In this document: in pieces, positions 1-64,000 of the stretch
How the letters are laid out: the number at the start of each line of letters is the position of its first letter
Numbering within the stretch: position 1 is the stretch's first letter
Assembly: GCF_016432865.1 (NCBI RefSeq)
Contig: NC_067401.1
Location: forward strand, 113,460,001-113,524,000
Length of the DNA stretch: 64,000 nucleotides
Source: Antechinus flavipes
Taxonomy: Eukaryota
Direction: 5' to 3'
Notes under the pieces: model-generated
What the model saw: the letters and a program-made list of their open reading frames with translations, nothing else
The model's database searches: none
What the model was told of the DNA's origin: nothing
Made by a program: the position numbers and the translations under genes

Positions 1-819
1 AAATTACTAAACCCTAATTGTCTCCTGACAAAAATAAATAAATAAATTTGTGGCTTTTCCTCATCCCTGGAACTCTCTTTCTCTTCATCGCTACTTCTTG
101 ATGATGGATTCCCTTGCCCCCAGAATTTCCTCTCCCTAAAAAACAGAAAGGGGAATTATGATGGGTCAGAGCACAGGGTCTAGTCAAAACTGTGTATCTA
201 GTTAAGGAATGTAGAGCAATAAAACCTCTTATCTCTTGATATTGTAAAATACCCATCTTAACTTATTTATCTTTCTGTAAAAGCTACATCCTGACTTCTT
301 ATTTGTCTCCTTCCCTTAAATAATAATCCTTCCTGACTCCTTCCTCACCTCACTTTTATAATTTACCTATTTTATACACTGTTAGCCTACAGATTAAAGC
401 CCCAAATTTTCAGTATTAAAAACTCCCAAATTTCCTCTAGTTGCTAGACTCTCTTAAAGACTAATCCATAAGCTATGACATTAATATATTCTTTTGTGAA
501 TATAAAACAATCTCTTTGAAGTGTTCACGTTCAAACAATCTATGAACCATATCTCTCACACATTTCATTGACTTCCTTCATATCTCTATTAAAGTTCCAT
601 TTTTTTTATAAGAAGTTGATATTCTTTAACCTTAATGTCTTTTCCCTGGAGCTTTATAGTTGTTTAATACATTGTTCCCTCCTTGAAACTATGAGTTCCT
701 TGAGAACAAAAGTTGCTTGGGTTTTTTTTTTTTGTTTTTTGGGGGGGTTGCCTTTCTTTGTATCCCTAGTGCTTAACATAGTGCCTGACATATGGTAGGT
801 GTTTTAGAACATTGTTAAT

Positions 820-1570
820 TTGGAACTGTGCCCGAAGGACTATCAAACTGCATGCTCTTTGATCCAGCAATGTCTCTAGTGGATCTGTATTCCAAAAAGA
901 TTCATAAAAAAGGGAAAAGGACCCACATGTGCCAAAAAAATGTTTGTAGCAGTCCTTTTTGTAATAGTAAAAAATTGGAAACTGAGTACATGCCCATCAG
1001 TGGCTGAATAAATTATGATATAAGAATGTTATGGAATATTATTGTTCTACAAGAAATGATTTCAGAAAAACCTAGAGAGACTTACATGAAATGATGCTAA
1101 GTGAAGTGAGTAAAAGAAGAGAACATTGTTCACAGCAACAACAAGATTATGTGATGATCAACTCTGATGGATATGGCTCTTTTCAACAATAAAGTAATTC
1201 AGGCCAATTCCAATAGATTTGTGATGAAGAGAGCCATCTATAGTCAAGAAAGAGGACCATGGTGACTGAATGTGGATCACAACATAGTATTTTCACATTT
1301 TGCTGTTGTTTGTTTGCTTTATTTTTCTTTCTCATTTTTTTCCTTTTTGATCTGATTTTTTTTATGCACATGATAAATGTGGAAATATGTATAGAAGAAT
1401 GGATAGAAGAATATGTTTAACATATATATTGGATGACTTGCTGCTGTCTAGGGGAGGGGAGTGGAGGGAAGGGAGAGAGAAAAATTTGGAACACAAGATT
1501 TTGCAAGGGTGAATATTGAAAACTATGTTTAATTGTATTTTGAAAATAAAAAAACTATTATTAAAAACAC
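820..1570 (+). mobile_element. LINE-1 3' fragment (decayed ORF2 C-terminus plus 3' UTR)
   Basis: Typical L1 ORF2-end sequence (tttgtagcagtcc...aattggaaactg...tgcccatca...gctgaataaattatg...atggaatattattg), then marsupial L1 3' UTR and an A-rich tail. Confidence 0.85.
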
Positions 1571-2149
1571 TTAAAAAAAGAGGTTTCTTAAAAAAGAATA
1601 TTTGTTAACTTGATTTATTCTCTCCTTCAGGAACTTTGTGAATTGATTCCTAAATTCCTTCATAATTGTGTAACCTCCAGCTTTGGTTTCCCCTATCTCT
1701 CTTTGGTTCAATTCAACTGCCGTGCCTTTGTTGTATAGCTGTAAGATATGGAACACAATAATCTCTGAAAATTTAGAAATGAGTATCACACAAAAAGCAA
1801 TAGTGAGGTAAGATACGTGGTAAGCCTGAGCAGGCTAAAACATAACCAGTGAGGAACATTGAAAAATAAAAGATGTCATTGAGGAAATGTATGCTAAGAA
1901 AAGAAGATGAACTTGTCTTATGGCAAGGTAGATTTGTGGTACTCTCAGAATATTAGAAGAAAGGTGGGAAGACTCCAGAACATTAGACTAAAATCGCCTG
2001 TGAAAGCAGATAGAATGAGGAGGCCTGGATGGGTTGTGACTTGCATGCTGGAGGGAATATTCAAACCAATAAAATTACAAGGGGATCACAGATGCCTTTG
2101 AATATTTGAGAGGATTTAAAACTGGAAAGGATCTTAGAGATCCTCTGTC

Positions 2150-2491
2150 CAGGTCTTCTTAAACTTTTTCCACTCATGACACTTTTTCACTTAAGAAGTT
2201 TTTACACAACCCCAGATTTATAGGTATATAAAATAGGTACACAAATCAAACATTTAGATAATAAATCATAAAGAAATTTATTTTAAAATAATTATTATAT
2301 ATATATAATTTACCATTTATTAAAGGCAAAAGCAAATTTGTATACTTTGGATGTGCTTGTTAATTTTTATATAAAGAATTAATTTTTGGTAGAATATGTG
2401 AAACTTTTATTGTTTCTAATTTTTCAAAACCCCCCCCATATTCAGTTATATGACCCTACATGGAGTGCAACCCACAGCTTAAGAAACTTTG
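2150..2491. mobile_element. hAT/Charlie-type MITE inserted in a MIR
   Basis: Imperfect terminal inverted repeats CAGGTCTTCTTAAACT and revcomp CAAAGTTTCTTAAGCT around an AT-rich interior. MIR sequence is interrupted at its tctagtc-like site and resumes with tttacagatgaggaaact. Confidence 0.65.
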
Positions 2492-3424
2492 CTCTAACCC
2501 AATAATTTTGTTTACAGATGAGGAAACTAAATCTATCCTGGAGAGAAGAAGAGATTTGTTCAGTCACAAAGGTAGTTGGTGGTAGAACTGACTATGAAGC
2601 TAGGTTTGATTTGGGTTTGTTAATTTTTTTTAATTTCAAAAGAGCAATTGGTAGTTCAGTAAATAGAGTAGTGGTCCTGGAGTCAGGGAGATTCCTCTTC
2701 TTGAGTTCAAACCTGATCTCAGATACTTACTAGCTGTGTGACTCTGGACAAGTCATTTAACTGCTTGCCTCAGTTTCCTTACTTATCAAATATTTCCTGA
2801 AGATGATCTGGAGTGAATTCTTAGAATCTCAGACAATCTGGTAATCTGCAATTATCCCACAGGTGTCCCTAAACTATCAATTAGAATCTTTTCCAACTAA
2901 AGTCCTATAGACAGTGTAACTAATATGGTCATATACAGAGTTTCTAATGCTCTAGGTCAAGATGGTAATAACAATAATCTTAAGAGCAATGATAACACAA
3001 CATTTAAGAAGTAACTTGTGGTTTACAATACAATATCTCATTTGTTCATCACAACTTTGTAAGGGAAATGTTGCTACTGTTATTATATTCACGTTGCAGA
3101 TGAAAACTGAGAGAGAAGTGGACTCTAGCTGTGAGTCCAGGGAATTAAAGTCAAGAAGGACTCTACCAACTCTGATATTCTGCATTTTTATGGTATCTAT
3201 GAAAAATCTAATAAATACCCAAAAGGCCAGAAATTGGGACTTTCAGAAAAAGTTTTTTGCACATGGTTAAAACATAGATACGCAATCTATCCGATTTTAT
3301 TAATCTGATATCAGATGTTATTAATCTATCCAAGGACACACAATTAACAGTGTCTGAGGTGGGATTTGAACCCAGAGCTTTCCAACTTTTAAGTCTATAT
3401 CTCTATCTATCATATAGTGTAATT

Positions 3425-3640
3425 GTTGTCATTTGTCCTTTGTTTTTGAAGAGGACTAATAATATCACAGAAGGACATCTTGATTTGTTGTGTAAATTGG
3501 ATTTAAGTGAGGCAAGATTGCACAAAGCCATCAGCCTTACTCTCTTTCCCAGACTAGTCAGAGCCAATAAGCAAGACAAAAGTCAGAATGACTGGTTATG
3601 GCCTGAGTTGAAGTGGATGACCTTGTCATCTTCAAAGTTT
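3425..3640 (+). mobile_element. RTE-related marsupial SINE fragment (MAR1-type); related copies near 38255-38490 and 56176-56340
   Basis: Shared motif gttgtt...tgtcctt...gaagaggac...gacatc...aattggatttaagtgagg. Confidence 0.65.
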
Positions 3641-4184
3641 GCCAAGCTATAAATGCTCTGCAATCCTTTCTTCAACCACTTTCATGGGCATTGAAACAAA
3701 TTCTTTGCAACTATCCATTCTGCAGGAAGACATCTTTACATGCTTCATATACCCCTAACTCAATAATGGTCTTGAGATTTGTTGGTTGAGGGTAACCTGA
3801 TTTAGTTCATTCACCAAGAGGGATGGGGGATGGCTGCTGCATGTACCACAGCTTCTTGGAGCCATGGGTGAGATTTGAGTTACAACTCAATATCAAAGGT
3901 GCATGAGAAGCCCTGAAAAGGGCTAAGCAAGCCCTTATACCAGAGGGGCTAGTCTTCCTTAAACACCCCATACACTTATGGTATCTGTCCATGAAAAGAA
4001 GGCAGCTTTTTATATGAGACAACTTGAAAATATGAAGGTATGTTAGCTTTGTAGGAAGAGAACCTACATTTGAATCCCTACTTTGACAGTTAGTAGCTGA
4101 GTATCCCTAGACAAACCACTTATGTTCTCAGACTGTCTCCTGAACTGTAAAATGGGTGAGTTAAATTAGATGAATTAGATCATT

Positions 4185-4635
4185 TTTCAGTCATGTCTGA
4201 ATCTCTGTGACCCCATTTGGGATTTTTTTTTCTTTCAAAAGGATTTTATTTTTTACAAATACATGCAAAGATAGTTTTCAACATTCACCTTTGCAAAATC
4301 TTGTGTTCCATATTTTTTCCACTCTCCTACATCCCCCCCCTCCCCAAGACACCAAGAAACTTAATATAGGTTAAACATGTGCAATTCTTCTAAACACATT
4401 TCCATATTTGTCATGCTGCACAAGAAAAATCAGATCAAAAGGAGAAAATAAACAAACAACAAAAAGATGAAAATACTATGTTTTGGTACACATTTAATCT
4501 CACTTGAGATTTTCTTGGCAAAGACACTAGGGTAGTTTGCCATTTCCTTCTCCAACTCATTTGATAGATGAGAAAACTGAAGCAAATAGAGTTAAATGAC
4601 TTGTTCAGGATCACACAGCTAGTACGCATCTGGTG
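4185..4635. mobile_element. MAR1/MIR-type CORE-SINE interrupted by a minus-strand L1 3' fragment (approx. 4222-4505)
   Basis: The SINE start (cagtcatgtctga...gaccccatttgggatttt) breaks into a T-run and L1 3' UTR, then resumes at gagattttcttggcaaaga...tttgccatttccttctcc. Confidence 0.75.
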
Positions 4636-5212
4636 AATTAATGATGCTATAGTTTGTCAAGCAATGGCAAGGCAGAAAAGGGGAGGAAGTAAAGAAAGAG
4701 TATGACTTCCCTTGGTCCCAATATAGCAGCAAATCTGTAGAGGGAGACCTCTCCTAAAAGCAATTCAATGAGTTGGGTGAGACTCCAATTGCTCATAATT
4801 ATATTCAGTTCAGTGTAACAGTGTAGCAGCACAACCATTGCTGTTCTGGCTGTTGGCACTAGTGCCAGTCCTCAGATCCCCAAATCCAAAGTCTCAGACT
4901 CTCTATGGAATCTAAAATTACTGCTGCTTCCCTATTCCATGATCCTTCAGTCCCTCCTTCTGGCTGAGAAAAACTACACTTCCCATTACTCCCCTTGCTG
5001 ATAAAGGAAGACTTCTGTCACTGGAAGTCTTTCAGGAGAGTCTACATAACCACTTGTCACAAATGTCATTAAAGAGATTCCTTCTTTGGCAGGGGTTAGA
5101 CTCCATGACTAAGATGGTCCTTTCCACCTTTAAGATTCTGCATTTTTATGATACTTATAAGAAATCAGAAATGAATTACCATAGGATTCTATCAGAAAAG
5201 ATTACAAAAACT

Positions 5213-5214
<2 letters not shown>

Positions 5215-5251
<37 letters not shown>
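5215..5251. repeat. (CA)n microsatellite
   Basis: Direct reading. Confidence 0.95.
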
Positions 5252-5253
<2 letters not shown>

Positions 5254-6861
5254 GAGCATTGATGTGATCCAGTTGTTTTTTGCCACATGCCCCGACATGT
5301 AGAGGGTTAGATACTTCTTTGATGAAGGACAACAGTGATAACTTGAGGAATGCCAGACAGCCATCACATGTACAAACAACTGCTAGACAGGGCAGGACTG
5401 AACAAACTGGATCAAACCTACATAAAAACACACACATTTTGGAAGATTCTTGAGAGTCATAGATTAACTCTTCTAGTAGTTAAGGGAGTCATGTGCATTG
5501 GAAATGGGTGAATAAAATTTGTACTTTTTCATCATGTATGGTGTGGTGTGGTGTGTGTGTGTGTGTAATAGAATACTAGAATGTATGTTAGGAGTTTGGT
5601 TCAAATCCTAGATTCACACTAGCTATAACATTGGGCTATAATGATTCCACTTTAGAGAGCTTAGTTGCCTCATCTGTAAAATGGGGGAAAGAAAGCATTT
5701 ACTTAATTTCAATATGTGAATCACCTCCCATTATTTTAATGATATAAAGTAAAGAACCTGATGGGAATAAGCATTATTTTTGGTTTATCATTGGTAAGCC
5801 ATGCTTCAGATATGTAATACATAAAGGGAGCTGAAATATTTTTAAAGGGGATCAAGTATGGATCAGACTGGATAACTATTGAGGTCCCTTTCAATTCAGA
5901 GATTCTATGGTTCTATGTCCTATTAACCTCACAAGCTTGTTAGGTTTTTTTTAAGTGTTTTGTACTTTGTACAGAACTATTATAATATCAGCTATTGGCA
6001 TCCTGGTGTTTTGGAAGAACTATTGATACAGGATAATAAGGTTGTTTTACAGCTAGCCCATTCTATCTATTTGAAGTTTCTACTTCACCATGATGTGGGA
6101 ATTTAAGGAGGATATGTGATAAATTCAAATCAATTCAGTGACCCCATTAAGTACCCAGTATATTAGTTCTGAAGTTTAAAAAAAATTCTGAAATCTAGAA
6201 CAACTGATCATGACATTCAATAGCAGGGTCTGTGCTAGGATTTGGTAAGGAAAACACATGAAAGGCATGGTTCCCAGCCTCAGGGAGCTCAAAGTCTAAC
6301 TTAACAAAGTCTAAACATGTGGAACCTCCAAACCTAGAAAGACTGAAGGAAATTAACAAACCTATATGTGACAAAAAGCACACTAATGTGGTCTATAAGT
6401 TTCAATGGCTTTAAGGAATAAAGAAGGGCTTGGAATCAGGTGTTGGAGGTGAAGGTTGGAGAGAAGTAAATAAAGAAGACTTCTTGGATAGGGGAGTTTC
6501 TAAGCAATGTGATAAGTGAGCTGCTTCTGGATATGGAACATAAGAATATATGTATGTATGTGCCAGTCATCTTCCTTGTTTATAGCATCTAGAAAAACTC
6601 TAGAGAATTTCTATTTCTTTATGTAACCGCTAATATTTTTGTAGCTTTCTTCTGAATGGTCTTATCTCCTTAAATTCTGATTTACCAACCCAAGCCATTC
6701 TGATTAAGGGAAAAGTAGACAAAAGGGAATACTCAAAATAGCATCTTAAATCTTTACTTCTCACTAGGACATACCCTCCACTCTAGTCAGGCCAGTTTCC
6801 TCAATGTGTCACAAAAATGTATTCCCTTGCCATTGTTCTCTAAGAAATGATGAGCAGGTAG

Positions 6862-7390
6862 ATTTCAGAAAAACATAGAAAGATTTACATGAACTGATAC
6901 TGAGTGAAGTGAGCACAACCAGAAGAACATTGTACACAGTAATAGAAACATTACATGATGATCAACGATGATAGACACAGCTCTACTCAGCAATACAGTG
7001 TTTCTACACAATTTTAAAAGACTTGTGATGGAAAATGCCATTCGCATACAGAGAAAGAATTATGGAGACTAAATTCAGGTCAAAGCATGCTATTTTCACT
7101 TTTTTAAATTTGTTTTTTGGTTTTTCTTTCTCATGGGTTTTCCCCTTTTTTGAAGATTCTTCTTTCACAACATGAGAAATATGGAAATATGTTTAACATA
7201 ATTATATATGTATAATCTATGTCAGATGGCTCGCTGTCTTGGGAGGAAGGAGGAAAGTGAAGGAGAGAGAAAAATCTGAATCTCATAATCTTACAAAAAT
7301 GAATGTTGAAAACTATATTTACATATAGTTGAAAAAAAACTTTTTAATGGGGGTAAATAAAGAAATAAAAGAAAGAATATACAAAAAAAG
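6862..7390 (+). mobile_element. LINE-1 3' UTR fragment
   Basis: gatttcagaaaa...catgaactgatactgagtgaagtgagca...ccagaagaacattgtacacag, same family as 820-1570, with an A-rich end. Confidence 0.8.
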
Positions 7391-8966
7391 TATTCCCTTG
7401 AAGTATATGATAATGAATGCCAGTTTTAAAGCCAGAAGACTTGATTTCAAATAGGTGTGACTTTATAGTGTGAATTTATTCAGAGCAGTTTCCATCTCTG
7501 GAACACAATTTTTTCCTTTATAAAATGAGGAGATTGAACTAGATGAATTTTAAGACTCTTCTCAGCTCTAAAGTTAAGATCTTTCCTCCCTGCCCTCACT
7601 CACGTAGTTTGGAATGCCTTTTTCTCTTCTTGTTTATCCAAATTCTAAGCCAGCTTAAACCTGACCTTCTTTTGCCAGCTTTGTGAATCTTTTCCAAACT
7701 GTCCCAGCCCTCATGAAACTCAACTCTGAAATCTCACAGCACTTAGGGGCTGTGTCACACAATTTATCCCTTAATTATATACAGTATAAAATTATTTCCT
7801 ATTGTCTTGCCTATGTCAGTTTTGTTTTCCCTACTAAATTGTAAGATCTCCTTCACTCAACTTGAGTGCATAAATGGTGTTCAATAACTACTCATTTAGG
7901 GACAAAAACCAGATTTATGATTTCAGTAAGATAGGGAACTCCTAGGTGAGAAAGCCTCCCTATTAATTTGGATAGGCAATTTCTTGGTAATTTATATTTT
8001 GAGAAAATTGCCCAGAACCCTAAAATGTTCAATGGCATGTTCAGAGTTAGCCACTGGGTATCAAAGGTAGAATATGAACCCAATTCTTCCTGGCTTTTAT
8101 GCTGACTCTGTTCACTACATGGCTCTGTAAGAGAGTAAGACTAACGAATTTATGCAATTGCTTCACTTAAATTCAATTCACCCACAAGTCTAGACATCAA
8201 CCTATGATATCATTGGTCCGCTTTGAAAATGAAAGACAAACAATCCATGCTACTACTCAACTACTACATATTTATGATGAATAACAAATAATAGCTCATA
8301 TTAACTTAGTGCTCTGTGGTTACAAAATGATTTCACATATATCGTCTCATTTGATCTTCAAAACAACCATGCAATATAGATAGTGAGAGATTATTATTAC
8401 CACTCTACAGATGAGGAGACCAAGACATTTGAAGTAACTAACCTGAGATCAAGGGGACCCACACAGTAAGTGACTGAAATGTGATCAGCTTTTAAGACCT
8501 TCACAGCCTGACCCCCTTCCTAACTTTACAGCCTCTTACACCTTACTCCCTTTCACACACTCTACTATCTAATTATCCCAGCTTCCTTGGTGTTCCTCAC
8601 ATGACTCTTCAGGAGACTATTCCCTCCACTGCTGATGCCTTCCTTCTGAGATTGCCTTCTATTAACATTGCATATATCTTTGTAAATACCTGGTTATTTA
8701 AATGTAGTCTCACCTATTAGAATGCTTGTTCTTTGAGGTCAGAGATCACATTTTCACCTGTCATTGTGTTACTTAGCATACCTAGTAGATGGGAAGAGCT
8801 TAATAAGTAAATGCTTGTTGACTGATTGACATGGCTTCAAAGTCAGGGTCTTTTTCACTATAGCATGTGACTTTGGCCACAGATGGAGCAGCAAAAAAGG
8901 AATGGCTAAAAAGATAACATGAAAGGTACTGAACTATTGGAGAATGGAATTACCCAGGGACACAGT

Positions 8967-9085
8967 GATCAGTAGTAATAGTAGGAGTAGTAGGAGTAAG
9001 AGTAGTAGAAGGAGGAAGAGGAGGAGGAGGAGGAGGAAGAAAAAAAGGAGGAGGAGAAGGAAGAAAAGGAGGAGGAGGAAGGGTA
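8967..9085. repeat. Compound (AGT)n/(AGG)n purine-rich simple repeat
   Basis: agtagtaatagtagg...gaggaggaggaggaagaaaaaaaggaggaggag, at the head of a MIR-like element. Confidence 0.9.
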
Positions 9086-10463
9086 GTAATATCTTATTTT
9101 ATATGCAGAACAGTTCTCAGGATGGGTGCTCTTATTATCCCCACTAAAACTAAAGAAACTGAGGTAAAACAAGATTAAGTAATTTGTCCAGGTTCACACA
9201 GCTAGTAAGTGTCTGAGGAAAAGTATGGCTTCAGGTCTTCCAGAGCTCTATCCATTCTGTCACCTCACCACCTCTCCACCATTTGGGGGCTGGTCAGTGG
9301 AGTTGTGGCTCTCCAGTCTTTGCCTTTCCACCCCACATCCCCTTCTCAAGAATATTTAATCATGTTCTTTATCTTTAGCTCTCCTACTTGGGATTGGGAT
9401 TAGAAGAGAGAGAGAGAGACTATTCAAATTCCTCTCTTTGTGAAAGGGGGAGCTTTGTGGGAAATGGGGGGACAATTCCCACAACTCATAGATTCTATGG
9501 GACTTGAACCAATATTTTTCTCATTCCAATATACCATGTTATCTGGGCTATTTATATCTTTTGTGGAAGAAATAGAAACCCTAGAAAGAAATCTGTGTGG
9601 AAATAGAAACCCTAATGGGAGGCACATGTTGGTTATGGGACATTCTACTTTTCTGATTATTGCCTTTATATTTGCTCAGCTCATTAGAACTTGGAGCATC
9701 TGTGGTGTTTTATGACAAACAGTTGGATTAATTTCCTAAGGCAGAAGACGAAGCAGATAATGTAACTGATGACCTTAAGAAAGGCTTGAACTCTGGATCT
9801 CAGTTTCTCCTTTTGTAGAATGAAATAGTTGACCTGGATGATTTTTTTAATTTATTATTTTATTTTCCCCCAATTATACATAAAACAATTTTTTACATTT
9901 GTTTTTAAAACTTTGAGATCCAGATTCTCTTCCTGTGCCCATTCCAACCTCTTTAAAGCAAGCACATATGAAGTTATGCAAAATTCTGATGATTCTGATG
10001 ATTTTGAAAGTCCTTTGTAGCATCTGCATTCCATATGTCTCTTACATGACTCTCCTTTCCTATCTCTCTATATATATGTGTGTTTTTTCTAAGCGTTGGT
10101 ATATTGATCATCTACTCCTTCTCTGAAAGCACTGGTGTGGACTTTTATTTTATAGATATGCTCCCCAACTCTTTCCTACTCCCAATTCTCCAATCTTATA
10201 GTATACAAGTTATTTTAGCTCTGTATGCCTTGGATTCCTCATCTGTAAAATGGGGAAATTGAGCTAGAACACCCTTGAGGTATCTTACATGGTCCCATGA
10301 TTCTTTAAATATCCATATGTAAAATTATCTACTGTTTTCACTCTCCAACTTCTACCTTTTGTTAGAAATTATGCAAAAATATGGTATGAATAATCTTTAA
10401 GGATCATAGGAAAATTTAAAATAAAACTGGAGGCATAGAAATTAGTGCTAGAGCAATTATATT

Positions 10464-10469
10464 TTTAAT
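10464..10469 (-). terminator. Probable polyadenylation signal of SPRR4 (ATTAAA)
   Basis: ATTAAA about 330 nt after the stop codon, followed on the minus strand by U-rich sequence (CAGTTTTATTTTAAATTTT). Confidence 0.5.
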
Positions 10470-10798
10470 GGATCAGAAAACAAAGATTGATGGGAGAGAG
10501 CATCCAGGCATAGTGCCCGGGGAATCCAAGAAGCCAGACAAAAGATGTAGATACATGTCAGTGGTGATGACTAGACGCTCCCAACAGATGTGATCCTTGT
10601 CAGGGATTTTGTGCCACTGTAATAGCAGGTGAAGATTGAGGAAGCCGCCACCTTGGCGCTGCTTTCAGAAACTCAACAGCAATGATGAGCAGGCATGCTG
10701 GGGCCTGAGCCAGGTGAGTACCTGGCTGGCTGGGAGAAGGGCAGTTAAGACTTGGGGTTGAGATGCTCTCTATTTTCTCTTCAGTGTGAGAGGTGAAC

Positions 10799-10996
10799 TC
10801 ACTTCTGCTTTGATTTCTGGCACTTCTGGGCAGGTGGACACTTCTGCTGGCAGGGAGGAGGTGCACACTTGGGAGCGCACTTAGGAGGAGGTTGGCAAGG
10901 CTGCTTGGTCTGCTGCTGTGGGGGACAACATTGCTGTTGTGGGGGGCAGCACTGCTGCTTTGGGGGGCAACACTGTTGCTGCTGTTGCTGAGACAT
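10799..10996 (-). CDS. SPRR4: Small proline-rich protein, SPRR4-like cornified envelope precursor (65 aa, single coding exon)
   Basis: ORF MSQQQQQQCCPP...TKQPCQPPPKC...QKCPPAQKCQKSKQK. Counted composition is 21 Q, 16 P, 12 C, 9 K. It has the SPRR head motif KQPCQPPP and the SPRR4-type tail KSKQK. It lies downstream of IVL on the same strand as in human, with an upstream TATA/exon 1 and a splice acceptor just before the ATG. Confidence 0.88.
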   Translation of the reverse strand: MSQQQQQQCCPPKQQCCPPQQQCCPPQQQTKQPCQPPPKCAPKCAPPPCQQKCPPAQKCQKSKQK

Positions 10997-11344
10997 CCTG
11001 GGAGAGTCTGTAACTGTAAGAACAAGAGAGAGAGAGACATGAAGGAAGCTGGGTCAAGGGATAAAATTTGTAAAACATATACAACTTCTGCCAGCAACTT
11101 AACTGCTTTCTAAACAAAGGCATAGAGCACAGAATTGGAGATTTGGGTATGACCTTAAAGAATGACTAAGTCAGATCCTCTCGATTTCCTGATGAAAAGA
11201 CTGAGAGGTCCAAAGATAGGAAGGGGAGATTGTACAAGTGTGTGTCCACACCAATAGCAGGGCCAAGGTCTCCTGACTTAATTCAATGATTTTTCCAACA
11301 TACTATCTAGCCTTTGAAAAGTAGCTCTCAGCTTTCTGGGATGT

Positions 11345-11490
11345 CATGGATTCCTAGGGCATTCTCATAAAGTCTATGGTCTACTTTTTAGAATAAAATA
11401 AAATACATAAGATCACAAAAGAAAATAATTATATTGAGGAATGACCATCTAAAAAGTTTAATACATTCATGGATCCCAAGTTAAACTAGT
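11345..11490. mobile_element. MER5-like hAT MITE remnant in the SPRR4 intron; related inverted copy near 14530-14680
   Basis: aataaaatacataagatcacaaaagaaaataattatattga...catggatcccaagttaa resembles the MER5-like interior. Confidence 0.45.
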
Positions 11491-12075
11491 TGTCTTTATA
11501 ATAAGTTTTTCCTCACCACTTTTGCATCTCAGAGCCAATGTGGCAGTTTGATTTTCTGTTCTTGGCCCTCTTAGATTCATTTATTCCAGTTTCCTAACCT
11601 ATCTTCTACCTTACTCTTCCTTTATATCCCTGACTAAAAGTTGCCCCCCAGAATACCAAATGTCAGTTGAATCCCCACATCTTGTGAGAAACAACCTCTT
11701 CCTGCTTACAAGTTCTTCAAGAGATCTAGACCATGGTAAGAATGTTACAATTTTCCTTGTAGATGCTGTTCTTTCATCTTAACTCATTTGTAGCCAAAGA
11801 AATCATCTGGCATGAGTTTGGTTTGAACCAAAGTCCCTGAAAACATTGATGGTTGTGGATATCAGTTCAGATGAAAAAACATTTAAGTCCTTGGGGTCTA
11901 AGGAGAGAGAGAGGGAGATGACCCCAAAAGCAAAGCCAATCCCATTTGACTAGCTACCTGTAGTTCCATACCCAGGTATGTCCAGTCAGCGTGAAAGAGA
12001 AAATAAAGAAAGGGAAAAATGGAGAGAAGCAATGAGAGACCTCTGTTTCCTGAAATATGAAATTCTCAGACTTAC

Positions 12076-12122
12076 CCAAGTTCACCAGCAAGATGGATTA
12101 GGAGAAGTCAGATGAGTTGGAG
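12076..12122 (-). other. SPRR4: Non-coding exon 1 of SPRR4 (intron approx. 12075-11014)
   Basis: Begins about 25-31 nt after TATAAAAG and ends at donor CTTGG|GTAAGTCTGAG (GT at 12075-12074). Acceptor is polypyrimidine CTCTCTCTCTTGTTCTTACAG ending at 11014, 17 nt before the ATG. TSS is estimated. Confidence 0.8.
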
Positions 12123-12141
12123 GTGCTCTAAGCCAGCTCTT

Positions 12142-12199
12142 CTTTTATAGGGTCTTTGAGTCCTGCCCAAAGCAATGAGGTGGCCCAGGATTGGGGTGT
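12142..12199 (-). promoter_or_regulatory. SPRR4 core promoter: TATA box plus overlapping CCAAT and CACCC (KLF) boxes
   Basis: On the minus strand: TATAAAAG at 12149-12142, CCAAT at 12194-12190, ACACCCC at 12199-12193. Confidence 0.75.
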
Positions 12200-13479
12200 C
12201 CTAATTAATTCCCAATGACAACAGTATCCAAAATCCTTCCTCAAATTTCTGGCTTTACTCACTCCTTCAGGCAGCCTCCCTCTTGGCATTATTTCCTTCA
12301 TCCAACTTCAGGATGGTAGCGCCCTGGCTCCCACCTCCTAGTAGTTTACAATGCCTGGGTTCCTTGGATTTCCAAACCCACCCATGGCTTTTGACTTAGA
12401 GGCTTGGCATCTAGGATGGTCCAAGTATCCTGGTCAATAATGAATCATAGGGTGGGGGCTGACTATCTTTAAGGGGATTTGAGTAGGGTTCCCTGGGAGT
12501 AGGGGGAGTTGCACACTTGAGTCAAAAATAAGAATAGCAAAACTTTGAAGGGGGACAGGAAGGATTACCCAATCTGTAGCTGATAATCTATTGGATGTCC
12601 ATTAAACCCAGAAATTCTCTCATTTTTATTTCACATGAGCTCCATGCTTGAACCTTTAAGGACAACCAGGCTCACAGTATCTGTAGTTTTTTGACACATT
12701 TGTCAAATTTCTGTTTTGCTCTCTGAGTGTGAAAACCATTAAGCTCCATGAGCTAGAGCTGGCAAGTTACCAAAAAAAGGTGTTTATCTTTTATCTCCCT
12801 CTATAAAGTAACCAGACTTTTTCGTTCCCAGGGAGGTGATTATAATAAAGGTGGAGGGCCTGTGGGCAATGAAGCATTGCAATGCAGTGAGCTCATGATG
12901 GGGAAATACCTGATTAGATCCCGATTAGAGAATCAAGATCTTCCATAGAATCCTAGGAAGTCACCTTTGGGGTTATCTAGTCCAATTGTACAAATGAATG
13001 AGTATCCTGAAGCCCAGGGGAAAAAAAAAAAAAAAAAAAACAGCTTTCCTAAGACCACACAGCAATTAGTGGAAGTAGAAGGGTCAAGATTGGAATTAAT
13101 TTCTCTGATTACAAATCTATTATATCTTAATGCCCCAATGCCCTTTGTCTTTTTGAAGTACAAAAGTGGTTAGGTAGACTGAGCTCTCTATGGAGAATGG
13201 GAAAGTCTAAGCAAGAATCAATTGGGAGCAAGAAGAAATAGTATGGAAGAGAAGAGGAATACCATGGGAAAGAAACAGAAGTAGATAAATGGGAAAAACT
13301 TGAATACTTTTGGAGAGAAAATTGCAGAAAGAAAGGGTGGGCTGGAAAATATAACCAAGCCTCTTAAACTCTGAAGATCATGGTGTGGCTGAACATGGAC
13401 TAAATTCATGCATACAAGTACAGAGAGTTTCTCCCTTCTTCCTTCTTTAATGCTAGAAGACCAAAAAAAGTCATTTTCT

Positions 13480-13965
13480 ATTTTTCTGATTCATTTTTTA
13501 AAAAATATACAAAAAAATTATTTAAAAAACCCCACAATTTTTCTTATGAATCTTATTGGGAGAGAAAAATCAGAACCCAGGATAAAAATCACAAGAGAAA
13601 AAAAAAAAGAAGAAAAAAGAAAAGTGAACATAGCATGTATTGATCTATATTTAGTTTCCATAGTTCTCTTTCTGGATGCAGATGGTGTTTTCCGTTCAAA
13701 CTTCATTGGGATTGCCTTGGATCACTGAATCAGAGAAGAACCAAGTCTTTTATGGTTGATCATCACACAATCTTGCTGTTCCTATGTACAGTGTTTTCCT
13801 GGTTCTGTGTTTCACTCAGCATCAATTTGTGTAAATCTTTCCAGATCTTTCTAAAATCAGGTTGTTCATTATTTTTTATGGAATAGAAATATTCCATTAC
13901 TTGCATATACTATAACTATTCAGCCATTCCCCAATTGATGGACATCTACTCATTTTCCAATAAAG
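13480..13965 (-). mobile_element. LINE-1 3' fragment
   Basis: Reverse-complement L1 3' UTR (gggagagaaaaatcaga...gttgatcatcacacaatcttgctgtt...cagccattccccaattgatggacat). Confidence 0.8.
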
Positions 13966-14298
13966 AAGTCCAACACTAGAATATCTAGTAGTCTGTGTTA
14001 CTACTGGAAACAATTTTTATTGTTCCAGTCATTTTTCAGTTATATATGACTCTTTGTGACCACATTTGGATTTTGTTTTTGTTTTGTTTTGTTTTGTTTT
14101 AGCAAAGATACTGGAGTGATTTGCCATTTTTTCTCTAGCTCATTTTTCAGATGAGAAACCGAGGCAAATAGAGTTAAATGATTTGCCCAAGATCATTCAA
14201 CTAGTGAGATCTGAGGCTGGCTTTGAACTCATGAAGATGAGCCTTCCTGAATCCAGGGACCTAGCTACCCCTCAGGGAATAATGCAGCCTCTAAATAG

Positions 14299-14400
14299 AA
14301 ACAGGTTCAAGAATGGTTAGAGAAATGACTCATAGTGAGTTCCGACAGGAAATTCATGAGACAGTGAAATATGATTGGTCCACAAGCAGGAAACCAGAGT
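14299..14400. promoter_or_regulatory. Candidate keratinocyte enhancer (GRHL + AP-1 + ETS motifs) upstream of SPRR4
   Basis: AAACAGGTT 14299-14307, TGACTCA 14326-14332 and CAGGAAAT 14346-14353, in non-repeat-looking sequence between SINEs. Confidence 0.4.
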
Positions 14401-16399
14401 TTCTCATCCTGGCCCTGCCACTGTGTGACTTTGGTAGGGTCATGTCACTTCTCTGTCTCTCAATCTCTTCATTTCTAATAAGAGTTTCTGATTTGGAGTT
14501 TGTGAATTTGTTGGACTATTTATTAAATACTTTGTAACTGTATTCAGCTGTAATTGGTTTTCTTTATATATGTTTCCTATGTATTTTATTGTGTACATTT
14601 AAAAACATTATTCTGAAAAAGGTACATCAGCCTCACCAGCTGATACCAAAATGTCTAGGACATAGAAAAGAATCCCTGATCAGTAAGATTTCTTTCTGCT
14701 CTAAAATGTGATAATCCTAAATTAAAGGCAGCAAGGGAATATCTCTAACCTTTGTAAGCAGACTTCAGTGGGATAAATGGCCCCTACTAGAAGAATGTTC
14801 CTACCCCCATCTAACTTTGGTAATTTTTATGATCTTTCCCTCCCCCAAGAATTTCACTGTATCAAGGGCTACTCAGCCCTCCTAGTTCTCTTCCCTCCCC
14901 TTTCCCAGCACATATACATAAGCAAATGTTTCAATAAATGTTTGGTATCTATGTCTTCCCTCCCCCTTTCCCCTTTCTCCTTGTTTCAGTGATTGTTTGG
15001 TCTAATTAGGTCTACACCAAAGACCAATATTTGTCAATTGAATGGATATATAGAAGTGAGGGAGGGTAAAGGGTTGAGGATAATACCAGGTTGCAAATTC
15101 TGGAAGGATGCGTATTTTCAACAGATAAAAGAAAAGTTGAAAGAGATTTGTATTAGGGTCAGAATTCAGATGGCCTTGGAATCTAGAAGCCCTATTAATA
15201 GGTTTTAATTAGCAAGGGAAAAAATCTTAATTATGGGATAGATAGCACATGGTCCTCTGAAGAACAGAATTCTGATTCTTTTTCTGACATGGACTTCCCA
15301 AATATTCTCAGTGGACTCCTTTTCTCAGACTCAGTTCTCCGATTAGCTAGACTTTTATCTATTTCTGATCGCAGGTGAATGATTTATTGCCATCAGAACA
15401 CCTTCCAATTTTCTTCCTCTATAGACATTCTTACATAAGAAATGAAGAGACACACAGATCATCATTGCCATCATCTTCAATAGTTAATATGAAATGATCC
15501 CTGGGGAATGATGCAAGATACTTGATTAGACTCTCATTTTGTCTCTTTCTCCAGTATATTTATATTGGAGAATTCAATTCATTTAAACAAATTGTTATTA
15601 AGCTCCTCTTACATGCCAGGTACTGTGCTAAGTACTAGGGATACAAGACCAAAAAAACAGAATGTCAGTCTCTACCTTCAAGGAGTTTATATCTTATTAT
15701 AGAGAAACAATCATGTATACAGATGAATGTGTACATATGTGTGTATATGTGTGTGCATATATGTCCATCTACATAAATGTATATGTTTACATATACATAT
15801 ATGTCACACATATAATATAATAAAGAAAATTTAGAGTGGGATTGACTAACAACTGGGAGAATTATGAAAGGCCTTAAGTTGGTAGCACTTAAAATTGAAC
15901 CATGAAGTGAGCTTAGGGGCAACAGGCATTTATTATGGTCCCCAGCTTGGGGAAGATAGAAATTTCTAAAAGTTAGAATGCTAAGCAGAATTGGGGAGAT
16001 TTTGTATAGTGGGGTAAGGAAAGAAAACAAGGTTGACTATATTATTTTATTTAGAAAACCCTGAGGTTCTATCAATCTCTCCTTTTCCATACCCACATCT
16101 ACATTTCCAGAGCAAACTGGAACTGATCTCCCCAGCATCTTTTTTGTTCTTTAATTTTTAATTAATTGTTTTATTTTTTCTAATGATAAATATATATTAA
16201 CTTTTTAGTACACATTTCTTTATGAATTTTGTTGGGAGAGAAAAATCAAAGCAAAAGGGAAAAATCATGAAAAAAAAATGAAGTGAACATAGCACATGTT
16301 GATTTACATTCAATCTCCATAGTTCTCTTTCTGGACCAGCATCTTCTTTCTTTTAGCCTGATTGCCCTGAACTCAACTATCTGGGTAAGTAAATTGGAG

Positions 16400-17660
16400 T
16401 TAATAAATCAATAAACATCCAAAAGGTAGATACTCTGTGCTCACTATGTGTTTGTGTTATAGCAGATGATGAGACAAATAAATCATAATCTCCGCCTGGT
16501 CTAGTTTGGGAGATATGGAAAGCATTTACACGTGAAAAATTAACTAAAAACATATGTTCTGATTAAGTAATCAATTAAGAACTCAGAGGAAGGACAGAGA
16601 GATCACTGTCATCATGAGAGGCTTCATGGAACGAAGCAATATGACTTCCCCTGGATGTAGAATTTAGTCAGAAAAAAAATGAGAGGGAAGAAATTTGCAT
16701 TGGAAGGCAGAATAATTGTGTGAACTATGTATGCAACATGTTTTGGAAAGAGTGAATAGACCAGCTTGACTGGAGAGTTCATGGTGGGAAGCAGTGCCTG
16801 ATGAATAATTTTTTTTAAATAAATTATAGTCAATAGTGGAAGGCTTTGAACATCACAGTAATGGATTTGCGTTTTATTCTATAGACAGCCATTGAAGGAT
16901 GAATAGCAAAGAAATGACTTCATAAAAGTGGTCTATTAGGAAGATTAACCAGGCACAGGTGTCACATGGACTGGAAACTTGGGAAGAGACTGGAATATTT
17001 AGTCTGAAAGAGAAAATGCCATGGTGCTTTCAAAGATTTGAATGTCTTTCCTATGCAAAGCTTGCTCCCAGAAAAAAAAAAATAGGTAAAAATGTGAATT
17101 CGGTAAATCTTGGCTCCAAATCAAGAAAGATGTCTTAAGAAGAAGGCTTCAAAAAATGGTATTGTGTGCCTGTTTGTGAATGTAGACTGTATAACCACTT
17201 TATATGGAAATTTAGGGTCGGTTCATGTTCAAGTACAGATTAGTTACATGATTTTTGAAGACCTTTATTATTTTGAGATTCCATCACTCGCTGATCAGTG
17301 ACCAGGGAGATCAGTGAAGAAGTGATTTTTCTATTTTAGATTTTAAGGAATAAGTTCCTTTACCAGAGAGGTAGCAGCAGGAATATAGAGGAAGTGATTT
17401 GAAGTGAAAAGATATTGTGATAGAAGAATTGACATGAGTCATGATTGATTGAATATGGAAAGAGAGAGACAAAAATAATAGATATTTAAATGTTGGCTGA
17501 TTGGAAGAACAATAATGTTTTGACCAGAAATAAGGATGTCAGAAGGAACTAGAGTAGGAATGGAGAAGATAATGAGTTTAGGCTTGTACATGTTGATTTC
17601 AAGGTGTCCATAGGACACCCACATTGAAACATCTAATTGACTGTAATTCCAGAGAATCCA
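16400..17660 (-). mobile_element. Ancient LINE-2 fragments
   Basis: Purine-rich antisense L2 motifs (ggctttgaa...ggatttgcgttttattctatag...ttaggcttgtacatgttgatttcaaggtgtc). Confidence 0.55.
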
Positions 17661-19906
17661 CCAAACAGAATATTCACTCCTGGCTCTTAGAGCATTGATC
17701 CTAAATAAATGGATATATGAATGAATGAATGAATAAAGCATTTATTAAATATTTGCTATGTGCAAAACACTATCCTAATCAAAGGCTGAGAATACAAATA
17801 TAAAATGAAGGCAATCCTTGTCTTGATTCAAGGAGCTTAGGTTCTAATGAAGGATGATACCATATGGAGGAAGTGGCAACCTGGCAGGGCTATTTTCATT
17901 TGGAAATATACTGGAATGTTAAGTGGAGTCACTTTAGATAAGAAGAGTGTTCAACAAATTCTCTCTAGCAACAACAGCAGTATTTAATTTATTATGGTTC
18001 TAGAATTTGGAAATTTGAAGGGGTTGGGGAGAGATACCTTGAAAAAGGTAGGCAAAAGATACAAATATGGCAGCAGGCTAGGGAGAAAGCAGAGTAAGAT
18101 AAAATATAGCAGGGGATGGCTTAAATATAGAGGATGATAATTGAAAGATTACTCTGGATTTCTCTACGCATGGAATATTAAAAAGTGGGGATAACCAAGT
18201 TCTCCATCCTGAGACACAGAGTTTAGATGGGGAGCTGTTATGAGATCAAGCCAAGGAGCCACTGACAGTATTCAAATCTTCATAAACCTAGGTCTCCTCT
18301 ATTGAAGTGGGCTTAATCTGTAGCCCATATGTAAGAGGGAACTGGAGGATTGGTAAGGCAGTAAGGGATAAAGTAACCCTTCCATCTCCCTTCTTCCTGG
18401 AGATCTTGGAATGACAGAGAAGCTGATTGTTGCACTAGTATGAGGAAGGAAAGATACTTCTTGTCCTTCCACCCCCCCAACTTTATGGGGACCAGCATCA
18501 GATGCTGCACCTGTCATTCTGTACATCTGCATGGCACACACTTTGACTCATAGGATAACCCCACCTATGGCACAACCAAGGTCTGCCTCCCTTGCAGCCT
18601 TCTTCCTGGTCAGAAGTGACTTAACCAGTTCATAGGACAATGGGATCTTAGACTTGGAAAGCATTTCAGAACACAAATCTTCCTTTCTATCTGAGAGGGT
18701 CTCCTCTATAACTCCTCTGATTAGGTCTTCAACTTCTGCTCCAACAGCTCCATAAATGAGAGGATGAGAGGGAAACAATTTCTTCACAAGACAGTCCATT
18801 TTCACTGTGCCATAACCATGGATTTTAGAAATAGAAGTGGCGCAAGAAGCCATCCTATCCAATCCCCATTTATTATAAATGAGGAAACTGAGGCACGAAA
18901 CATTTAAGTCACTTACTCAAGGTGACAAGCCTGGATTCAAGCATAAGCTTGACCATTTGCTAGATGTGTAACCTTAGGGAAGTAACCAAATTTTTCTGAA
19001 CCTCAGTTTCCTTGCCTATAAATTTGAAGTGAGGAATAGCATGTAATAGTGAGTCAACTTCAGAGTCAGGATTATCTATGATTAAGTCCTTCTCCCTCTG
19101 ACACTTGTTGGTAGTGTGACCCTGGGAAGCACAAAAGTTCTCAGTGTATCAGGCAACTCTTTCAGCCTCTCTAGGAGAACAGGTATTGATTTGCACTAGC
19201 AGATGGAATTTTTCACTGAGAGTTCCTTGAACAAATGAAGTCTAGTAAAACAATAATAATAATAATAATATGGATTATATGAACATGGATAAACATACAT
19301 TATTGATTTCATGAGGCTGTTTTCAGGAAAGCAGTTTACAATTTTAAAGCATATTTAAAACTTTCAGGTCAACGGCTGTGTCCACAAATAGGAAGATACT
19401 ACTCAGAAACACTTCCCCTCACTACTGCCCCCTTAGTGATTAGAAAAAGTTAGACTCTTTTGCCCAGAAGAAGTAGAGAATTCACCAACCACCCCTTGTT
19501 ACTGGGCCAAGGTACTAGGAGTTTTGCATCCCTAACGCAGGGAACTCCTAAGAATTCCAACCAAGGAATACCCAGTCCAGCTGATGATTGAAGCTGGGCT
19601 ATGAATGCTTGGAAGTCCATACTCCAGATGATGATAATAAAAAAGAACTTCTCTACTCTCTACCAAATTATTTTATTTCCTTCTTTATATATTATCCAAT
19701 TAGAGGCCAAAAACTTCCTCATGCTTGCTTTCTTCCTCTGCCCCCCCCCATTTCCCTTCTAAGATTTTATGATGATTTCTTGTTTTCTGTCTCCGTTTTT
19801 CCCTCTTTTAAAAAAATTTTGATTTCAGTTCCAAATTCTTTCCCTCTTTCCATCCCTTCCCCCATCCATTGAGAAGACAAAAAATAAGCTCTTGAGGAGG
19901 CTTCTT

Positions 19907-20246
19907 TTTTTTTATTAAAGCTTTTTCTTTTCAAAACATATACATAGGTAATTTTGAGCAATTCACCCTTGCAAAACCTTGTGTTCCAAATTTTTTCTCC
20001 TTCCCTTTCTCCCATCCCCTCCCCTAGATGGCAAGTAATCCAATATATGTTAAACGTGTACAATTCTTCTATACAAATTTCCACAATTATCATGCTGCAC
20101 AAGAAAAATCAGATCAAAAAGAAAAAATAAGAAAGAAAACAAAATGCAAGCAAACAACAGCAAAAAAGTGAAAATACTATGTTGTGATCTACATTGAGTC
20201 CCCACAGTCCTCTCTCTGAGCACAGATGGATCGCTTCATCACAAGA
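19907..20246 (-). mobile_element. 5'-truncated LINE-1 3' end with 14-bp TSD
   Basis: Flanks tgaggaggcttctt (19893-19906) and tgaggatgcttctt (20247-20260); poly-T at the left end. Confidence 0.85.
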
Positions 20247-21479
20247 TGAGGATGCTTCTTAATAGAATCAAAGAATTGAATAGACATCAGTAGCTATCTA
20301 CTAGTCCAACCTCTATCTGAAGAGAAATCTCTTCTACAAATATCTCTTATTGAGCCTCAACTAGAAGAACTCCTAGAAACTTCTGAATCAGATGAACCTC
20401 CTGAGTCAATCCATTCATTCTACTTTTGGACAATTCATAGCGTTCTGAAATTTTCCTCGTATGAAGATGAAATGTGTTAATCTAGAATGTTTGCCAGTCT
20501 TGCCTTCTAGGACTAAGTAACATGAATCTATTACCCTCCTGTACCTGGCTAATATTTGAATTTTCAAATACTTGAATCAACCAATCATTTATCAATTACC
20601 AATTATGTGCCAGAACTCTACTAGATTTGGAGTATGTACATTGTTATTTAATTATTTCAGTCATGTCCAGCTTTTTGTGATCCCATTTGGGGTTTTCTTG
20701 GCAAAGATATTGGAGCAATTTTTCATTTCCTTCTCCAGCTCATTTGATAGATGAGGAAACTGAAGCAAAGTTTGCTCAGGGTTACAAAGCTAGTAAATGT
20801 CTGAGCCAGATTTGAAATCAGGTTCTCCTGACTCGAGGACAGGCACTCTATCTATGGGGTATATACTACAAAGAATGAAATAATTCTTAGATTCAAGAAG
20901 CTTATATTGTATCAGGAAAAAAATAATATGTACAGATATAAGTATATTCAGAATAAGTATAAAGGTATTTAGAAAAGGGGAAGAGGAGGAACAAAAAAGT
21001 CTTCATGTAGAAGGTAGTATTTTAAGCTGTGTTTTGAAGGAATTGAGAGAATCTATGAAGTAGAAGTGAGGAGTCTGGCATTTTAAGTGTGAGGAAAAAT
21101 CTGGAAAAAGACAAAGAAAGGAGATGGAATGAGGAAGAAAGAAAAGTTTGGCTGGAACCCAAATTTCAGGAAGAGGAAAAGAGTTATCCTAACCCACTAA
21201 ATATTTCTTTTCCAGGACAAATTTTCTTAGCATCTACTAGAATGGAGTTAGGGAAAGAAAATTTATCGGTGAAAAAATAAAAATAAAGCATTTCAGTAAG
21301 TATTTAAGCTCTTTAAATAGAAAGGCGTGGAGAGGAATATATCTTGCCCTCAAGGGATCTCTAAAGGGAGAGAGCATACAAATAACTATATATAACAAGA
21401 TATTGATAGACACATATATGTGGATATATTTATAAACACATACATACACATGATGGAAAGTAGTCATAGAGGGAAGGTA

Positions 21480-22960
21480 TTAACAACATAGAGAAAGAAA
21501 GTAGGAAAAGCTTCTTACTGAAGTAGTGTTTGAACTGAATCTTCCAGAAAGCCAGGCATACTGGAAGTGAAGGAGAGGAGGAAAAACATTCCAGATCTGG
21601 AGGACAGTCAGTATCATGTGAAAGAAATCACACTTCCTCTTAACCAATGTCACTGGATTTTAGGGTGCATGGGAAGGCGTAAAATATAAGAAAACAGGAA
21701 GTCTGGGAAGGGATGAAATTGTAAAGCATTTAAAATGCCAAACAGATGATTTGATATTTTATTCTAGAGGTAATAGAGGGACCACTGTAGTATATTGAAT
21801 GTATATGTATGGATATGAGGGAATAAGATATGGTCAGAGTTACAGTAATTTAGGAAAATCACTATAGCAGCTAAGAAGAGAGTGGATTGGAGTGAGAAGG
21901 GCCATAAGGCAAAGGACCAACCAAAAGACGGTTGTAATAATGCAAGTATACTGGGATAGAGGCTTGTGCCATGGCAGTGGCTCTGTAACTGGAGAGATAA
22001 ATGTAGAAAGGACAATATTTGAAAGCAGATTGAAATGTGGAGTGACAGTGAGAAAGTGAGGTTGACACCAAGGTTGTGAGTCTGGGTAACTGAAAGATGA
22101 TGGTACCCTCAACAGAATTAGGGGGGTTCAAAAAGGGGAGATGAGTAATTTGGAGAAATATTCTGCTCTATTTGGGTCATGTTGTCCCATGTATGGGACA
22201 TCCATTTGGAAATGTCTAAAAAGTATCTCGTGATGCAAGACTAGAGATCAGGGAAAAAATGGAGTTGGAGATATAGACATAGGAATAATATGTAGGAATG
22301 AAACAAACTCATTAGAGCAAATGCAATCACCAAGTCCGATGTAAGAGGAGAAAAGAGTCAAAGGCAGAGCCTTAGAAGATACCCACAGTTAGTGAGTATA
22401 ACCTGGACAAAGATCTAGGCCAAAAAAAAAAGACTGAGAAGAGGTTCTCTCAGGTAAAAGAAGAGCTACAAAAGAGCACTGTTATAAAAATCCAGAGAGA
22501 AGAGAGTATGATCAATGGTGCTAGAGCCTGGAAGAAAGATAAAGATTGAGAAAGTAGATTTGGAAAGTAAAAGATTTCTGTCAGCTTTAGAAAGAGGGGG
22601 TTTCAGCTGCATGATGAAGTCAGAATGTACAAGTTTTAGAAGCAAAGGAGAGGAGAGGAAGCAGATTTGTTCAAAGAGTTTAGCTTAAAAGGTGAAGATA
22701 GATGAATGACAGCTAACAATGATGATTGGATCAAATAAGGTGTTGTGGTTTTGTTTTTTTTTTTTTTAAGATGGGGCAGATATGCTTGTATGAAGCAGGG
22801 AATAAGCCAGTAGACAAGGAAAGATGGAAGATAAGAGAGAGTGGCAGTGATAGTTGGAGCATGGTGTGGTATAGTTGAAGTATACTGTTTGAATGATGTG
22901 AGATGAAGAAAAGAAGCAAATTAAAAGAACTCTGAGATATCCCTCATCAAGGTGACAAAA
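21480..22960 (-). mobile_element. Ancient LINE-2 fragment
   Basis: Long purine-rich antisense L2 tract (gtaaagcatttaaaatgccaaacagatgatttgatatt...gatgacaccaagg-like motifs). Confidence 0.65.
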
Positions 22961-22995
22961 AAAATGACAAATGCTAAAAGAGCTATGGAAAAACA

Positions 22996-23810
22996 ATTAC
23001 TTTAATAGTTGGTGGAGCTATGAACTGGTCCACCCATTCTGGATAACAATTTGGAACTATTTCCCCAAAGCAATCAAGTTGAAAACATAAACAAAGCATA
23101 CCATTGAACCCTGAAATGCTATTAGGTCTATTTCCTACTGGAAAGGAATATATTGAAGAAAGAGGAAAGGGTCCATGTGTATAAAATATTCATGGAAGGT
23201 TTTTTGTTTTTGGGTTTTGGGTTTGTTTGGGCTTTTTTTTTTAAATATCAAACAATTGAAAATGGAGAGGATGCCCATCAATTGGGGAATGGCTGAAAAA
23301 AATTATGATATATGAAAGTGATGAAATAACATTGTGCTATAAGGAATTCATAGGAAATGATTTCAAAACAACCACTACCACCTGGGAATACTTGCATGAA
23401 TTGATGCAAAGTAAAATTAGCAGAACAAAAAAAATTACACAATAACAAAAATACTATAAAGACAATTTTGAAAGACTTAGGAATTCTGTTCAAAAGAATG
23501 ATTAACTCCAAATTCCAAAGGACTCATGATTAAAAAATGATCTCAATATATATGTGTGTATATATATATATATATACTTATTTCTAAAGGGTTTTATTTT
23601 TCTTGACTTCTCAATGGGTGGATATGGAAGAAAGAATGTGCAGCTGAAAAATTGGGTCTGAAATAAATTTAAATGTACTTTTAAAAAAGCTGTATATAAC
23701 ACAAATTCATATTACCACACAAATCATTTTTTCCTGCTCTTTTTATGTGGAAATGTTCAAATTTGTTGAAGTTTGTCAAATTCATCATTTAAAAAAAAAG
23801 AAAATTTAGG
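22996..23810 (+). mobile_element. Older LINE-1 3' fragment
   Basis: ggagctatgaactggtcc...attctggataacaatttggaactat...gatgcccatcaattggggaatggctgaa, the ORF2-end signature. Confidence 0.75.
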
Positions 23811-24039
23811 GGGGAAATGAAGAGTAGCATCATAGCAGCTATTACAAACCTTATGATGTCTCCTCAAGTCTCCCATAGTACCTTCTTTACCCATGCTCTG
23901 CACCTGCTCCATTCCCATCCTGTATTCTTAGAGGGTTAACTTAGGGGTAGGGAAAGATTCAATGCCCTTCCCAGCCAAAATATGTCAGAATCAGGACTAA
24001 TCCAGGTCCTCCTGACTTTAAGGTTCTGGTCTGTCTCTT

Positions 24040-24369
24040 TGTCTCTCTTTGCCTCTCCCTCTCTCTCTCTCTCTTCCTCTCTCTTTTTTCCTCCCTCCTC
24101 CTCTCTCTCTCTCTCTGTCTCTGTGTTTCTCTCTGTCTGTCTTTGTCTCTGAGTCTTGGTTTTTCTTTCTCTGTCTCTGTCTCTATCTCTGTTCCTCTGT
24201 ATCTATCTCTATGTCTCTTTCTCTGTGTGTGTGTGTGTATGTATCTATCTCTGTTTCTGGGTCTTGGTCTTTCTTTCTCTTTGTGTCTCTGTCACTATCT
24301 CTCTCTATCTCTGTTCCTCTGTATCTATCTCTATGTCTATATGTATCTGTGTCTCTGTCTCCCTATCTC
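24040..24369. repeat. Degenerate (CT)n/(CTGT)n/(GT)n low-complexity tract running into a gap
   Basis: Direct reading. Confidence 0.95.
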
Positions 24370-25484
24370 NNNNNNNNNNNNNNNNNNNNNNNNNNNNNNN
24401 NNNNNNNNNNNNNNNNNNNNNNNNNNNNNNNNNNNNNNNNNNNNNNNNNNNNNNNNNNNNNNNNNNNNNNNNNNNNNNNNNNNNNNNNNNNNNNNNNNNN
24501 NNNNNNNNNNNNNNNNNNNNNNNNNATTTATATATCCCCACATACTCTTCATTCAATGGGAAATGTTAAGAATAAAGTGTTCCATGTTAAACCATAGAAT
24601 TGTGAAGTGTTAAAACTAGGAACAACTTTAGGGCTCATCCCTATCCCAGGTCTGTGGTAGGAGGCAGAGGAGAACACAGGTGGCTTTTCTCTCAGCCTCC
24701 CCCTCCTTCCCCACACACACCCTTCAGCTGGGCCAGTAAGAAAAAAGGCCCCATCTCCACCAGGAGAACAGGTGACGCTGTTTCCTCCTCACCTGTGAGA
24801 GCTTGTCTTTGGAAGTGAGAAATCCATCATCTGGTTCTCAGTAAGGGTGTGTCAGATATTACACGTGTGCCCCTGGATCCTTTTACACACATAAGCAAAC
24901 ATGCTCTGAACTCCACCTTTATGAAGCACTCCTGTCTGCAGAATCCCTTCATACCAGATCCAAAAGAGATTACCAAAAGAGAGAAAAATCAATCAACAGA
25001 TACAAATTGAGCATGTACTTAAACACTGTTAGGCAATTAGATAAAGTATAACTCATAATTTTTCCCTCAAAGGGTTTATAGTCAGGAGTTTGCTGGAGCC
25101 AGCTCATGATAGCTCTGAATAACTGTTAAATTTCATTTTACATCTTGGAAATTAACCAAATACTACAAATCAGAGCTATACCTATTGTTTTGCTGATTGA
25201 ACTTTTAAAAAAGTGAGAAAATGTTAATAACTCAGATTAAACTTTAAAGTGTACTGAGAACACTTTTTTCTCCAAAGCACTGGTTGTTAAACATTATTTA
25301 CTGTTCACAACTAATGGATGGAAACCAAAGTGACTGAATATGGATTCAATATTTTTTGGTAAGAAAACTTTTCCATTGAAGGTGAGAGATCAAAATTGGG
25401 AGTAGGAGTTTGAGGAGACCAAAAAAAGTGTAAAAGAATTCCTTCAAAGGATAAGGCTAGAAGCATGGAAAAATAAGAAGTTCT

Positions 25485-25773
25485 ACTGGGAAATGAATAT
25501 AAACTGCTTGCATTTTTGTTTTTCTTCCCAGGTTATTTATACCTTCTGAATCCAATTCTCCCTGTGCAACAAGAAAAATGTTCGGTTCCACACACATATA
25601 TTGTATCTAAGATATACTGTAACCTATTCAACATGTAAAGGACCGCTTGTCATCTGGGGGAGGGAGTGGAGGAGGGAAGGGAAAAATCGGAACAGAAGTG
25701 AGTGCAAGGAATGATGTTGTAAAAAATTACCCTGGCATGGGTTCTATCAATAAAAAGTTATTTAAAAAAATAA
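25485..25773 (+). mobile_element. Young 5'-truncated LINE-1 3' end with perfect 17-bp TSD
   Basis: gaaaaataagaagttct occurs at both 25468-25484 and 25774-25790. The insert ends AATAAAAAGTTATTTAAAAAAA. Confidence 0.85.
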
Positions 25774-26463
25774 GAAAAATAAGAAGTTCTTCAAGCACAA
25801 ATGAGAGCTGGATGGAAGCCAGAAAGAATGAATTTGGTAAAAAGTGTTTATTAAAAGCCTACTATGTGCTAAGCATTGTATTAAATATTTTGAATACCAA
25901 GACAAAAGTTTAACAGTGTCTCCCCTCAAATAACTTATATTCTATTGGGTGGAGACAAAATATATACAAAATGAACAAAAGGTAAGTGGGAGGAGGGCAC
26001 AAGGAGCTGGGCCATCAAGAAGAAGCTTTCTAAATGGTTCTACTTGAGCTACAACTTTCCTTCCATGGTGATTATGGATTGGACTTAGTAACAGAGAAAT
26101 GGGACACTGGAGAGATTAGGGGAAGGAGGGAGAATTAGTTGAATATTTTTTAAAATATCCATTTCATTTCTATTCTAAGGGTTCTTAAGGGAGGTTTACA
26201 GCTAAATGAAATAATTTGATAATATCCACTTCATTTTTATCTTTTATTAATTTCTGAATGTAAATTTTCTTTTTTCATTTTTATGACATCTGCAAAATAA
26301 TTTACTACATTTTTTCAGTGTTTTAGAAAAGTACTTTATTAAATAATTTATTAATAAAAAGTAATTTATTAATTATTAATTCTGTGCTAACTTTCCCTTG
26401 TTATGGGGCATATATATATGAAGGGGAGAAAAGGTAGAAGTTAATAGTACACTGGATAAAGTA

Positions 26464-26496
<33 letters not shown>

Positions 26497-26555
26497 GAAT
26501 GAGTGTGCCTATAAATTATATGTATAATATATATATCTTTATATTTACAGATGAC

Positions 26556-27587
26556 TATGTATGATACTAGCTAACATTTATAGAGTAAGGTTTTCAAAGT
26601 GTTTTACAAATATCATTTCATGTGATCTTTACAACAACCCTGGGAGGTGCTATTTTTTGTTGTTTAGTCATTTTCAGTCATGTCTGACTATGACAAAGAT
26701 GGCAAAGATGCTAAAATGGTTTGCCATTTCCTTCTCTAGTTTGTTTTACAGATAACGAAATGGAGACAAGCAGAAGTAAGTGACTGTCCCAGGTTCACAC
26801 AGCTAATAAGTTATCTGAGGCTGGATTTGAATTCTAGGTTCAGCTCAGCTTTCTATACATTGTGCATCTATGTGCCCCTACCTGTTAAAATATTCACTTT
26901 ACAGATGAAGGAACTGAGGTAGATAACAATAAAACAACTTGCTTAGAATTACATAGTTCATGCTTGAGTTGGGTTTTTAATTCAGGTCTTCCTGACTTTA
27001 AGTNNNNNNNNNNNNNNNNNNNNNNNNNNNNNNNNNNNNNNNNNNNNNNNNNNNNNNNNNNNNNNNNNNNNNNNNNNNNNNNNNNNNNNNNNNNNNNNNN
27101 NNNNNNNNNNNNNNNNNNNNNNNNNNNNNNNNNNNTATGTATGATACTAGCTAACATTTATAGAGTAAGGTTTTCAAAGTGTTTTACAAATATCATTTCA
27201 TGTGATCTTTACAACAACCCTGGGAGGTGCTATTTTTTGTTGTTTAGTCATTTTCAGTCATGTCTGACTCTTTATGACAAAGATGGCAAAGATGCTAAAA
27301 TGGTTTGCCATTTCCTTCTCTAGTTTGTTTTACAGATAACGAAATGGAGACAAGCAGAAGTAAGTGACTGTCCCAGGTTCACACAGCTAATAAGTTATCT
27401 GAGGCTGGATTTGAATTCTAGGTTCAGCTCAGCTTTCTATACATTGTGCATCTATGTGCCCCTACCTGTTAAAATCTTCACTTTACAGAGGAAGGAACTG
27501 AGATAGATAACAATAAAACAACTTGCTTAGAATTACATAGTTCATGCTTGAGTTGGGTTTTTAATTCAGGTCTTCCTGACTTTAAGT
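26556..27587. repeat. Near-identical direct repeat (448 and 452 bp) on either side of an N gap
   Basis: 26556-27003 matches 27136-27587 except for one 4-bp indel and three substitutions. Confidence 0.95.
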
Positions 27588-27608
27588 ACAATGTTCTCTG
27601 TACTTTAG

Positions 27609-27609
<1 letters not shown>

Positions 27610-27656
<47 letters not shown>
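27610..27656. repeat. (GT)n microsatellite; another at 26464-26490
   Basis: Direct reading. Confidence 0.95.
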
Positions 27657-27658
<2 letters not shown>

Positions 27659-29269
27659 CAGGGTCCAAGTAGAGACTGAATAACTAGAGGTCTCTATGAA
27701 GCAGAGCCTTGAAGATAAAGAACATGACACAGGAAAGAAATACCAAGTTTGAAATTATGGAAGATTTTGAAGTCCAGACCATCAAATCACAAGATTTTAG
27801 AGTCAAAAATTATCTTAGAGATTGTAGAATTGACACCAGAATCATAGAACTTGGATCAAAGACTATTGGGTGAGAAAGCTACTCAACAACCTGATGATTC
27901 AACTCATATCCTCCTCAAAATCTCCTTCAAAAAACTAATTAACAAGTATTTATTGGCCATTTATTAGGTGCCTGGCATTGTGCAAAAAAGATCCTGAATA
28001 AAGTAAAAAATAAAATAATCACAGCCGTCAAGGAGTTTACCTTCTATCCAGAGAGACAACAAATACATCAATAAGACCATAAAGAAAATAAATACAAGAT
28101 AATTCTTTGGGTAGAGGGGAAGGGTACTAGTACCTGAAAGGTTAAATGAGGGAGAGATCCACTATCTCCTAATATAGCCCGTGGACAGCTTCCTTCAAGT
28201 CCTAGCTAAAATCCCACCTTCTATGAGAAGTCTTTTGGGATTATTCTCAATTCTAGTGTCTTCCCTCTGCTGATTATTACCAATTCATTCTGTCTGTGTC
28301 TTGTTTTTACATAGTGGATTGAATGCTATCTTTGTGCTCTTTGTCAGCAGAAGGACAATTGGCGGTTTTTGTTCATTTGTTTTGTTTTGCTTTTTCATTT
28401 CTTTTTATCCCCAGTGCTTAACACAGTGCCTGGCTCATAGTAAGCTTCCTTTATATTAAGCTCCAATTACAAAATCCCCCTTACCTTACATATAAGGAAA
28501 GTTACACATAAGAGCTAGAGAGAAATGTCTTGCCCAAAGTCCTACAAATAGCAGGTGGAAAAGTGACAATTCAAAGTCATGTCTTTTGACTCCAAATCCT
28601 AGATTCCTTCCATAACATCACACCACATCACTTCAAGTCTCTAAAAGATAATAGATGCAAAAACAAAAGCCACATATGAGGTTATAACAAAGGGTTGGGG
28701 TGAAAAATAATTGTCTCAAAAAGGACCGCAATATTATTATAATGGCTGTAATACAGGAGTCAAGAAAACAAGGAGAAACAATTGAGAGATTAGACAAATA
28801 TTTATTAAATACCAAATCTTAATAGAAGAAAGGCCTTAGATTGGCTCAGCAGAGTGTCCAGGCCTAGAATAAGAAAGACTCATCTTCCTGAATTCAAATT
28901 CAGTCTCAGACATTTACTGATTGTATGATCCTGGACAAGCCCCCTTAACTCTGTTTGCCTCAGTTTCTTCATCTGTAAAAGTAGATGAAGAAGGAAATGA
29001 CAAACCACTCCAATATCTTTGACAAGAAAACCTCAAATGGGGGTCACAAAGAGTCAGCATCACTGAAAAACAGCAAAATTAAGTAGTTGAGACAGTCTCC
29101 ATCTTCTCCAAATATTTCAGTAAGGTAATGTGGTCTAAACAGAACCTGTAGATGATGAGTAGAAAAAGGGTATAGGGTGGTTGCCATGCAACCCTCTGCC
29201 TTATCAATCTGAGTCTAATTGTCACCCCTAAAAGTTAATCTCTCTGAGGAAAAAATACCAATCTAAAGG

Positions 29270-29720
29270 CTTCTGCTTAGTCCTGGGCACATCTTTTAGG
29301 AAGCATATTGAGCTCAAACTGTACTTTGTGAAGATGACCAGGCTTATAAATGGACTGGACACTAAACTCCTATCAGCATATTGATACTAAATTGAAATGA
29401 GTTTAAATGGAAACTATGCCATGTGAGGATTAACTGGAAGACTTTGAGATGTTTAGCCTGGAGAAGAGATCACATGATCGTTGTCTCTGAGTATTTGAAG
29501 GGCAATGATATGGAAGAAGGATTAGATTCTTTCTTCATGGGCCCCAAGGGGCATAATGAAGAATGATGGGTGGGAGCTGCATTGAGACAAAATAGGGTTG
29601 GATGTCCCCACAAACTTGCTAACAATTAAAGCTATCCCAAAGGGCAATGGAACACAAGAGGAAGCATTGGGAACCATTTCCTCAAGTGGAAACTTGACTT
29701 CTTGTTAAGGATGGGATGCT
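29270..29720 (+). mobile_element. CR1/L3 LINE 3' fragment
   Basis: cctgggcac...ttttaggaag...gatgtttagcctggagaagag...gagtatttgaagggc...gaagaaggattagatt motifs. Confidence 0.7.
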
Positions 29721-30810
29721 AGTGAGGGGATTCTTGCTTTGATACAGGTTGATATGAGATTTGATCAAACCATGAGGAAGAAAAAATGGAGAGTTCTATA
29801 CCTATAACAATACAAATATAGCCAACCCCCAACATATGCAGATATTCAACAGCACCCACTGGGTACGTATACCTGCATATTTCTGTATTGATCTATTAAT
29901 ACAATTTTGTTTCCATAGCTGAGTATAAATAGAATGATATCCTGGTGACTCAGGCACTCCCTGTCACTCCCTTAGGGCTCCAGTCACGAGACTGTACAGG
30001 GCTTCTCATCTAGAGCATGAGACTGAGCGTAGGGTGTGGTCCCTGATACTAGTTGTGTGACTCTGGGAAAGTGATGTAGCTCGGACCCTGGGACTCGATT
30101 TTCTCACCTGAAAAGTGAAGGAATTGGAATAGATGATCTCTAAATTGTCTTCCCATTCTAAAACCTCTGATCCTATGAGTCAGGTCATAGAGCTGGTGGC
30201 TCTCTTATATGGCATCTGGTGTGAGGATGTAGGGAGATCACTGAAGCAAAGGAAATAACATTTGTAAAGCACTTAGCACCCTGTCTGAGGAAGAGTAGGC
30301 GCTATATAGATGCTTATTCCCTTCCCCTGGAAAGACTTGTTTTTTTGGCCTCCACTTCCATTCATATGATGAAGCATTTATTAACCACTTACTATGTGCA
30401 AGGAAACCTGGTGGCAGAATCTAGCCTCAGACACTAATATCACTCAGAGCAAGCCACTTATCTGCCTCAGTCTTCTCAGTTATAAAATCAGAATAAGAAT
30501 AATAATGGTATCTACCTCCCAGGTTTGTTGTAAGGATCAATTTAGGTAATTGCTCACTTCACTCAGCATCAATTCATGTAAGTCTTTCCAGACTTTTCTG
30601 AAATAAACATGCTCATCATTTCTTATAAAACAATAATATTCTATTGCATTCATAAATTATAACTTATTCATCTATTCCCCAACAGACAAGCATCCATTCA
30701 ATTTCCAGTGATAATTACAAAGTTCTTAAGGCAGTGCTATCATTAAGGCACTTATGAGGTGCAAAAAATACCAAGACAAAAACAAAGCAGTCCTAATCTA
30801 CAAGGATCTT

Positions 30811-31235
30811 TTTTTTTTAAATAATAATAGCTTTTTATTTTTTTTAATACAAGCAAAGATAATTTTCAAAATTCAAATATTGCAAATGAGTTCCCAATTT
30901 TGCACCCTCCTTTTCCACCTTCTCCCTCCCCTAGACAGAAAGTAATCCAATGTAGGTTAAACATGTACAATTAAACATATTTCCACATTTATCATGCTGC
31001 ACAAGAAAAATCACTTCAAAAGGGGGAAAGTGAGAAAGAAAAAAACAATCACACAAACAACAACAATAACACCAACAAATGGTGAAAATACTATGTTATG
31101 ATCCACATTCAGTCCCCATAGTTCTAGATGCGGATGGTTCTCTCCATCACAACTCTATTGGAACTGGCCTGAATCATTTCATTGTTGAAAAGAGCTAAGT
31201 CCATCACAATTGATCATCATATAATCTTACTGTTA
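30811..31235 (-). mobile_element. LINE-1 3' fragment inserted in an L2 end
   Basis: Poly-T then reverse L1 3' UTR; similar flanks ctacaaggatctt and ccacaagatctt. Confidence 0.75.
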
Positions 31236-32989
31236 CATCCACAAGATCTTCCTATTACTGGGGAGTGGAGTATCAGGCACCCCCCAAGTTAATGAGTAAA
31301 TAAAAATGAATAAAAATATATTACGTGCTTAAAAGGAGTTTGTATTTTATCCTAGAAGTGATAGGAAGCCAAAGAAGTTTCTTAAGAAGGGAAGTGACTT
31401 GTGCTTTTAAAATGTCTACTTGGTAACTATGGGGAGAATGGATTACAAAAGGGAGGGGCTTAATACAACATTCCCTCTCCATTGTTAAACCCACAATTAC
31501 TTACCCGGGAGAAATCAGACATAACACAACTCCATCCCATGCAATGGATGTCACTAAAATTAGGAATATATGGGATTCTCTGGAGGTTACTTCATCCATC
31601 AGTCAACTAAACTACTACAAGGCAGGCACTCTATTAAGAGCTGGAGATAGAAAGAAAGGCAAAAAAAAAAAAAAAAAAAAAACAGTTACTGTTCTTGAGG
31701 AACTCACAATCTAGCTAGGGAACTATAATAAGTACAAGCAAATATATAAGGAATATACTGGGGGTAGGTGTAGATGGAAGGCCCAGTATTAAGAAGGACT
31801 AGGAAAGCTTCTTGCAGAAGGGAGGAGGATTTTAGCTGAGATTTGAGGGAAGCCAAGGAAAGCCAGGAGGTGGTGACAAAAAGAGAGAACGTTGTGGGCA
31901 TGGGGCACAATCAGTGAAAATGTTCAGAGTATCTCACATGCAAGGAACAGGAAAACGGCCATACTCCTGCCAAACTTCCGATTCAATTCAATCAAACAAA
32001 AGAGTTAGACCACATGATTTTAAATGATTCCTTTCAGTTCTAACATTACATATAACCTATGATTGCCACAACCAGTCCATCCTCCTTCTAGTAAAGGTTC
32101 CAGGAGAAGGAAAAGATTGGAATGAGCTGGACCTGTGGCACTGCCCAGTATCTGGATTCATGGACCTCAGGATCCCTATCTCAGGATTTTGTTAAGTGAA
32201 TATTAAGGAGGGAAAAGACTCATCGGGGTATCTGATTGACTTCTGAGTTCTAATCTTGGCCCTGTTGTTTGTTAGCTGAAGAAGCTTGGAAAAATCACTT
32301 GAAACCTCTCTGAGACTACTTTTCCTCAACAAAATGGGAGATATGATATTTAAAGATGAAAAATCTTGTTCTTACTGGAATAAGGCATTTAGACTATATC
32401 GATGCCTTAGAAGATCTCATTCCAGAACAGCTCAAACATCCCACAGAATGAGAAGGATCTCCCTCATCTGAAGCAGAGCAAGCAGAAGTAAGAAGTAGGA
32501 CTAAGATTCAGGGGCTGTAACAGAAATCTAAAGGAAAAGTATCTTAAAGTACTAGGCTGACAAAGAGTCATAGAATGACAAAAACGGAGAAGCAATGCTC
32601 CCTCCTCCCTTGGGCCTCTCCCTTTAATTGGAGGGTGGAGTGTGTTACTCCCAAAGCCTCCATTTAAGGATTCCAAAAACAGCCATCTCTTTATTTCCCA
32701 GCAGACTACACTCCTTGGGAATTCTCCATCCTGTCCTACACAGAGCATCTTCTACCCCTAATCCCTTTCCTGCTTCCTTTCATATGTTGCCTGCCCCATT
32801 AGAATGCAAACTCTTTGAGGATAGGGGCTGTCTTTCTTTTCTGCTTGTATTTGTATTTGCAGACCTTAGCACAGTGCCTGGCTCATAATAAGTGACTAAT
32901 AAACTCCTGTTCACCACTCTGACTTGACACTGTGGTATAGAGTAAGAGTTTCCAGCTTTCTCAGTTCCCATCATCCTTAGTTTTCAATG

Positions 32990-33059
32990 AACCTTCTTAT
33001 GCTCACTATTCAATATGAAAGGAAATAAACTCTAGAATTTGTTATGCAAAACTGCATAA

Positions 33060-33118
<59 letters not shown>

Positions 33119-33290
33119 AATATATTTAACATGATTTGGACTACCTGACATTTAGGGGAGTGAGTGGGGGAAAAAGAGGAAAATTTGGAACAAAAGACTT
33201 TGCAAAGGTCATTGTTGAAAAATTACCCATGCATAAGTTTTGTAAATAAAAAGCTTTAATAAAAAATAATAATAATAATAAAACCACAAA
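32990..33290 (+). mobile_element. LINE-1 3' end containing a (TA)n microsatellite (33064-33110)
   Basis: Marsupial L1 tail (aaatttggaacaaaagactttgcaaagg...aataaaaagctttaataaaaaa). Confidence 0.7.
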
Positions 33291-35699
33291 CTGAACAAAA
33301 AAATTTTTAAGAATTTATCATGGGCACGCACATAAGAAATAAAATAGATTAATTTCAATAGTATAATGTTACTATTTGACAGATATTCCCCATAATCTTT
33401 GACAAACTTTTCATACTTTTGGGGGATACACTGGACTCTTCCAATGTTGAGAATTGAATGATGGCTTTGAATTCAGAAACGTCTTCTTCTGAATCTCACC
33501 TCTGCTATTTATTAACTAGCAATCATAATATCCATCATCATAATAGGCTGATATTCATATTACTTTGGACACCTGACCTCACAAAATAGCTATGACAATC
33601 AAATGGCATAAGTAGCTCAGAAATATTTTGTAAATTTCTATATTAAAGTGAACTATGTGAAGAACATGAGCTCTGGAGTAACTTCCAAGGAAATCAACTT
33701 CCATAATTTGTTAAATGATAGGGTTGGACTATTTGGCCCCTGAGATCCTTCACAGTCTATACTTATGAACCTATGAAATCCTCCCACCTATGGCGGAGGA
33801 CTCTAGGCTACATCAGCTTGAACACAATCTCTGGCAGGTCCGTTCAAGTTGTAAAGATCTCAGACACAGGTCTTCTTGGTAACAGATGGTCTTTTGGTTG
33901 GAGGAAGCATCAGTTTCCCTACACTGAAAAGGGCTTATTGTCAGCATTGGCCACCAGAAGACCAATTTATTTTCATCATAGTAACTCATAGAACTACTCA
34001 TGAAGGCAACGAGGGATGGATAGTTCCAAGAGATTGTCATTGCTGTTGTTCAGGCATTTAAGTTATTACTGATTCTTCATGACTCCATTTGAGATTTTCT
34101 TGACGAAGATACTAGAGTAGTTTGCCAATTCCTTCTCCAGCTTATTTGACAGATGAGGAAACTGTGGCAAACAGGGTTAGGTGACTTGCCCAGGGTCACA
34201 CAGCTAGTAAATATCTGAGGACAGATTTGAAAGTAGGAAGAGGAGTCTTTCTGACTCCAGATCTAGCGCTCCATCCATTATGCAATTTGCCTCCTGGATT
34301 ACAAATCCTTAAACTATTGCAGTAAATGCTATTATTTATTGCTTTTTGAAAATCACACAATCCCCCCAAGTATCTGAGTTATGTGTTAATGCTTAGGACC
34401 TAGATAGTTTGCTCTCTGGGCCCCCAAAGCTAGGAGACTCCTCCCTCAGGGCTCAAAATCAAATTTATTATTCTCTAATAAGCCTGCCCAGATTAACCCC
34501 ATCTTCTTTATTCTGTATCTCACCCCACCTGAATATTTTCTGCATAGGACAATCTGTTATCATCCACTTCAATTTACCCTGTAATTGGCTTTCCCCATCT
34601 CAGTTTGCTGAATCCCTTTCCTTTGTAGCTGCTCCCTAAACTATTGCCATGGAAACTTGGTAAGCTAAAGAGCATTTATATGACACCAATCTTTCCCATC
34701 CTTCCCTGGAACACTACTCATTGAAACAGCACTCTGTTTACTTATTGTACATTCTTCATGGTTATCCATCCAGATAGTGGACAAGATGGATGATGGAGGG
34801 AAGAGACACAATTTTCTTGGCTATATGGCCTGCTTTTTGCTGAATTCAATGGTTGTAAATGTTTTTATGTTATTTAAAATTATTCTTAAGGAATATAGAT
34901 ACAGTGATTTTCTTCCACGCCAATAAACATGTAAGAGATAAAGAACAAACTAACTCTGAAGGGAGAGGAAATTTTCCTCACTTTCAACTCCTGTGGGGAA
35001 GAGTTGGTTAAAGATAATTTTGCTCCAGACTGCTTTTGAACACAGAAAGAGACATAATGAGGGAATGAGCCAGCAGAATGAAAGAGGAAGTTTTTGATCA
35101 TATATCCACACAATACGCTCAATCAAGCCCCAACTGGAAACATTTAAGTGAAAGCCCAACTCCTCCAAAATGCTTTTCCCCATACCTTGTTAGTACGCTT
35201 TCCTTTCTCTGATTCCATAGCATTTTGTCTCAATTTTACCTTTTCCCTTATCACATTCTGCCTTCTATCAGTTGCCTTCATATGTCACACCATACCCCCT
35301 CATTATATTATAACTTCCTGGAAGGTNNNNNNNNNNNNNNNNNNNNNNNNNNNNNNNNNNNNNNNNNNNNNNNNNNNNNNNNNNNNNNNNNNNNNNNNNN
35401 NNNNNNNNNNNNNNNNNNNNNNNNNNNNNNNNNNNNNNNNNNNNNNNNNNNNNNNNNNNNNNNNNNNNNNNNNNNNNNNNNNNNNNNNNNNNNNNNNNNN
35501 NNNNNNNNNACACAATAGACACATAAATGCTTATTGGAATGATGTCATTTTATATTGATTTTTTTATTGTAAGCTCCCAAGAGTAGAGAGCTGGTTATCT
35601 ATTTTCTCTGGAGGGATAAAAATAGGGACTACACCTATTTTATCACTTTCTATAATATCCAGCACCAGTTTTAATATTGCATGAAATATTCAGCTTCCA

Positions 35700-36780
35700 C
35701 TTGATGTTTAAAGAATCATTTTCCTCAGTGATATTTTTTTACCATTTAATCAAATTTTTAAAGGTACTATGTTCTTCAATAACTTTTTATGTCTCTTTCA
35801 CCAAGATGTTAATTCCTTTTTCATAATTCTCTTGCATTTTTCTAGTTTCTTTTTTCAATTTTTCTTCTAATGTTCTTGTTGATTTTTTTTTGTTCTTTTT
35901 TTTAATTAACTGCTCTAGAAATTCTTATTAGGCTTCTGTCAAATCTGCATTTTTCTTTAAGGCTTGACTTGTACATATTTTCACTTTATCGTGTTCTTCT
36001 ATGTTTGAGCTTCCCTGTAACCACGGAAGGACTTTATGGTCAGTTTTTCCCCAGACTATTTCTTGACTTTGAATGTTATGTGGGAGTTGGGTTGTACTTA
36101 TCTTTAATGGTAAAAGGTGGGTCTTGGGCAAGGGAGGAGGTCACTCTTCTAAGCTTCAGGCTTTGTCCCCTACACACACACACAGCTAGTGCTGAGGGTC
36201 TAGAAGTTTTCGGTGTTTCCAAGGTGTTGTAATCTAGGGAGAGCTGCGGTCATTGTTCTCTGGGTCTGTATTTCGGCTCTGGTCCTTATGCAGGAAGGAT
36301 CCTGTTCTCTAGCATCCATAACTTTAATCCTCCCTGGAACTGTGACTGGTACCTAGGTAGGACTTGAACTTGCTCACTTGTAACTGCAAGCACTAACACT
36401 CTTCACCCTGGAGCTGGGACCCAGAACTAAGACCCCTACTGCCTAGTTATGACAGACACTCTTCTCCACCCCAGAATTGCAACCCCAAACTGCATAAAAG
36501 GCAATGTAGTTGTAAAACAGAACTCAGTCCTGCACCCAGTACAGGGTCCCTCAGAATCTCTTTCTGACCAGTTATCCAATCTCCTTACCATTTCTGGTGG
36601 CAAGAGCTTCTGCTGTTGCCACTGCTAGTAACCCTGCTGCCAATACTCTGCTCCTGGCAGCCCCTGCCCCAGGGCCACAGATCTCTCCTCCTGTGTCCCA
36701 AGTTGTCCTGAGCTGGGAAAATGTCTCACCTGACCTTTTTATTATTATTATTATTGTTATTATTATTATTATTATGCTGA
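35700..36780 (-). mobile_element. LINE-1 5' UTR / ORF1 remnant
   Basis: T-rich antisense ORF1-like tract, then a GC-richer segment with ggaactgtgact, ggagctgggacccagaact and ctgagctgggaaaatgtctcac motifs seen in marsupial L1 5' ends. Confidence 0.55.
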
Positions 36781-39700
36781 ATTATTAAAATTTGATTTGA
36801 TTTGATATTTTCAAAATTGTTTGGAGAGGAATACAGGGAGAATTGCCATTGAATACTGTATCTCACTCTCCCATCTAGGTTGCATATCCCCAGAATTAGA
36901 CTTAAAAAGAGGTATCTCTTTGGAGTTGGATAATCTAAGAGGAATCTAACTTGACTGCAACAGACCTTTCTGAAATATGGACACTAGAGGGCACCAGACT
37001 ACCACAGCCCTAAAGAGTTTCCACTGAGGGGAAAAAAATGGAACCAGCATTTAACCAGTGCAGAAGTTCTTCTTCCCTTTCAGTACAGCCTTCAGCTTTC
37101 TGTTAGATAGCTAGCAAACAGCCGATTATTTGGAAGTCACTTTTAAAAATAATAGCAATTTATTTTTTAACACTTTTTAAATTTTGAGTTCAAAATTTTC
37201 TCCCTCCCTCAAAACCCTCTCCCACCCACTCATAAGGCAAATAATATAATATTAATTATATATGAAATCATGTAAAACATTTCCATATTGACCATGTCAC
37301 AAAAAAGCAAAAACAGTAAAGTGAAAAATTATATTTCATGCATAATGAAAAAGAACAGCTCAAATAGCATACATAATGACAACATACAAAATAATATACA
37401 TAATGACTACAATATAAACAAAAGCAACAACAAAAGTCTACCCTCCCAGATCATAGTGAAAGCACACACCTTTCTTTTTGGTGGCCATGGATAAACTATT
37501 TTTGAGGGAATGCTCTCCCCAGAAGGTCTGTATGGGGATTTATTGTGTGGGTTGAAAAAAATTCAATTTGCAACAAAAGGCAACCAAAGCAGAGCTCTGA
37601 AAACATAGCAATTCATTAAGGAGACTGGTAGTCCTCCTAAGCAATTGAATCCAAGATCTTTTTGACCAAGGATCCTTCTGCTATGGATTCCAGCCCTTTT
37701 TATGGACATAGAGAGATCACTAAAATAGAATTAGGCATTACAATTCATTGATTGGTCAGTCTCCAAAGCCGGGGAATCTCTTATGATTGGCTAAAGGTGA
37801 TGCTCATCAAACACTAGTGTTTGACCACTGTCTGCTTTAATCTACTGGAGAAGGAAATGGCAAACCACATTAGTATCTCTCCTAGGAAAACTCTTTATGG
37901 GATCACAAAGAGTCAGATATGACTGAATGACTGAAGAACTGCTGAAGGATTTTTTTTTGTTTTCTCTGTCAAGAAAAATAATTGTTGGACTGGAAAGAAA
38001 AGAATAAAAATGGCTAGGTAGTTAGGAAGGGGCACAGTGTAAGAGGTCTGGATTTGGAATTTGGAAGGTCTGAGTGCAAATCCTATTTTATGAACTATGT
38101 AATTATGTAGAGAAGTCACTTAAACTATTTAATTCAGTTTCCTCAACTGTAAAATAGGGTTAATAACAGCATTTGCCTCACAGGGTTGTTGGTTAGGATC
38201 TAATGAGAATAAAGGTAAAGCACTCAGCACTGACCTGGCCCATAGCTGTGATTATTTGTCCATATTTGAAGAGAACCAATGACATCACAGGTTAATGTCT
38301 CAACTTGTGTGTTAATTAGAATAAAGCAAAGCTGCACAAAATCCTCAGCCACTCTCTCTCTGCAGTCCCTGAAGTTCGGTGGCAGGACAAAGACAGGATG
38401 ACTGGCAATGACCCAGGATGCAGTGGATTATGTTAGCATTTTTGATGTCTAAGCAAGCCCTAAGCACTCCAGAGTGCCTGTTTCTGCCTATTTTGTGGCC
38501 ACTGGGATACATTGTTTTCTTTCTCACATTCAACCAGGAGAAGTCTTTGTGTGCTTGGGGTAGACAACCCATAACAGGCACTATATAAATGCCTCAGTCC
38601 TTTCCTCTTCCCTTATCGCAAAGAACTAACACAATTCATTAAGTCAATTAGTAAAAAACATTAAATAAATAAATAAATAAATAACTCATTTTACAGATGA
38701 AACTGCTCACAATCTGTCCCCTTTAATGCTAATAGACAATATGGAAATTTTTGTGTTATTTTGTAGGTATAATTGACATATTGTTTGTCTTCTTAATGGG
38801 TAGAGAAGGCTCTCCCCTTTGGAATTAGAAACAAATGACTCAAAATTGGGGACTGGACTTTATCTGTGAATCTCTCTAGCTGCTTCCAAGCTAGCATGTT
38901 ATATAAATGCTCAACAAATATTTAATCAATCAATTAATTAATTGATGCTAGCAATAGGTAAGTTTCCAAATACGGTAAATTCTTTACTTTAATATAAGCA
39001 TCTACAGCTTTCAGAATGAAGTCACCAAAAAATGGTCTTATCTAAGTAGAACGCAAGAATTTATGAGATAATGGGATACAAAGATTATTATCCACATTTT
39101 ACAGAGGAGGATGCTGAGACTCGAGGAAATCAAAGGATTTGTACAGAGTCATAGATGGAAGTGGGACTTGAATGCAATTCTTCTGACTAGTGGTTTTTGT
39201 CAATAACACCACAGTGCTCCTGATGGATAAATGAATCATTGGACTGATATGCCATATTCTTCATGGGATACAAAGTGGTACAGGGGACAAGGCAACAGAT
39301 CTGGAGTCAGGATGACCTAAATTCAAATCCAGCTTCAAACACTTACTAGCTGTGTGACCCTGGACAAGTCACTTAATTCTGTTTGCCTCAATTTTCTTAA
39401 TTGTAAAATGAATTGGAGAAGAAAATGGCAAACCATTTCATTATCTTTACCAAGAAAAGCCCAAATAAGGTCACAAGTCGGGCATGAGAAAAGTGACTGA
39501 ACAACATTACCATCTATGGCTCACTGTGTTCCCTAGCAATAGGAGACAGTGCAGGGAAATAGGAGAGGAGTGATAGATGGAAGAAGAAAAGATAGAAAGT
39601 TGGTGCAAATGGACCTCACCAGTCACCTCAAGGCTCTTGGATCACTCTATGGGACCCTCGCCCCCAAGGCAGAGCCAGGTGCTACTTTACAATGGGCCCC

Positions 39701-41059
39701 AAAGAACAGAGAAGCATCTCAGAGTTGGAGGGGATTTAACATAGAGTCCAGTTATGCCCTTTGAGATGAGGAAACCCAGCACTGTGAAGGCAAAATAACT
39801 TGTCCAAGTTTGCATCACAAAGCCCAGCTCTGCTCATAGCTGTCTAACTACTTTCCCTGTTGCCTATTTCCTCCTCTCTGGGAATAGAGCCAAGCCCACC
39901 TTCTCCCTGCCCAGGCACATACCCCATTGCCCCATGATCACATATATTTGTGGGCTACAGGAGCCAGGCTTCCTGACTTGGACAAGTCTCAGTGACCAAA
40001 GGACTTGATCTTTCAGACTTTATCATGTGGTGACTTTCACCCCAATAAATGTGCACGTTGGACAGCGTCCTGGGAAGAAAAGCCCATTCCCGCCCACACA
40101 TCGTATTTGTATTCCTAGAAATCATTCATAGATTCATAAACCTGGACGGAGACTAAGAAATCATGATGCAATAGCCTCATTTAGAGGTAAGGAAACCAAG
40201 GCACAGATACACTTTAAGCTCCAACTATAACAAATGTAAATCCTACAATCTTACTATGCCCAGGACTGGAGAAGGAAATGGCAAACCATTCGTCTCCTCA
40301 AGAAAATCCCAATGGGTCACAATACTAGAACACCTCAGGGCATTAATGCTAGGTGCCAATTCAGTCATTAGTCAATTAACAAGCATTTACTAAGTCTGGT
40401 GGCACAGTGGATAAAGTAGTGGATCTGGAATCAGGACTAGCTCAATTCAGATCTGGCTTCCAGCATTAGCTATGTGGATAAGTTATTTAATACTCTTTGC
40501 CTCAGTTTCCTCATCTGCCAAATGAACCAGAGAAGAAAACGGCAAACCACTCCAGTATTTTGGCCAAGAAAACTCCAAATGGCATCATGAAAAGTTGGAT
40601 ATGATTGAAATAATTTAAGAATAATAATAAAGGAACCAATCATTGTGCTAAGTACTGAGGAAATAAAGAAAACCATCCCCCCCCCAAAAAAATGCAATCA
40701 TTGTTTTCAAGGAGCTCACAGACCATGGGAAGATAACATATAAGTAACTATGTACAAACAAGAAACTGCAGAGTAAATTAAAGGTGAATACACAGAGAAA
40801 AGGCTTACTTGTCAATAAATGTTTGATATGTATATCTATTTTATATACCCATATACCTGAGGTCATGTAAAAATTTCTTGAGTGAAAAGGGATTGTGAGA
40901 GCAAAAAGTTAAAAAGTCCTTCTTTAGACATCTTAAATGCAAGAAGCATAAAATGGAAGATATTTTCTTTCTCCTCAGGCCTTTCCCTCTTCCTAATTTT
41001 CCCATTATTCTATCAATTTTGTATCAGTATCAGTATCATATCGATACAGTAGCACTAGT

Positions 41060-42100
41060 TTCCCATTGACTTCGGCTCACAACCCAAATCATCCTCCCTC
41101 CATATCCAATGTGTTGCTAAATTCTTTTAATTCTACCCTTCTAACATTTTCTTGCATGTGCTTCTTCTGTCTTTTGCTACTGCTATTACCTTCTTGCAAA
41201 ATCCAAGCCCTGTTTCTCCTCATACTGCATTACTGCAATAACCTCCTGACTGATCTTTCTGTCTTGTATCTCTGCTCATTCCACTTTGTCTTCCACACAG
41301 CAGTCTAACTGGCCTTCCTAAAGCACATGTTTAACCATACTACCTCCTTTTATCATCCCCTTTTCACCCAGTATCAAATAATAGCTAGTGGGATAAAAGA
41401 GGGGTTGGGGTTTTCTTTTTTGATTTGTTTTGTTTTGTTTTTTGAGGATGGGGTCAACATTGGAGTATTTGTAAGCTGTGAGGAGGCAGTCAAGGAGAGA
41501 TTGAAGATTTGAAAGCGTATAAATTATAGAAATGGAAATATTTCAGGGAAGAAAGAAAAGGATGAGTTAATTTGTGCATGAAGAGGGATTAGCAATGGAA
41601 AGGAAAAAAGCCACTTTTTCATATTAGATAGGAAAAAGAAAGAAGTAATGGGAAAAGGCATGTGAGTAATGTGAGATAAAGAGGAAAGAACAGGGAGCTT
41701 TTGGTAAATGGCCTCAATTTTTTTCAGTGAAATATTAGGCAAGATTCTCAGCTCAGAGGATGGGGGCAGGAGGAATCATGGGGAATGTGAGGAGCGATGA
41801 AAATGTTTGAAAAAGCTGCCATGGTAAATGGCATATCAACTAAGAAGGTGTGAAAGAACTGTTTTGTGGCAGTGAGGGCCCAGTTAAGATTATGCAACAA
41901 ATCTGTAGTAAATCCAGTCAACATGGTTTCCTGGTTTTCTCCAGTTTCATTAAGCATTAAGTGCTAATCCTACTTCATTAAGTAAGTGAGAGTGAAAGCT
42001 GAAGATGCTAGGCTGAGACTTGACAAGGTAAGATCAGCCTTAGGATAAAGGGACAAAGAATTTAAGGAAAGAGGTCTTTGAATTAATTCCTCGAGGCATC
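41060..42100. mobile_element. LINE-2 fragments in both orientations
   Basis: Pyrimidine-rich L2 sense piece (cattactgcaataacctcctgactg) followed by a purine-rich antisense piece. Confidence 0.5.
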
Positions 42101-44439
42101 AAAATGGTGAAAGAATAAGAGTATATTCAGTGTGGGGGTGAAGATTTGGGAGGAAATGGAAAAATTGTAGATCAAGGCTTTTTATAGAGAGGCAAAAAAC
42201 AGGGCTTTTTATAGAGAGAGTATTCAAATTGAGCAAAATACAGGTTTTGCAGTCAACAGGTATTATTATTGTTCTTTGATGAACTGTCATGTTTGCTTCT
42301 TTTGGAGGTAGAGGAAGACTTCCTATTTACATATCAAAGCCTCCATACCTTAGCAGATAATATTCATGTGTTTTGCTAAATCACCTCAAAACAGCCTCCA
42401 GTCATGAGCCTCAAATCGTTTAGCTAAATAGACACTGAGCTGAATACACAATTCACCTAGAATACACAATCCACAAAGCCTAAAATTAAAACATTTCACC
42501 TTAAAAGGTAGAACCTGACAGAGTTTGTGTTCCTTTGGAATAACCTTCAAGGACTAAGGCTTATTTTGGGTTATAGTAAAGCTCAGGAGCAAGACAAGAT
42601 CAAATAACATTTATTAAGTCACTGGGGGAACTTTAGACTGGGGCTGACTGGATTGAAAGGTACAGCAGCTAAAGACTACAACAGGATACATTTATTTTCA
42701 AATTTATACGCATACTTAGACATAACAAAATGTTTTTGTGACACTGGTGATTGAGAGGACATAATTGGTAGAGACCAACCCAGGTTGAATGAAAGAAAGT
42801 TGGAGAGTTAATGTCTGAAATGGTATAATGAATCAGTTCTTGTTGGAATCCTTACAAAGTGTTAACTCATTAGAATTGATAGAGACAATAATTATCTAAT
42901 TTAGCATGGTACTTAGCAAATTCTCTAACTAATGTATTTAAGTACTCGTTGGAGTTCACAAGTATGGGAGGTTTACAAAGTTAACTTTGTGAATCTCCCA
43001 TACTTGTGAACTCCAATGAGTTCTTTGGGAAATGAGGATGAATCCAGGAGTTTCGTAATCTCTGGTAGCTTGTATCTGTGTCTAGAATCAAGTGAGCCTT
43101 GATTTGAGGGAGCGTGAGATGAATAGGGGGCTGCAGAGGCTGATAAAGTCCATTTGTCCATTGAACCTTAAGATTTAGTCAATGAGTATAAGCTTTAAGG
43201 TCCAGGATCCCTGTTTATGCACATTGATCCCAATTTTGAAAAACAGTGATGAAGGTTCTGAATCAGACCTTGGATATCAAAATACATACATTTCTGAGCT
43301 TTCCCCTTCTCCCTTACTTTATAGTCTCCATACAAGAGAGATACTCTGAGGAGAACCCAGAACTCAAGAGAGGAGTAAAAGATTTACATCAGCATGACTA
43401 CCCGGGAGTACATATGGATAAAGTCCCATAACAGGAATACTTTAACTAACATTTTTACAAATATCTACAAATAAAAAATAAACTCAAAAAGTATTTTTTA
43501 AAGGTGCAGGCAGAATACCTTGGCAATTCACAGGAATTGGGAAGTATTTCCAGCTTGAGGGACAAGGAATGCTTCTCGAAGGAGGTGATTGGACTTGAAA
43601 AATGTGATAGATTTTCAACCTGTACAGGACAAGTATTATAAGCATTAGGAATTGTGAGGTCAAAGCTATAGAAGTAGAATAATAATAACTGACATTTTAT
43701 ATGACATTTTAAGGTTTGCAAAAAAAACTACATGATTATTTCATAGGAGCCTTACAACAAAAACCTTTTGAAGAAAGCAATACAGATTTTATTAACTCCA
43801 TTTTATAGGTGAAAAAACTGAGAGACCCAGAAAGGTTAAGCGTCTTGCCTAGAGTCACATAACTAGCCAAGTATCAGAGGCTGAATTCAAGACCAGGTCC
43901 TTGATGTCAGAGAAACAATTTGGTTTTTCTCCTGTCTTTTATTTTTTATCTTTCATTTTCAAAGAGGACAAAAGACATCATGATGGGGTTTTCTCCTATT
44001 GGCAAAAAGGAAATTATTTTCAACAGGGGAACAGCATTACCCATCTACCCCATATGTTAGAGAGGGTACCTTGTCATTCATGTAAAGAATAGACAAAAAA
44101 AAATTGGAAGCTAAGAGATCAGTTAGGAGTTCTATTTTAAGTGTTTGAAGGAAGAGGTAATTGAGAAACTGAATCTTTGTGATTTCACTGAAAATGGGGA
44201 AGGAGGGGACTTGAAAATTATTTCAAAGGCAGAGTCAATAAAACTTGGTGATTTATTGGATGTGGTCATTGAAGGAGTGGAAGGAATCAAAGATGACACT
44301 GAAATTACAAAACTGGGTGATTGGCAATAGGATTATGTCATGAACAGAAGCAGGAAAGTTAGGAAGTAGAGCAGGTTTAGGGGATAAAAGAGTTTCTGTG
44401 ATTCATAGGAACAAAGGATTTGGGTTTTAGAGGGGAGGA

Positions 44440-46135
44440 ACTTTGCGCTTTTTTTTTTTTTAAATTAGGTCTACAGTTTATTTTTTCTCAATAATTTTTT
44501 ATCTTTCCAAATACATGTAAAAATAGTTTTCAACATTCATTTTTGTAGGACTTTGTGTGCGAAATTTTTCTCCCTCCTTCCCTTACCTTTCCCTTTCTCA
44601 AACAGTAAGTAATCTGACATAGGTCAAATATGTGCAATTCTTTTAAACATATTTCCATTTTGTCGTGTTGTTTAAGAAAAATTAGATCAAAAGTGAAAAA
44701 AAAATGAGAAAGAAAAAATGAATGAACGAATGAACACAAAAATGAAAATACTATGTTTCAATCCATAGCTTTCTCTATGGATGCAGATGACATTTCCATC
44801 CCAAGTTTATTGGAATTAACTTGAATCACTTCATTGTTGAAAAGAGCCAAGTCCATCTCAGTTGATCATTATATAATCTTGTTCTTATTTTGTACAATGT
44901 TCTCTTGATTCTACTCATTTCATTCAATATCACTTCATTTAAGCCTTTCCAAGCTTTTCTGAAATCAGCCTGCTCATTATTTCTTACAGAATAGTAATAT
45001 TCTATTACCTTCATATACCATAATTTATTCAGTCATTTCCCAATTGATGGATATCCACTGAATTACCAGTTTCTTACCACTTCAAAAAAGGGTTGCTACA
45101 ATTTTTTTTTCTCTTTACAATCTGTTTTGGGATACAGACCCAGTAGTGATATTGCTGGATTAAAAGGTGTGCACTCTTTGAAACCTTTTGGGCATAGTTC
45201 CAAATTATTCTCCAGAATGATTACATCATTTCACAACTTTACCAACAATGCATTAGTGTCCCAGTTTTCCCACATTACTTCCAACATTTATTATTATATT
45301 TTCCTGTCATCTTAACCAATCCGAGAGATAGTAAGTGGCACTTCAAAGTTGTCTTTATTTATATTTCTCTAATCAAGAGCATTTTATATGACCAGAAATA
45401 GTTTTAATTTCTTCATCTGAAAATTGTCTATTCATATCCTTTGACCATTTAAAGATAGTTTTCAACATTTATTTTTGTAAAATTTTGTGTTCCAATTTTT
45501 TCTTCATCCTTCCCTTACCTCCCCTTCCTAAGACAAAAAGCAATCTGATATAGGTTAAACAAGTGTGATTCTTTTAAACCTATTTTTGTGAGAAAAATCA
45601 GACCAAAAAGGGGGAAACCAGGAGAGAAAAAAAGCAAGCAAACAAACAAAAAAGTGAAAATCAGTATCCATTCAGTCTCCATAGTTCCCTCTCTGGATGC
45701 AGATGTTATTTCCCATCCTAAGTCTACTGAACTTGTCTTGAAAATATACTGCATTGCTGAGAAAAGTCCAGTCTATCACAATTGATCATCACAAAATCTT
45801 CCTGTTAATGTGTACAATGTTCTGATTCTGCTCACTTCACTCAGCATCAGTTCACGTTAAGTCTGGCTTTTTTGAAATCAGCCTGCTCATCATTTTCATT
45901 ACATTCATATAACATAACTTTTTCAGTCATTTCCCAACTGATGGAAATCCACTCACTTTCCATTTCCTTGCCACTACAAAAAGAGCTACTTTTTACTACA
46001 AACATTTAAGCATTTGTAGGTCCTTTTCCCTTTTTTATGATCTTTTTGGGATACAGATCCAGTAGTGATACTGATGGATCATAGGATATGTAAAGTTTTA
46101 TAGCCCTTTGGGCATATTTCTAAATTGATCTCCAG
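44440..46135 (-). mobile_element. Two head-to-tail LINE-1 3' fragments (approx. 44440-45432 and 45433-46135)
   Basis: The same reverse L1 3' UTR/ORF2-end motifs appear twice (gttttcaacatt...; gggatacaga.ccagtagtgata.tg). Confidence 0.8.
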
Positions 46136-46644
46136 TAAGGTTCTGGTCCAGGGCTTCTTAACCTGAAGTTTATAGATTCCCCCAAAAGATATGAGGATAA
46201 CAAATAATAGTAACAACTAGCATTGATATAATATTTTAAAGTTTACAAAGTCCTTTGCAAATATTATTTCATTTGATCCTCATAACAATTCTGAAAAGTT
46301 GGTGCTGATTCTCATTTTGCTGATGAGAACTGAAGCAGATAGAAATTAAGTGACTTACCTTGGTTCACATAGCTATTAATGAATGAGGTAGTGTTTGAAC
46401 TGAGGTCTTCCTCAGCCAGGTGGTACAGAAGATAGATAGAGTGAATAGAGCTGCCTGAAGTCAGGAAGATTCATCTTCCTAAATTCAAATCTGATCTCAT
46501 ATAATTTTTAGCTGTGTGACCTTGGACAAATCATTTATCCTGTCTGCCTCAGTTTCTTCATTTGTAAAATGAGCTGGAGAAGGAAATGGCAAAAACATCC
46601 CAGTATCTTTGCCAAGAAAACCACAAAAGGGGTCATGAAGATTC

Positions 46645-47130
46645 TGATTTCAGAAAAGCCTAGAAAGATTTATATGAACCGATGCTGAATGAAGTGAGCA
46701 GAACCAAGAAAACATTGTACACTACGGCATTAAGATTATGTGATGATCAGCTGAAATGGACTTGGCTCTTCTCAACAATGAAGTAATTAAGGCCAATTCC
46801 AGTAGACTTGAGATGGAAAGTGTCATCCCTGTCTAGAGAGAGAACTATGGAGGCTGAATGTAGATCAAAGCAAAGTATTTTTACCTTTTCGTTGTTTGTT
46901 TGCTTGGTTTTTTCCCCTTTTTGATTTGATTTTTCTTGAACAGCATGATGAATATGGAAATATGTTTAGAAGAATTATACATGTTTAACCTATATGAGAT
47001 TGCTTGTTTGAGAATGAGGGAGGAGCGGAGAGAGAGGAGAGAGAGAAAAAATTGTAACACAAGGTTTTGCAAAGGTGAATGCTGAAAACTATTTTTGCAT
47101 GTATTTGGAAAAATAAAATACTATAAAATA
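46645..47130 (+). mobile_element. LINE-1 3' UTR fragment
   Basis: gatttcagaaaagcctagaaag...gatgctgaatgaagtgagcagaacc...caaggttttgcaaaggtgaatgctg...aaaataaaata. Confidence 0.8.
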
Positions 47131-48019
47131 AAAATTAAATTAATTGAATTTAACCGACACCAATTAGGATGAGATTTTTCCTATACAATGTAGAACAAGG
47201 AGGGAAAAGATTACACAGCCAGAAAGTGCTGGACAGTACACTGTGTAAAGTATTGGACTGAAAATCAGAGAGATTTAAATTCAGATCTTGCCTCTGATGC
47301 TTAGCTGTGCTACCCTGGACAAGTCATTTAAACTCTCTTGACCTCAATTTCTTCACCTGGAAAATGGAAAAAAAGTGTTGTTTTTTTTTTAAATCACCTA
47401 TCTTGCAAGACTGTCACAAAGATCAAATGACTTAAACTTTGCATATCTTAATATAGTGTTATATAATAATAATAACAAAGTGTTATGTAAATTTTAGCTA
47501 TTATTTCATGAAGCTGATAATCTAGTATGAACAATTTGCTTTTCAAGTATATAAGAAATTTAACAAACAACTTTCAAAGCTCTACTTGTCCCCATTTCCT
47601 TCTGACCATTATTTTATCCTCTTCTGCATTTTTAAATGCATCAATGATTCATTTTCTCTTTTTAAAATTTTTTATGACATCATCACTAGCCTCTCCTTGC
47701 CCCCTCTTCCTTTTCAAATAGACAACAAAAGAAAACCCTTACAACTGAGAAATCTAATCCAGGAAAATAAATCCCCACATTGGCTATGTACAAAAAAAAC
47801 TCCATCAGGTTTTATTCTTTGAGTTCATTTCTTCTATGTATATGTTTTGGGTTGAATTGAGGGCAGAAAAGATGCCTCAGAGAACAATTACAATAGCATT
47901 GTAAAGAAAAGCAAATTTGAAAAACTTAGGAATTCTGATCATTGCAATGGTGACCACTTGATACTCTTTCCTTCCCTGGTATTAATGACATCGCTTGTCC
48001 TGGTTCTCCTATTTCCCTG

Positions 48020-48560
48020 ATCATTCTTTCTTTTTCCTTTCTAGCTCTAGGTATAGGTTACATCCATTGTGTTGGAAATAATTCTAGCAGTCACTCCCTT
48101 TTTCCTTTCTGTTTCTGATATTCCAGACCATAAGGGCACATTTTTTTTTATTTCCACATTAGTCATATTATGAAAGAAAACAAACCAAAAAACAACAACA
48201 AGAAGAAAAATAAAGAAAACAAAGAAAAAGTATGTTTCAATATGCATTCAGATTTCATCAATTCTCTTTCTGAAGACGAATAGCATTTTTCATTGTAGTG
48301 GTTTGGGATTGTCTGGATCACTTTATGGCTGAGCATAAGTTAATCATAGTTGGTCATCATACAATATTGCTGTTAATGGGTACAATCTTCTCTTGATTCT
48401 GCTCATTTCACTTTGCATCAGTTATTAAGTTTTTTCCAGTTTTTCAGAGAGCATTCTCCTCATCTTTTCTAAAAGCACAATAGAATTCCATCATAATCAT
48501 ATACGAGAACTGGCCCAACCATTTTCCAATGGATAGATATTTCTTCAATTTCCAATTTTT
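48020..48560 (-). mobile_element. LINE-1 3' fragment
   Basis: Reverse L1 3' UTR motifs (gttggtcatcatacaatattgctgttaatg...ctcatttcactttgcatcag). Confidence 0.65.
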
Positions 48561-51500
48561 CTAAGGTCTATTTGCAAGGGAAAATTGATAAAATCTTCTC
48601 TAATCAAGCATAGATGTAGCATCAGAAGGGACCTTAATCCCACATCCTCATTTTATAGAAAAGGAAACCCAGAAAGACTGTTAATTGCCCAAAAGTCACA
48701 GAGGTAGTAACAAAGTAAAGATTGAACTTCATTCAAATCAGTCCACTTTCCACTATACTCCACTACATTACCTACTTAGGAATGTATAGTAAAAAATAAA
48801 TTTCCTCCATAATGTCTGCAATGCCTCATCATGGCTTTGGGTTCTTAGGCTAAGTCAGCAAAGCTCAGGCAAGTCTTACCAAGTAGAAAACACACACACA
48901 CACATATATATAGGCCCAACCTGGAGATATGTCATGAGTAGGTCATCCTAATTAAATCCAGGAAGAATCATCACCTGGTTAGACCACAGGTAATGATTTT
49001 TTTTTTCCACACAACTCATGGGGAACATCTGACCATTTACTAAATCATGAAAATGACTCATATTATAAAACATTTTATGATTTACAAAATACGTTTGTGA
49101 TTCACATCAGTTGGAGGAGGAGGGATTTTGAAATCATTAAGTACTGAAGTTGGTCTAGAGGAAATGAGCACTTAAGCTTTCAATATGAAAGAAGAAAAAC
49201 TGTTTAATTGGGAGTATGAGGACCTGGGTTCTGAATTAGTTTTGTTTTTATGTTGGGCAATGTGTATTTTTTTTTCCTCATCTGTAAAGTGAGAATGGTG
49301 GACTGGAAGACCTCTAAGTTCTTTCCCATTTTAAATCTATGAGGTTTCCATGTCTAGGCTAAGAAATCAGGGAACACGTAATCTTTCCTCCCGGAACACC
49401 CTCACTGGTTTGGGATATTCAATCTTTCCCTATTGTCCACCATAAATTAAGCTCATTGGTTCATCATTGAATCTTAAGCTAATTCTCCGTCAGTTTGGAA
49501 GCTTTCTGATGGCATAGATAAGGGGAGGTTGTGGAATCCCAACCAAACCTCTAGACATTCATGTAATGAATTTGCTATTTCCCCTCCCTTGGATGAGGCC
49601 CTGAGAGATGTTACTAGATCAGATACTCATAAAGATGACTTAGAAATCATCTAAGCCAACTTCCTCACTTTATAAACTGAATCTCATGAGACTGAAGGTT
49701 GCTCGAGTAGCAAGCAGAAAAACTGAGATTTCAGCCCAGGTCGCATGACTTCAGAAGCCACTTGATTAAAGTCACACAGTCAATGTTAGATCTGGATCTA
49801 CAACCCAGATGTCTTTCTGCTGGGTTTTCCTAGAAGTAAATGAAAAACTTCTTGGAAAATTAGGCACAGAAGGACTTAGAATGAGTGAGAGGGATGATAG
49901 AAACAGGCTTCTGGGAGGGAGTAACGCTAAGTAATCATTTTTTGTAAAGTAAGCATACCAAGCTGTCATTTTGACCCAACCATGCTCTTTTTCCTCCCCT
50001 TTTCAGATTTCTCTCCCTCATAAGCAAAAATCCACTCAAGAGCTTGACCTTAATGAGCTCTCACCCCTCCAGCAAAATTGTAAAATCTACTTATTCACAT
50101 TAAAATGTAAATGACTGAAACCAGCTTAAAGCAAAAGGACTCCCAGGGATATTTGCATTTTAACCCTAGCAAGAACCTTAAACTAAAGAGATGAGGCTCT
50201 TGGTTGACTTTGAGGTGCCAAGAAAGGGTGTGAGAATTATTATTGTTTGAAATAGCTATGATCCATCATCCAGGGAGCGGGTGGAGGAGTGGGGTGGGAC
50301 TGTTCTAAGGCAGGCTCTGCCCCTAAGTGGAGCTGGTTACTTGCTTTCGGAGACATTCTGGGATTGCTGACCTGCGTTTTTTGTGGAATGTTCATGCCAG
50401 AAGAAAAGTGACTTCATGGTTTAGAGGAGTTTGACTTTGGCCCTAACTAGCCATATGATATTAGGTACGTCTCTAAGCTAAGATATGAAGGATGTAAAAT
50501 GCTGTAGAAATAGAAGCTCCTATAACAGAGGCAGCTAAGTACATTGCGGATAGAGGACTGGAACTGGAGTCAGGAAGACCTGAGTTGGAATGTTTCCTCT
50601 GGCACCAGCTGTGTAACGCTGGGAAAGCCATTTCCCCACTGTCTGCCTCAGTTTCCTCAACTGTATGGGGGACAATAATAGTAACCACTTCCCAGGGTTG
50701 TTGTGAGGATCAAATGAACAATTAGCAAAATACCTAGCAAAATAAGAGGCTGCTTATCTTGAGAATCTGTTACAAGCATATGCCCAAGGAAGGAGAAATA
50801 GCTAATTTATTAAGTCATTGTGTTCCCTCTAGTTGTTTGGTTGAAAAGCCATAAACTTCCTCTCCCCCATGCCTCAGAAAGTTTCCTAAATGGATGAGAA
50901 TTTACTTAGAATTTGTTTCGTGGTAGGAGGAAAAGAAAAACTGAATACCCCCAACTTCAGTACTCCCTTCTGGGAGGGAAGTTCTTGGTGGAAGTAGTCA
51001 CAATGGACCAGCCCAGATCTACAACTACATCCTTGATTTAGAAAATCTTCACTGACCTAATGTGGTGCTAACAAAATTCAGGGCTACACCCCAAGAAGCT
51101 AGTCAGCCCCCGTTATGCCGGAGTGGCAACAACCATTCCTCACATGTAGGAAGAGAAACGGAGGTAGAGAATAAGGGAGGTGGGGAGATGAAGACCAGGA
51201 TGAGGACCTATCCCTTACTTGCTGACCCTTATGCCTCTTTCTTCCCTCTCTCCCAAAACTCTTTCCCTGAGAATCCACTGACAAGCGGAGACACACCCAT
51301 GAGCATAGGAGGAGGTCATCTAATTATATAAAGCTGACAGATCTCTGAGACTGCATAACGGCTGTGGAAAGAGCAGCAGACTTGGAAAAGAGAAGATATA
51401 GGTCCAAATTTCACTTGCCATCAAGTGTCCTTGGACCAACCACTTAATATCTCTCTGGAGTTTCCTCATTTGCAAAAAAGAGGAAGTTAGATATAAAGAT

Positions 51501-51967
51501 CTCTAAGAGCCTTTCAGGCTGTAAATCAATAATCTTAGGTTCAGCTATAAAAGGGGCATTCAAGGAAATGTTTCAGTGGCATTTAGACGTCCTTGTCCTG
51601 TTTGTTTTACTTTAAGCCAGGAATTGTTACAGATTTAGACTCGATAGGGAATCTTTGGGAGCTGCAGGAAGTTTCTGACCATCTTTGGATCTGGTCCACC
51701 TAATTCAGAAGTTCCCACCACCCCCACCACTCCCAAGGAGACAGAGGCCCAGAGAAGTAACTTAGACAAAATCATAAATAAAAAAAATACTAATAACTGA
51801 TAGAGATAAGATCTGAACCCCAGGTCTGCTGAATCCCAATGCATCAGGTTAAAGAACAAAGGGATTGGCCAAAGAAAAGTCAGCCATGAACTCAGGAGGG
51901 TTCTAGGAACAAAGGAAGTATAGGTGAATAAAGGAGAAGACAACATGGTAATTCAGGGATTCCAAGA

Positions 51968-51973
51968 TTTATT
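51968..51973 (-). terminator. Polyadenylation signal of IVL (AATAAA)
   Basis: Canonical hexamer about 550 nt after the stop codon (gap included), followed by GU/U-rich CATGTTGTCTTCTCCTTT. Confidence 0.7.
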
Positions 51974-52521
51974 GCTAGAAACACAAATGCCCATTCACAT
52001 CGAGATGGTCACACAGACACCTTAGCAGGACACAAAATTTAAGGATGAAATTTATGACACCACAAAGGTTATACAATCCAGTGAGTAAAGCCTCAATTCC
52101 CAAGGTGTGGATGAGGTTGGGATGGGGAAGGGGAAAGGCAGGTCAAGAGAGAGAGTGTCTCCCCTCTTTCAGTGACTGCCCCCTGTCCTAGAGATAGATG
52201 AAAAATACAGAGAGAGAAAGGGAATCATGGACATTCACAGGATGAGGTAGACCTCCCAGGCTGGAGAAAGCATGANNNNNNNNNNNNNNNNNNNNNNNNN
52301 NNNNNNNNNNNNNNNNNNNNNNNNNNNNNNNNNNNNNNNNNNNNNNNNNNNNNNNNNNNNNNNNNNNNNNNNNNNNNNNNNNNNNNNNNNNNNNNNNNNN
52401 NNNNNNNNNNNNNNNNNNNNNNNNNNNNNNNNNNNNNNNNNNNNNNNNNNNNNNNNNNNNNNNNNNNNNNNNNNNNNNNNNNNNNNNNNNNNNNNNTTCC
52501 CAATGGGGAAGCTGAGGAAAA

Positions 52522-53715
52522 TTACTGTTGTTTGAAGGGCCACTGAATGTGCTGCTGCTGCTGCTGCTGCTCCACAGGAGGAAAGTGCTCCTCTGGAATC
52601 TGTGGGACAAGCTCGGGCTCTTTGACAGGGATGGGAATTTCAGTACACCCTTGAGGTTCCTGTTGTGGTTCCAGCTGCTGCTGCTGCTGCTGCTGCTGCT
52701 CTTCCTTCTCCTCTAATTGCTGCTTTAGCTCCTCTTCTTTCTGCTCCAGCTGCTGCTCTAGCTGCTGCTCCAGCTGCTGCTCTAGCTGCTGCTCCAGTTG
52801 CTGCTCCAGTTGATTTTCCTTCTGCTCGAGCTGTTGTTCCAGCTGCTGTTCTTCCTTCTGCTCCAGCTGCTCTACTTTCTGATCCAGCTGTTGTTCCAGC
52901 TGTTCTTCTTTCTTTTCCAGCTGTTGCTCCAGTTGTTCTTCCTGCTGCACCAGCTGTTGCTCCAGCTGCTGCTCCTCTTTCTTTTCCAGCTGTTGCTCCA
53001 GCTGCTGCTCCTCTTTCTTTTCCAGCTGTTGCTCCAGCTGCTGCTCTTGCTTATGTTCTAGCTGCTGCTCCAGCTGCTCTTCTTTCTTTTCCAACTGTTG
53101 CTCTAGTTGTTCTTCTTGCTGCCCCAGCTGCTGCTCCTCTTTCTTTTCCAGCTGCTGCTCTTGCTTATGTTCCAGTTGCTGTTCTAACTGCTCCTCCAGC
53201 TGCTGCTCTTGCTTACTTTCCAGCTGTTGTTCCTGCTTACTTTCCAGCTGCTGCTCTTGCTTACTTTCCAGCTGTTGCTCTTGCTTACTTTCCAGTTGTT
53301 GTTCCTGCTTACTTTCCAGCTGTTGCTCCTGCTTACTTTCCAGCTGCTGCTCTTGCTTACTTTCCAGCTGTTGCTCCAGCTGCTGCTCTTGCTTATGTTC
53401 TGTCTGCAGCTCTTGCTTATGCTCCAGCTGCTCTTCTAGCTGCTGCTTTTGTCTATAGTCTGTCTGTTCCATTTGCTGCTCTCCTTTCTGCTCTTGCTGT
53501 GGAGTTAGAACAGGAACACATTTCACAGGAATTGTATGCTCTTCTTGCACATCTTGGACTTGCTCAGGCACTGGGCACGGTGCAGGTATTAGTGTGGGCT
53601 GCTTCACTTGTTCCTGTGGAACAGGGACAGGAATCTGGGGCAGGGGCTGCTTACACTGCTCCTGGCTGAAGGCAGGGGGAAGGCTCACAGGCTGTTTGTG
53701 CTGATAATCAGACAT
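52522..53715 (-). CDS. IVL: Involucrin (397 aa, single coding exon)
   Basis: Head has PVSLPPAFSQE and QEQVKQPT..PC. The centre is a Q/E/L/K tandem-repeat segment. The tail PVEQQQQQQHIQWPFKQQ resembles human PVEHQQQKQEVQWPPKHK (recalled). EDC gene structure and synteny with SPRR4 agree. Confidence 0.95.
   Translation of the reverse strand: MSDYQHKQPVSLPPAFSQEQCKQPLPQIPVPVPQEQVKQPTLIPAPCPVPEQVQDVQEEHTIPVKCVPVLTPQQEQKGEQQMEQTDYRQKQQLEEQLEHKQELQTEHKQEQQLEQQLESKQEQQLESKQEQQLESKQEQQLESKQEQQLESKQEQQLESKQEQQLESKQEQQLEEQLEQQLEHKQEQQLEKKEEQQLGQQEEQLEQQLEKKEEQLEQQLEHKQEQQLEQQLEKKEEQQLEQQLEKKEEQQLEQQLVQQEEQLEQQLEKKEEQLEQQLDQKVEQLEQKEEQQLEQQLEQKENQLEQQLEQQLEQQLEQQLEQQLEQKEEELKQQLEEKEEQQQQQQQQLEPQQEPQGCTEIPIPVKEPELVPQIPEEHFPPVEQQQQQQHIQWPFKQQ
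52675..52698 (-). repeat. (CAG)8 polyglutamine tract in IVL
   Basis: Eight uninterrupted ctg on the plus strand. A second (CAG)6 tract lies at 52552-52569. Confidence 0.95.
53200..53367 (-). repeat. Coding minisatellite, 7 x 24 bp, encoding (LESKQEQQ)7
   Basis: Seven consecutive units of consensus CTGGAAAGTAAGCARGARCARCAR counted directly. Confidence 0.97.
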
Positions 53716-55315
53716 CTTGTAGGTGATGTTAATTCTACCTAAAACAAAAAAAATTTAGTTACCACAAGAGCTCAAGAAGTTTGAAGGTTTGAAGTCAAGA
53801 ACAACAGGCAGCACTTGCTCTACTATTTTCCTGGCAATCAGGAGACCAATTGCTTAAGTTTAGCGTTGGGGTGGGAAAAGACTGTAGTTTGATGATAATC
53901 CTTATAGGCAGTATTAAGTTAGCATCTTGAGCCCTAGAAATTTTAAAACTTGCAGAAGCACTTTACATGTTATTTTATTTGATTCTTACCACAACCATCT
54001 GAGCTAGGTACTATTATTGTTCCCAGGGGAAAATGAAAGAGGTTAAGTGATTTGCCAGGGATTAAGCTATTAAGTATCTGTGGAGGCATTTGAACTCAAG
54101 TCTTTCTGATTCCAATTCTAGCACTTTATTCACTGTGCCCTATAGCTGTTCAACCCTTGGGGATTAAGTCTTTATCAACCACAGACTAGATCAACTCTAG
54201 GAGGTATGTGCAATTAGGGTTACATGACAGTTAGATTACTCCCCTCATCTTACATAAGATAATTTTCTTTTCCAAGGTCTCATTGGATACCGGCATTCTA
54301 TTCTAATTTATCTCTTTCCAATATAACACATTTTTGTAATTCAGTCATTTTTCAATTCTATCCAGCTATTCATGACCCGCATTGGGGTTTTCTTAGCAAA
54401 GATACCATAGTGGTTTGACATTTTCTTCTCTATCTCACTTTACAGAAAAAGATACTCAGGTAGAGTTAAGTGATTTGCTCAGGAATCACAAAGCTTATGA
54501 GGCCAGATTTGAACTCAATAAAAGAAGTCTTTCTGACTCCAGACCCAGCACTCTATAATTAACAGTATCTCAACCATTAAGAGTGGAATGAGAATATGAA
54601 GAAAAGTAAAGAAGGAAAAGGAGTCTACCCTGTGAGGTTCTTCCTTTCCTAAATTTGAAATACAGAATAAACCAATTTTCCACCCACTGAATGAGGTACA
54701 TTCAGTTTTGTGTGTGGAAAGTCAGTTCAATTTGCAGTCAAGGGTCTTGGGTCAGGATTCTGGCTCTGCAATTCACCTACCTTCTCTTTGACTCAGTTTC
54801 CTCATCTGTAAGATGGAAAGTTTCATTTAGATTACCTTTAAGATCCTATTCAGAACTAAATCTATGATCCTATCATATTAGAATGCTGATCTCCCACACT
54901 CCAAATTCTATTCCTGTAAAGAAATCATTGACAGTACAAGACACCTCTTCCCAGATGGGTTGGATGCAGGGCAAACTGGTCCCATCACCTCCTCCCATCT
55001 ACCTACCCCCATTATATGTTTCATTTCTAGTTAAATACATTATTTTAGATTGTGGTGCATTTTTGGATTATCTGTCCTATCCCTTCCCCTTTCTAAGCAC
55101 AGAGATAAAGATTCACAGGCTACGTGTACATTACTGAATTAGGGAAACATTTGGATACAGCTGGAATACATTCAGAACCTATTCAACCCATTCTTCCCCC
55201 CAATCACCAGCCAGGCTTCCCTGAGTTCTGTGGTCATGAAGTTGACCACAACGGAAGGAACACCACGTCAAAGGTGTTCAAAACAGGCCCCCAGGATCCA
55301 TTGGCTAAGACTTAC

Positions 55316-55363
55316 CAGTGTTCCCCAGAGGAAGCTGAATAGGAGGCTGCAGGAGTGTACAAT
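55316..55363 (-). other. IVL: Non-coding exon 1 of IVL (intron 55315-53739)
   Basis: TATAAA at 55392-55387 and Inr-like GCATT 29 nt downstream. Donor CACTG|GTAAGTCTTAG (GT at 55315-55314). Acceptor TTTTTTTTGTTTTAG|GTAG (AG at 53740-53739), 23 nt before the ATG. Confidence 0.85.
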
Positions 55364-55386
55364 GCTGAGCATGGGGTGGGAGAGGC

Positions 55387-55510
55387 TTTATAGCCCAACC
55401 TTCAACGTGTGGGGCACTGGAGCGGGATGGGGACTGACTGGTTTCACCACTCCGGGTTGGTCAACTTCCTCCAGTCCCTTCCTGACTCATACTCAAATCT
55501 GGTAGCAAAA
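55387..55510 (-). promoter_or_regulatory. IVL proximal promoter: TATA box, AP-1 site (AP1-1 equivalent), GRHL-like and C/EBP-like sites
   Basis: TATAAA 55392-55387; TGAGTCAGGAAGGG with AP-1 core at 55489-55483 (about -126/-120); AAACCAGT 55444-55437; TTTTGCTAC 55510-55502. Confidence 0.8.
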
Positions 55511-56539
55511 TCCCCTTGGGGGCTCTTTCTCCTAGGGACAGCTCCTATGCCACTGAAGCGTTTCTTCAGTGTGACACTCACCTGATGGGGCATCTTGCTA
55601 GGGTCTCTATTAGGTGAGGTATTTAGTCCTGGGATCCAGGGCCCTATTCCCTCTTCCCTTGTGACTGTAGCCATACCTCTTAATTTCCTCACCTGGAAAA
55701 TGGGCTGGCTGGGCCCCATTTCCCCTAGTGATTTTTGCTCTGCCTCTCCTCTGTACCTCCATTTCCTCATTTATAATGGGGGGGACAACATTTGCTGAAA
55801 TGTGAGATAAATCACAGGGTCTAAAGAAGAAAGGTACTTAGGAAGATCTGAGGATATGGGAGAAAAGGTAAAAGGGACAGAGCCCTTTACAAAGGAACAG
55901 GAAGAGGGAGCTGAAGTTTATCTTTGGACCCCCCAGTATGAAATGTGACTTCAGATTATAGAATGTTAGAAGCCATCTAGCTCAAACTCTGGCATAAGTA
56001 ATAAAACAAAATCTTATAAAAGTAATCTAGCTTTATATAAAGTCAAGGATATTTTCTTTTAAATTGGACAACGACTATGTCTCTAAAACCATCTAGGCAT
56101 TGTCTGGCATCCCATTCAAACAATGAAGCTGAAAGACCTAAAGGACCCTGTTTATATACACACTGATCACAGAGGTTGTTATTTGTCCTTCATTCTCAAA
56201 GAGGACCATGACATCAGGGAAGTGATGCTATGACATGCAAGTGAATTGGATTTAAGTGAGGGAGAGCAGTGCAAAGTTACCTGTCTCACTTTCCCCTCCA
56301 GAGCCATTTGGGTCCAGATGACAGATCAAGATGACAGTGCTATAGAGAGATGTGAGAAGTACATTGTGCTTCTCTCTTTTTCTTCGTTTAGAACATACAA
56401 TAAATATGGACATGTTGCAATGACAAGTAACTTGTTGCTGCTCCCATCTGGGGCAGATCCAATAAGGTTTCCCCGTTCTCCACAGTTTCTTCAATTTTTG
56501 CATCAAAGCTGTGGAACAAGAATTGCTGAAAAGTGATCC

Positions 56540-56870
56540 AAGACAACTCTGAAGGATTTAATGATGAAAAATGCTATTCATACCCAGAGAAAGAACTCAT
56601 TGTATCTGAATACAGATTGAAGCATATTTTTTCCCCTTCAGTTCATTTTTCTTGAGGGGTTTTTGGGGAGTGGGGTAAATTTATATTTTCTTTCACAACA
56701 TGAATTTTGGAAATGCTTTACATAATTTCACATGTGCCTTCTCAGTGGAGGAGAGGGAGAAAGAAAGAGAATCTGGAACTCAAAGTTTTAAAAAATAATG
56801 TTAAAAATTATTTTATATGTAACTAGGGAATGATAAAATATTAAATAATGAAAAAAGAATACCTGAAAAA
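56540..56870 (+). mobile_element. LINE-1 3' UTR fragment upstream of IVL
   Basis: atgatgaaaaatgcta...ccagagaaagaact...aatctggaactcaaagtttt with an A-rich end. Confidence 0.7.
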
Positions 56871-56939
56871 ACTTTGAAGAGAGGAGAAAGGGGGGGGGGA
56901 GTATTATTGATGAGAATGATGGAATTATCACTGGGATCA

Positions 56940-57940
56940 AATATCAATTACTTTGTCATTTAAATCTCTTCTGGTACCTGCCTACCTTCCTGGTCTTCTT
57001 AAACTCTATGTAGCTCCATTCTCTGAAATTCAATTACACTGGTTTAACGACACCTTTTCCCATTTCTGTGGGACAGCCTTTGTACTGTACTATCTGTCTA
57101 TGATGCCTGGGATTATCTCCCTCTTTACTTCTGCCTCAGTTTCCCTGGCTTCCATCAAAACAGCTTCAAGTCCATCTCCTACAGAATTCCTTTCCCTTCT
57201 CCACAGCTCTTGTAGCCTCTTCCCCCCGCCAAAAGTTACCTTATATCTCTTCTGTGTGTTTGTACACACATATACCTCATACGCACATATATGGGGTAGA
57301 GTGCACTTATTTGCTTTTTTTATGTCTTCCTCTCTAGAATTTAAGCCTCTAAACATCAGAGACTGTATTTGTCTATCTTCATATCTCCAGCACTTAGCAT
57401 AGTACCTGCCACATAGTAAGCAAATATAAATGCTTATTGTCTGACTGATGGAAATGTGTTCTTCAGAAAGGTTAATGAGATGGAAAAATCTCATCTCTCC
57501 CTCAACCATGAGCTTTTTTCTGAGACATGATACATGTTCCTTCAAGTGGCAGTTTCCAGCCTCCTTTTTCCCCAGCCTCCTTTCAACACAGATTTTTCTT
57601 AACTCCTCTCCCTCTTCTATTACTAGCTTTCTTTTCCCCCAACTTACCTCTTTCATATCAATACCCAAACTCATCCCACAGTCTTTGGGTACTACCTTCT
57701 TTATATACCCTCCTTTCCTCTCCCCCTGCTTTATCTTCCTCACCTCCTATATTCCATGCTGATATCCTTTCATTGTAGCCTATCTTCTCTTTCCTAGCTT
57801 TTCTCTGGGATCCAAGGCTGACATAAATCTTACTGAGTTCAAAGCAGGGGAGCAAGGGAGGAAAGAGGAGCTTTTGACCTTCTAAATTTGGAAATAAACA
57901 GTCCATCCCTATCTCATCCATGTTTTATCTCTCCCCCTGT
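56940..57940 (+). mobile_element. LINE-2 fragments upstream of IVL
   Basis: Pyrimidine-rich L2 body and L2 3' end (cacttagcatagtacctgccacatagtaag...aaatgcttatt). Confidence 0.6.
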
Positions 57941-58349
57941 CCCTTTTGCCTACACCAAAACGCCAATAATTCTTCCTAAGGGAAGGGAGAGTCAGAGGAG
58001 CCAGACCCCCATCTTAATGCCATACAGCATTCCTTTTCACCTAATACAATGACCCAGTTTTAAAGAGGGGTGAGGAAAGGAGAGAGATAGAGACAGAGAG
58101 AGCAGAAGGACCATCTATGGGATGAGAAAAAAAATCCAGGACTTAAGGTGGTGACAGTGGGGGTGATGTCAGAGCACTGAATATTCCCATCCAAAATAAT
58201 ACAACTCAAAGAAGCCCAGAAACTGGGATCCTCCAAAGAACCTGGGTTGCCTCATCTGCATGCATAATGCCCTGTCCCTTTTACCTCTGAATGCTGAGCT
58301 CACAGGTGAAATATGGCCCTAGCAACTCCATGACAGCCAAGAGGAGTTG

Positions 58350-58520
58350 GCAGCTGTCAAGAGGAAGTCACACCGGTCGAATGGGTTTCTTGGGCCGGGG
58401 TATCTGAGAGATGAATGCCCTGTGATTCACAGCATAATGAGGGCCCTGAGGGGAGTGTGGCTGTGTGAGTATTTGATCATTCCAGGAAAATCAAGAAGAA
58501 CAGGTGGGGGTGGGGCGGGG
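58350..58520 (-). promoter_or_regulatory. Candidate homolog of the IVL distal regulatory region (DRR, AP1-5 module)
   Basis: Minus strand reads CTCACACAGCCACACTCCCTCAGGGCCCTCATTATGCTGTGAATCACAGGGCAT...CAGATAC, resembling the recalled human DRR context (TTATTATGCCGTGAGTCAGAGGGCGG). Also a GC box at 58512-58520, an ETS core at 58362-58368 and an E-box at 58351-58356. Confidence 0.6.
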
Positions 58521-61432
58521 AAGAGGATGGAGGAGAAGATGGAGCAGAGTGAGAGAGAAGATGAAATTAGAAAATCCAAGTATAACTAGAAAAATCACAC
58601 CCCAGATTCTGCTTTCAGGGCTCCCCATTTCTCTGGTTGCCCTTTGAGGGAACCACTCTTGAGTGGGTTAATCTTAAATTAGCCTCACCTGCCTTAGGGT
58701 TGACCTCACAGGTCTACAAATTCACATGATGAGTGTAACTGTCCAGCCCCCACCCTGGATCACTAAGATGAACTCACACCTCATGACACCTAAGACTTCT
58801 GTGATCTTCTCCCCTGTTATCCCAGAGTATCTGTGTTAATATTAGGTCTCAGCCTGGTTCAGGAGCCCAAGGAGGTCATTGGCAGTTGCTTTTCTGGAAC
58901 AGGAGATTTATTGGTTTCTATCTGTAGTGAGCATTTTGGGGTCTGATATTTAGGAAGGAAAAGAGGGAAAGCACCTAAGTATCAGACCTCATAACTTCCT
59001 TCCACCTCTGGTCAAGTTTAGAGTCAGACTTTGGGTTAGGTTTGAGGAGTGGGAAGGGGAAGGGCAGGGAGAAAAGAGGGGAGGCAGGGACAGCTTTCAA
59101 CATGTTCTCACCATCCAGATATGCTGACGCCCACAGCTCCTTCTGAGAAGACATCAAATTTGGCCCAACCCTGGGCTTGTTCCTCGATAAAGGCTGCTCT
59201 CTCACCTAAATCTCACTTGCCTCCTCTATTCATGGGTCTCACTAGGGTCCAAGGACAAGGACAGAGAAAGGAGAGAAAAGATCCAAAAACTATTGTCAGA
59301 CTGATAGTGAAAATTTAGAGAATCCACTCCAAATGTTGTCATAGATTATTTGTGCCCAACCTGTGTGTGATCAGCCACAGTCAGACACGGATGCACTATA
59401 ATTTAACCCTAACATAGTGATATCATTTTGATCCCTTCTGAGAACAGGATAACAAGTATTAAGCCCCTTCACCGTGCAGACTATGCTACCATTTGCTCCA
59501 CATGCAGAGTCTGAGTCACACGTGGTCCAGTCCTTTGGGGAGTTCATCATCTAGTTAGGGTACTTGCACTAAGTATAATCTATAATATGATACCGGGGTT
59601 AGCAAGTTACCAAACAAAACGATAGCTGGATTTCAAGGGGAAAGGACAGGGAAAGGGCATGCTAGTAAATGTTTTAACAGTGGGCTCTCTGACTTACTCT
59701 CAAAAAATGTGCCCACAACACACTTTTTAGTTTAATCTGCAACAACAACATTTTCTCCATCATTAGTCTAGACAATCAACAGCAAAATAAACAAAGCAAG
59801 CCCTGATTTGTAATTTGCTGATTTTTGAGATATAGATATTCATGGAGAAAGTTTGAGCTGGTCCCAGAAAACTTTGAAAGAGAATGGGAGTAAGGGGGAA
59901 GGGGGAAAGAGAACCACTCTGAGGGATCCAAACAAGAAAACCTAGTGCTTCAGTCTTCCCTATCCCCAACTGAGCTTGCTTCCTTGGCCTGTTACATTAT
60001 TGGCTTTCCTTCCCTTCTTCCTTCTTCCTGCCACCTTCATTTTCTTTGTCTTTCAGTGACTCACTTTCATTCTCTAATCCTGGCTTTCCCAAGTGCTAGG
60101 TCAGCAAGGACAGAGTGAACCTCCGACCTCTATAGTGGATGTAGAAAGAAGTAGAGAGCAGGAGCCTTCTCTAGGCTGGGTGTGTGGTATGGAGGGCATG
60201 AGGAATGAAGTAGGAAGTCAGGAAATGGGGGAAATCGGAGGTTTCCTGAGTGCAGTTCCAAACCTGACCTTCTGATGGACTCTTGGATGGGATTAACATT
60301 CTCTCTCTCATATTTGTACTCAATCATCTGCTAGTTCTCCTNNNNNNNNNNNNNNNNNNNNNNNNNNNNNNNNNNNNNNNNNNNNNNNNNNNNNNNNNNN
60401 NNNNNNNNNNNNNNNNNNNNNNNNNNNNNNNNNNNNNNNNNNNNNNNNNNNNNNNNNNNNNNNNNNNNNNNNNNNNTGTCTGAGATCACATTTGAACTTA
60501 GATCCTCCTGATTTCAGGGTTGGTACTCTATCCACTGCATCACCTACTTGCCCCCTTAATCTTTTTTTCTTCCTAAAACCCTACAGTTGGATCTTAATTC
60601 TGGACCTTAAATAAGGAACTTTTAAGATCACCAATCCATGTTTCAACACTCCACTCACCCAGCCCACTCCAGTTTGTAAGTGAGAAAATGAGCTACAAAG
60701 AAGCAAAATGACTTACCCACAATCACACTGTTAGTTTGTAGTAAAAAGCTGTAATTCAGAACCCTTGTCTTGCAAATAAATGTTTCCCACTAACAGTGCT
60801 AATAATAGCATTTATATTCATACTTTAAGATTTATAAAATGTTTTACAAATATTATCTTATTTAATCCTCAAAACAACAGGATGTAGATGCTATTATTAT
60901 CCCTATTATGCAGAAAGCTAAGGTGATTCAAACACAGGTCCTCCTGACTCCAGACCCAGAGCTCTACTGAGCAACCCAGCTGTTTCTCCTAATGTCAAAG
61001 AATCTAATTTTGGGAACAAATGAAAAAAAAATTAAATAGTTACCATGTTCCTAACACTGTGTTAAGTGATGGAAATATAGATACATAAAGAAGGACTTCT
61101 TGTGCTCAAGGAGCTTCCATTCTAATAAGGAAAGACTACACACGTGAGGGAGTGATGGCGGGTGATAAGTGTTTTAGACTGGGAAGTCACAGGAGTGGTG
61201 ACTGGTGAGTGCAGTCACACGGCAAATGATTGATATGCTCTGAAAAGATTAAAATTGATCCTATATAATTTTCTTATTGATTTTATTTATAATTAATTGA
61301 TTTTGTCCTATAATTGCTTAAGTCTGAGATATTTGTCTCTGAATTTAGTTCAGAATCCAGCTGTCTTTAGAAATCCAGTTCTCCAGCTAATCACACTGTT
61401 CTGTTCTTACTTCAAGAAAATCTTGGGGATTT

Positions 61433-61886
61433 TGTGTGTGAACACAAAGGAGTCCATCTTTTATTTTAACACCACCAAGCCATCCTTTAAGGATGTCTGG
61501 TTTGCTGTCCAAAAAGGCTGTTCTGTTATCTTTTGACCTTACACCTGGACTCAAACAATGAGCACTTCTTAGGGTGAGGAGGGAAGAAGAGGATCATTTC
61601 TAGCCCTTCATTGACAGACTTCCAACCAGTCATATTGTTTCCTGTACCTCAGCATTGTAACCCATCATTTTCTCAATCCCATGATATTACCTACCCTGTT
61701 CTGTTCTTTGTTCAGTATTACATAAAACCTATTAAAGAGAAACTATCCTGCTACTCTGGATCTTTGGTATAAATGGAGGCATGTCATGACCCTTTATTAT
61801 TAGATAACATACCCCTGTTAATAAATGATGTCTTGCTTGAAGAAATTTAGCTCAATTTCTCTTTGGGCTAAATTTTGGTCATCACA
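61433..61886 (+). mobile_element. Probable solo LTR (ERV-type)
   Basis: TGTG...CACA termini with ATTT on both flanks (61429-61432 and 61887-61890), internal TATAAA at 61768-61773 and AATAAA at 61820-61825. The 5' end could alternatively be 61304. Confidence 0.55.
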
Positions 61887-64000
61887 ATTTTTTCCAGGAA
61901 CAATTATAGTAATCTGATTTTTGTCCTAAGAACTAGAACTAGAGCTAATAAAGGTATTTGTGAGGGTGGGAGTAGGGGACAGGAATGGCATAAAGATGGC
62001 AAGAGAATAACAATAATTCCCACCTATATGGGTCAGATTAATTACTGGGTGAATACTAAGGTCTTTTCTAACTCCAAGTTTTCATGATTTGATTTGTCTC
62101 ATCGAAGACTGGCTCAAAGGTCTGACCTCAGCTCAGATTGTGATGGGGCCTAAAAGCTAATTGGTCCTCTTAAATATATGAGTGTCCCAATTTCTGATTC
62201 ATGGTTAGGTTCTATTTCTATTCATTATTCTCTCTCCCACTGAACAAATAACCTCCAGAGACTGGAATACATGCACTCCTTTTTCATCTTTACAGAATGG
62301 AATCCCTAGCTTCTTCAAAAACACAGTTCAAAAGCTACAGTCTAATGCTTATTCATACACACTCTCTTTATAAGCAATTATTCCTTCTTGGAATTACACT
62401 GTATTCCTTTGTGTATATTTTGTTTCAATTCCCAGAATTTTACATTCTCCAGGAGAATGGATTTCTTGAGGACACCATGTTTCAATTGATGCCTTTATCT
62501 CTCCAAATGTACCAGGTGGGCTCAGATTCAGTATCTCAGTATTCTTTCCTCTATTCTGCTGTGTCTGGATTATATGCTAACTTTGGTGGGTCTTAGACTT
62601 TTATTTAGATGGGGCTTATAGCATAAAAGTACAATTATCTGTAGACATGTCATATTTCATCATTAGTCTCTACCACAGAGAGATCATTTCCACTGGGTTG
62701 ACAACATTATTCAAATGCCAAATGTTTGCTTGCCAAAAAGATTCTTTTATGGAGAACTCACACAGGGGAAGTGCTCATATAGGGTCAGAAAAAAAATGAT
62801 ACAAGGACACTCTCAATGTCTCTTTTGAGAACTTTGAACTTCATTATGGGAAATGGGAGACACTAGCATAGGACCACTCAATATGGGTGTATCCTCATCA
62901 AAGAAGATGCTATTCTCTATGAGCAAAGCAGAACTGAAGTAGCTCAAAAGAAACATGAAATGTTTAGAAAATCCACCCCAAAATGTTCACATGGACTATT
63001 TGTGCCTGATTTATTGATCTGATCAGCCATAATCAGACACCTAACTAAACTCTAAAATAATGATGTTATTTTAGTTCTCTTCAAGAACAAAGGACAAATT
63101 CTAAGGACAGAAGTTGCTGTGGGTAAGGTTTTGGCTCAGTGTAACAAGTGTAACAATTAGAGATGTTTCAAACTGGATTTGACTGTTTAGAAAAGTAATA
63201 TGCTATCCATCAGTGGAAATCTTCTAGTAGAAGTTGATTGACTACTTGTTAGGAATAGTATAGAAGGGATCAAACTAAAAGGCTTCCTGCTATGGTCCCA
63301 TATTATTCAGTGGTTCTGCAATATTACCTTGATATTGTTTCTCAAAGATCTCAAACAAGTTTCAATAGGCTAAGATTGAGCCCTTTGAGAGCAAAAGTTA
63401 TTTTTGCCTTTTTTTAATACCATCTTTAGCAGAGTGCTCATTACATACAAATGATTAACAAATCTTCATTGACTTGATTTCATTTGACTTGGCTACAACA
63501 ATGCTTTACTATGAATGGAACTAAATTTTTTTCCCCCGGGGAAGCCTAGAAGTCATTGTTTTATATACCTGTGTTCTGACTCTCATTTCCTACCTCTACA
63601 TCCAACTCCCCTTTTTGTTCTCAAGGACCCTTGCTGATGGTCCTCCATCTTCTAGTGAAGAAATCCGTAGGATTATGATACTTGTCTTTTAACAATGATA
63701 ATAATTATAATTAATAATTTAATTTCTAAGACATTTTAAGTCTTATCAACCATTTCCTTTCTCACAATAACCTGTGAAGTAGGCAGAATAAGTACCATCC
63801 TGGTGATGTAGTGAATAGGATATTGGATTTGGAATCAGAAATATCTGAGTTTGAGACCAACTGTGGCTAAGTCACTCAATTTCTCATAGCCTCAATTTTC
63901 TCATTTGTAAGATGAGGACAGTAATAGAATCTACTTCATGTGGGTTGTTGGGATGGTCAAATGAGATAATACACAGAAAGCATTTTGCAAACCTTAAAGA

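What the first reader, a model, noticed from the sequence alone, without database searches (positions are those of the whole stretch)
52700..53450. Involucrin repeat segment built hierarchically from 4- and 8-codon modules
Seen: a 4-codon unit LEQQ (five or more in tandem near the C-terminal end), 8-codon units LESKQEQQ, LEHKQEQQ and LEKKEEQQ, and 11/12-codon composites (LEQQ + LEKKEEQ[Q]). There is no Pro and almost no Gly in about 270 residues. From recall of the primate and other placental literature, anthropoid involucrin uses a 10-codon repeat and other placentals mostly about 16 codons. Inference: an independently built marsupial repeat segment, or exposure of the ancestral 4-codon building block (8 being half of 16). 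Leu spacings of 4, 7 and 8 suggest a continuous acidic helix with non-heptad periodicity, and each unit pairs Lys donors with Gln acceptors for transglutaminase cross-linking.
Basis: partly seen in the sequence, partly recalled or inferred. Interest (0 to 1): 0.7.

Follow-up and report, generated by a model that had tools for sequence, protein, structure and literature searches.

The report
Marsupial involucrin gene's repeat segment
This is the ordinary involucrin skin-barrier gene of the yellow-footed antechinus; its repeats really are built from 4- and 8-codon units, but the published opossum involucrin has the same design, so it is a marsupial-wide form of a well-known fast-evolving repeat.

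Summary
A 397-codon single-exon ORF (window 52522-53715, minus strand) carries a 255-codon repeat segment (53439-52675). Split at each Leu, it gives 18 four-residue units (mostly LEQQ, five in exact tandem), 13 eight-residue units (LESKQEQQ x7 in tandem, LEKKEEQQ x3, LEHKQEQQ x2, LEQKEEQQ x1) and 7 seven-residue units. These combine into 11/12-codon composites.

The gene is involucrin (IVL) of Antechinus flavipes. The evidence is a Pfam Involucrin_N hit on the head (E 1e-5, 0.6 bit below Pfam's cut-off), a conserved tail, an SPRR4-like gene downstream on the same strand, and by-eye orthology to the printed opossum IVL.

The opossum IVL printed in a 2024 supplement uses the same 4- and 8-residue vocabulary at the same site. 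The design therefore predates the opossum-dasyurid split and is not peculiar to this genome. Only the LESKQEQQ x7 block is lineage-specific.

Platypus IVL and the non-repeat part of human IVL also show Leu-phased quartets. A shared ancestral 4-codon quantum is plausible but unproven, because 75% of the repeat codons are CAG or one step from it, which favours convergence.

AlphaFold predicts one helix (84-344) with no heptad signal. Interest is low.

The parts
52522..53715 (-). Complete involucrin (IVL) coding sequence, 397 codons plus stop, in a single exon
   Evidence: ORF list and translation. The exact protein is called on Antechinus flavipes assembly GCA_016432865.2, chromosome CM028220.1 (species name from PMC11965985).
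53440..53715 (-). Pro-rich head, residues 1-92. Residues 1-64 match Pfam Involucrin_N.
   Evidence: PF10583 at E 9.7e-6, 26.4 bits against a curated cut-off of 27, when the head is scanned alone. AlphaFold predicts no regular structure for residues 1-83.
52675..53439 (-). Repeat segment, residues 93-347 (255 codons, 64% of the protein). Composition Q 96, E 74, L 41, K 27; net charge -48.
   Evidence: 192 of 255 codons are CAG or one substitution from CAG. It lies inside the helix predicted for residues 84-344.
53200..53367 (-). Seven tandem 24-nt units, each encoding LESKQEQQ (residues 117-172). This is the most homogeneous block and presumably the youngest.
   Evidence: The units differ only at four third-codon A/G positions and have no amino-acid differences. 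Self-identity at lag 24 is 0.87. No LESK unit appears in the printed opossum IVL.
52810..53199 (-). Composite block, residues 173-302. LEQQ-type quartets alternate with 7/8-residue units (LEKKEEQ[Q], LEHKQEQQ, LVQQEEQ, LGQQEEQ, LDQKVEQ, LEQKEEQQ), giving 11- and 12-codon periods and a higher-order duplication of about 58 codons.
   Evidence: Unit table. Periods 33, 36 and 57 from Tandem Repeats Finder. Best lags 36 and 33. A 174-nt spaced copy at 75% identity.
52750..52809 (-). Five exact tandem LEQQ quartets (12-nt unit CTR GAG CAG CAR), residues 303-322
   Evidence: Lag-12 self-identity is 0.76 in this block.
52675..52749 (-). End of the repeat segment: LEQKEEE, LKQQ, and LEEKEEQ followed by seven more uninterrupted CAG codons (eight Gln in a row, residues 340-347)
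   Evidence: The LKQQ-LEEK motif recurs in the printed opossum IVL, and LKQQ-LEEQ in the platypus IVL.
52522..52674 (-). Pro-rich tail (residues 348-397) and stop codon. It ends in a Gln run followed by the short IQWPFKQQ end motif.
   Evidence: By eye it matches the human IVL tail printed in the supplement of PMC4245816. Predicted unstructured.
53716..53751 (-). Inferred splice acceptor (pyrimidine tract plus AG at 53740-53739) and 23 nt of 5' untranslated sequence before the ATG. This implies a non-coding first exon further upstream, which was not located.
   Evidence: Read directly from the sequence. It fits the two-exon, single-coding-exon layout of this gene class (PMC4245816). There is no RNA evidence.

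Best explanation
The ORF is the involucrin (IVL) gene of the dasyurid marsupial Antechinus flavipes. Involucrin is a cornified-envelope precursor encoded in the epidermal differentiation complex.

Shown here: a Pro-rich head and tail flank a 255-codon array. The array is made of Leu-initiated Gln/Glu/Lys units. Its smallest unit is 12 nt (LEQQ = CTG GAG CAG CAG), and nearly all of its codons are CAG or single-step derivatives of CAG.

Inferred: the array grows and shrinks by replication slippage or unequal exchange in steps of one codon, 12 nt, 24 nt and larger blocks.
- The 8-codon unit is two quartets whose second Leu codon has become Gln or Glu.
- The 7-codon unit has lost one Gln codon.
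- The quartet plus a 7/8-codon unit makes the 11/12-codon composites.

The unit vocabulary and the site of the array are shared with opossum IVL, so the design was inherited from the marsupial ancestor. The LESKQEQQ x7 block is a later, lineage-specific amplification of an LEHKQEQQ-type unit.

My best guess on the wider question: the present arrays were amplified separately in monotremes, marsupials and placentals from a common Leu-phased Gln/Glu-rich stretch.

Function, inferred from what is established for placental involucrin: the array forms a long, acidic, Pro-free alpha-helical rod about 39 nm long. The rod displays many Gln (amine acceptors) and some Lys (donors) to keratinocyte transglutaminases, which cross-link it into the cornified envelope. 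No function was tested here.
For: Identity:
- Involucrin_N on residues 1-64, E 9.7e-6.
- An SPRR4-like ORF at 10799-10996 on the same strand, about 42 kb downstream, as expected for the IVL-SPRR4 order.
- A splice acceptor 23 nt before the ATG.
- Repeats make up 64% of the coding region. [quoted passage not shown]
- The tail resembles the human IVL tail.
- The head and first repeat units match the printed opossum IVL.
- The genome is Antechinus flavipes.

Modular growth:
- Unit table and codon distances from CAG: 192/255 codons within one step in the array, against 33/92 in the head.
- Lag spectrum and block-specific periods, and Tandem Repeats Finder periods.
- The seven LESK units differ only at synonymous third positions.

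Shared design:
- Opossum units of 4 and 8 residues at the same site.
- Platypus repeats contain the quartets LKQQ, LEEQ, LEKE and LEQK.
- The human non-repeat region contains LNKQ, LDQQ, LDQE, LVKRDEQ and LGMKKEQ.

Rod:
- AlphaFold gives a single helix at 84-344 with pLDDT 63-90.
- There is no Pro in 277 residues, and Leu periodicity has no power at 3.5-3.67 residues.
Against: - The Pfam head hit is 0.6 bit below the curated cut-off, and the whole protein gives no Pfam hit.
- Two word-based protein searches were blank, so no computed alignment to any other involucrin was possible.
- The opossum, platypus and human comparisons are by eye, on machine-read text containing letter errors. The opossum entry has lost its header.
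- There is no RNA or read evidence.
- A single-sequence AlphaFold helix on low-complexity Glu/Gln/Lys sequence is weak evidence.
- Similar Leu/Glu/Gln quartets can arise independently from CAG-type repeats.
Confidence: 0.8

Rival explanations
1. The marsupial array was built de novo after the split from placentals and monotremes. On this view the quartet resemblance to platypus and human involucrin is convergence, driven by CAG-derived codons (CTG, GAG, AAG, CAG) and selection for a Gln-rich helix.
For: No Pfam family matches the repeat segment even at E 10, so none of Pfam's involucrin repeat models does either. 75% of the codons are within one step of CAG, so few different units are possible. 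Repeat lengths differ between lineages: about 41 residues in platypus, 10 in human, and 4/8 here.
Against: The array fills the same interval between conserved head and tail in all three lineages. An LKQQ-LEE type motif recurs in platypus, opossum and antechinus, with a similar LNKQ-LEEE in human. Within marsupials the design is clearly inherited, not rebuilt.
Confidence: 0.4
2. The number or order of units, especially the seven LESKQEQQ copies, is an assembly error or one allele of a length polymorphism rather than a fixed feature.
For: Near-identical 24-nt units are hard to assemble. Mouse involucrin alleles range from 448 to 695 residues through repeat addition (PMC2192633). An N run lies only 25 nt after the stop codon.
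Against: The frame is open through all 255 repeat codons. The units carry an ordered pattern of synonymous differences rather than a collapsed consensus.
Confidence: 0.15
3. The Leu-phased array forms a two- or multi-stranded coiled coil, possibly right-handed through its 11-residue composites, rather than a lone helical rod.
For: Leu recurs every 4, 7 or 8 residues. Six 4+7 composites give local 11-residue periods.
Against: Leu periodicity has background power at 3.5, 3.6 and 3.67 residues and peaks at 3.8-3.95, so there is no straight hydrophobic seam. A net charge of -48 over 255 residues opposes self-association. From my own knowledge, not checked here, human involucrin behaves as an elongated monomer (Yaffe et al. 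1992, cited in PMC2192633).
Confidence: 0.1
4. The ORF is a different Gln/Glu-rich gene of the epidermal differentiation complex, not the involucrin orthologue.
For: The Pfam hit is just under the cut-off, and low-complexity proteins of this gene cluster are hard to tell apart (PMC10791643).
Against: The head, the tail, the gene position next to an SPRR4-like gene, and the match to the opossum entry, which sits in the IVL position of that paper's list.
Confidence: 0.03

Closest known systems
Opossum (Monodelphis domestica) involucrin, printed in the supplement of Steinbinder et al. 2024 (PMC10791643) and first reported by Vanhoutteghem, Djian and Green 2008 (not readable here)
   Same: The same Pro-rich head. 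Repeats start right after the same landmark (LTPQ.EQKG). The same two module sizes: 4-residue LEEQ/LEQQ and 8-residue LEHKQEQQ. The same LEEKKEE/LKQQ units at the 3' end. Almost no Pro or Gly in the array.
   Different: Opossum favours LEHKQEQQ, LDHKQVQQ, LGEQ and LDQQ in its own higher-order pattern. Antechinus has the LESKQEQQ x7 block, many LEKKEEQ(Q) composites and a run of five LEQQ. The comparison is by eye on machine-read text.
Human and other anthropoid involucrin (10-codon repeats)
   Same: Head and tail motifs, a single coding exon, a central Gln/Glu-rich array that is a transglutaminase substrate, and a 5' non-repeat part containing Leu-phased 4- and 7-residue units.
   Different: The human array is 39 copies (number from my own knowledge) of a 10-residue unit. 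The unit carries Gly, and many copies also carry Pro. The antechinus array has no Pro, one Gly, different unit lengths, and no match to any Pfam family at all, involucrin repeat models included.
Platypus involucrin (PMC10791643 supplement)
   Same: The central array is made of Leu-phased quartets (LKQQ, LEEQ, LEKE, LEQK), is Glu/Lys/Gln-rich and has few Pro.
   Different: The platypus repeat is about 41 residues with an Asp/Ala/Lys linker, has more Lys and fewer Gln, and its head is more divergent.
Mouse involucrin repeat-length polymorphism (Delhomme and Djian 2000, as cited in PMC2192633)
   Same: The array expands by intra-allelic addition of repeats. A homogeneous young block lies beside older, diverged units.
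   Different: The unit sequence and length differ. Polymorphism in Antechinus was not tested.

Membership tests
Involucrin (IVL) | Conserved N-terminal head (Pfam Involucrin_N, PF10583) | tested here: met
   Residues 1-64 align to profile positions 1-67 of 69, E 9.7e-6, 26.4 bits. This is marginal: 0.6 bit under the curated cut-off of 27, and seen only when the head is scanned without the repeats (one search was blank).
Involucrin (IVL) | [quoted passage not shown] | tested here: met
   255 of 397 codons (64%), of which 38% are Gln and 29% Glu.
Involucrin (IVL) | Position in the epidermal differentiation complex, upstream of SPRR4 on the same strand | tested here: met
   An SPRR4-like 65-residue ORF at 10799-10996 on the minus strand, about 42 kb downstream. 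The neighbour on the other side lies outside the window.
Involucrin (IVL) | Non-coding exon 1, one intron, and the whole coding sequence in exon 2 | tested here: inconclusive
   An acceptor-like pyrimidine tract plus AG lies 23 nt before the ATG. Exon 1 was not found: the only plausible TATA/donor pair lies in a SINE-like motif. No RNA was laid.
Involucrin (IVL) | Conserved C-terminal tail motif | tested here: met
   The tail ends in a Gln run followed by IQWPFKQQ. The human tail printed ends in a very similar motif. This is a by-eye comparison only.
Involucrin (IVL) | Transglutaminase substrate expressed in differentiating keratinocytes | not testable with these tools
No biochemical data are available.
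Placental involucrin repeat families (anthropoid 10-codon repeat; non-anthropoid repeats) | Repeat units match the Pfam models of involucrin repeats | tested here: not met
   The repeat segment scanned alone at E up to 10 gives no Pfam family. HMMER's bias filters may contribute to this blank.
Heptad coiled coil | Hydrophobic periodicity of about 3.5 residues | tested here: not met
   Leu Fourier power is 0.07 at 3.5 and 0.25 at 3.6. The peaks of about 1.5 are at 3.80 and 3.95.

The most novel reading that the evidence does not exclude
The 12-nt Leu-Glu-Gln-Gln quartet is the ancestral building block of involucrin in stem mammals. Marsupials keep it almost bare. On this reading the platypus repeat of about 41 residues, the marsupial 8-codon repeat and the placental repeats (10 codons in anthropoids, longer in other placentals) were all assembled from it. 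That would give one rule for thirty years of involucrin repeat observations.
Probability: 0.25. Interest if true: 0.45.

Novelty: new member of a known kind. Interest (0 to 1): 0.22.

Why it matters
Involucrin is a textbook case of a protein whose repeat array is rebuilt again and again during mammalian evolution. A dasyurid sequence adds a second marsupial order to the comparison. It shows that the 4- plus 8-codon design is old within marsupials while individual blocks turn over quickly. It also gives a Pro-free natural variant for asking whether a continuous helix matters for cross-linking. It does not reveal a new mechanism. Involucrin-null mice form normal envelopes (PMC2192633), so the functional stakes of repeat architecture are modest.

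Tried and rejected
- Protein word searches with the whole protein and with the head alone found nothing, and the exact protein is not in the cluster collection. That collection evidently lacks marsupial involucrins.
- For that reason, and because the protein's identity was not open, I did not spend the costly exhaustive protein search. Head-to-head scores with placental proteins would also be near the noise at that library size.
- The 2008 PNAS paper on marsupial and bird involucrin and two older PNAS papers are not held.
- The cetacean paper's supplement has an involucrin repeat figure, but its sequences are not held as text.
- Reads: runs of eight coded organisms hold parts of the stretch.
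- Exon 1: a TATA/donor pair at about 55775/55695 looked right for distance, but it lies in a SINE-like motif (gaggaaa..gagg.acagag, present twice), so I rejected it. A second pair at 57707/57650 is too close to the enhancer noted by another agent.
- Computed alignments to opossum, platypus and human involucrin were left out. Those sequences exist here only as printed text without a reference, so the comparison is by eye.
- The 334-codon ORF on the plus strand is the mirror image of the CAG-type repeats and is not a gene.

Full report
**What is there**

The minus strand carries a 397-codon ORF at window 52522-53715. A pyrimidine tract and an AG lie 23 nt before its ATG, as expected for a gene whose whole coding sequence sits in its second exon. 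An N run at 52276-52496 begins 25 nt after the stop codon, so the 3' untranslated region cannot be read, and I did not try to fill it.

The protein has three parts:
- a Pro-rich head, residues 1-92;
- a 255-residue array, residues 93-347 (window 53439-52675);
- a Pro-rich tail, residues 348-397.

**The observation**

Cutting the array at each Leu gives 18 units of four residues, 13 of eight, 7 of seven and three irregular ones.
- LEQQ occurs 15 times, five of them in exact tandem at residues 303-322.
- LESKQEQQ occurs seven times in tandem at residues 117-172.
- LEKKEEQQ occurs three times, LEHKQEQQ twice and LEKKEEQ five times.
- A quartet followed by a 7- or 8-residue unit gives the 11- and 12-codon composites.
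- No Pro occurs between residues 73 and 349, and Gly occurs only at 78 and 198.

Tandem Repeats Finder reports periods of 12, 24, 33, 36 and 57 nt. DNA self-identity peaks at lag 24 (0.69) and at 12, 36, 48 and 72 (about 0.60), against 0.45-0.50 at other multiples of three. The three sub-blocks have their own periods: 24 nt, 36/33 nt and 12 nt.

**What it is**

- The head scanned alone hits Pfam Involucrin_N over nearly the full profile, at E 9.7e-6 and 26.4 bits against a cut-off of 27. The whole protein and the array alone hit nothing.
- A 65-residue SPRR4-like ORF lies about 42 kb downstream on the same strand. This is the known gene order (from my own knowledge of the human locus).
- The exact protein is called on chromosome CM028220.1 of assembly GCA_016432865.2, which a 2025 paper names as Antechinus flavipes (PMC11965985).
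- The tail resembles the end of human involucrin as printed in the supplement of PMC4245816.
- The supplement of PMC10791643 prints the opossum proteins of this gene cluster. The entry in the involucrin position has lost its header to machine reading. It has the same head as this ORF, and its repeats begin after the same landmark.

I am confident this is the involucrin orthologue.

**How the array is built**

- The quartet is CTG GAG CAG CAG.
- The second half of each 8-codon unit (QEQQ or EEQQ) differs from the quartet mainly in its first codon. The 8-codon unit therefore reads as two quartets whose second Leu has been lost.
- The 7-codon units lack one Gln codon.
- Of the 255 codons, 68 are CAG and 124 are one substitution from CAG. 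In the head, 33 of 92 codons are that close.
- The array ends in eight uninterrupted CAG codons.
- All of this fits the long-standing idea from the Green laboratory that involucrin repeats derive from reiterated CAG (from my own knowledge; I could not read the papers here).
- The seven LESKQEQQ units differ only at four third-codon A/G positions. They are young, or held to one peptide sequence, or both.

I infer growth by slippage or unequal exchange in steps of 3, 12 and 24 nt and of larger blocks. One copy spaced 174 nt away has 75% identity.

**Comparison with other species**

The printed opossum involucrin is made of 4-residue units (LEEQ, LEQQ, LGEQ, LDQQ) and 8-residue units (LEHKQEQQ, LDHKQVQQ). 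It ends with LEEKKEE and LKQQ units like those at the 3' end here. The two-size modular design is therefore shared by two marsupial orders and was inherited. The LESKQEQQ block is absent from opossum and is a later amplification. I cannot say whether it is dasyurid-wide or younger.

Platypus involucrin has repeats of about 41 residues, and these contain the quartets LKQQ, LEEQ, LEKE and LEQK. The same supplement has further LEKELE matches beyond the platypus entry, which I assume are echidna but did not read.

Human involucrin, as printed, has its 10-residue repeats, each with Gly and many with Pro. The region before them contains LNKQ, LDQQ, LDQE, LVKRDEQ and LGMKKEQ.

A Leu-phased Gln/Glu stretch is therefore common to all three mammalian lineages, which fits a common seed. 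Such low-complexity, CAG-derived units could also converge.

**Structure and mechanism**

AlphaFold, run without an alignment, gives one helix from residue 84 to 344 with pLDDT 63-90, and disordered ends. At 1.5 Å per residue that is a rod of about 39 nm.

Leu periodicity shows no signal at 3.5, 3.6 or 3.67 residues and peaks at 3.80 and 3.95. The Leu stripe therefore winds around the helix and no heptad seam exists. Net charge over the array is -48.

It also agrees with what is reported for human involucrin, an elongated helical cross-bridge (Yaffe et al. 1992, cited in PMC2192633; not read here). The array offers 96 Gln and 27 Lys. Use by transglutaminase is inferred from the family, not shown here.

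**What could not be done**

- Two word-based protein searches were blank, and the protein is not in the cluster collection.
- I did not run the exhaustive protein search, because the identity was settled and the collection appears to lack marsupial involucrins.
- Runs from eight coded organisms hold parts of the stretch. Expression, splicing, copy number and variation among relatives therefore remain untested.
- The 2008 paper that first described marsupial involucrin is not held. I cannot say whether the 4/8 reading is already in print.
- Exon 1 was not located.

**Verdict**

This is a correct and careful observation of an ordinary gene. The kind of thing is well known: an involucrin repeat array remodelled lineage by lineage. 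The marsupial form of it is already in published sequence. The antechinus copy adds a lineage-specific block and a clean view of the 12-nt quantum. The idea that this quantum is ancestral to all mammalian involucrin repeats remains open and testable.

Noticed in passing
window 52665-53669 (+): A 334-codon Ala/Pro/Leu-rich ORF lies antisense to the involucrin repeats. It is the mirror image of CAG/CTG/GAG codons, which leave the opposite strand free of stops, and is not a gene.
   Followed up: partly
window 52276-52496: An N run of 221 letters starts 25 nt after the involucrin stop codon, so the 3' untranslated region and poly(A) signal cannot be read.
   Followed up: no
window 10799-10996 (-): A 65-residue SPRR4-like ORF with three QQCCPP repeats, on the same strand as involucrin and about 42 kb downstream. 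I used it only as a synteny marker.
   Followed up: partly
window 55690-55790 (-): Two copies of a SINE-like core motif (gaggaaa..gagg.acagag) lie in the presumed involucrin intron or upstream region. They mimic a TATA box plus splice donor.
   Followed up: partly
window 57090-57743 (-) and 56953-57402 (+): Two overlapping ORFs of 217 and 149 codons lie between the involucrin gene and the enhancer-like element noted by another agent. They have no obvious identity and may be an interspersed repeat.
   Followed up: no
window 24049-24613 (+): Ser/Leu-rich ORFs in three frames lie around an N run (24370-24525). This is a simple CT-rich repeat, not coding.
   Followed up: no
Its message says the filter also trips by chance and is no evidence of anything. 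I did not examine them or send them anywhere afterwards.
   Followed up: no

What the first reader, a model, noticed from the sequence alone, without database searches (positions are those of the whole stretch)
58350..58520. Homolog of the IVL distal regulatory region with a rewired AP-1/Sp1 core
Seen: at about -3.06 kb the minus strand reads CTCATTATGCTGTGAATCACAGGGCATTC, with a perfect 13-bp odd palindrome CTGTGA-A-TCACAG (58420-58432). A GC box (GGGGCGGGG, 58512-58520), an ETS core, an E-box and several CpGs lie nearby. From recall, the human DRR reads CTTATTATGCCGTGAGTCAGAGGGCGG at about -2.12 kb, and its AP1-5 and Sp1 sites are needed for epidermal expression. The flanks match, but here TGAGTCA is TGAATCA and GGGCGG is GGGCAT. 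Inference: same enhancer, weaker AP-1 variant, and Sp1 site displaced about 80 bp (binding-site turnover). The marsupial SINE and L1 at 56176-56870 account for most of the extra distance. It may overlap or neighbour the conserved EDC enhancer described near IVL (CNE 923).
Basis: partly seen in the sequence, partly recalled or inferred. Interest (0 to 1): 0.7.

Follow-up and report, generated by a model that had tools for sequence, protein, structure and literature searches.

The report
Marsupial copy of involucrin upstream enhancer
About 3 kb upstream of a marsupial involucrin gene lies the counterpart of the known human skin enhancer (the involucrin distal regulatory region, also called enhancer 923), but the two binding sites that human experiments call essential are changed here, an expected kind of regulatory drift, not a new mechanism.

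Summary

Homology to the human IVL distal regulatory region (DRR) is well supported:
- Two independent published human DRR oligos each have their best match in the whole 64-kb window here (58445-58408 and 58391-58368, minus strand).
- The matches are collinear, face IVL, and keep near-human spacing (61 versus 67 bp).
- Shuffled oligos never reach these scores, and seven other human IVL-upstream primers match nothing.
- The downstream gene is involucrin (Pfam Involucrin_N on the N-terminus; short non-coding exon 1 plus one coding exon).

By published coordinates, the human AP1-5 site lies inside enhancer 923. The DRR and 923 are therefore one element, already reported as conserved across mammals.

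The altered core is a fact of sequence: TGAATCA replaces TGAGTCA, and GGGCATT replaces the abutting GC box. The window's only GT/GC-box pair lies about 80-90 bp distal.

Not tested here: weaker AP-1 binding, Sp1 "displacement", and which lineage changed. The 13-bp palindrome alone is at chance level.

Verdict: orthologue of a known enhancer with a variant core; modest interest.

The parts
58368..58445 (-). Conserved core of the IVL distal regulatory region / enhancer 923 homologue. It comprises two blocks that match published human DRR oligos.
   Evidence: Block 1 (58445-58408) matches the AP1-5 probe core at 25/38, and 24/29 over its left part; score 19 against a next best of 12. Block 2 (58391-58368) matches the reverse complement of the -2055 ChIP primer at 18/24; score 16 against a next best of 11. 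Of 400 shuffled oligos, none reaches either score.
58423..58429 (-). AP-1 (TRE)-like heptamer TGAATCA, at the position of the human AP1-5 site TGAGTCA. The central base is G in human and A here.
   Evidence: Alignment; human probe.
58420..58432 (.). Perfect 13-bp odd palindrome CTGTGA-A-TCACAG centred on the heptamer.
   Evidence: It is not significant alone: 30 such palindromes occur in the window against about 18 expected.
58414..58420 (-). Position of the human Sp1 GC box (GGGCGGG). It reads GGGCATT here, so there is no GC box.
   Evidence: Alignment.
58368..58378 (-). The 11-mer GACCGGTGTGA, identical to human. It contains the window's only ACCGGT and a retained CpG. It resembles a GRHL-type AACCGGTT core and a T-box-like GGTGTGA; both readings are inference.
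   Evidence: The window's CpG observed/expected ratio is only 0.09.
58362..58368 (+). ETS core AGGAAGT abutting the conserved 11-mer.
   Evidence: The motif occurs 21 times in the window, so it is not significant alone.
58351..58356 (.). E-box CAGCTG, overlapping a TGACAG/CTGTCA inverted pair (58331-58336 and 58354-58359).
   Evidence: These are common motifs (38 and 33 copies in the window).
58507..58520 (+). Tandem GT box and GC box (GGGGTGGGGCGGGG), the only Sp/KLF-type G-boxes in 64 kb. It lies about 80-90 bp distal to the heptamer, at the edge of a purine-rich tract.
   Evidence: GGGG[CT]GGGG occurs twice in total, both copies here; the window has one GGGCGG and one CCGCCC (at 40090).
55387..55392 (-). 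TATAAA box of the IVL promoter. The TSS is inferred at about 55362.
   Evidence: Read from the sequence only; no RNA evidence.
55483..55489 (-). Canonical proximal TRE TGAGTCA followed by GGAAGGG, at about -121 to -127. From recall, it resembles the human AP1-1 site with its ETS element.
55316..55362 (-). Inferred non-coding exon 1 of IVL, with donor CACTG|GTAAGT.
   Evidence: Inferred from TATA spacing and the splice consensus.
52522..53738 (-). IVL exon 2, with an acceptor AG at 53740-53739. The CDS is 53715-52522 and encodes a 397-aa Q/E-rich repeat protein.
   Evidence: The N-terminal 100 aa match Pfam Involucrin_N PF10583 at E 1.3e-5 and 26 bits (cut-off 27), residues 1-64.

Best explanation
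The segment at about 58368-58445 (minus strand, same orientation as the gene) is the marsupial orthologue of the core of the human involucrin distal regulatory region. By published coordinates, that human region is the same element as epidermal enhancer/CNE 923. The record is GCA_016432865.2, which I recall as Antechinus flavipes. The most likely function is a differentiation-dependent keratinocyte enhancer acting on the IVL promoter 3.07 kb downstream. That promoter keeps a canonical TGAGTCA+GGAAGGG element at about -125. In this species the enhancer core differs from human at the two sites shown to matter in human. The TRE has A instead of G at its centre (TGAATCA), and the abutting Sp1 GC box is absent. 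The strongly conserved parts are the flanks: ATTATGC(T/C)GTGA, AACCCAT and GACCGGTGTGA. I infer that activity here rests on a lower-affinity AP-1 site helped by neighbouring factors. Candidates are the ETS core, the ACCGGT/GRHL-like site, and the unique GT/GC-box pair about 80-90 bp distal for Sp1/KLF. Canonical TREs further upstream (59512, 60057) may also contribute. What is shown: sequence homology, position, orientation, and the base differences. What is inferred: enhancer activity, factor binding, compensation, and the direction of evolutionary change.
For: - Published human AP1-5 probe and -2218/-2055 ChIP primers.
- The probe core's best ungapped hit over both strands of the window is 58445-58408, score 19 (24/29 over the left part), next best 12. 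The reverse primer's best hit is 58391-58368, score 16 (18/24), next best 11.
- Shuffled-oligo maxima are 11.6 +/- 1.1 and 10.9 +/- 1.05, with 0 of 400 reaching the observed scores.
- A tail fit expects 2e-4 and 1.3e-3 such hits per 128 kb. Both fall within 80 bp, on the same strand, in the human order, with 61 versus 67 bp spacing.
- Seven other published human primers from the IVL upstream region score only 10-13, at scattered places.
- The gene downstream is involucrin.
- The stretch has no other copy in the window, so it is not a dispersed repeat, and it has no credible ORF.
- Human enhancer 923 is at hg19 152,877,349-152,879,610 and the CNE at 152,878,419-152,879,075. It is described as upstream of IVL, and its mouse deletion lowers Ivl in cis.
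- Promoter and first-intron SNP positions bracket the TSS between 152,880,672 and 152,881,746, which puts AP1-5 (-2122) inside 923.
- AP-1 (JunB, JunD, Fra-1), Sp1 and C/EBP drive the human promoter.
- ACCGGT and the G-box pair are unique in 64 kb.
Against: - Only 62 nt of human sequence, from two oligos, could be compared. They come from the methods section of a retracted paper, although the probe is attributed there to Banks et al. 1998.
- No contiguous human, mouse or other marsupial sequence was available, so block limits, depth of conservation and the polarity of the changes are unknown.
- The forward ChIP primer (-2218) has no match.
- The two human-essential sites are precisely the ones not conserved, so the element may have lost AP-1/Sp1 input or even lost its activity.
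- A single-base assembly error or polymorphism at the central A cannot be excluded.
Confidence: 0.75

Rival explanations
1. The sequence is homologous, but the AP-1/Sp1 module is not ancestral. On this reading the constrained therian core is the flanks (the ATTATGC block and AACCCAT..GACCGGTGTGA, with a GRHL-like or ETS reading), and the canonical TGAGTCA+GC box is a placental or primate gain. The marsupial enhancer would then work without direct AP-1/Sp1 input at this spot.
For: The best-conserved runs are the flanks, including an 11/11 match that holds a CpG in a genome with CpG o/e of 0.09. ACCGGT is unique in the window. The two 'essential' human sites are exactly the ones that differ.
Against: Six of the seven heptamer bases are kept, and the flanks make it a perfect palindrome, which suggests continued bZIP-type use. 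Enhancer 923 is reported as c-Jun/AP-1-dependent, with conservation across mammals. No outgroup was available to polarise the change.
Confidence: 0.15
2. This is a decayed relic. The homology is real, but the enhancer has lost function in this lineage, and IVL is driven by the proximal promoter and other elements such as the canonical TREs at 59512 and 60057.
For: Both sites reported as required for expression in human transgenes are altered. Canonical TREs exist at 55483 (proximal), 59512 and 60057.
Against: About 80% identity over short blocks, with an intact CpG-bearing 11-mer after the long marsupial-placental separation, is hard to keep without constraint. Flanking human primers from less critical positions have no match at all.
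Confidence: 0.07
3. The resemblance to the human DRR is chance, produced by a common AP-1-like motif.
For: AP-1-like heptamers and 13-bp palindromes are frequent: 9-10 TGA[AT]TCA per strand and 30 palindromes in the window.
Against: Two independent oligos match collinearly. The joint expectation is far below 1e-6, and the negative controls are clean.
Confidence: 0.02

Closest known systems
Human involucrin distal regulatory region (DRR, -2473/-1953) with the AP1-5 and adjacent Sp1 sites (Eckert laboratory)
   Same: It lies upstream of IVL in the same orientation. There is 24/29 identity around the AP-1 position and 18/24 (11/11 at the 3' end) about 60 bp proximal, with the same order and spacing. 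The gene also keeps a canonical proximal TRE.
   Different: The heptamer is TGAATCA, not TGAGTCA. The abutting GC box is missing. The nearest GC/GT boxes are about 80-90 bp away on the distal side. The element sits at -3.07 kb instead of -2.12 kb. No binding or activity data exist for this species.
Epidermal enhancer / conserved non-coding element 923 of the epidermal differentiation complex (de Guzman Strong 2010; Oh 2014; Mathyer 2021)
   Same: By the coordinates in Mathyer 2021 and its supplement, the human AP1-5 site falls inside 923, so this is the same element. 923 is described as conserved across mammalian phylogeny, associated with c-Jun/AP-1, and needed in cis for mouse Ivl expression.
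   Different: The identity of the DRR with 923 is my coordinate inference; I did not find it stated in the papers I could read. The original 923 papers were not held, so I could not check whether marsupials were in the alignment that defined the CNE. I recall that opossum was included.

Membership tests
IVL DRR / enhancer 923 orthologues | Lies a few kb upstream of the involucrin gene, on the gene's strand order | tested here: met
   The core is at 58368-58445. The IVL TATA box is at 55392-55387 and the CDS at 53715-52522 on the minus strand. The gene is identified by Involucrin_N, E 1.3e-5.
IVL DRR / enhancer 923 orthologues | Sequence homology to the human DRR core | tested here: met
   Two published oligos have collinear best hits, with scores 19 and 16 against null maxima of 15 and 14 in 400 shuffles. 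The negative controls score 10-13. Only 62 nt of human sequence were compared.
IVL DRR / enhancer 923 orthologues | Canonical AP-1 site TGAGTCA (AP1-5) | tested here: not met
   The heptamer at 58429-58423 (minus strand) is TGAATCA.
IVL DRR / enhancer 923 orthologues | Sp1 GC box abutting the AP-1 site | tested here: not met
   The position reads GGGCATT at 58420-58414. The only G-boxes are at 58507-58520.
IVL DRR / enhancer 923 orthologues | JUN/FOS and Sp1 occupancy, DNase hypersensitivity or H3K27ac, and epidermis-specific enhancer activity | not testable with these tools
IVL DRR / enhancer 923 orthologues | Conservation across other mammals at this block | not testable with these tools
   No route to other mammalian loci worked. 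The available collections hold no mammalian genomes apart from an exact-protein look-up.

The most novel reading that the evidence does not exclude
The deeply conserved heart of the involucrin/923 enhancer may not be the AP-1/Sp1 pair that human transgene work made famous. It may instead be the flanking blocks: the ATTATGC box and the CpG-bearing GACCGGTGTGA, with a GRHL-like or ETS reading. A marsupial would then run the enhancer with a non-canonical palindromic TGAATCA and a relocated Sp/KLF box. That would make it a natural experiment in how an 'essential' composite site can be replaced.
Probability: 0.15. Interest if true: 0.5.

Novelty: new member of a known kind. Interest (0 to 1): 0.3.

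Why it matters
The finding anchors the marsupial IVL regulatory landscape to one of the best-studied epidermal enhancers. It also shows, at base resolution, that the two sites reported as indispensable in human are not the most conserved bases. That gives a concrete pair of natural variants (TGAGTCA versus TGAATCA, abutting versus distal GC box) for swap experiments on enhancer grammar and binding-site turnover. It also makes explicit that the classical DRR and enhancer 923 are one element. None of this is unexpected: 923 was defined by mammalian conservation, and motif turnover inside conserved enhancers is common.

Tried and rejected
- Routes to orthologous loci all failed. The word search with IVL residues 1-80 and with the whole protein found nothing. 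The representative search with the N-terminal 90 aa gave 0 hits. The cluster look-up did not hold the protein. The exact-protein look-up returned only this genome's own record.
The later motif and alignment work was done locally in scripts.
- Papers not held: de Guzman Strong 2010, Oh 2014, Banks 1998 and Vanhoutteghem 2008.
- A literature search for the human core string found only the one retracted paper. A search for the IVL TSS coordinate found nothing.
- Rejected readings: the palindrome as a signal in itself; 59512 as the better DRR match; a dispersed repeat; a coding exon.
- No human contig was fetched or compared. Only short published oligos were used.

Full report
**What is there**

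- The minus strand reads CTCATTATGCTGTGAATCACAGGGCATTC.
- The 13-bp odd palindrome is at 58420-58432.
- GGGGCGGGG is at 58512-58520, AGGAAGT at 58362-58368 and CAGCTG at 58351-58356.
- Four CpGs lie at 58374-58516, in a window whose CpG observed/expected ratio is 0.09.

The palindrome is not remarkable in itself. The window contains 30 perfect odd palindromes with arms of 6 or more, against about 18 expected.

**The gene**

A 397-aa Q/E-rich repeat ORF lies at 53715-52522 on the minus strand. It is preceded by:
- an AG acceptor at 53740-53739;
- an intron of about 1.58 kb;
- a donor CACTG|GTAAGT at 55316/55315;
- a TATAAA box at 55392-55387;
- a canonical TGAGTCA followed by GGAAGGG at 55489-55476.

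The full protein gives no Pfam hit. Its first 100 residues alone match Involucrin_N (PF10583) at E 1.3e-5 and 26 bits against a cut-off of 27, residues 1-64 on profile positions 1-67 of 69. The structure of a short non-coding exon 1 plus one coding exon is that of involucrin, by established knowledge. No RNA evidence was available, so the TSS (about 55362) and exon 1 are inferred. With that TSS, the heptamer starts at about -3067.

The window is GCA_016432865.2, CM028220.1, at about 113.5 Mb. I recall this assembly as Antechinus flavipes. That fits the use of that genome for epidermal differentiation complex work in PMC10791643, which also reports IVL as conserved across mammals.

**Test of homology**

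The methods section of PMC3359321 prints the hINV AP1-5 gel-shift probe and the ChIP primers for -2218/-2055. That paper is retracted, but the probe is attributed there to Banks et al. 1998.

I scanned both strands of the whole window with the linker-free probe core (38 nt) and the primers, using ungapped +1/-1 scoring.

| Human oligo | Best hit (minus strand) | Score | Identity | Next best | Shuffled-oligo maximum (400 shuffles) | Expected hits per 128 kb |
|---|---|---|---|---|---|---|
| AP1-5 probe core | 58445-58408 | 19 | 25/38 (24/29 over left part) | 12 | 11.6 +/- 1.1, none reaches 19 | 2e-4 |
| -2055 ChIP primer, reverse complement | 58391-58368 | 16 | 18/24 (last 11 of 11) | 11 | 10.9 +/- 1.05, none reaches 16 | 1.3e-3 |

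The two hits are on the same strand, in the human order, facing the gene. From the start of the heptamer to the primer end is 61 bp here and 67 bp in human. The joint expectation is therefore many orders of magnitude below one.

Seven other published human primers served as negative controls: the -2218 forward ChIP primer, the -1040/-919 control pair, and the IVL-promoter and 923 cloning primers. They score 10-13 at scattered, unrelated places.

The stretch has no second copy in the window and no credible ORF.

I conclude that 58368-58445 is orthologous to the human DRR core.

**What differs**

In the alignment, the human TGAGTCA is TGAATCA here, and the abutting GGGCGGG is GGGCATT. To the right of that point, similarity to the probe ends.

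Two of the five mismatches in the left block create the perfect palindrome: CCGTGA becomes CTGTGA, and TCAGAG becomes TCACAG.

The best-kept runs are the flanks:
- ATTATGC;
- GTGA.TCA;
- AGGGC;
- AACCCAT;
- GACCGGTGTGA.

The last of these holds the window's only ACCGGT and a retained CpG.

The only GGGG[CT]GGGG motifs in 64 kb are the tandem pair at 58507-58520. They lie about 80-90 bp from the heptamer on its distal side, at the edge of a purine-rich tract. The human Sp1 site abuts the proximal side. "Displaced Sp1 site" is therefore a reasonable but untested reading.

**Relation to enhancer 923**

Mathyer et al. 2021 (PMC8105351) give these hg19 chr1 coordinates:
- enhancer 923: 152,877,349-152,879,610;
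- CNE 923: 152,878,419-152,879,075.

They describe 923 as upstream of IVL, conserved across mammalian phylogeny, and associated with c-Jun/AP-1. Its deletion in mouse lowers Ivl in cis.

Their supplement places the promoter SNP rs1854779 at 152,880,672 and the first-intron SNPs at 152,881,746 and 152,881,802. The TSS lies between these positions, so AP1-5 at -2122 falls at 152,878,550-152,879,228. That is inside enhancer 923 and within or at the edge of the CNE. With the TSS I recall (152,881,021), the CNE spans -2602 to -1946, almost exactly the DRR (-2473/-1953).

The DRR and 923 are thus one element. Its presence in a marsupial is expected, not new. I could not read the original 923 papers. 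I recall that opossum was part of the alignment that defined these CNEs.

**Mechanism**

In human keratinocytes, JunB, JunD and Fra-1, together with Sp1 and C/EBP, drive the promoter through proximal and distal sites. The retracted source calls AP1-5 absolutely required in vivo.

By homology, the marsupial element is most likely a differentiation-dependent keratinocyte enhancer for IVL. It is established bZIP knowledge that the TRE centre prefers C/G, so TGAATCA should bind AP-1 less well. I did not test this.

Compensation could come from:
- the adjacent conserved blocks (a GRHL-like ACCGGT, the ETS AGGAAGT);
- the distal GT/GC boxes (Sp1/KLF);
- the canonical proximal TRE;
- the canonical TREs at 59512 and 60057.

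These are inferences. The direction of change is unknown, because no other mammalian sequence could be obtained.

**Side claim on distance**

The extra 0.95 kb relative to human is only partly explained. Within 56176-56870, only 56564-56633 and 56765-56856 have dispersed copies in the window. By eye, 56180-56400 and 57390-57440 look SINE/MIR-like. No repeat library was available, and MIR elements may predate the split.

Afterwards I sent no DNA letters of that stretch to any pattern, collection, paper or findings search, and worked on it only locally.
- No human contig was fetched. Only short published oligos were compared.
- The N runs (827 bases) were left alone.

**Verdict**

This is a correct observation and a correct homology call. 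The altered AP-1/Sp1 core is real at the sequence level and functionally untested. The element is an orthologue of a known, already conservation-defined enhancer, so it is of modest interest.

Noticed in passing
window 55476-55489 (minus strand): The proximal IVL promoter keeps a canonical TGAGTCA immediately followed by GGAAGGG at about -125. From recall, this resembles the human AP1-1 site with its ETS element. The proximal TRE is therefore canonical while the distal one is not.
   Followed up: partly
window 59505-59525: The canonical TRE at 59512 (TGAGTCA on the plus strand) directly abuts a CACGTG E-box (minus strand: CCACGTGTGACTCAG), at about -4.15 kb. It could be a further module of the same upstream regulatory region.
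   Followed up: no
window 52525-53715 (minus strand): Full-length involucrin gets no Pfam hit and no relatives in three protein searches. The N-terminal 100 aa alone hit Involucrin_N at E 1.3e-5. Composition filters hide this low-complexity protein, so blank results for such genes mean little.
   Followed up: yes
window 26689-26988 and 27273-27572: Two 300-nt copies at 99% identity lie 584 bp apart. This is a very recent local tandem duplication, or an assembly duplication.
   Followed up: no
window 55700-55790 and 57390-57440 (minus strand): By eye, these stretches resemble MIR-type SINEs (the 'TTACAGATGAGGAAACTGAGG' core and the 'CATTTAT..CTACTATGTGCCAGGCACTGTGCTAAG' head). They lie between the promoter and the enhancer core. 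No repeat library was available to confirm this.
   Followed up: partly
window 58500-58570 (plus strand): A purine-rich (GA/GGA) low-complexity tract lies directly distal to the GT/GC boxes. The G-boxes may have arisen from, or be maintained within, this tract.
   Followed up: no
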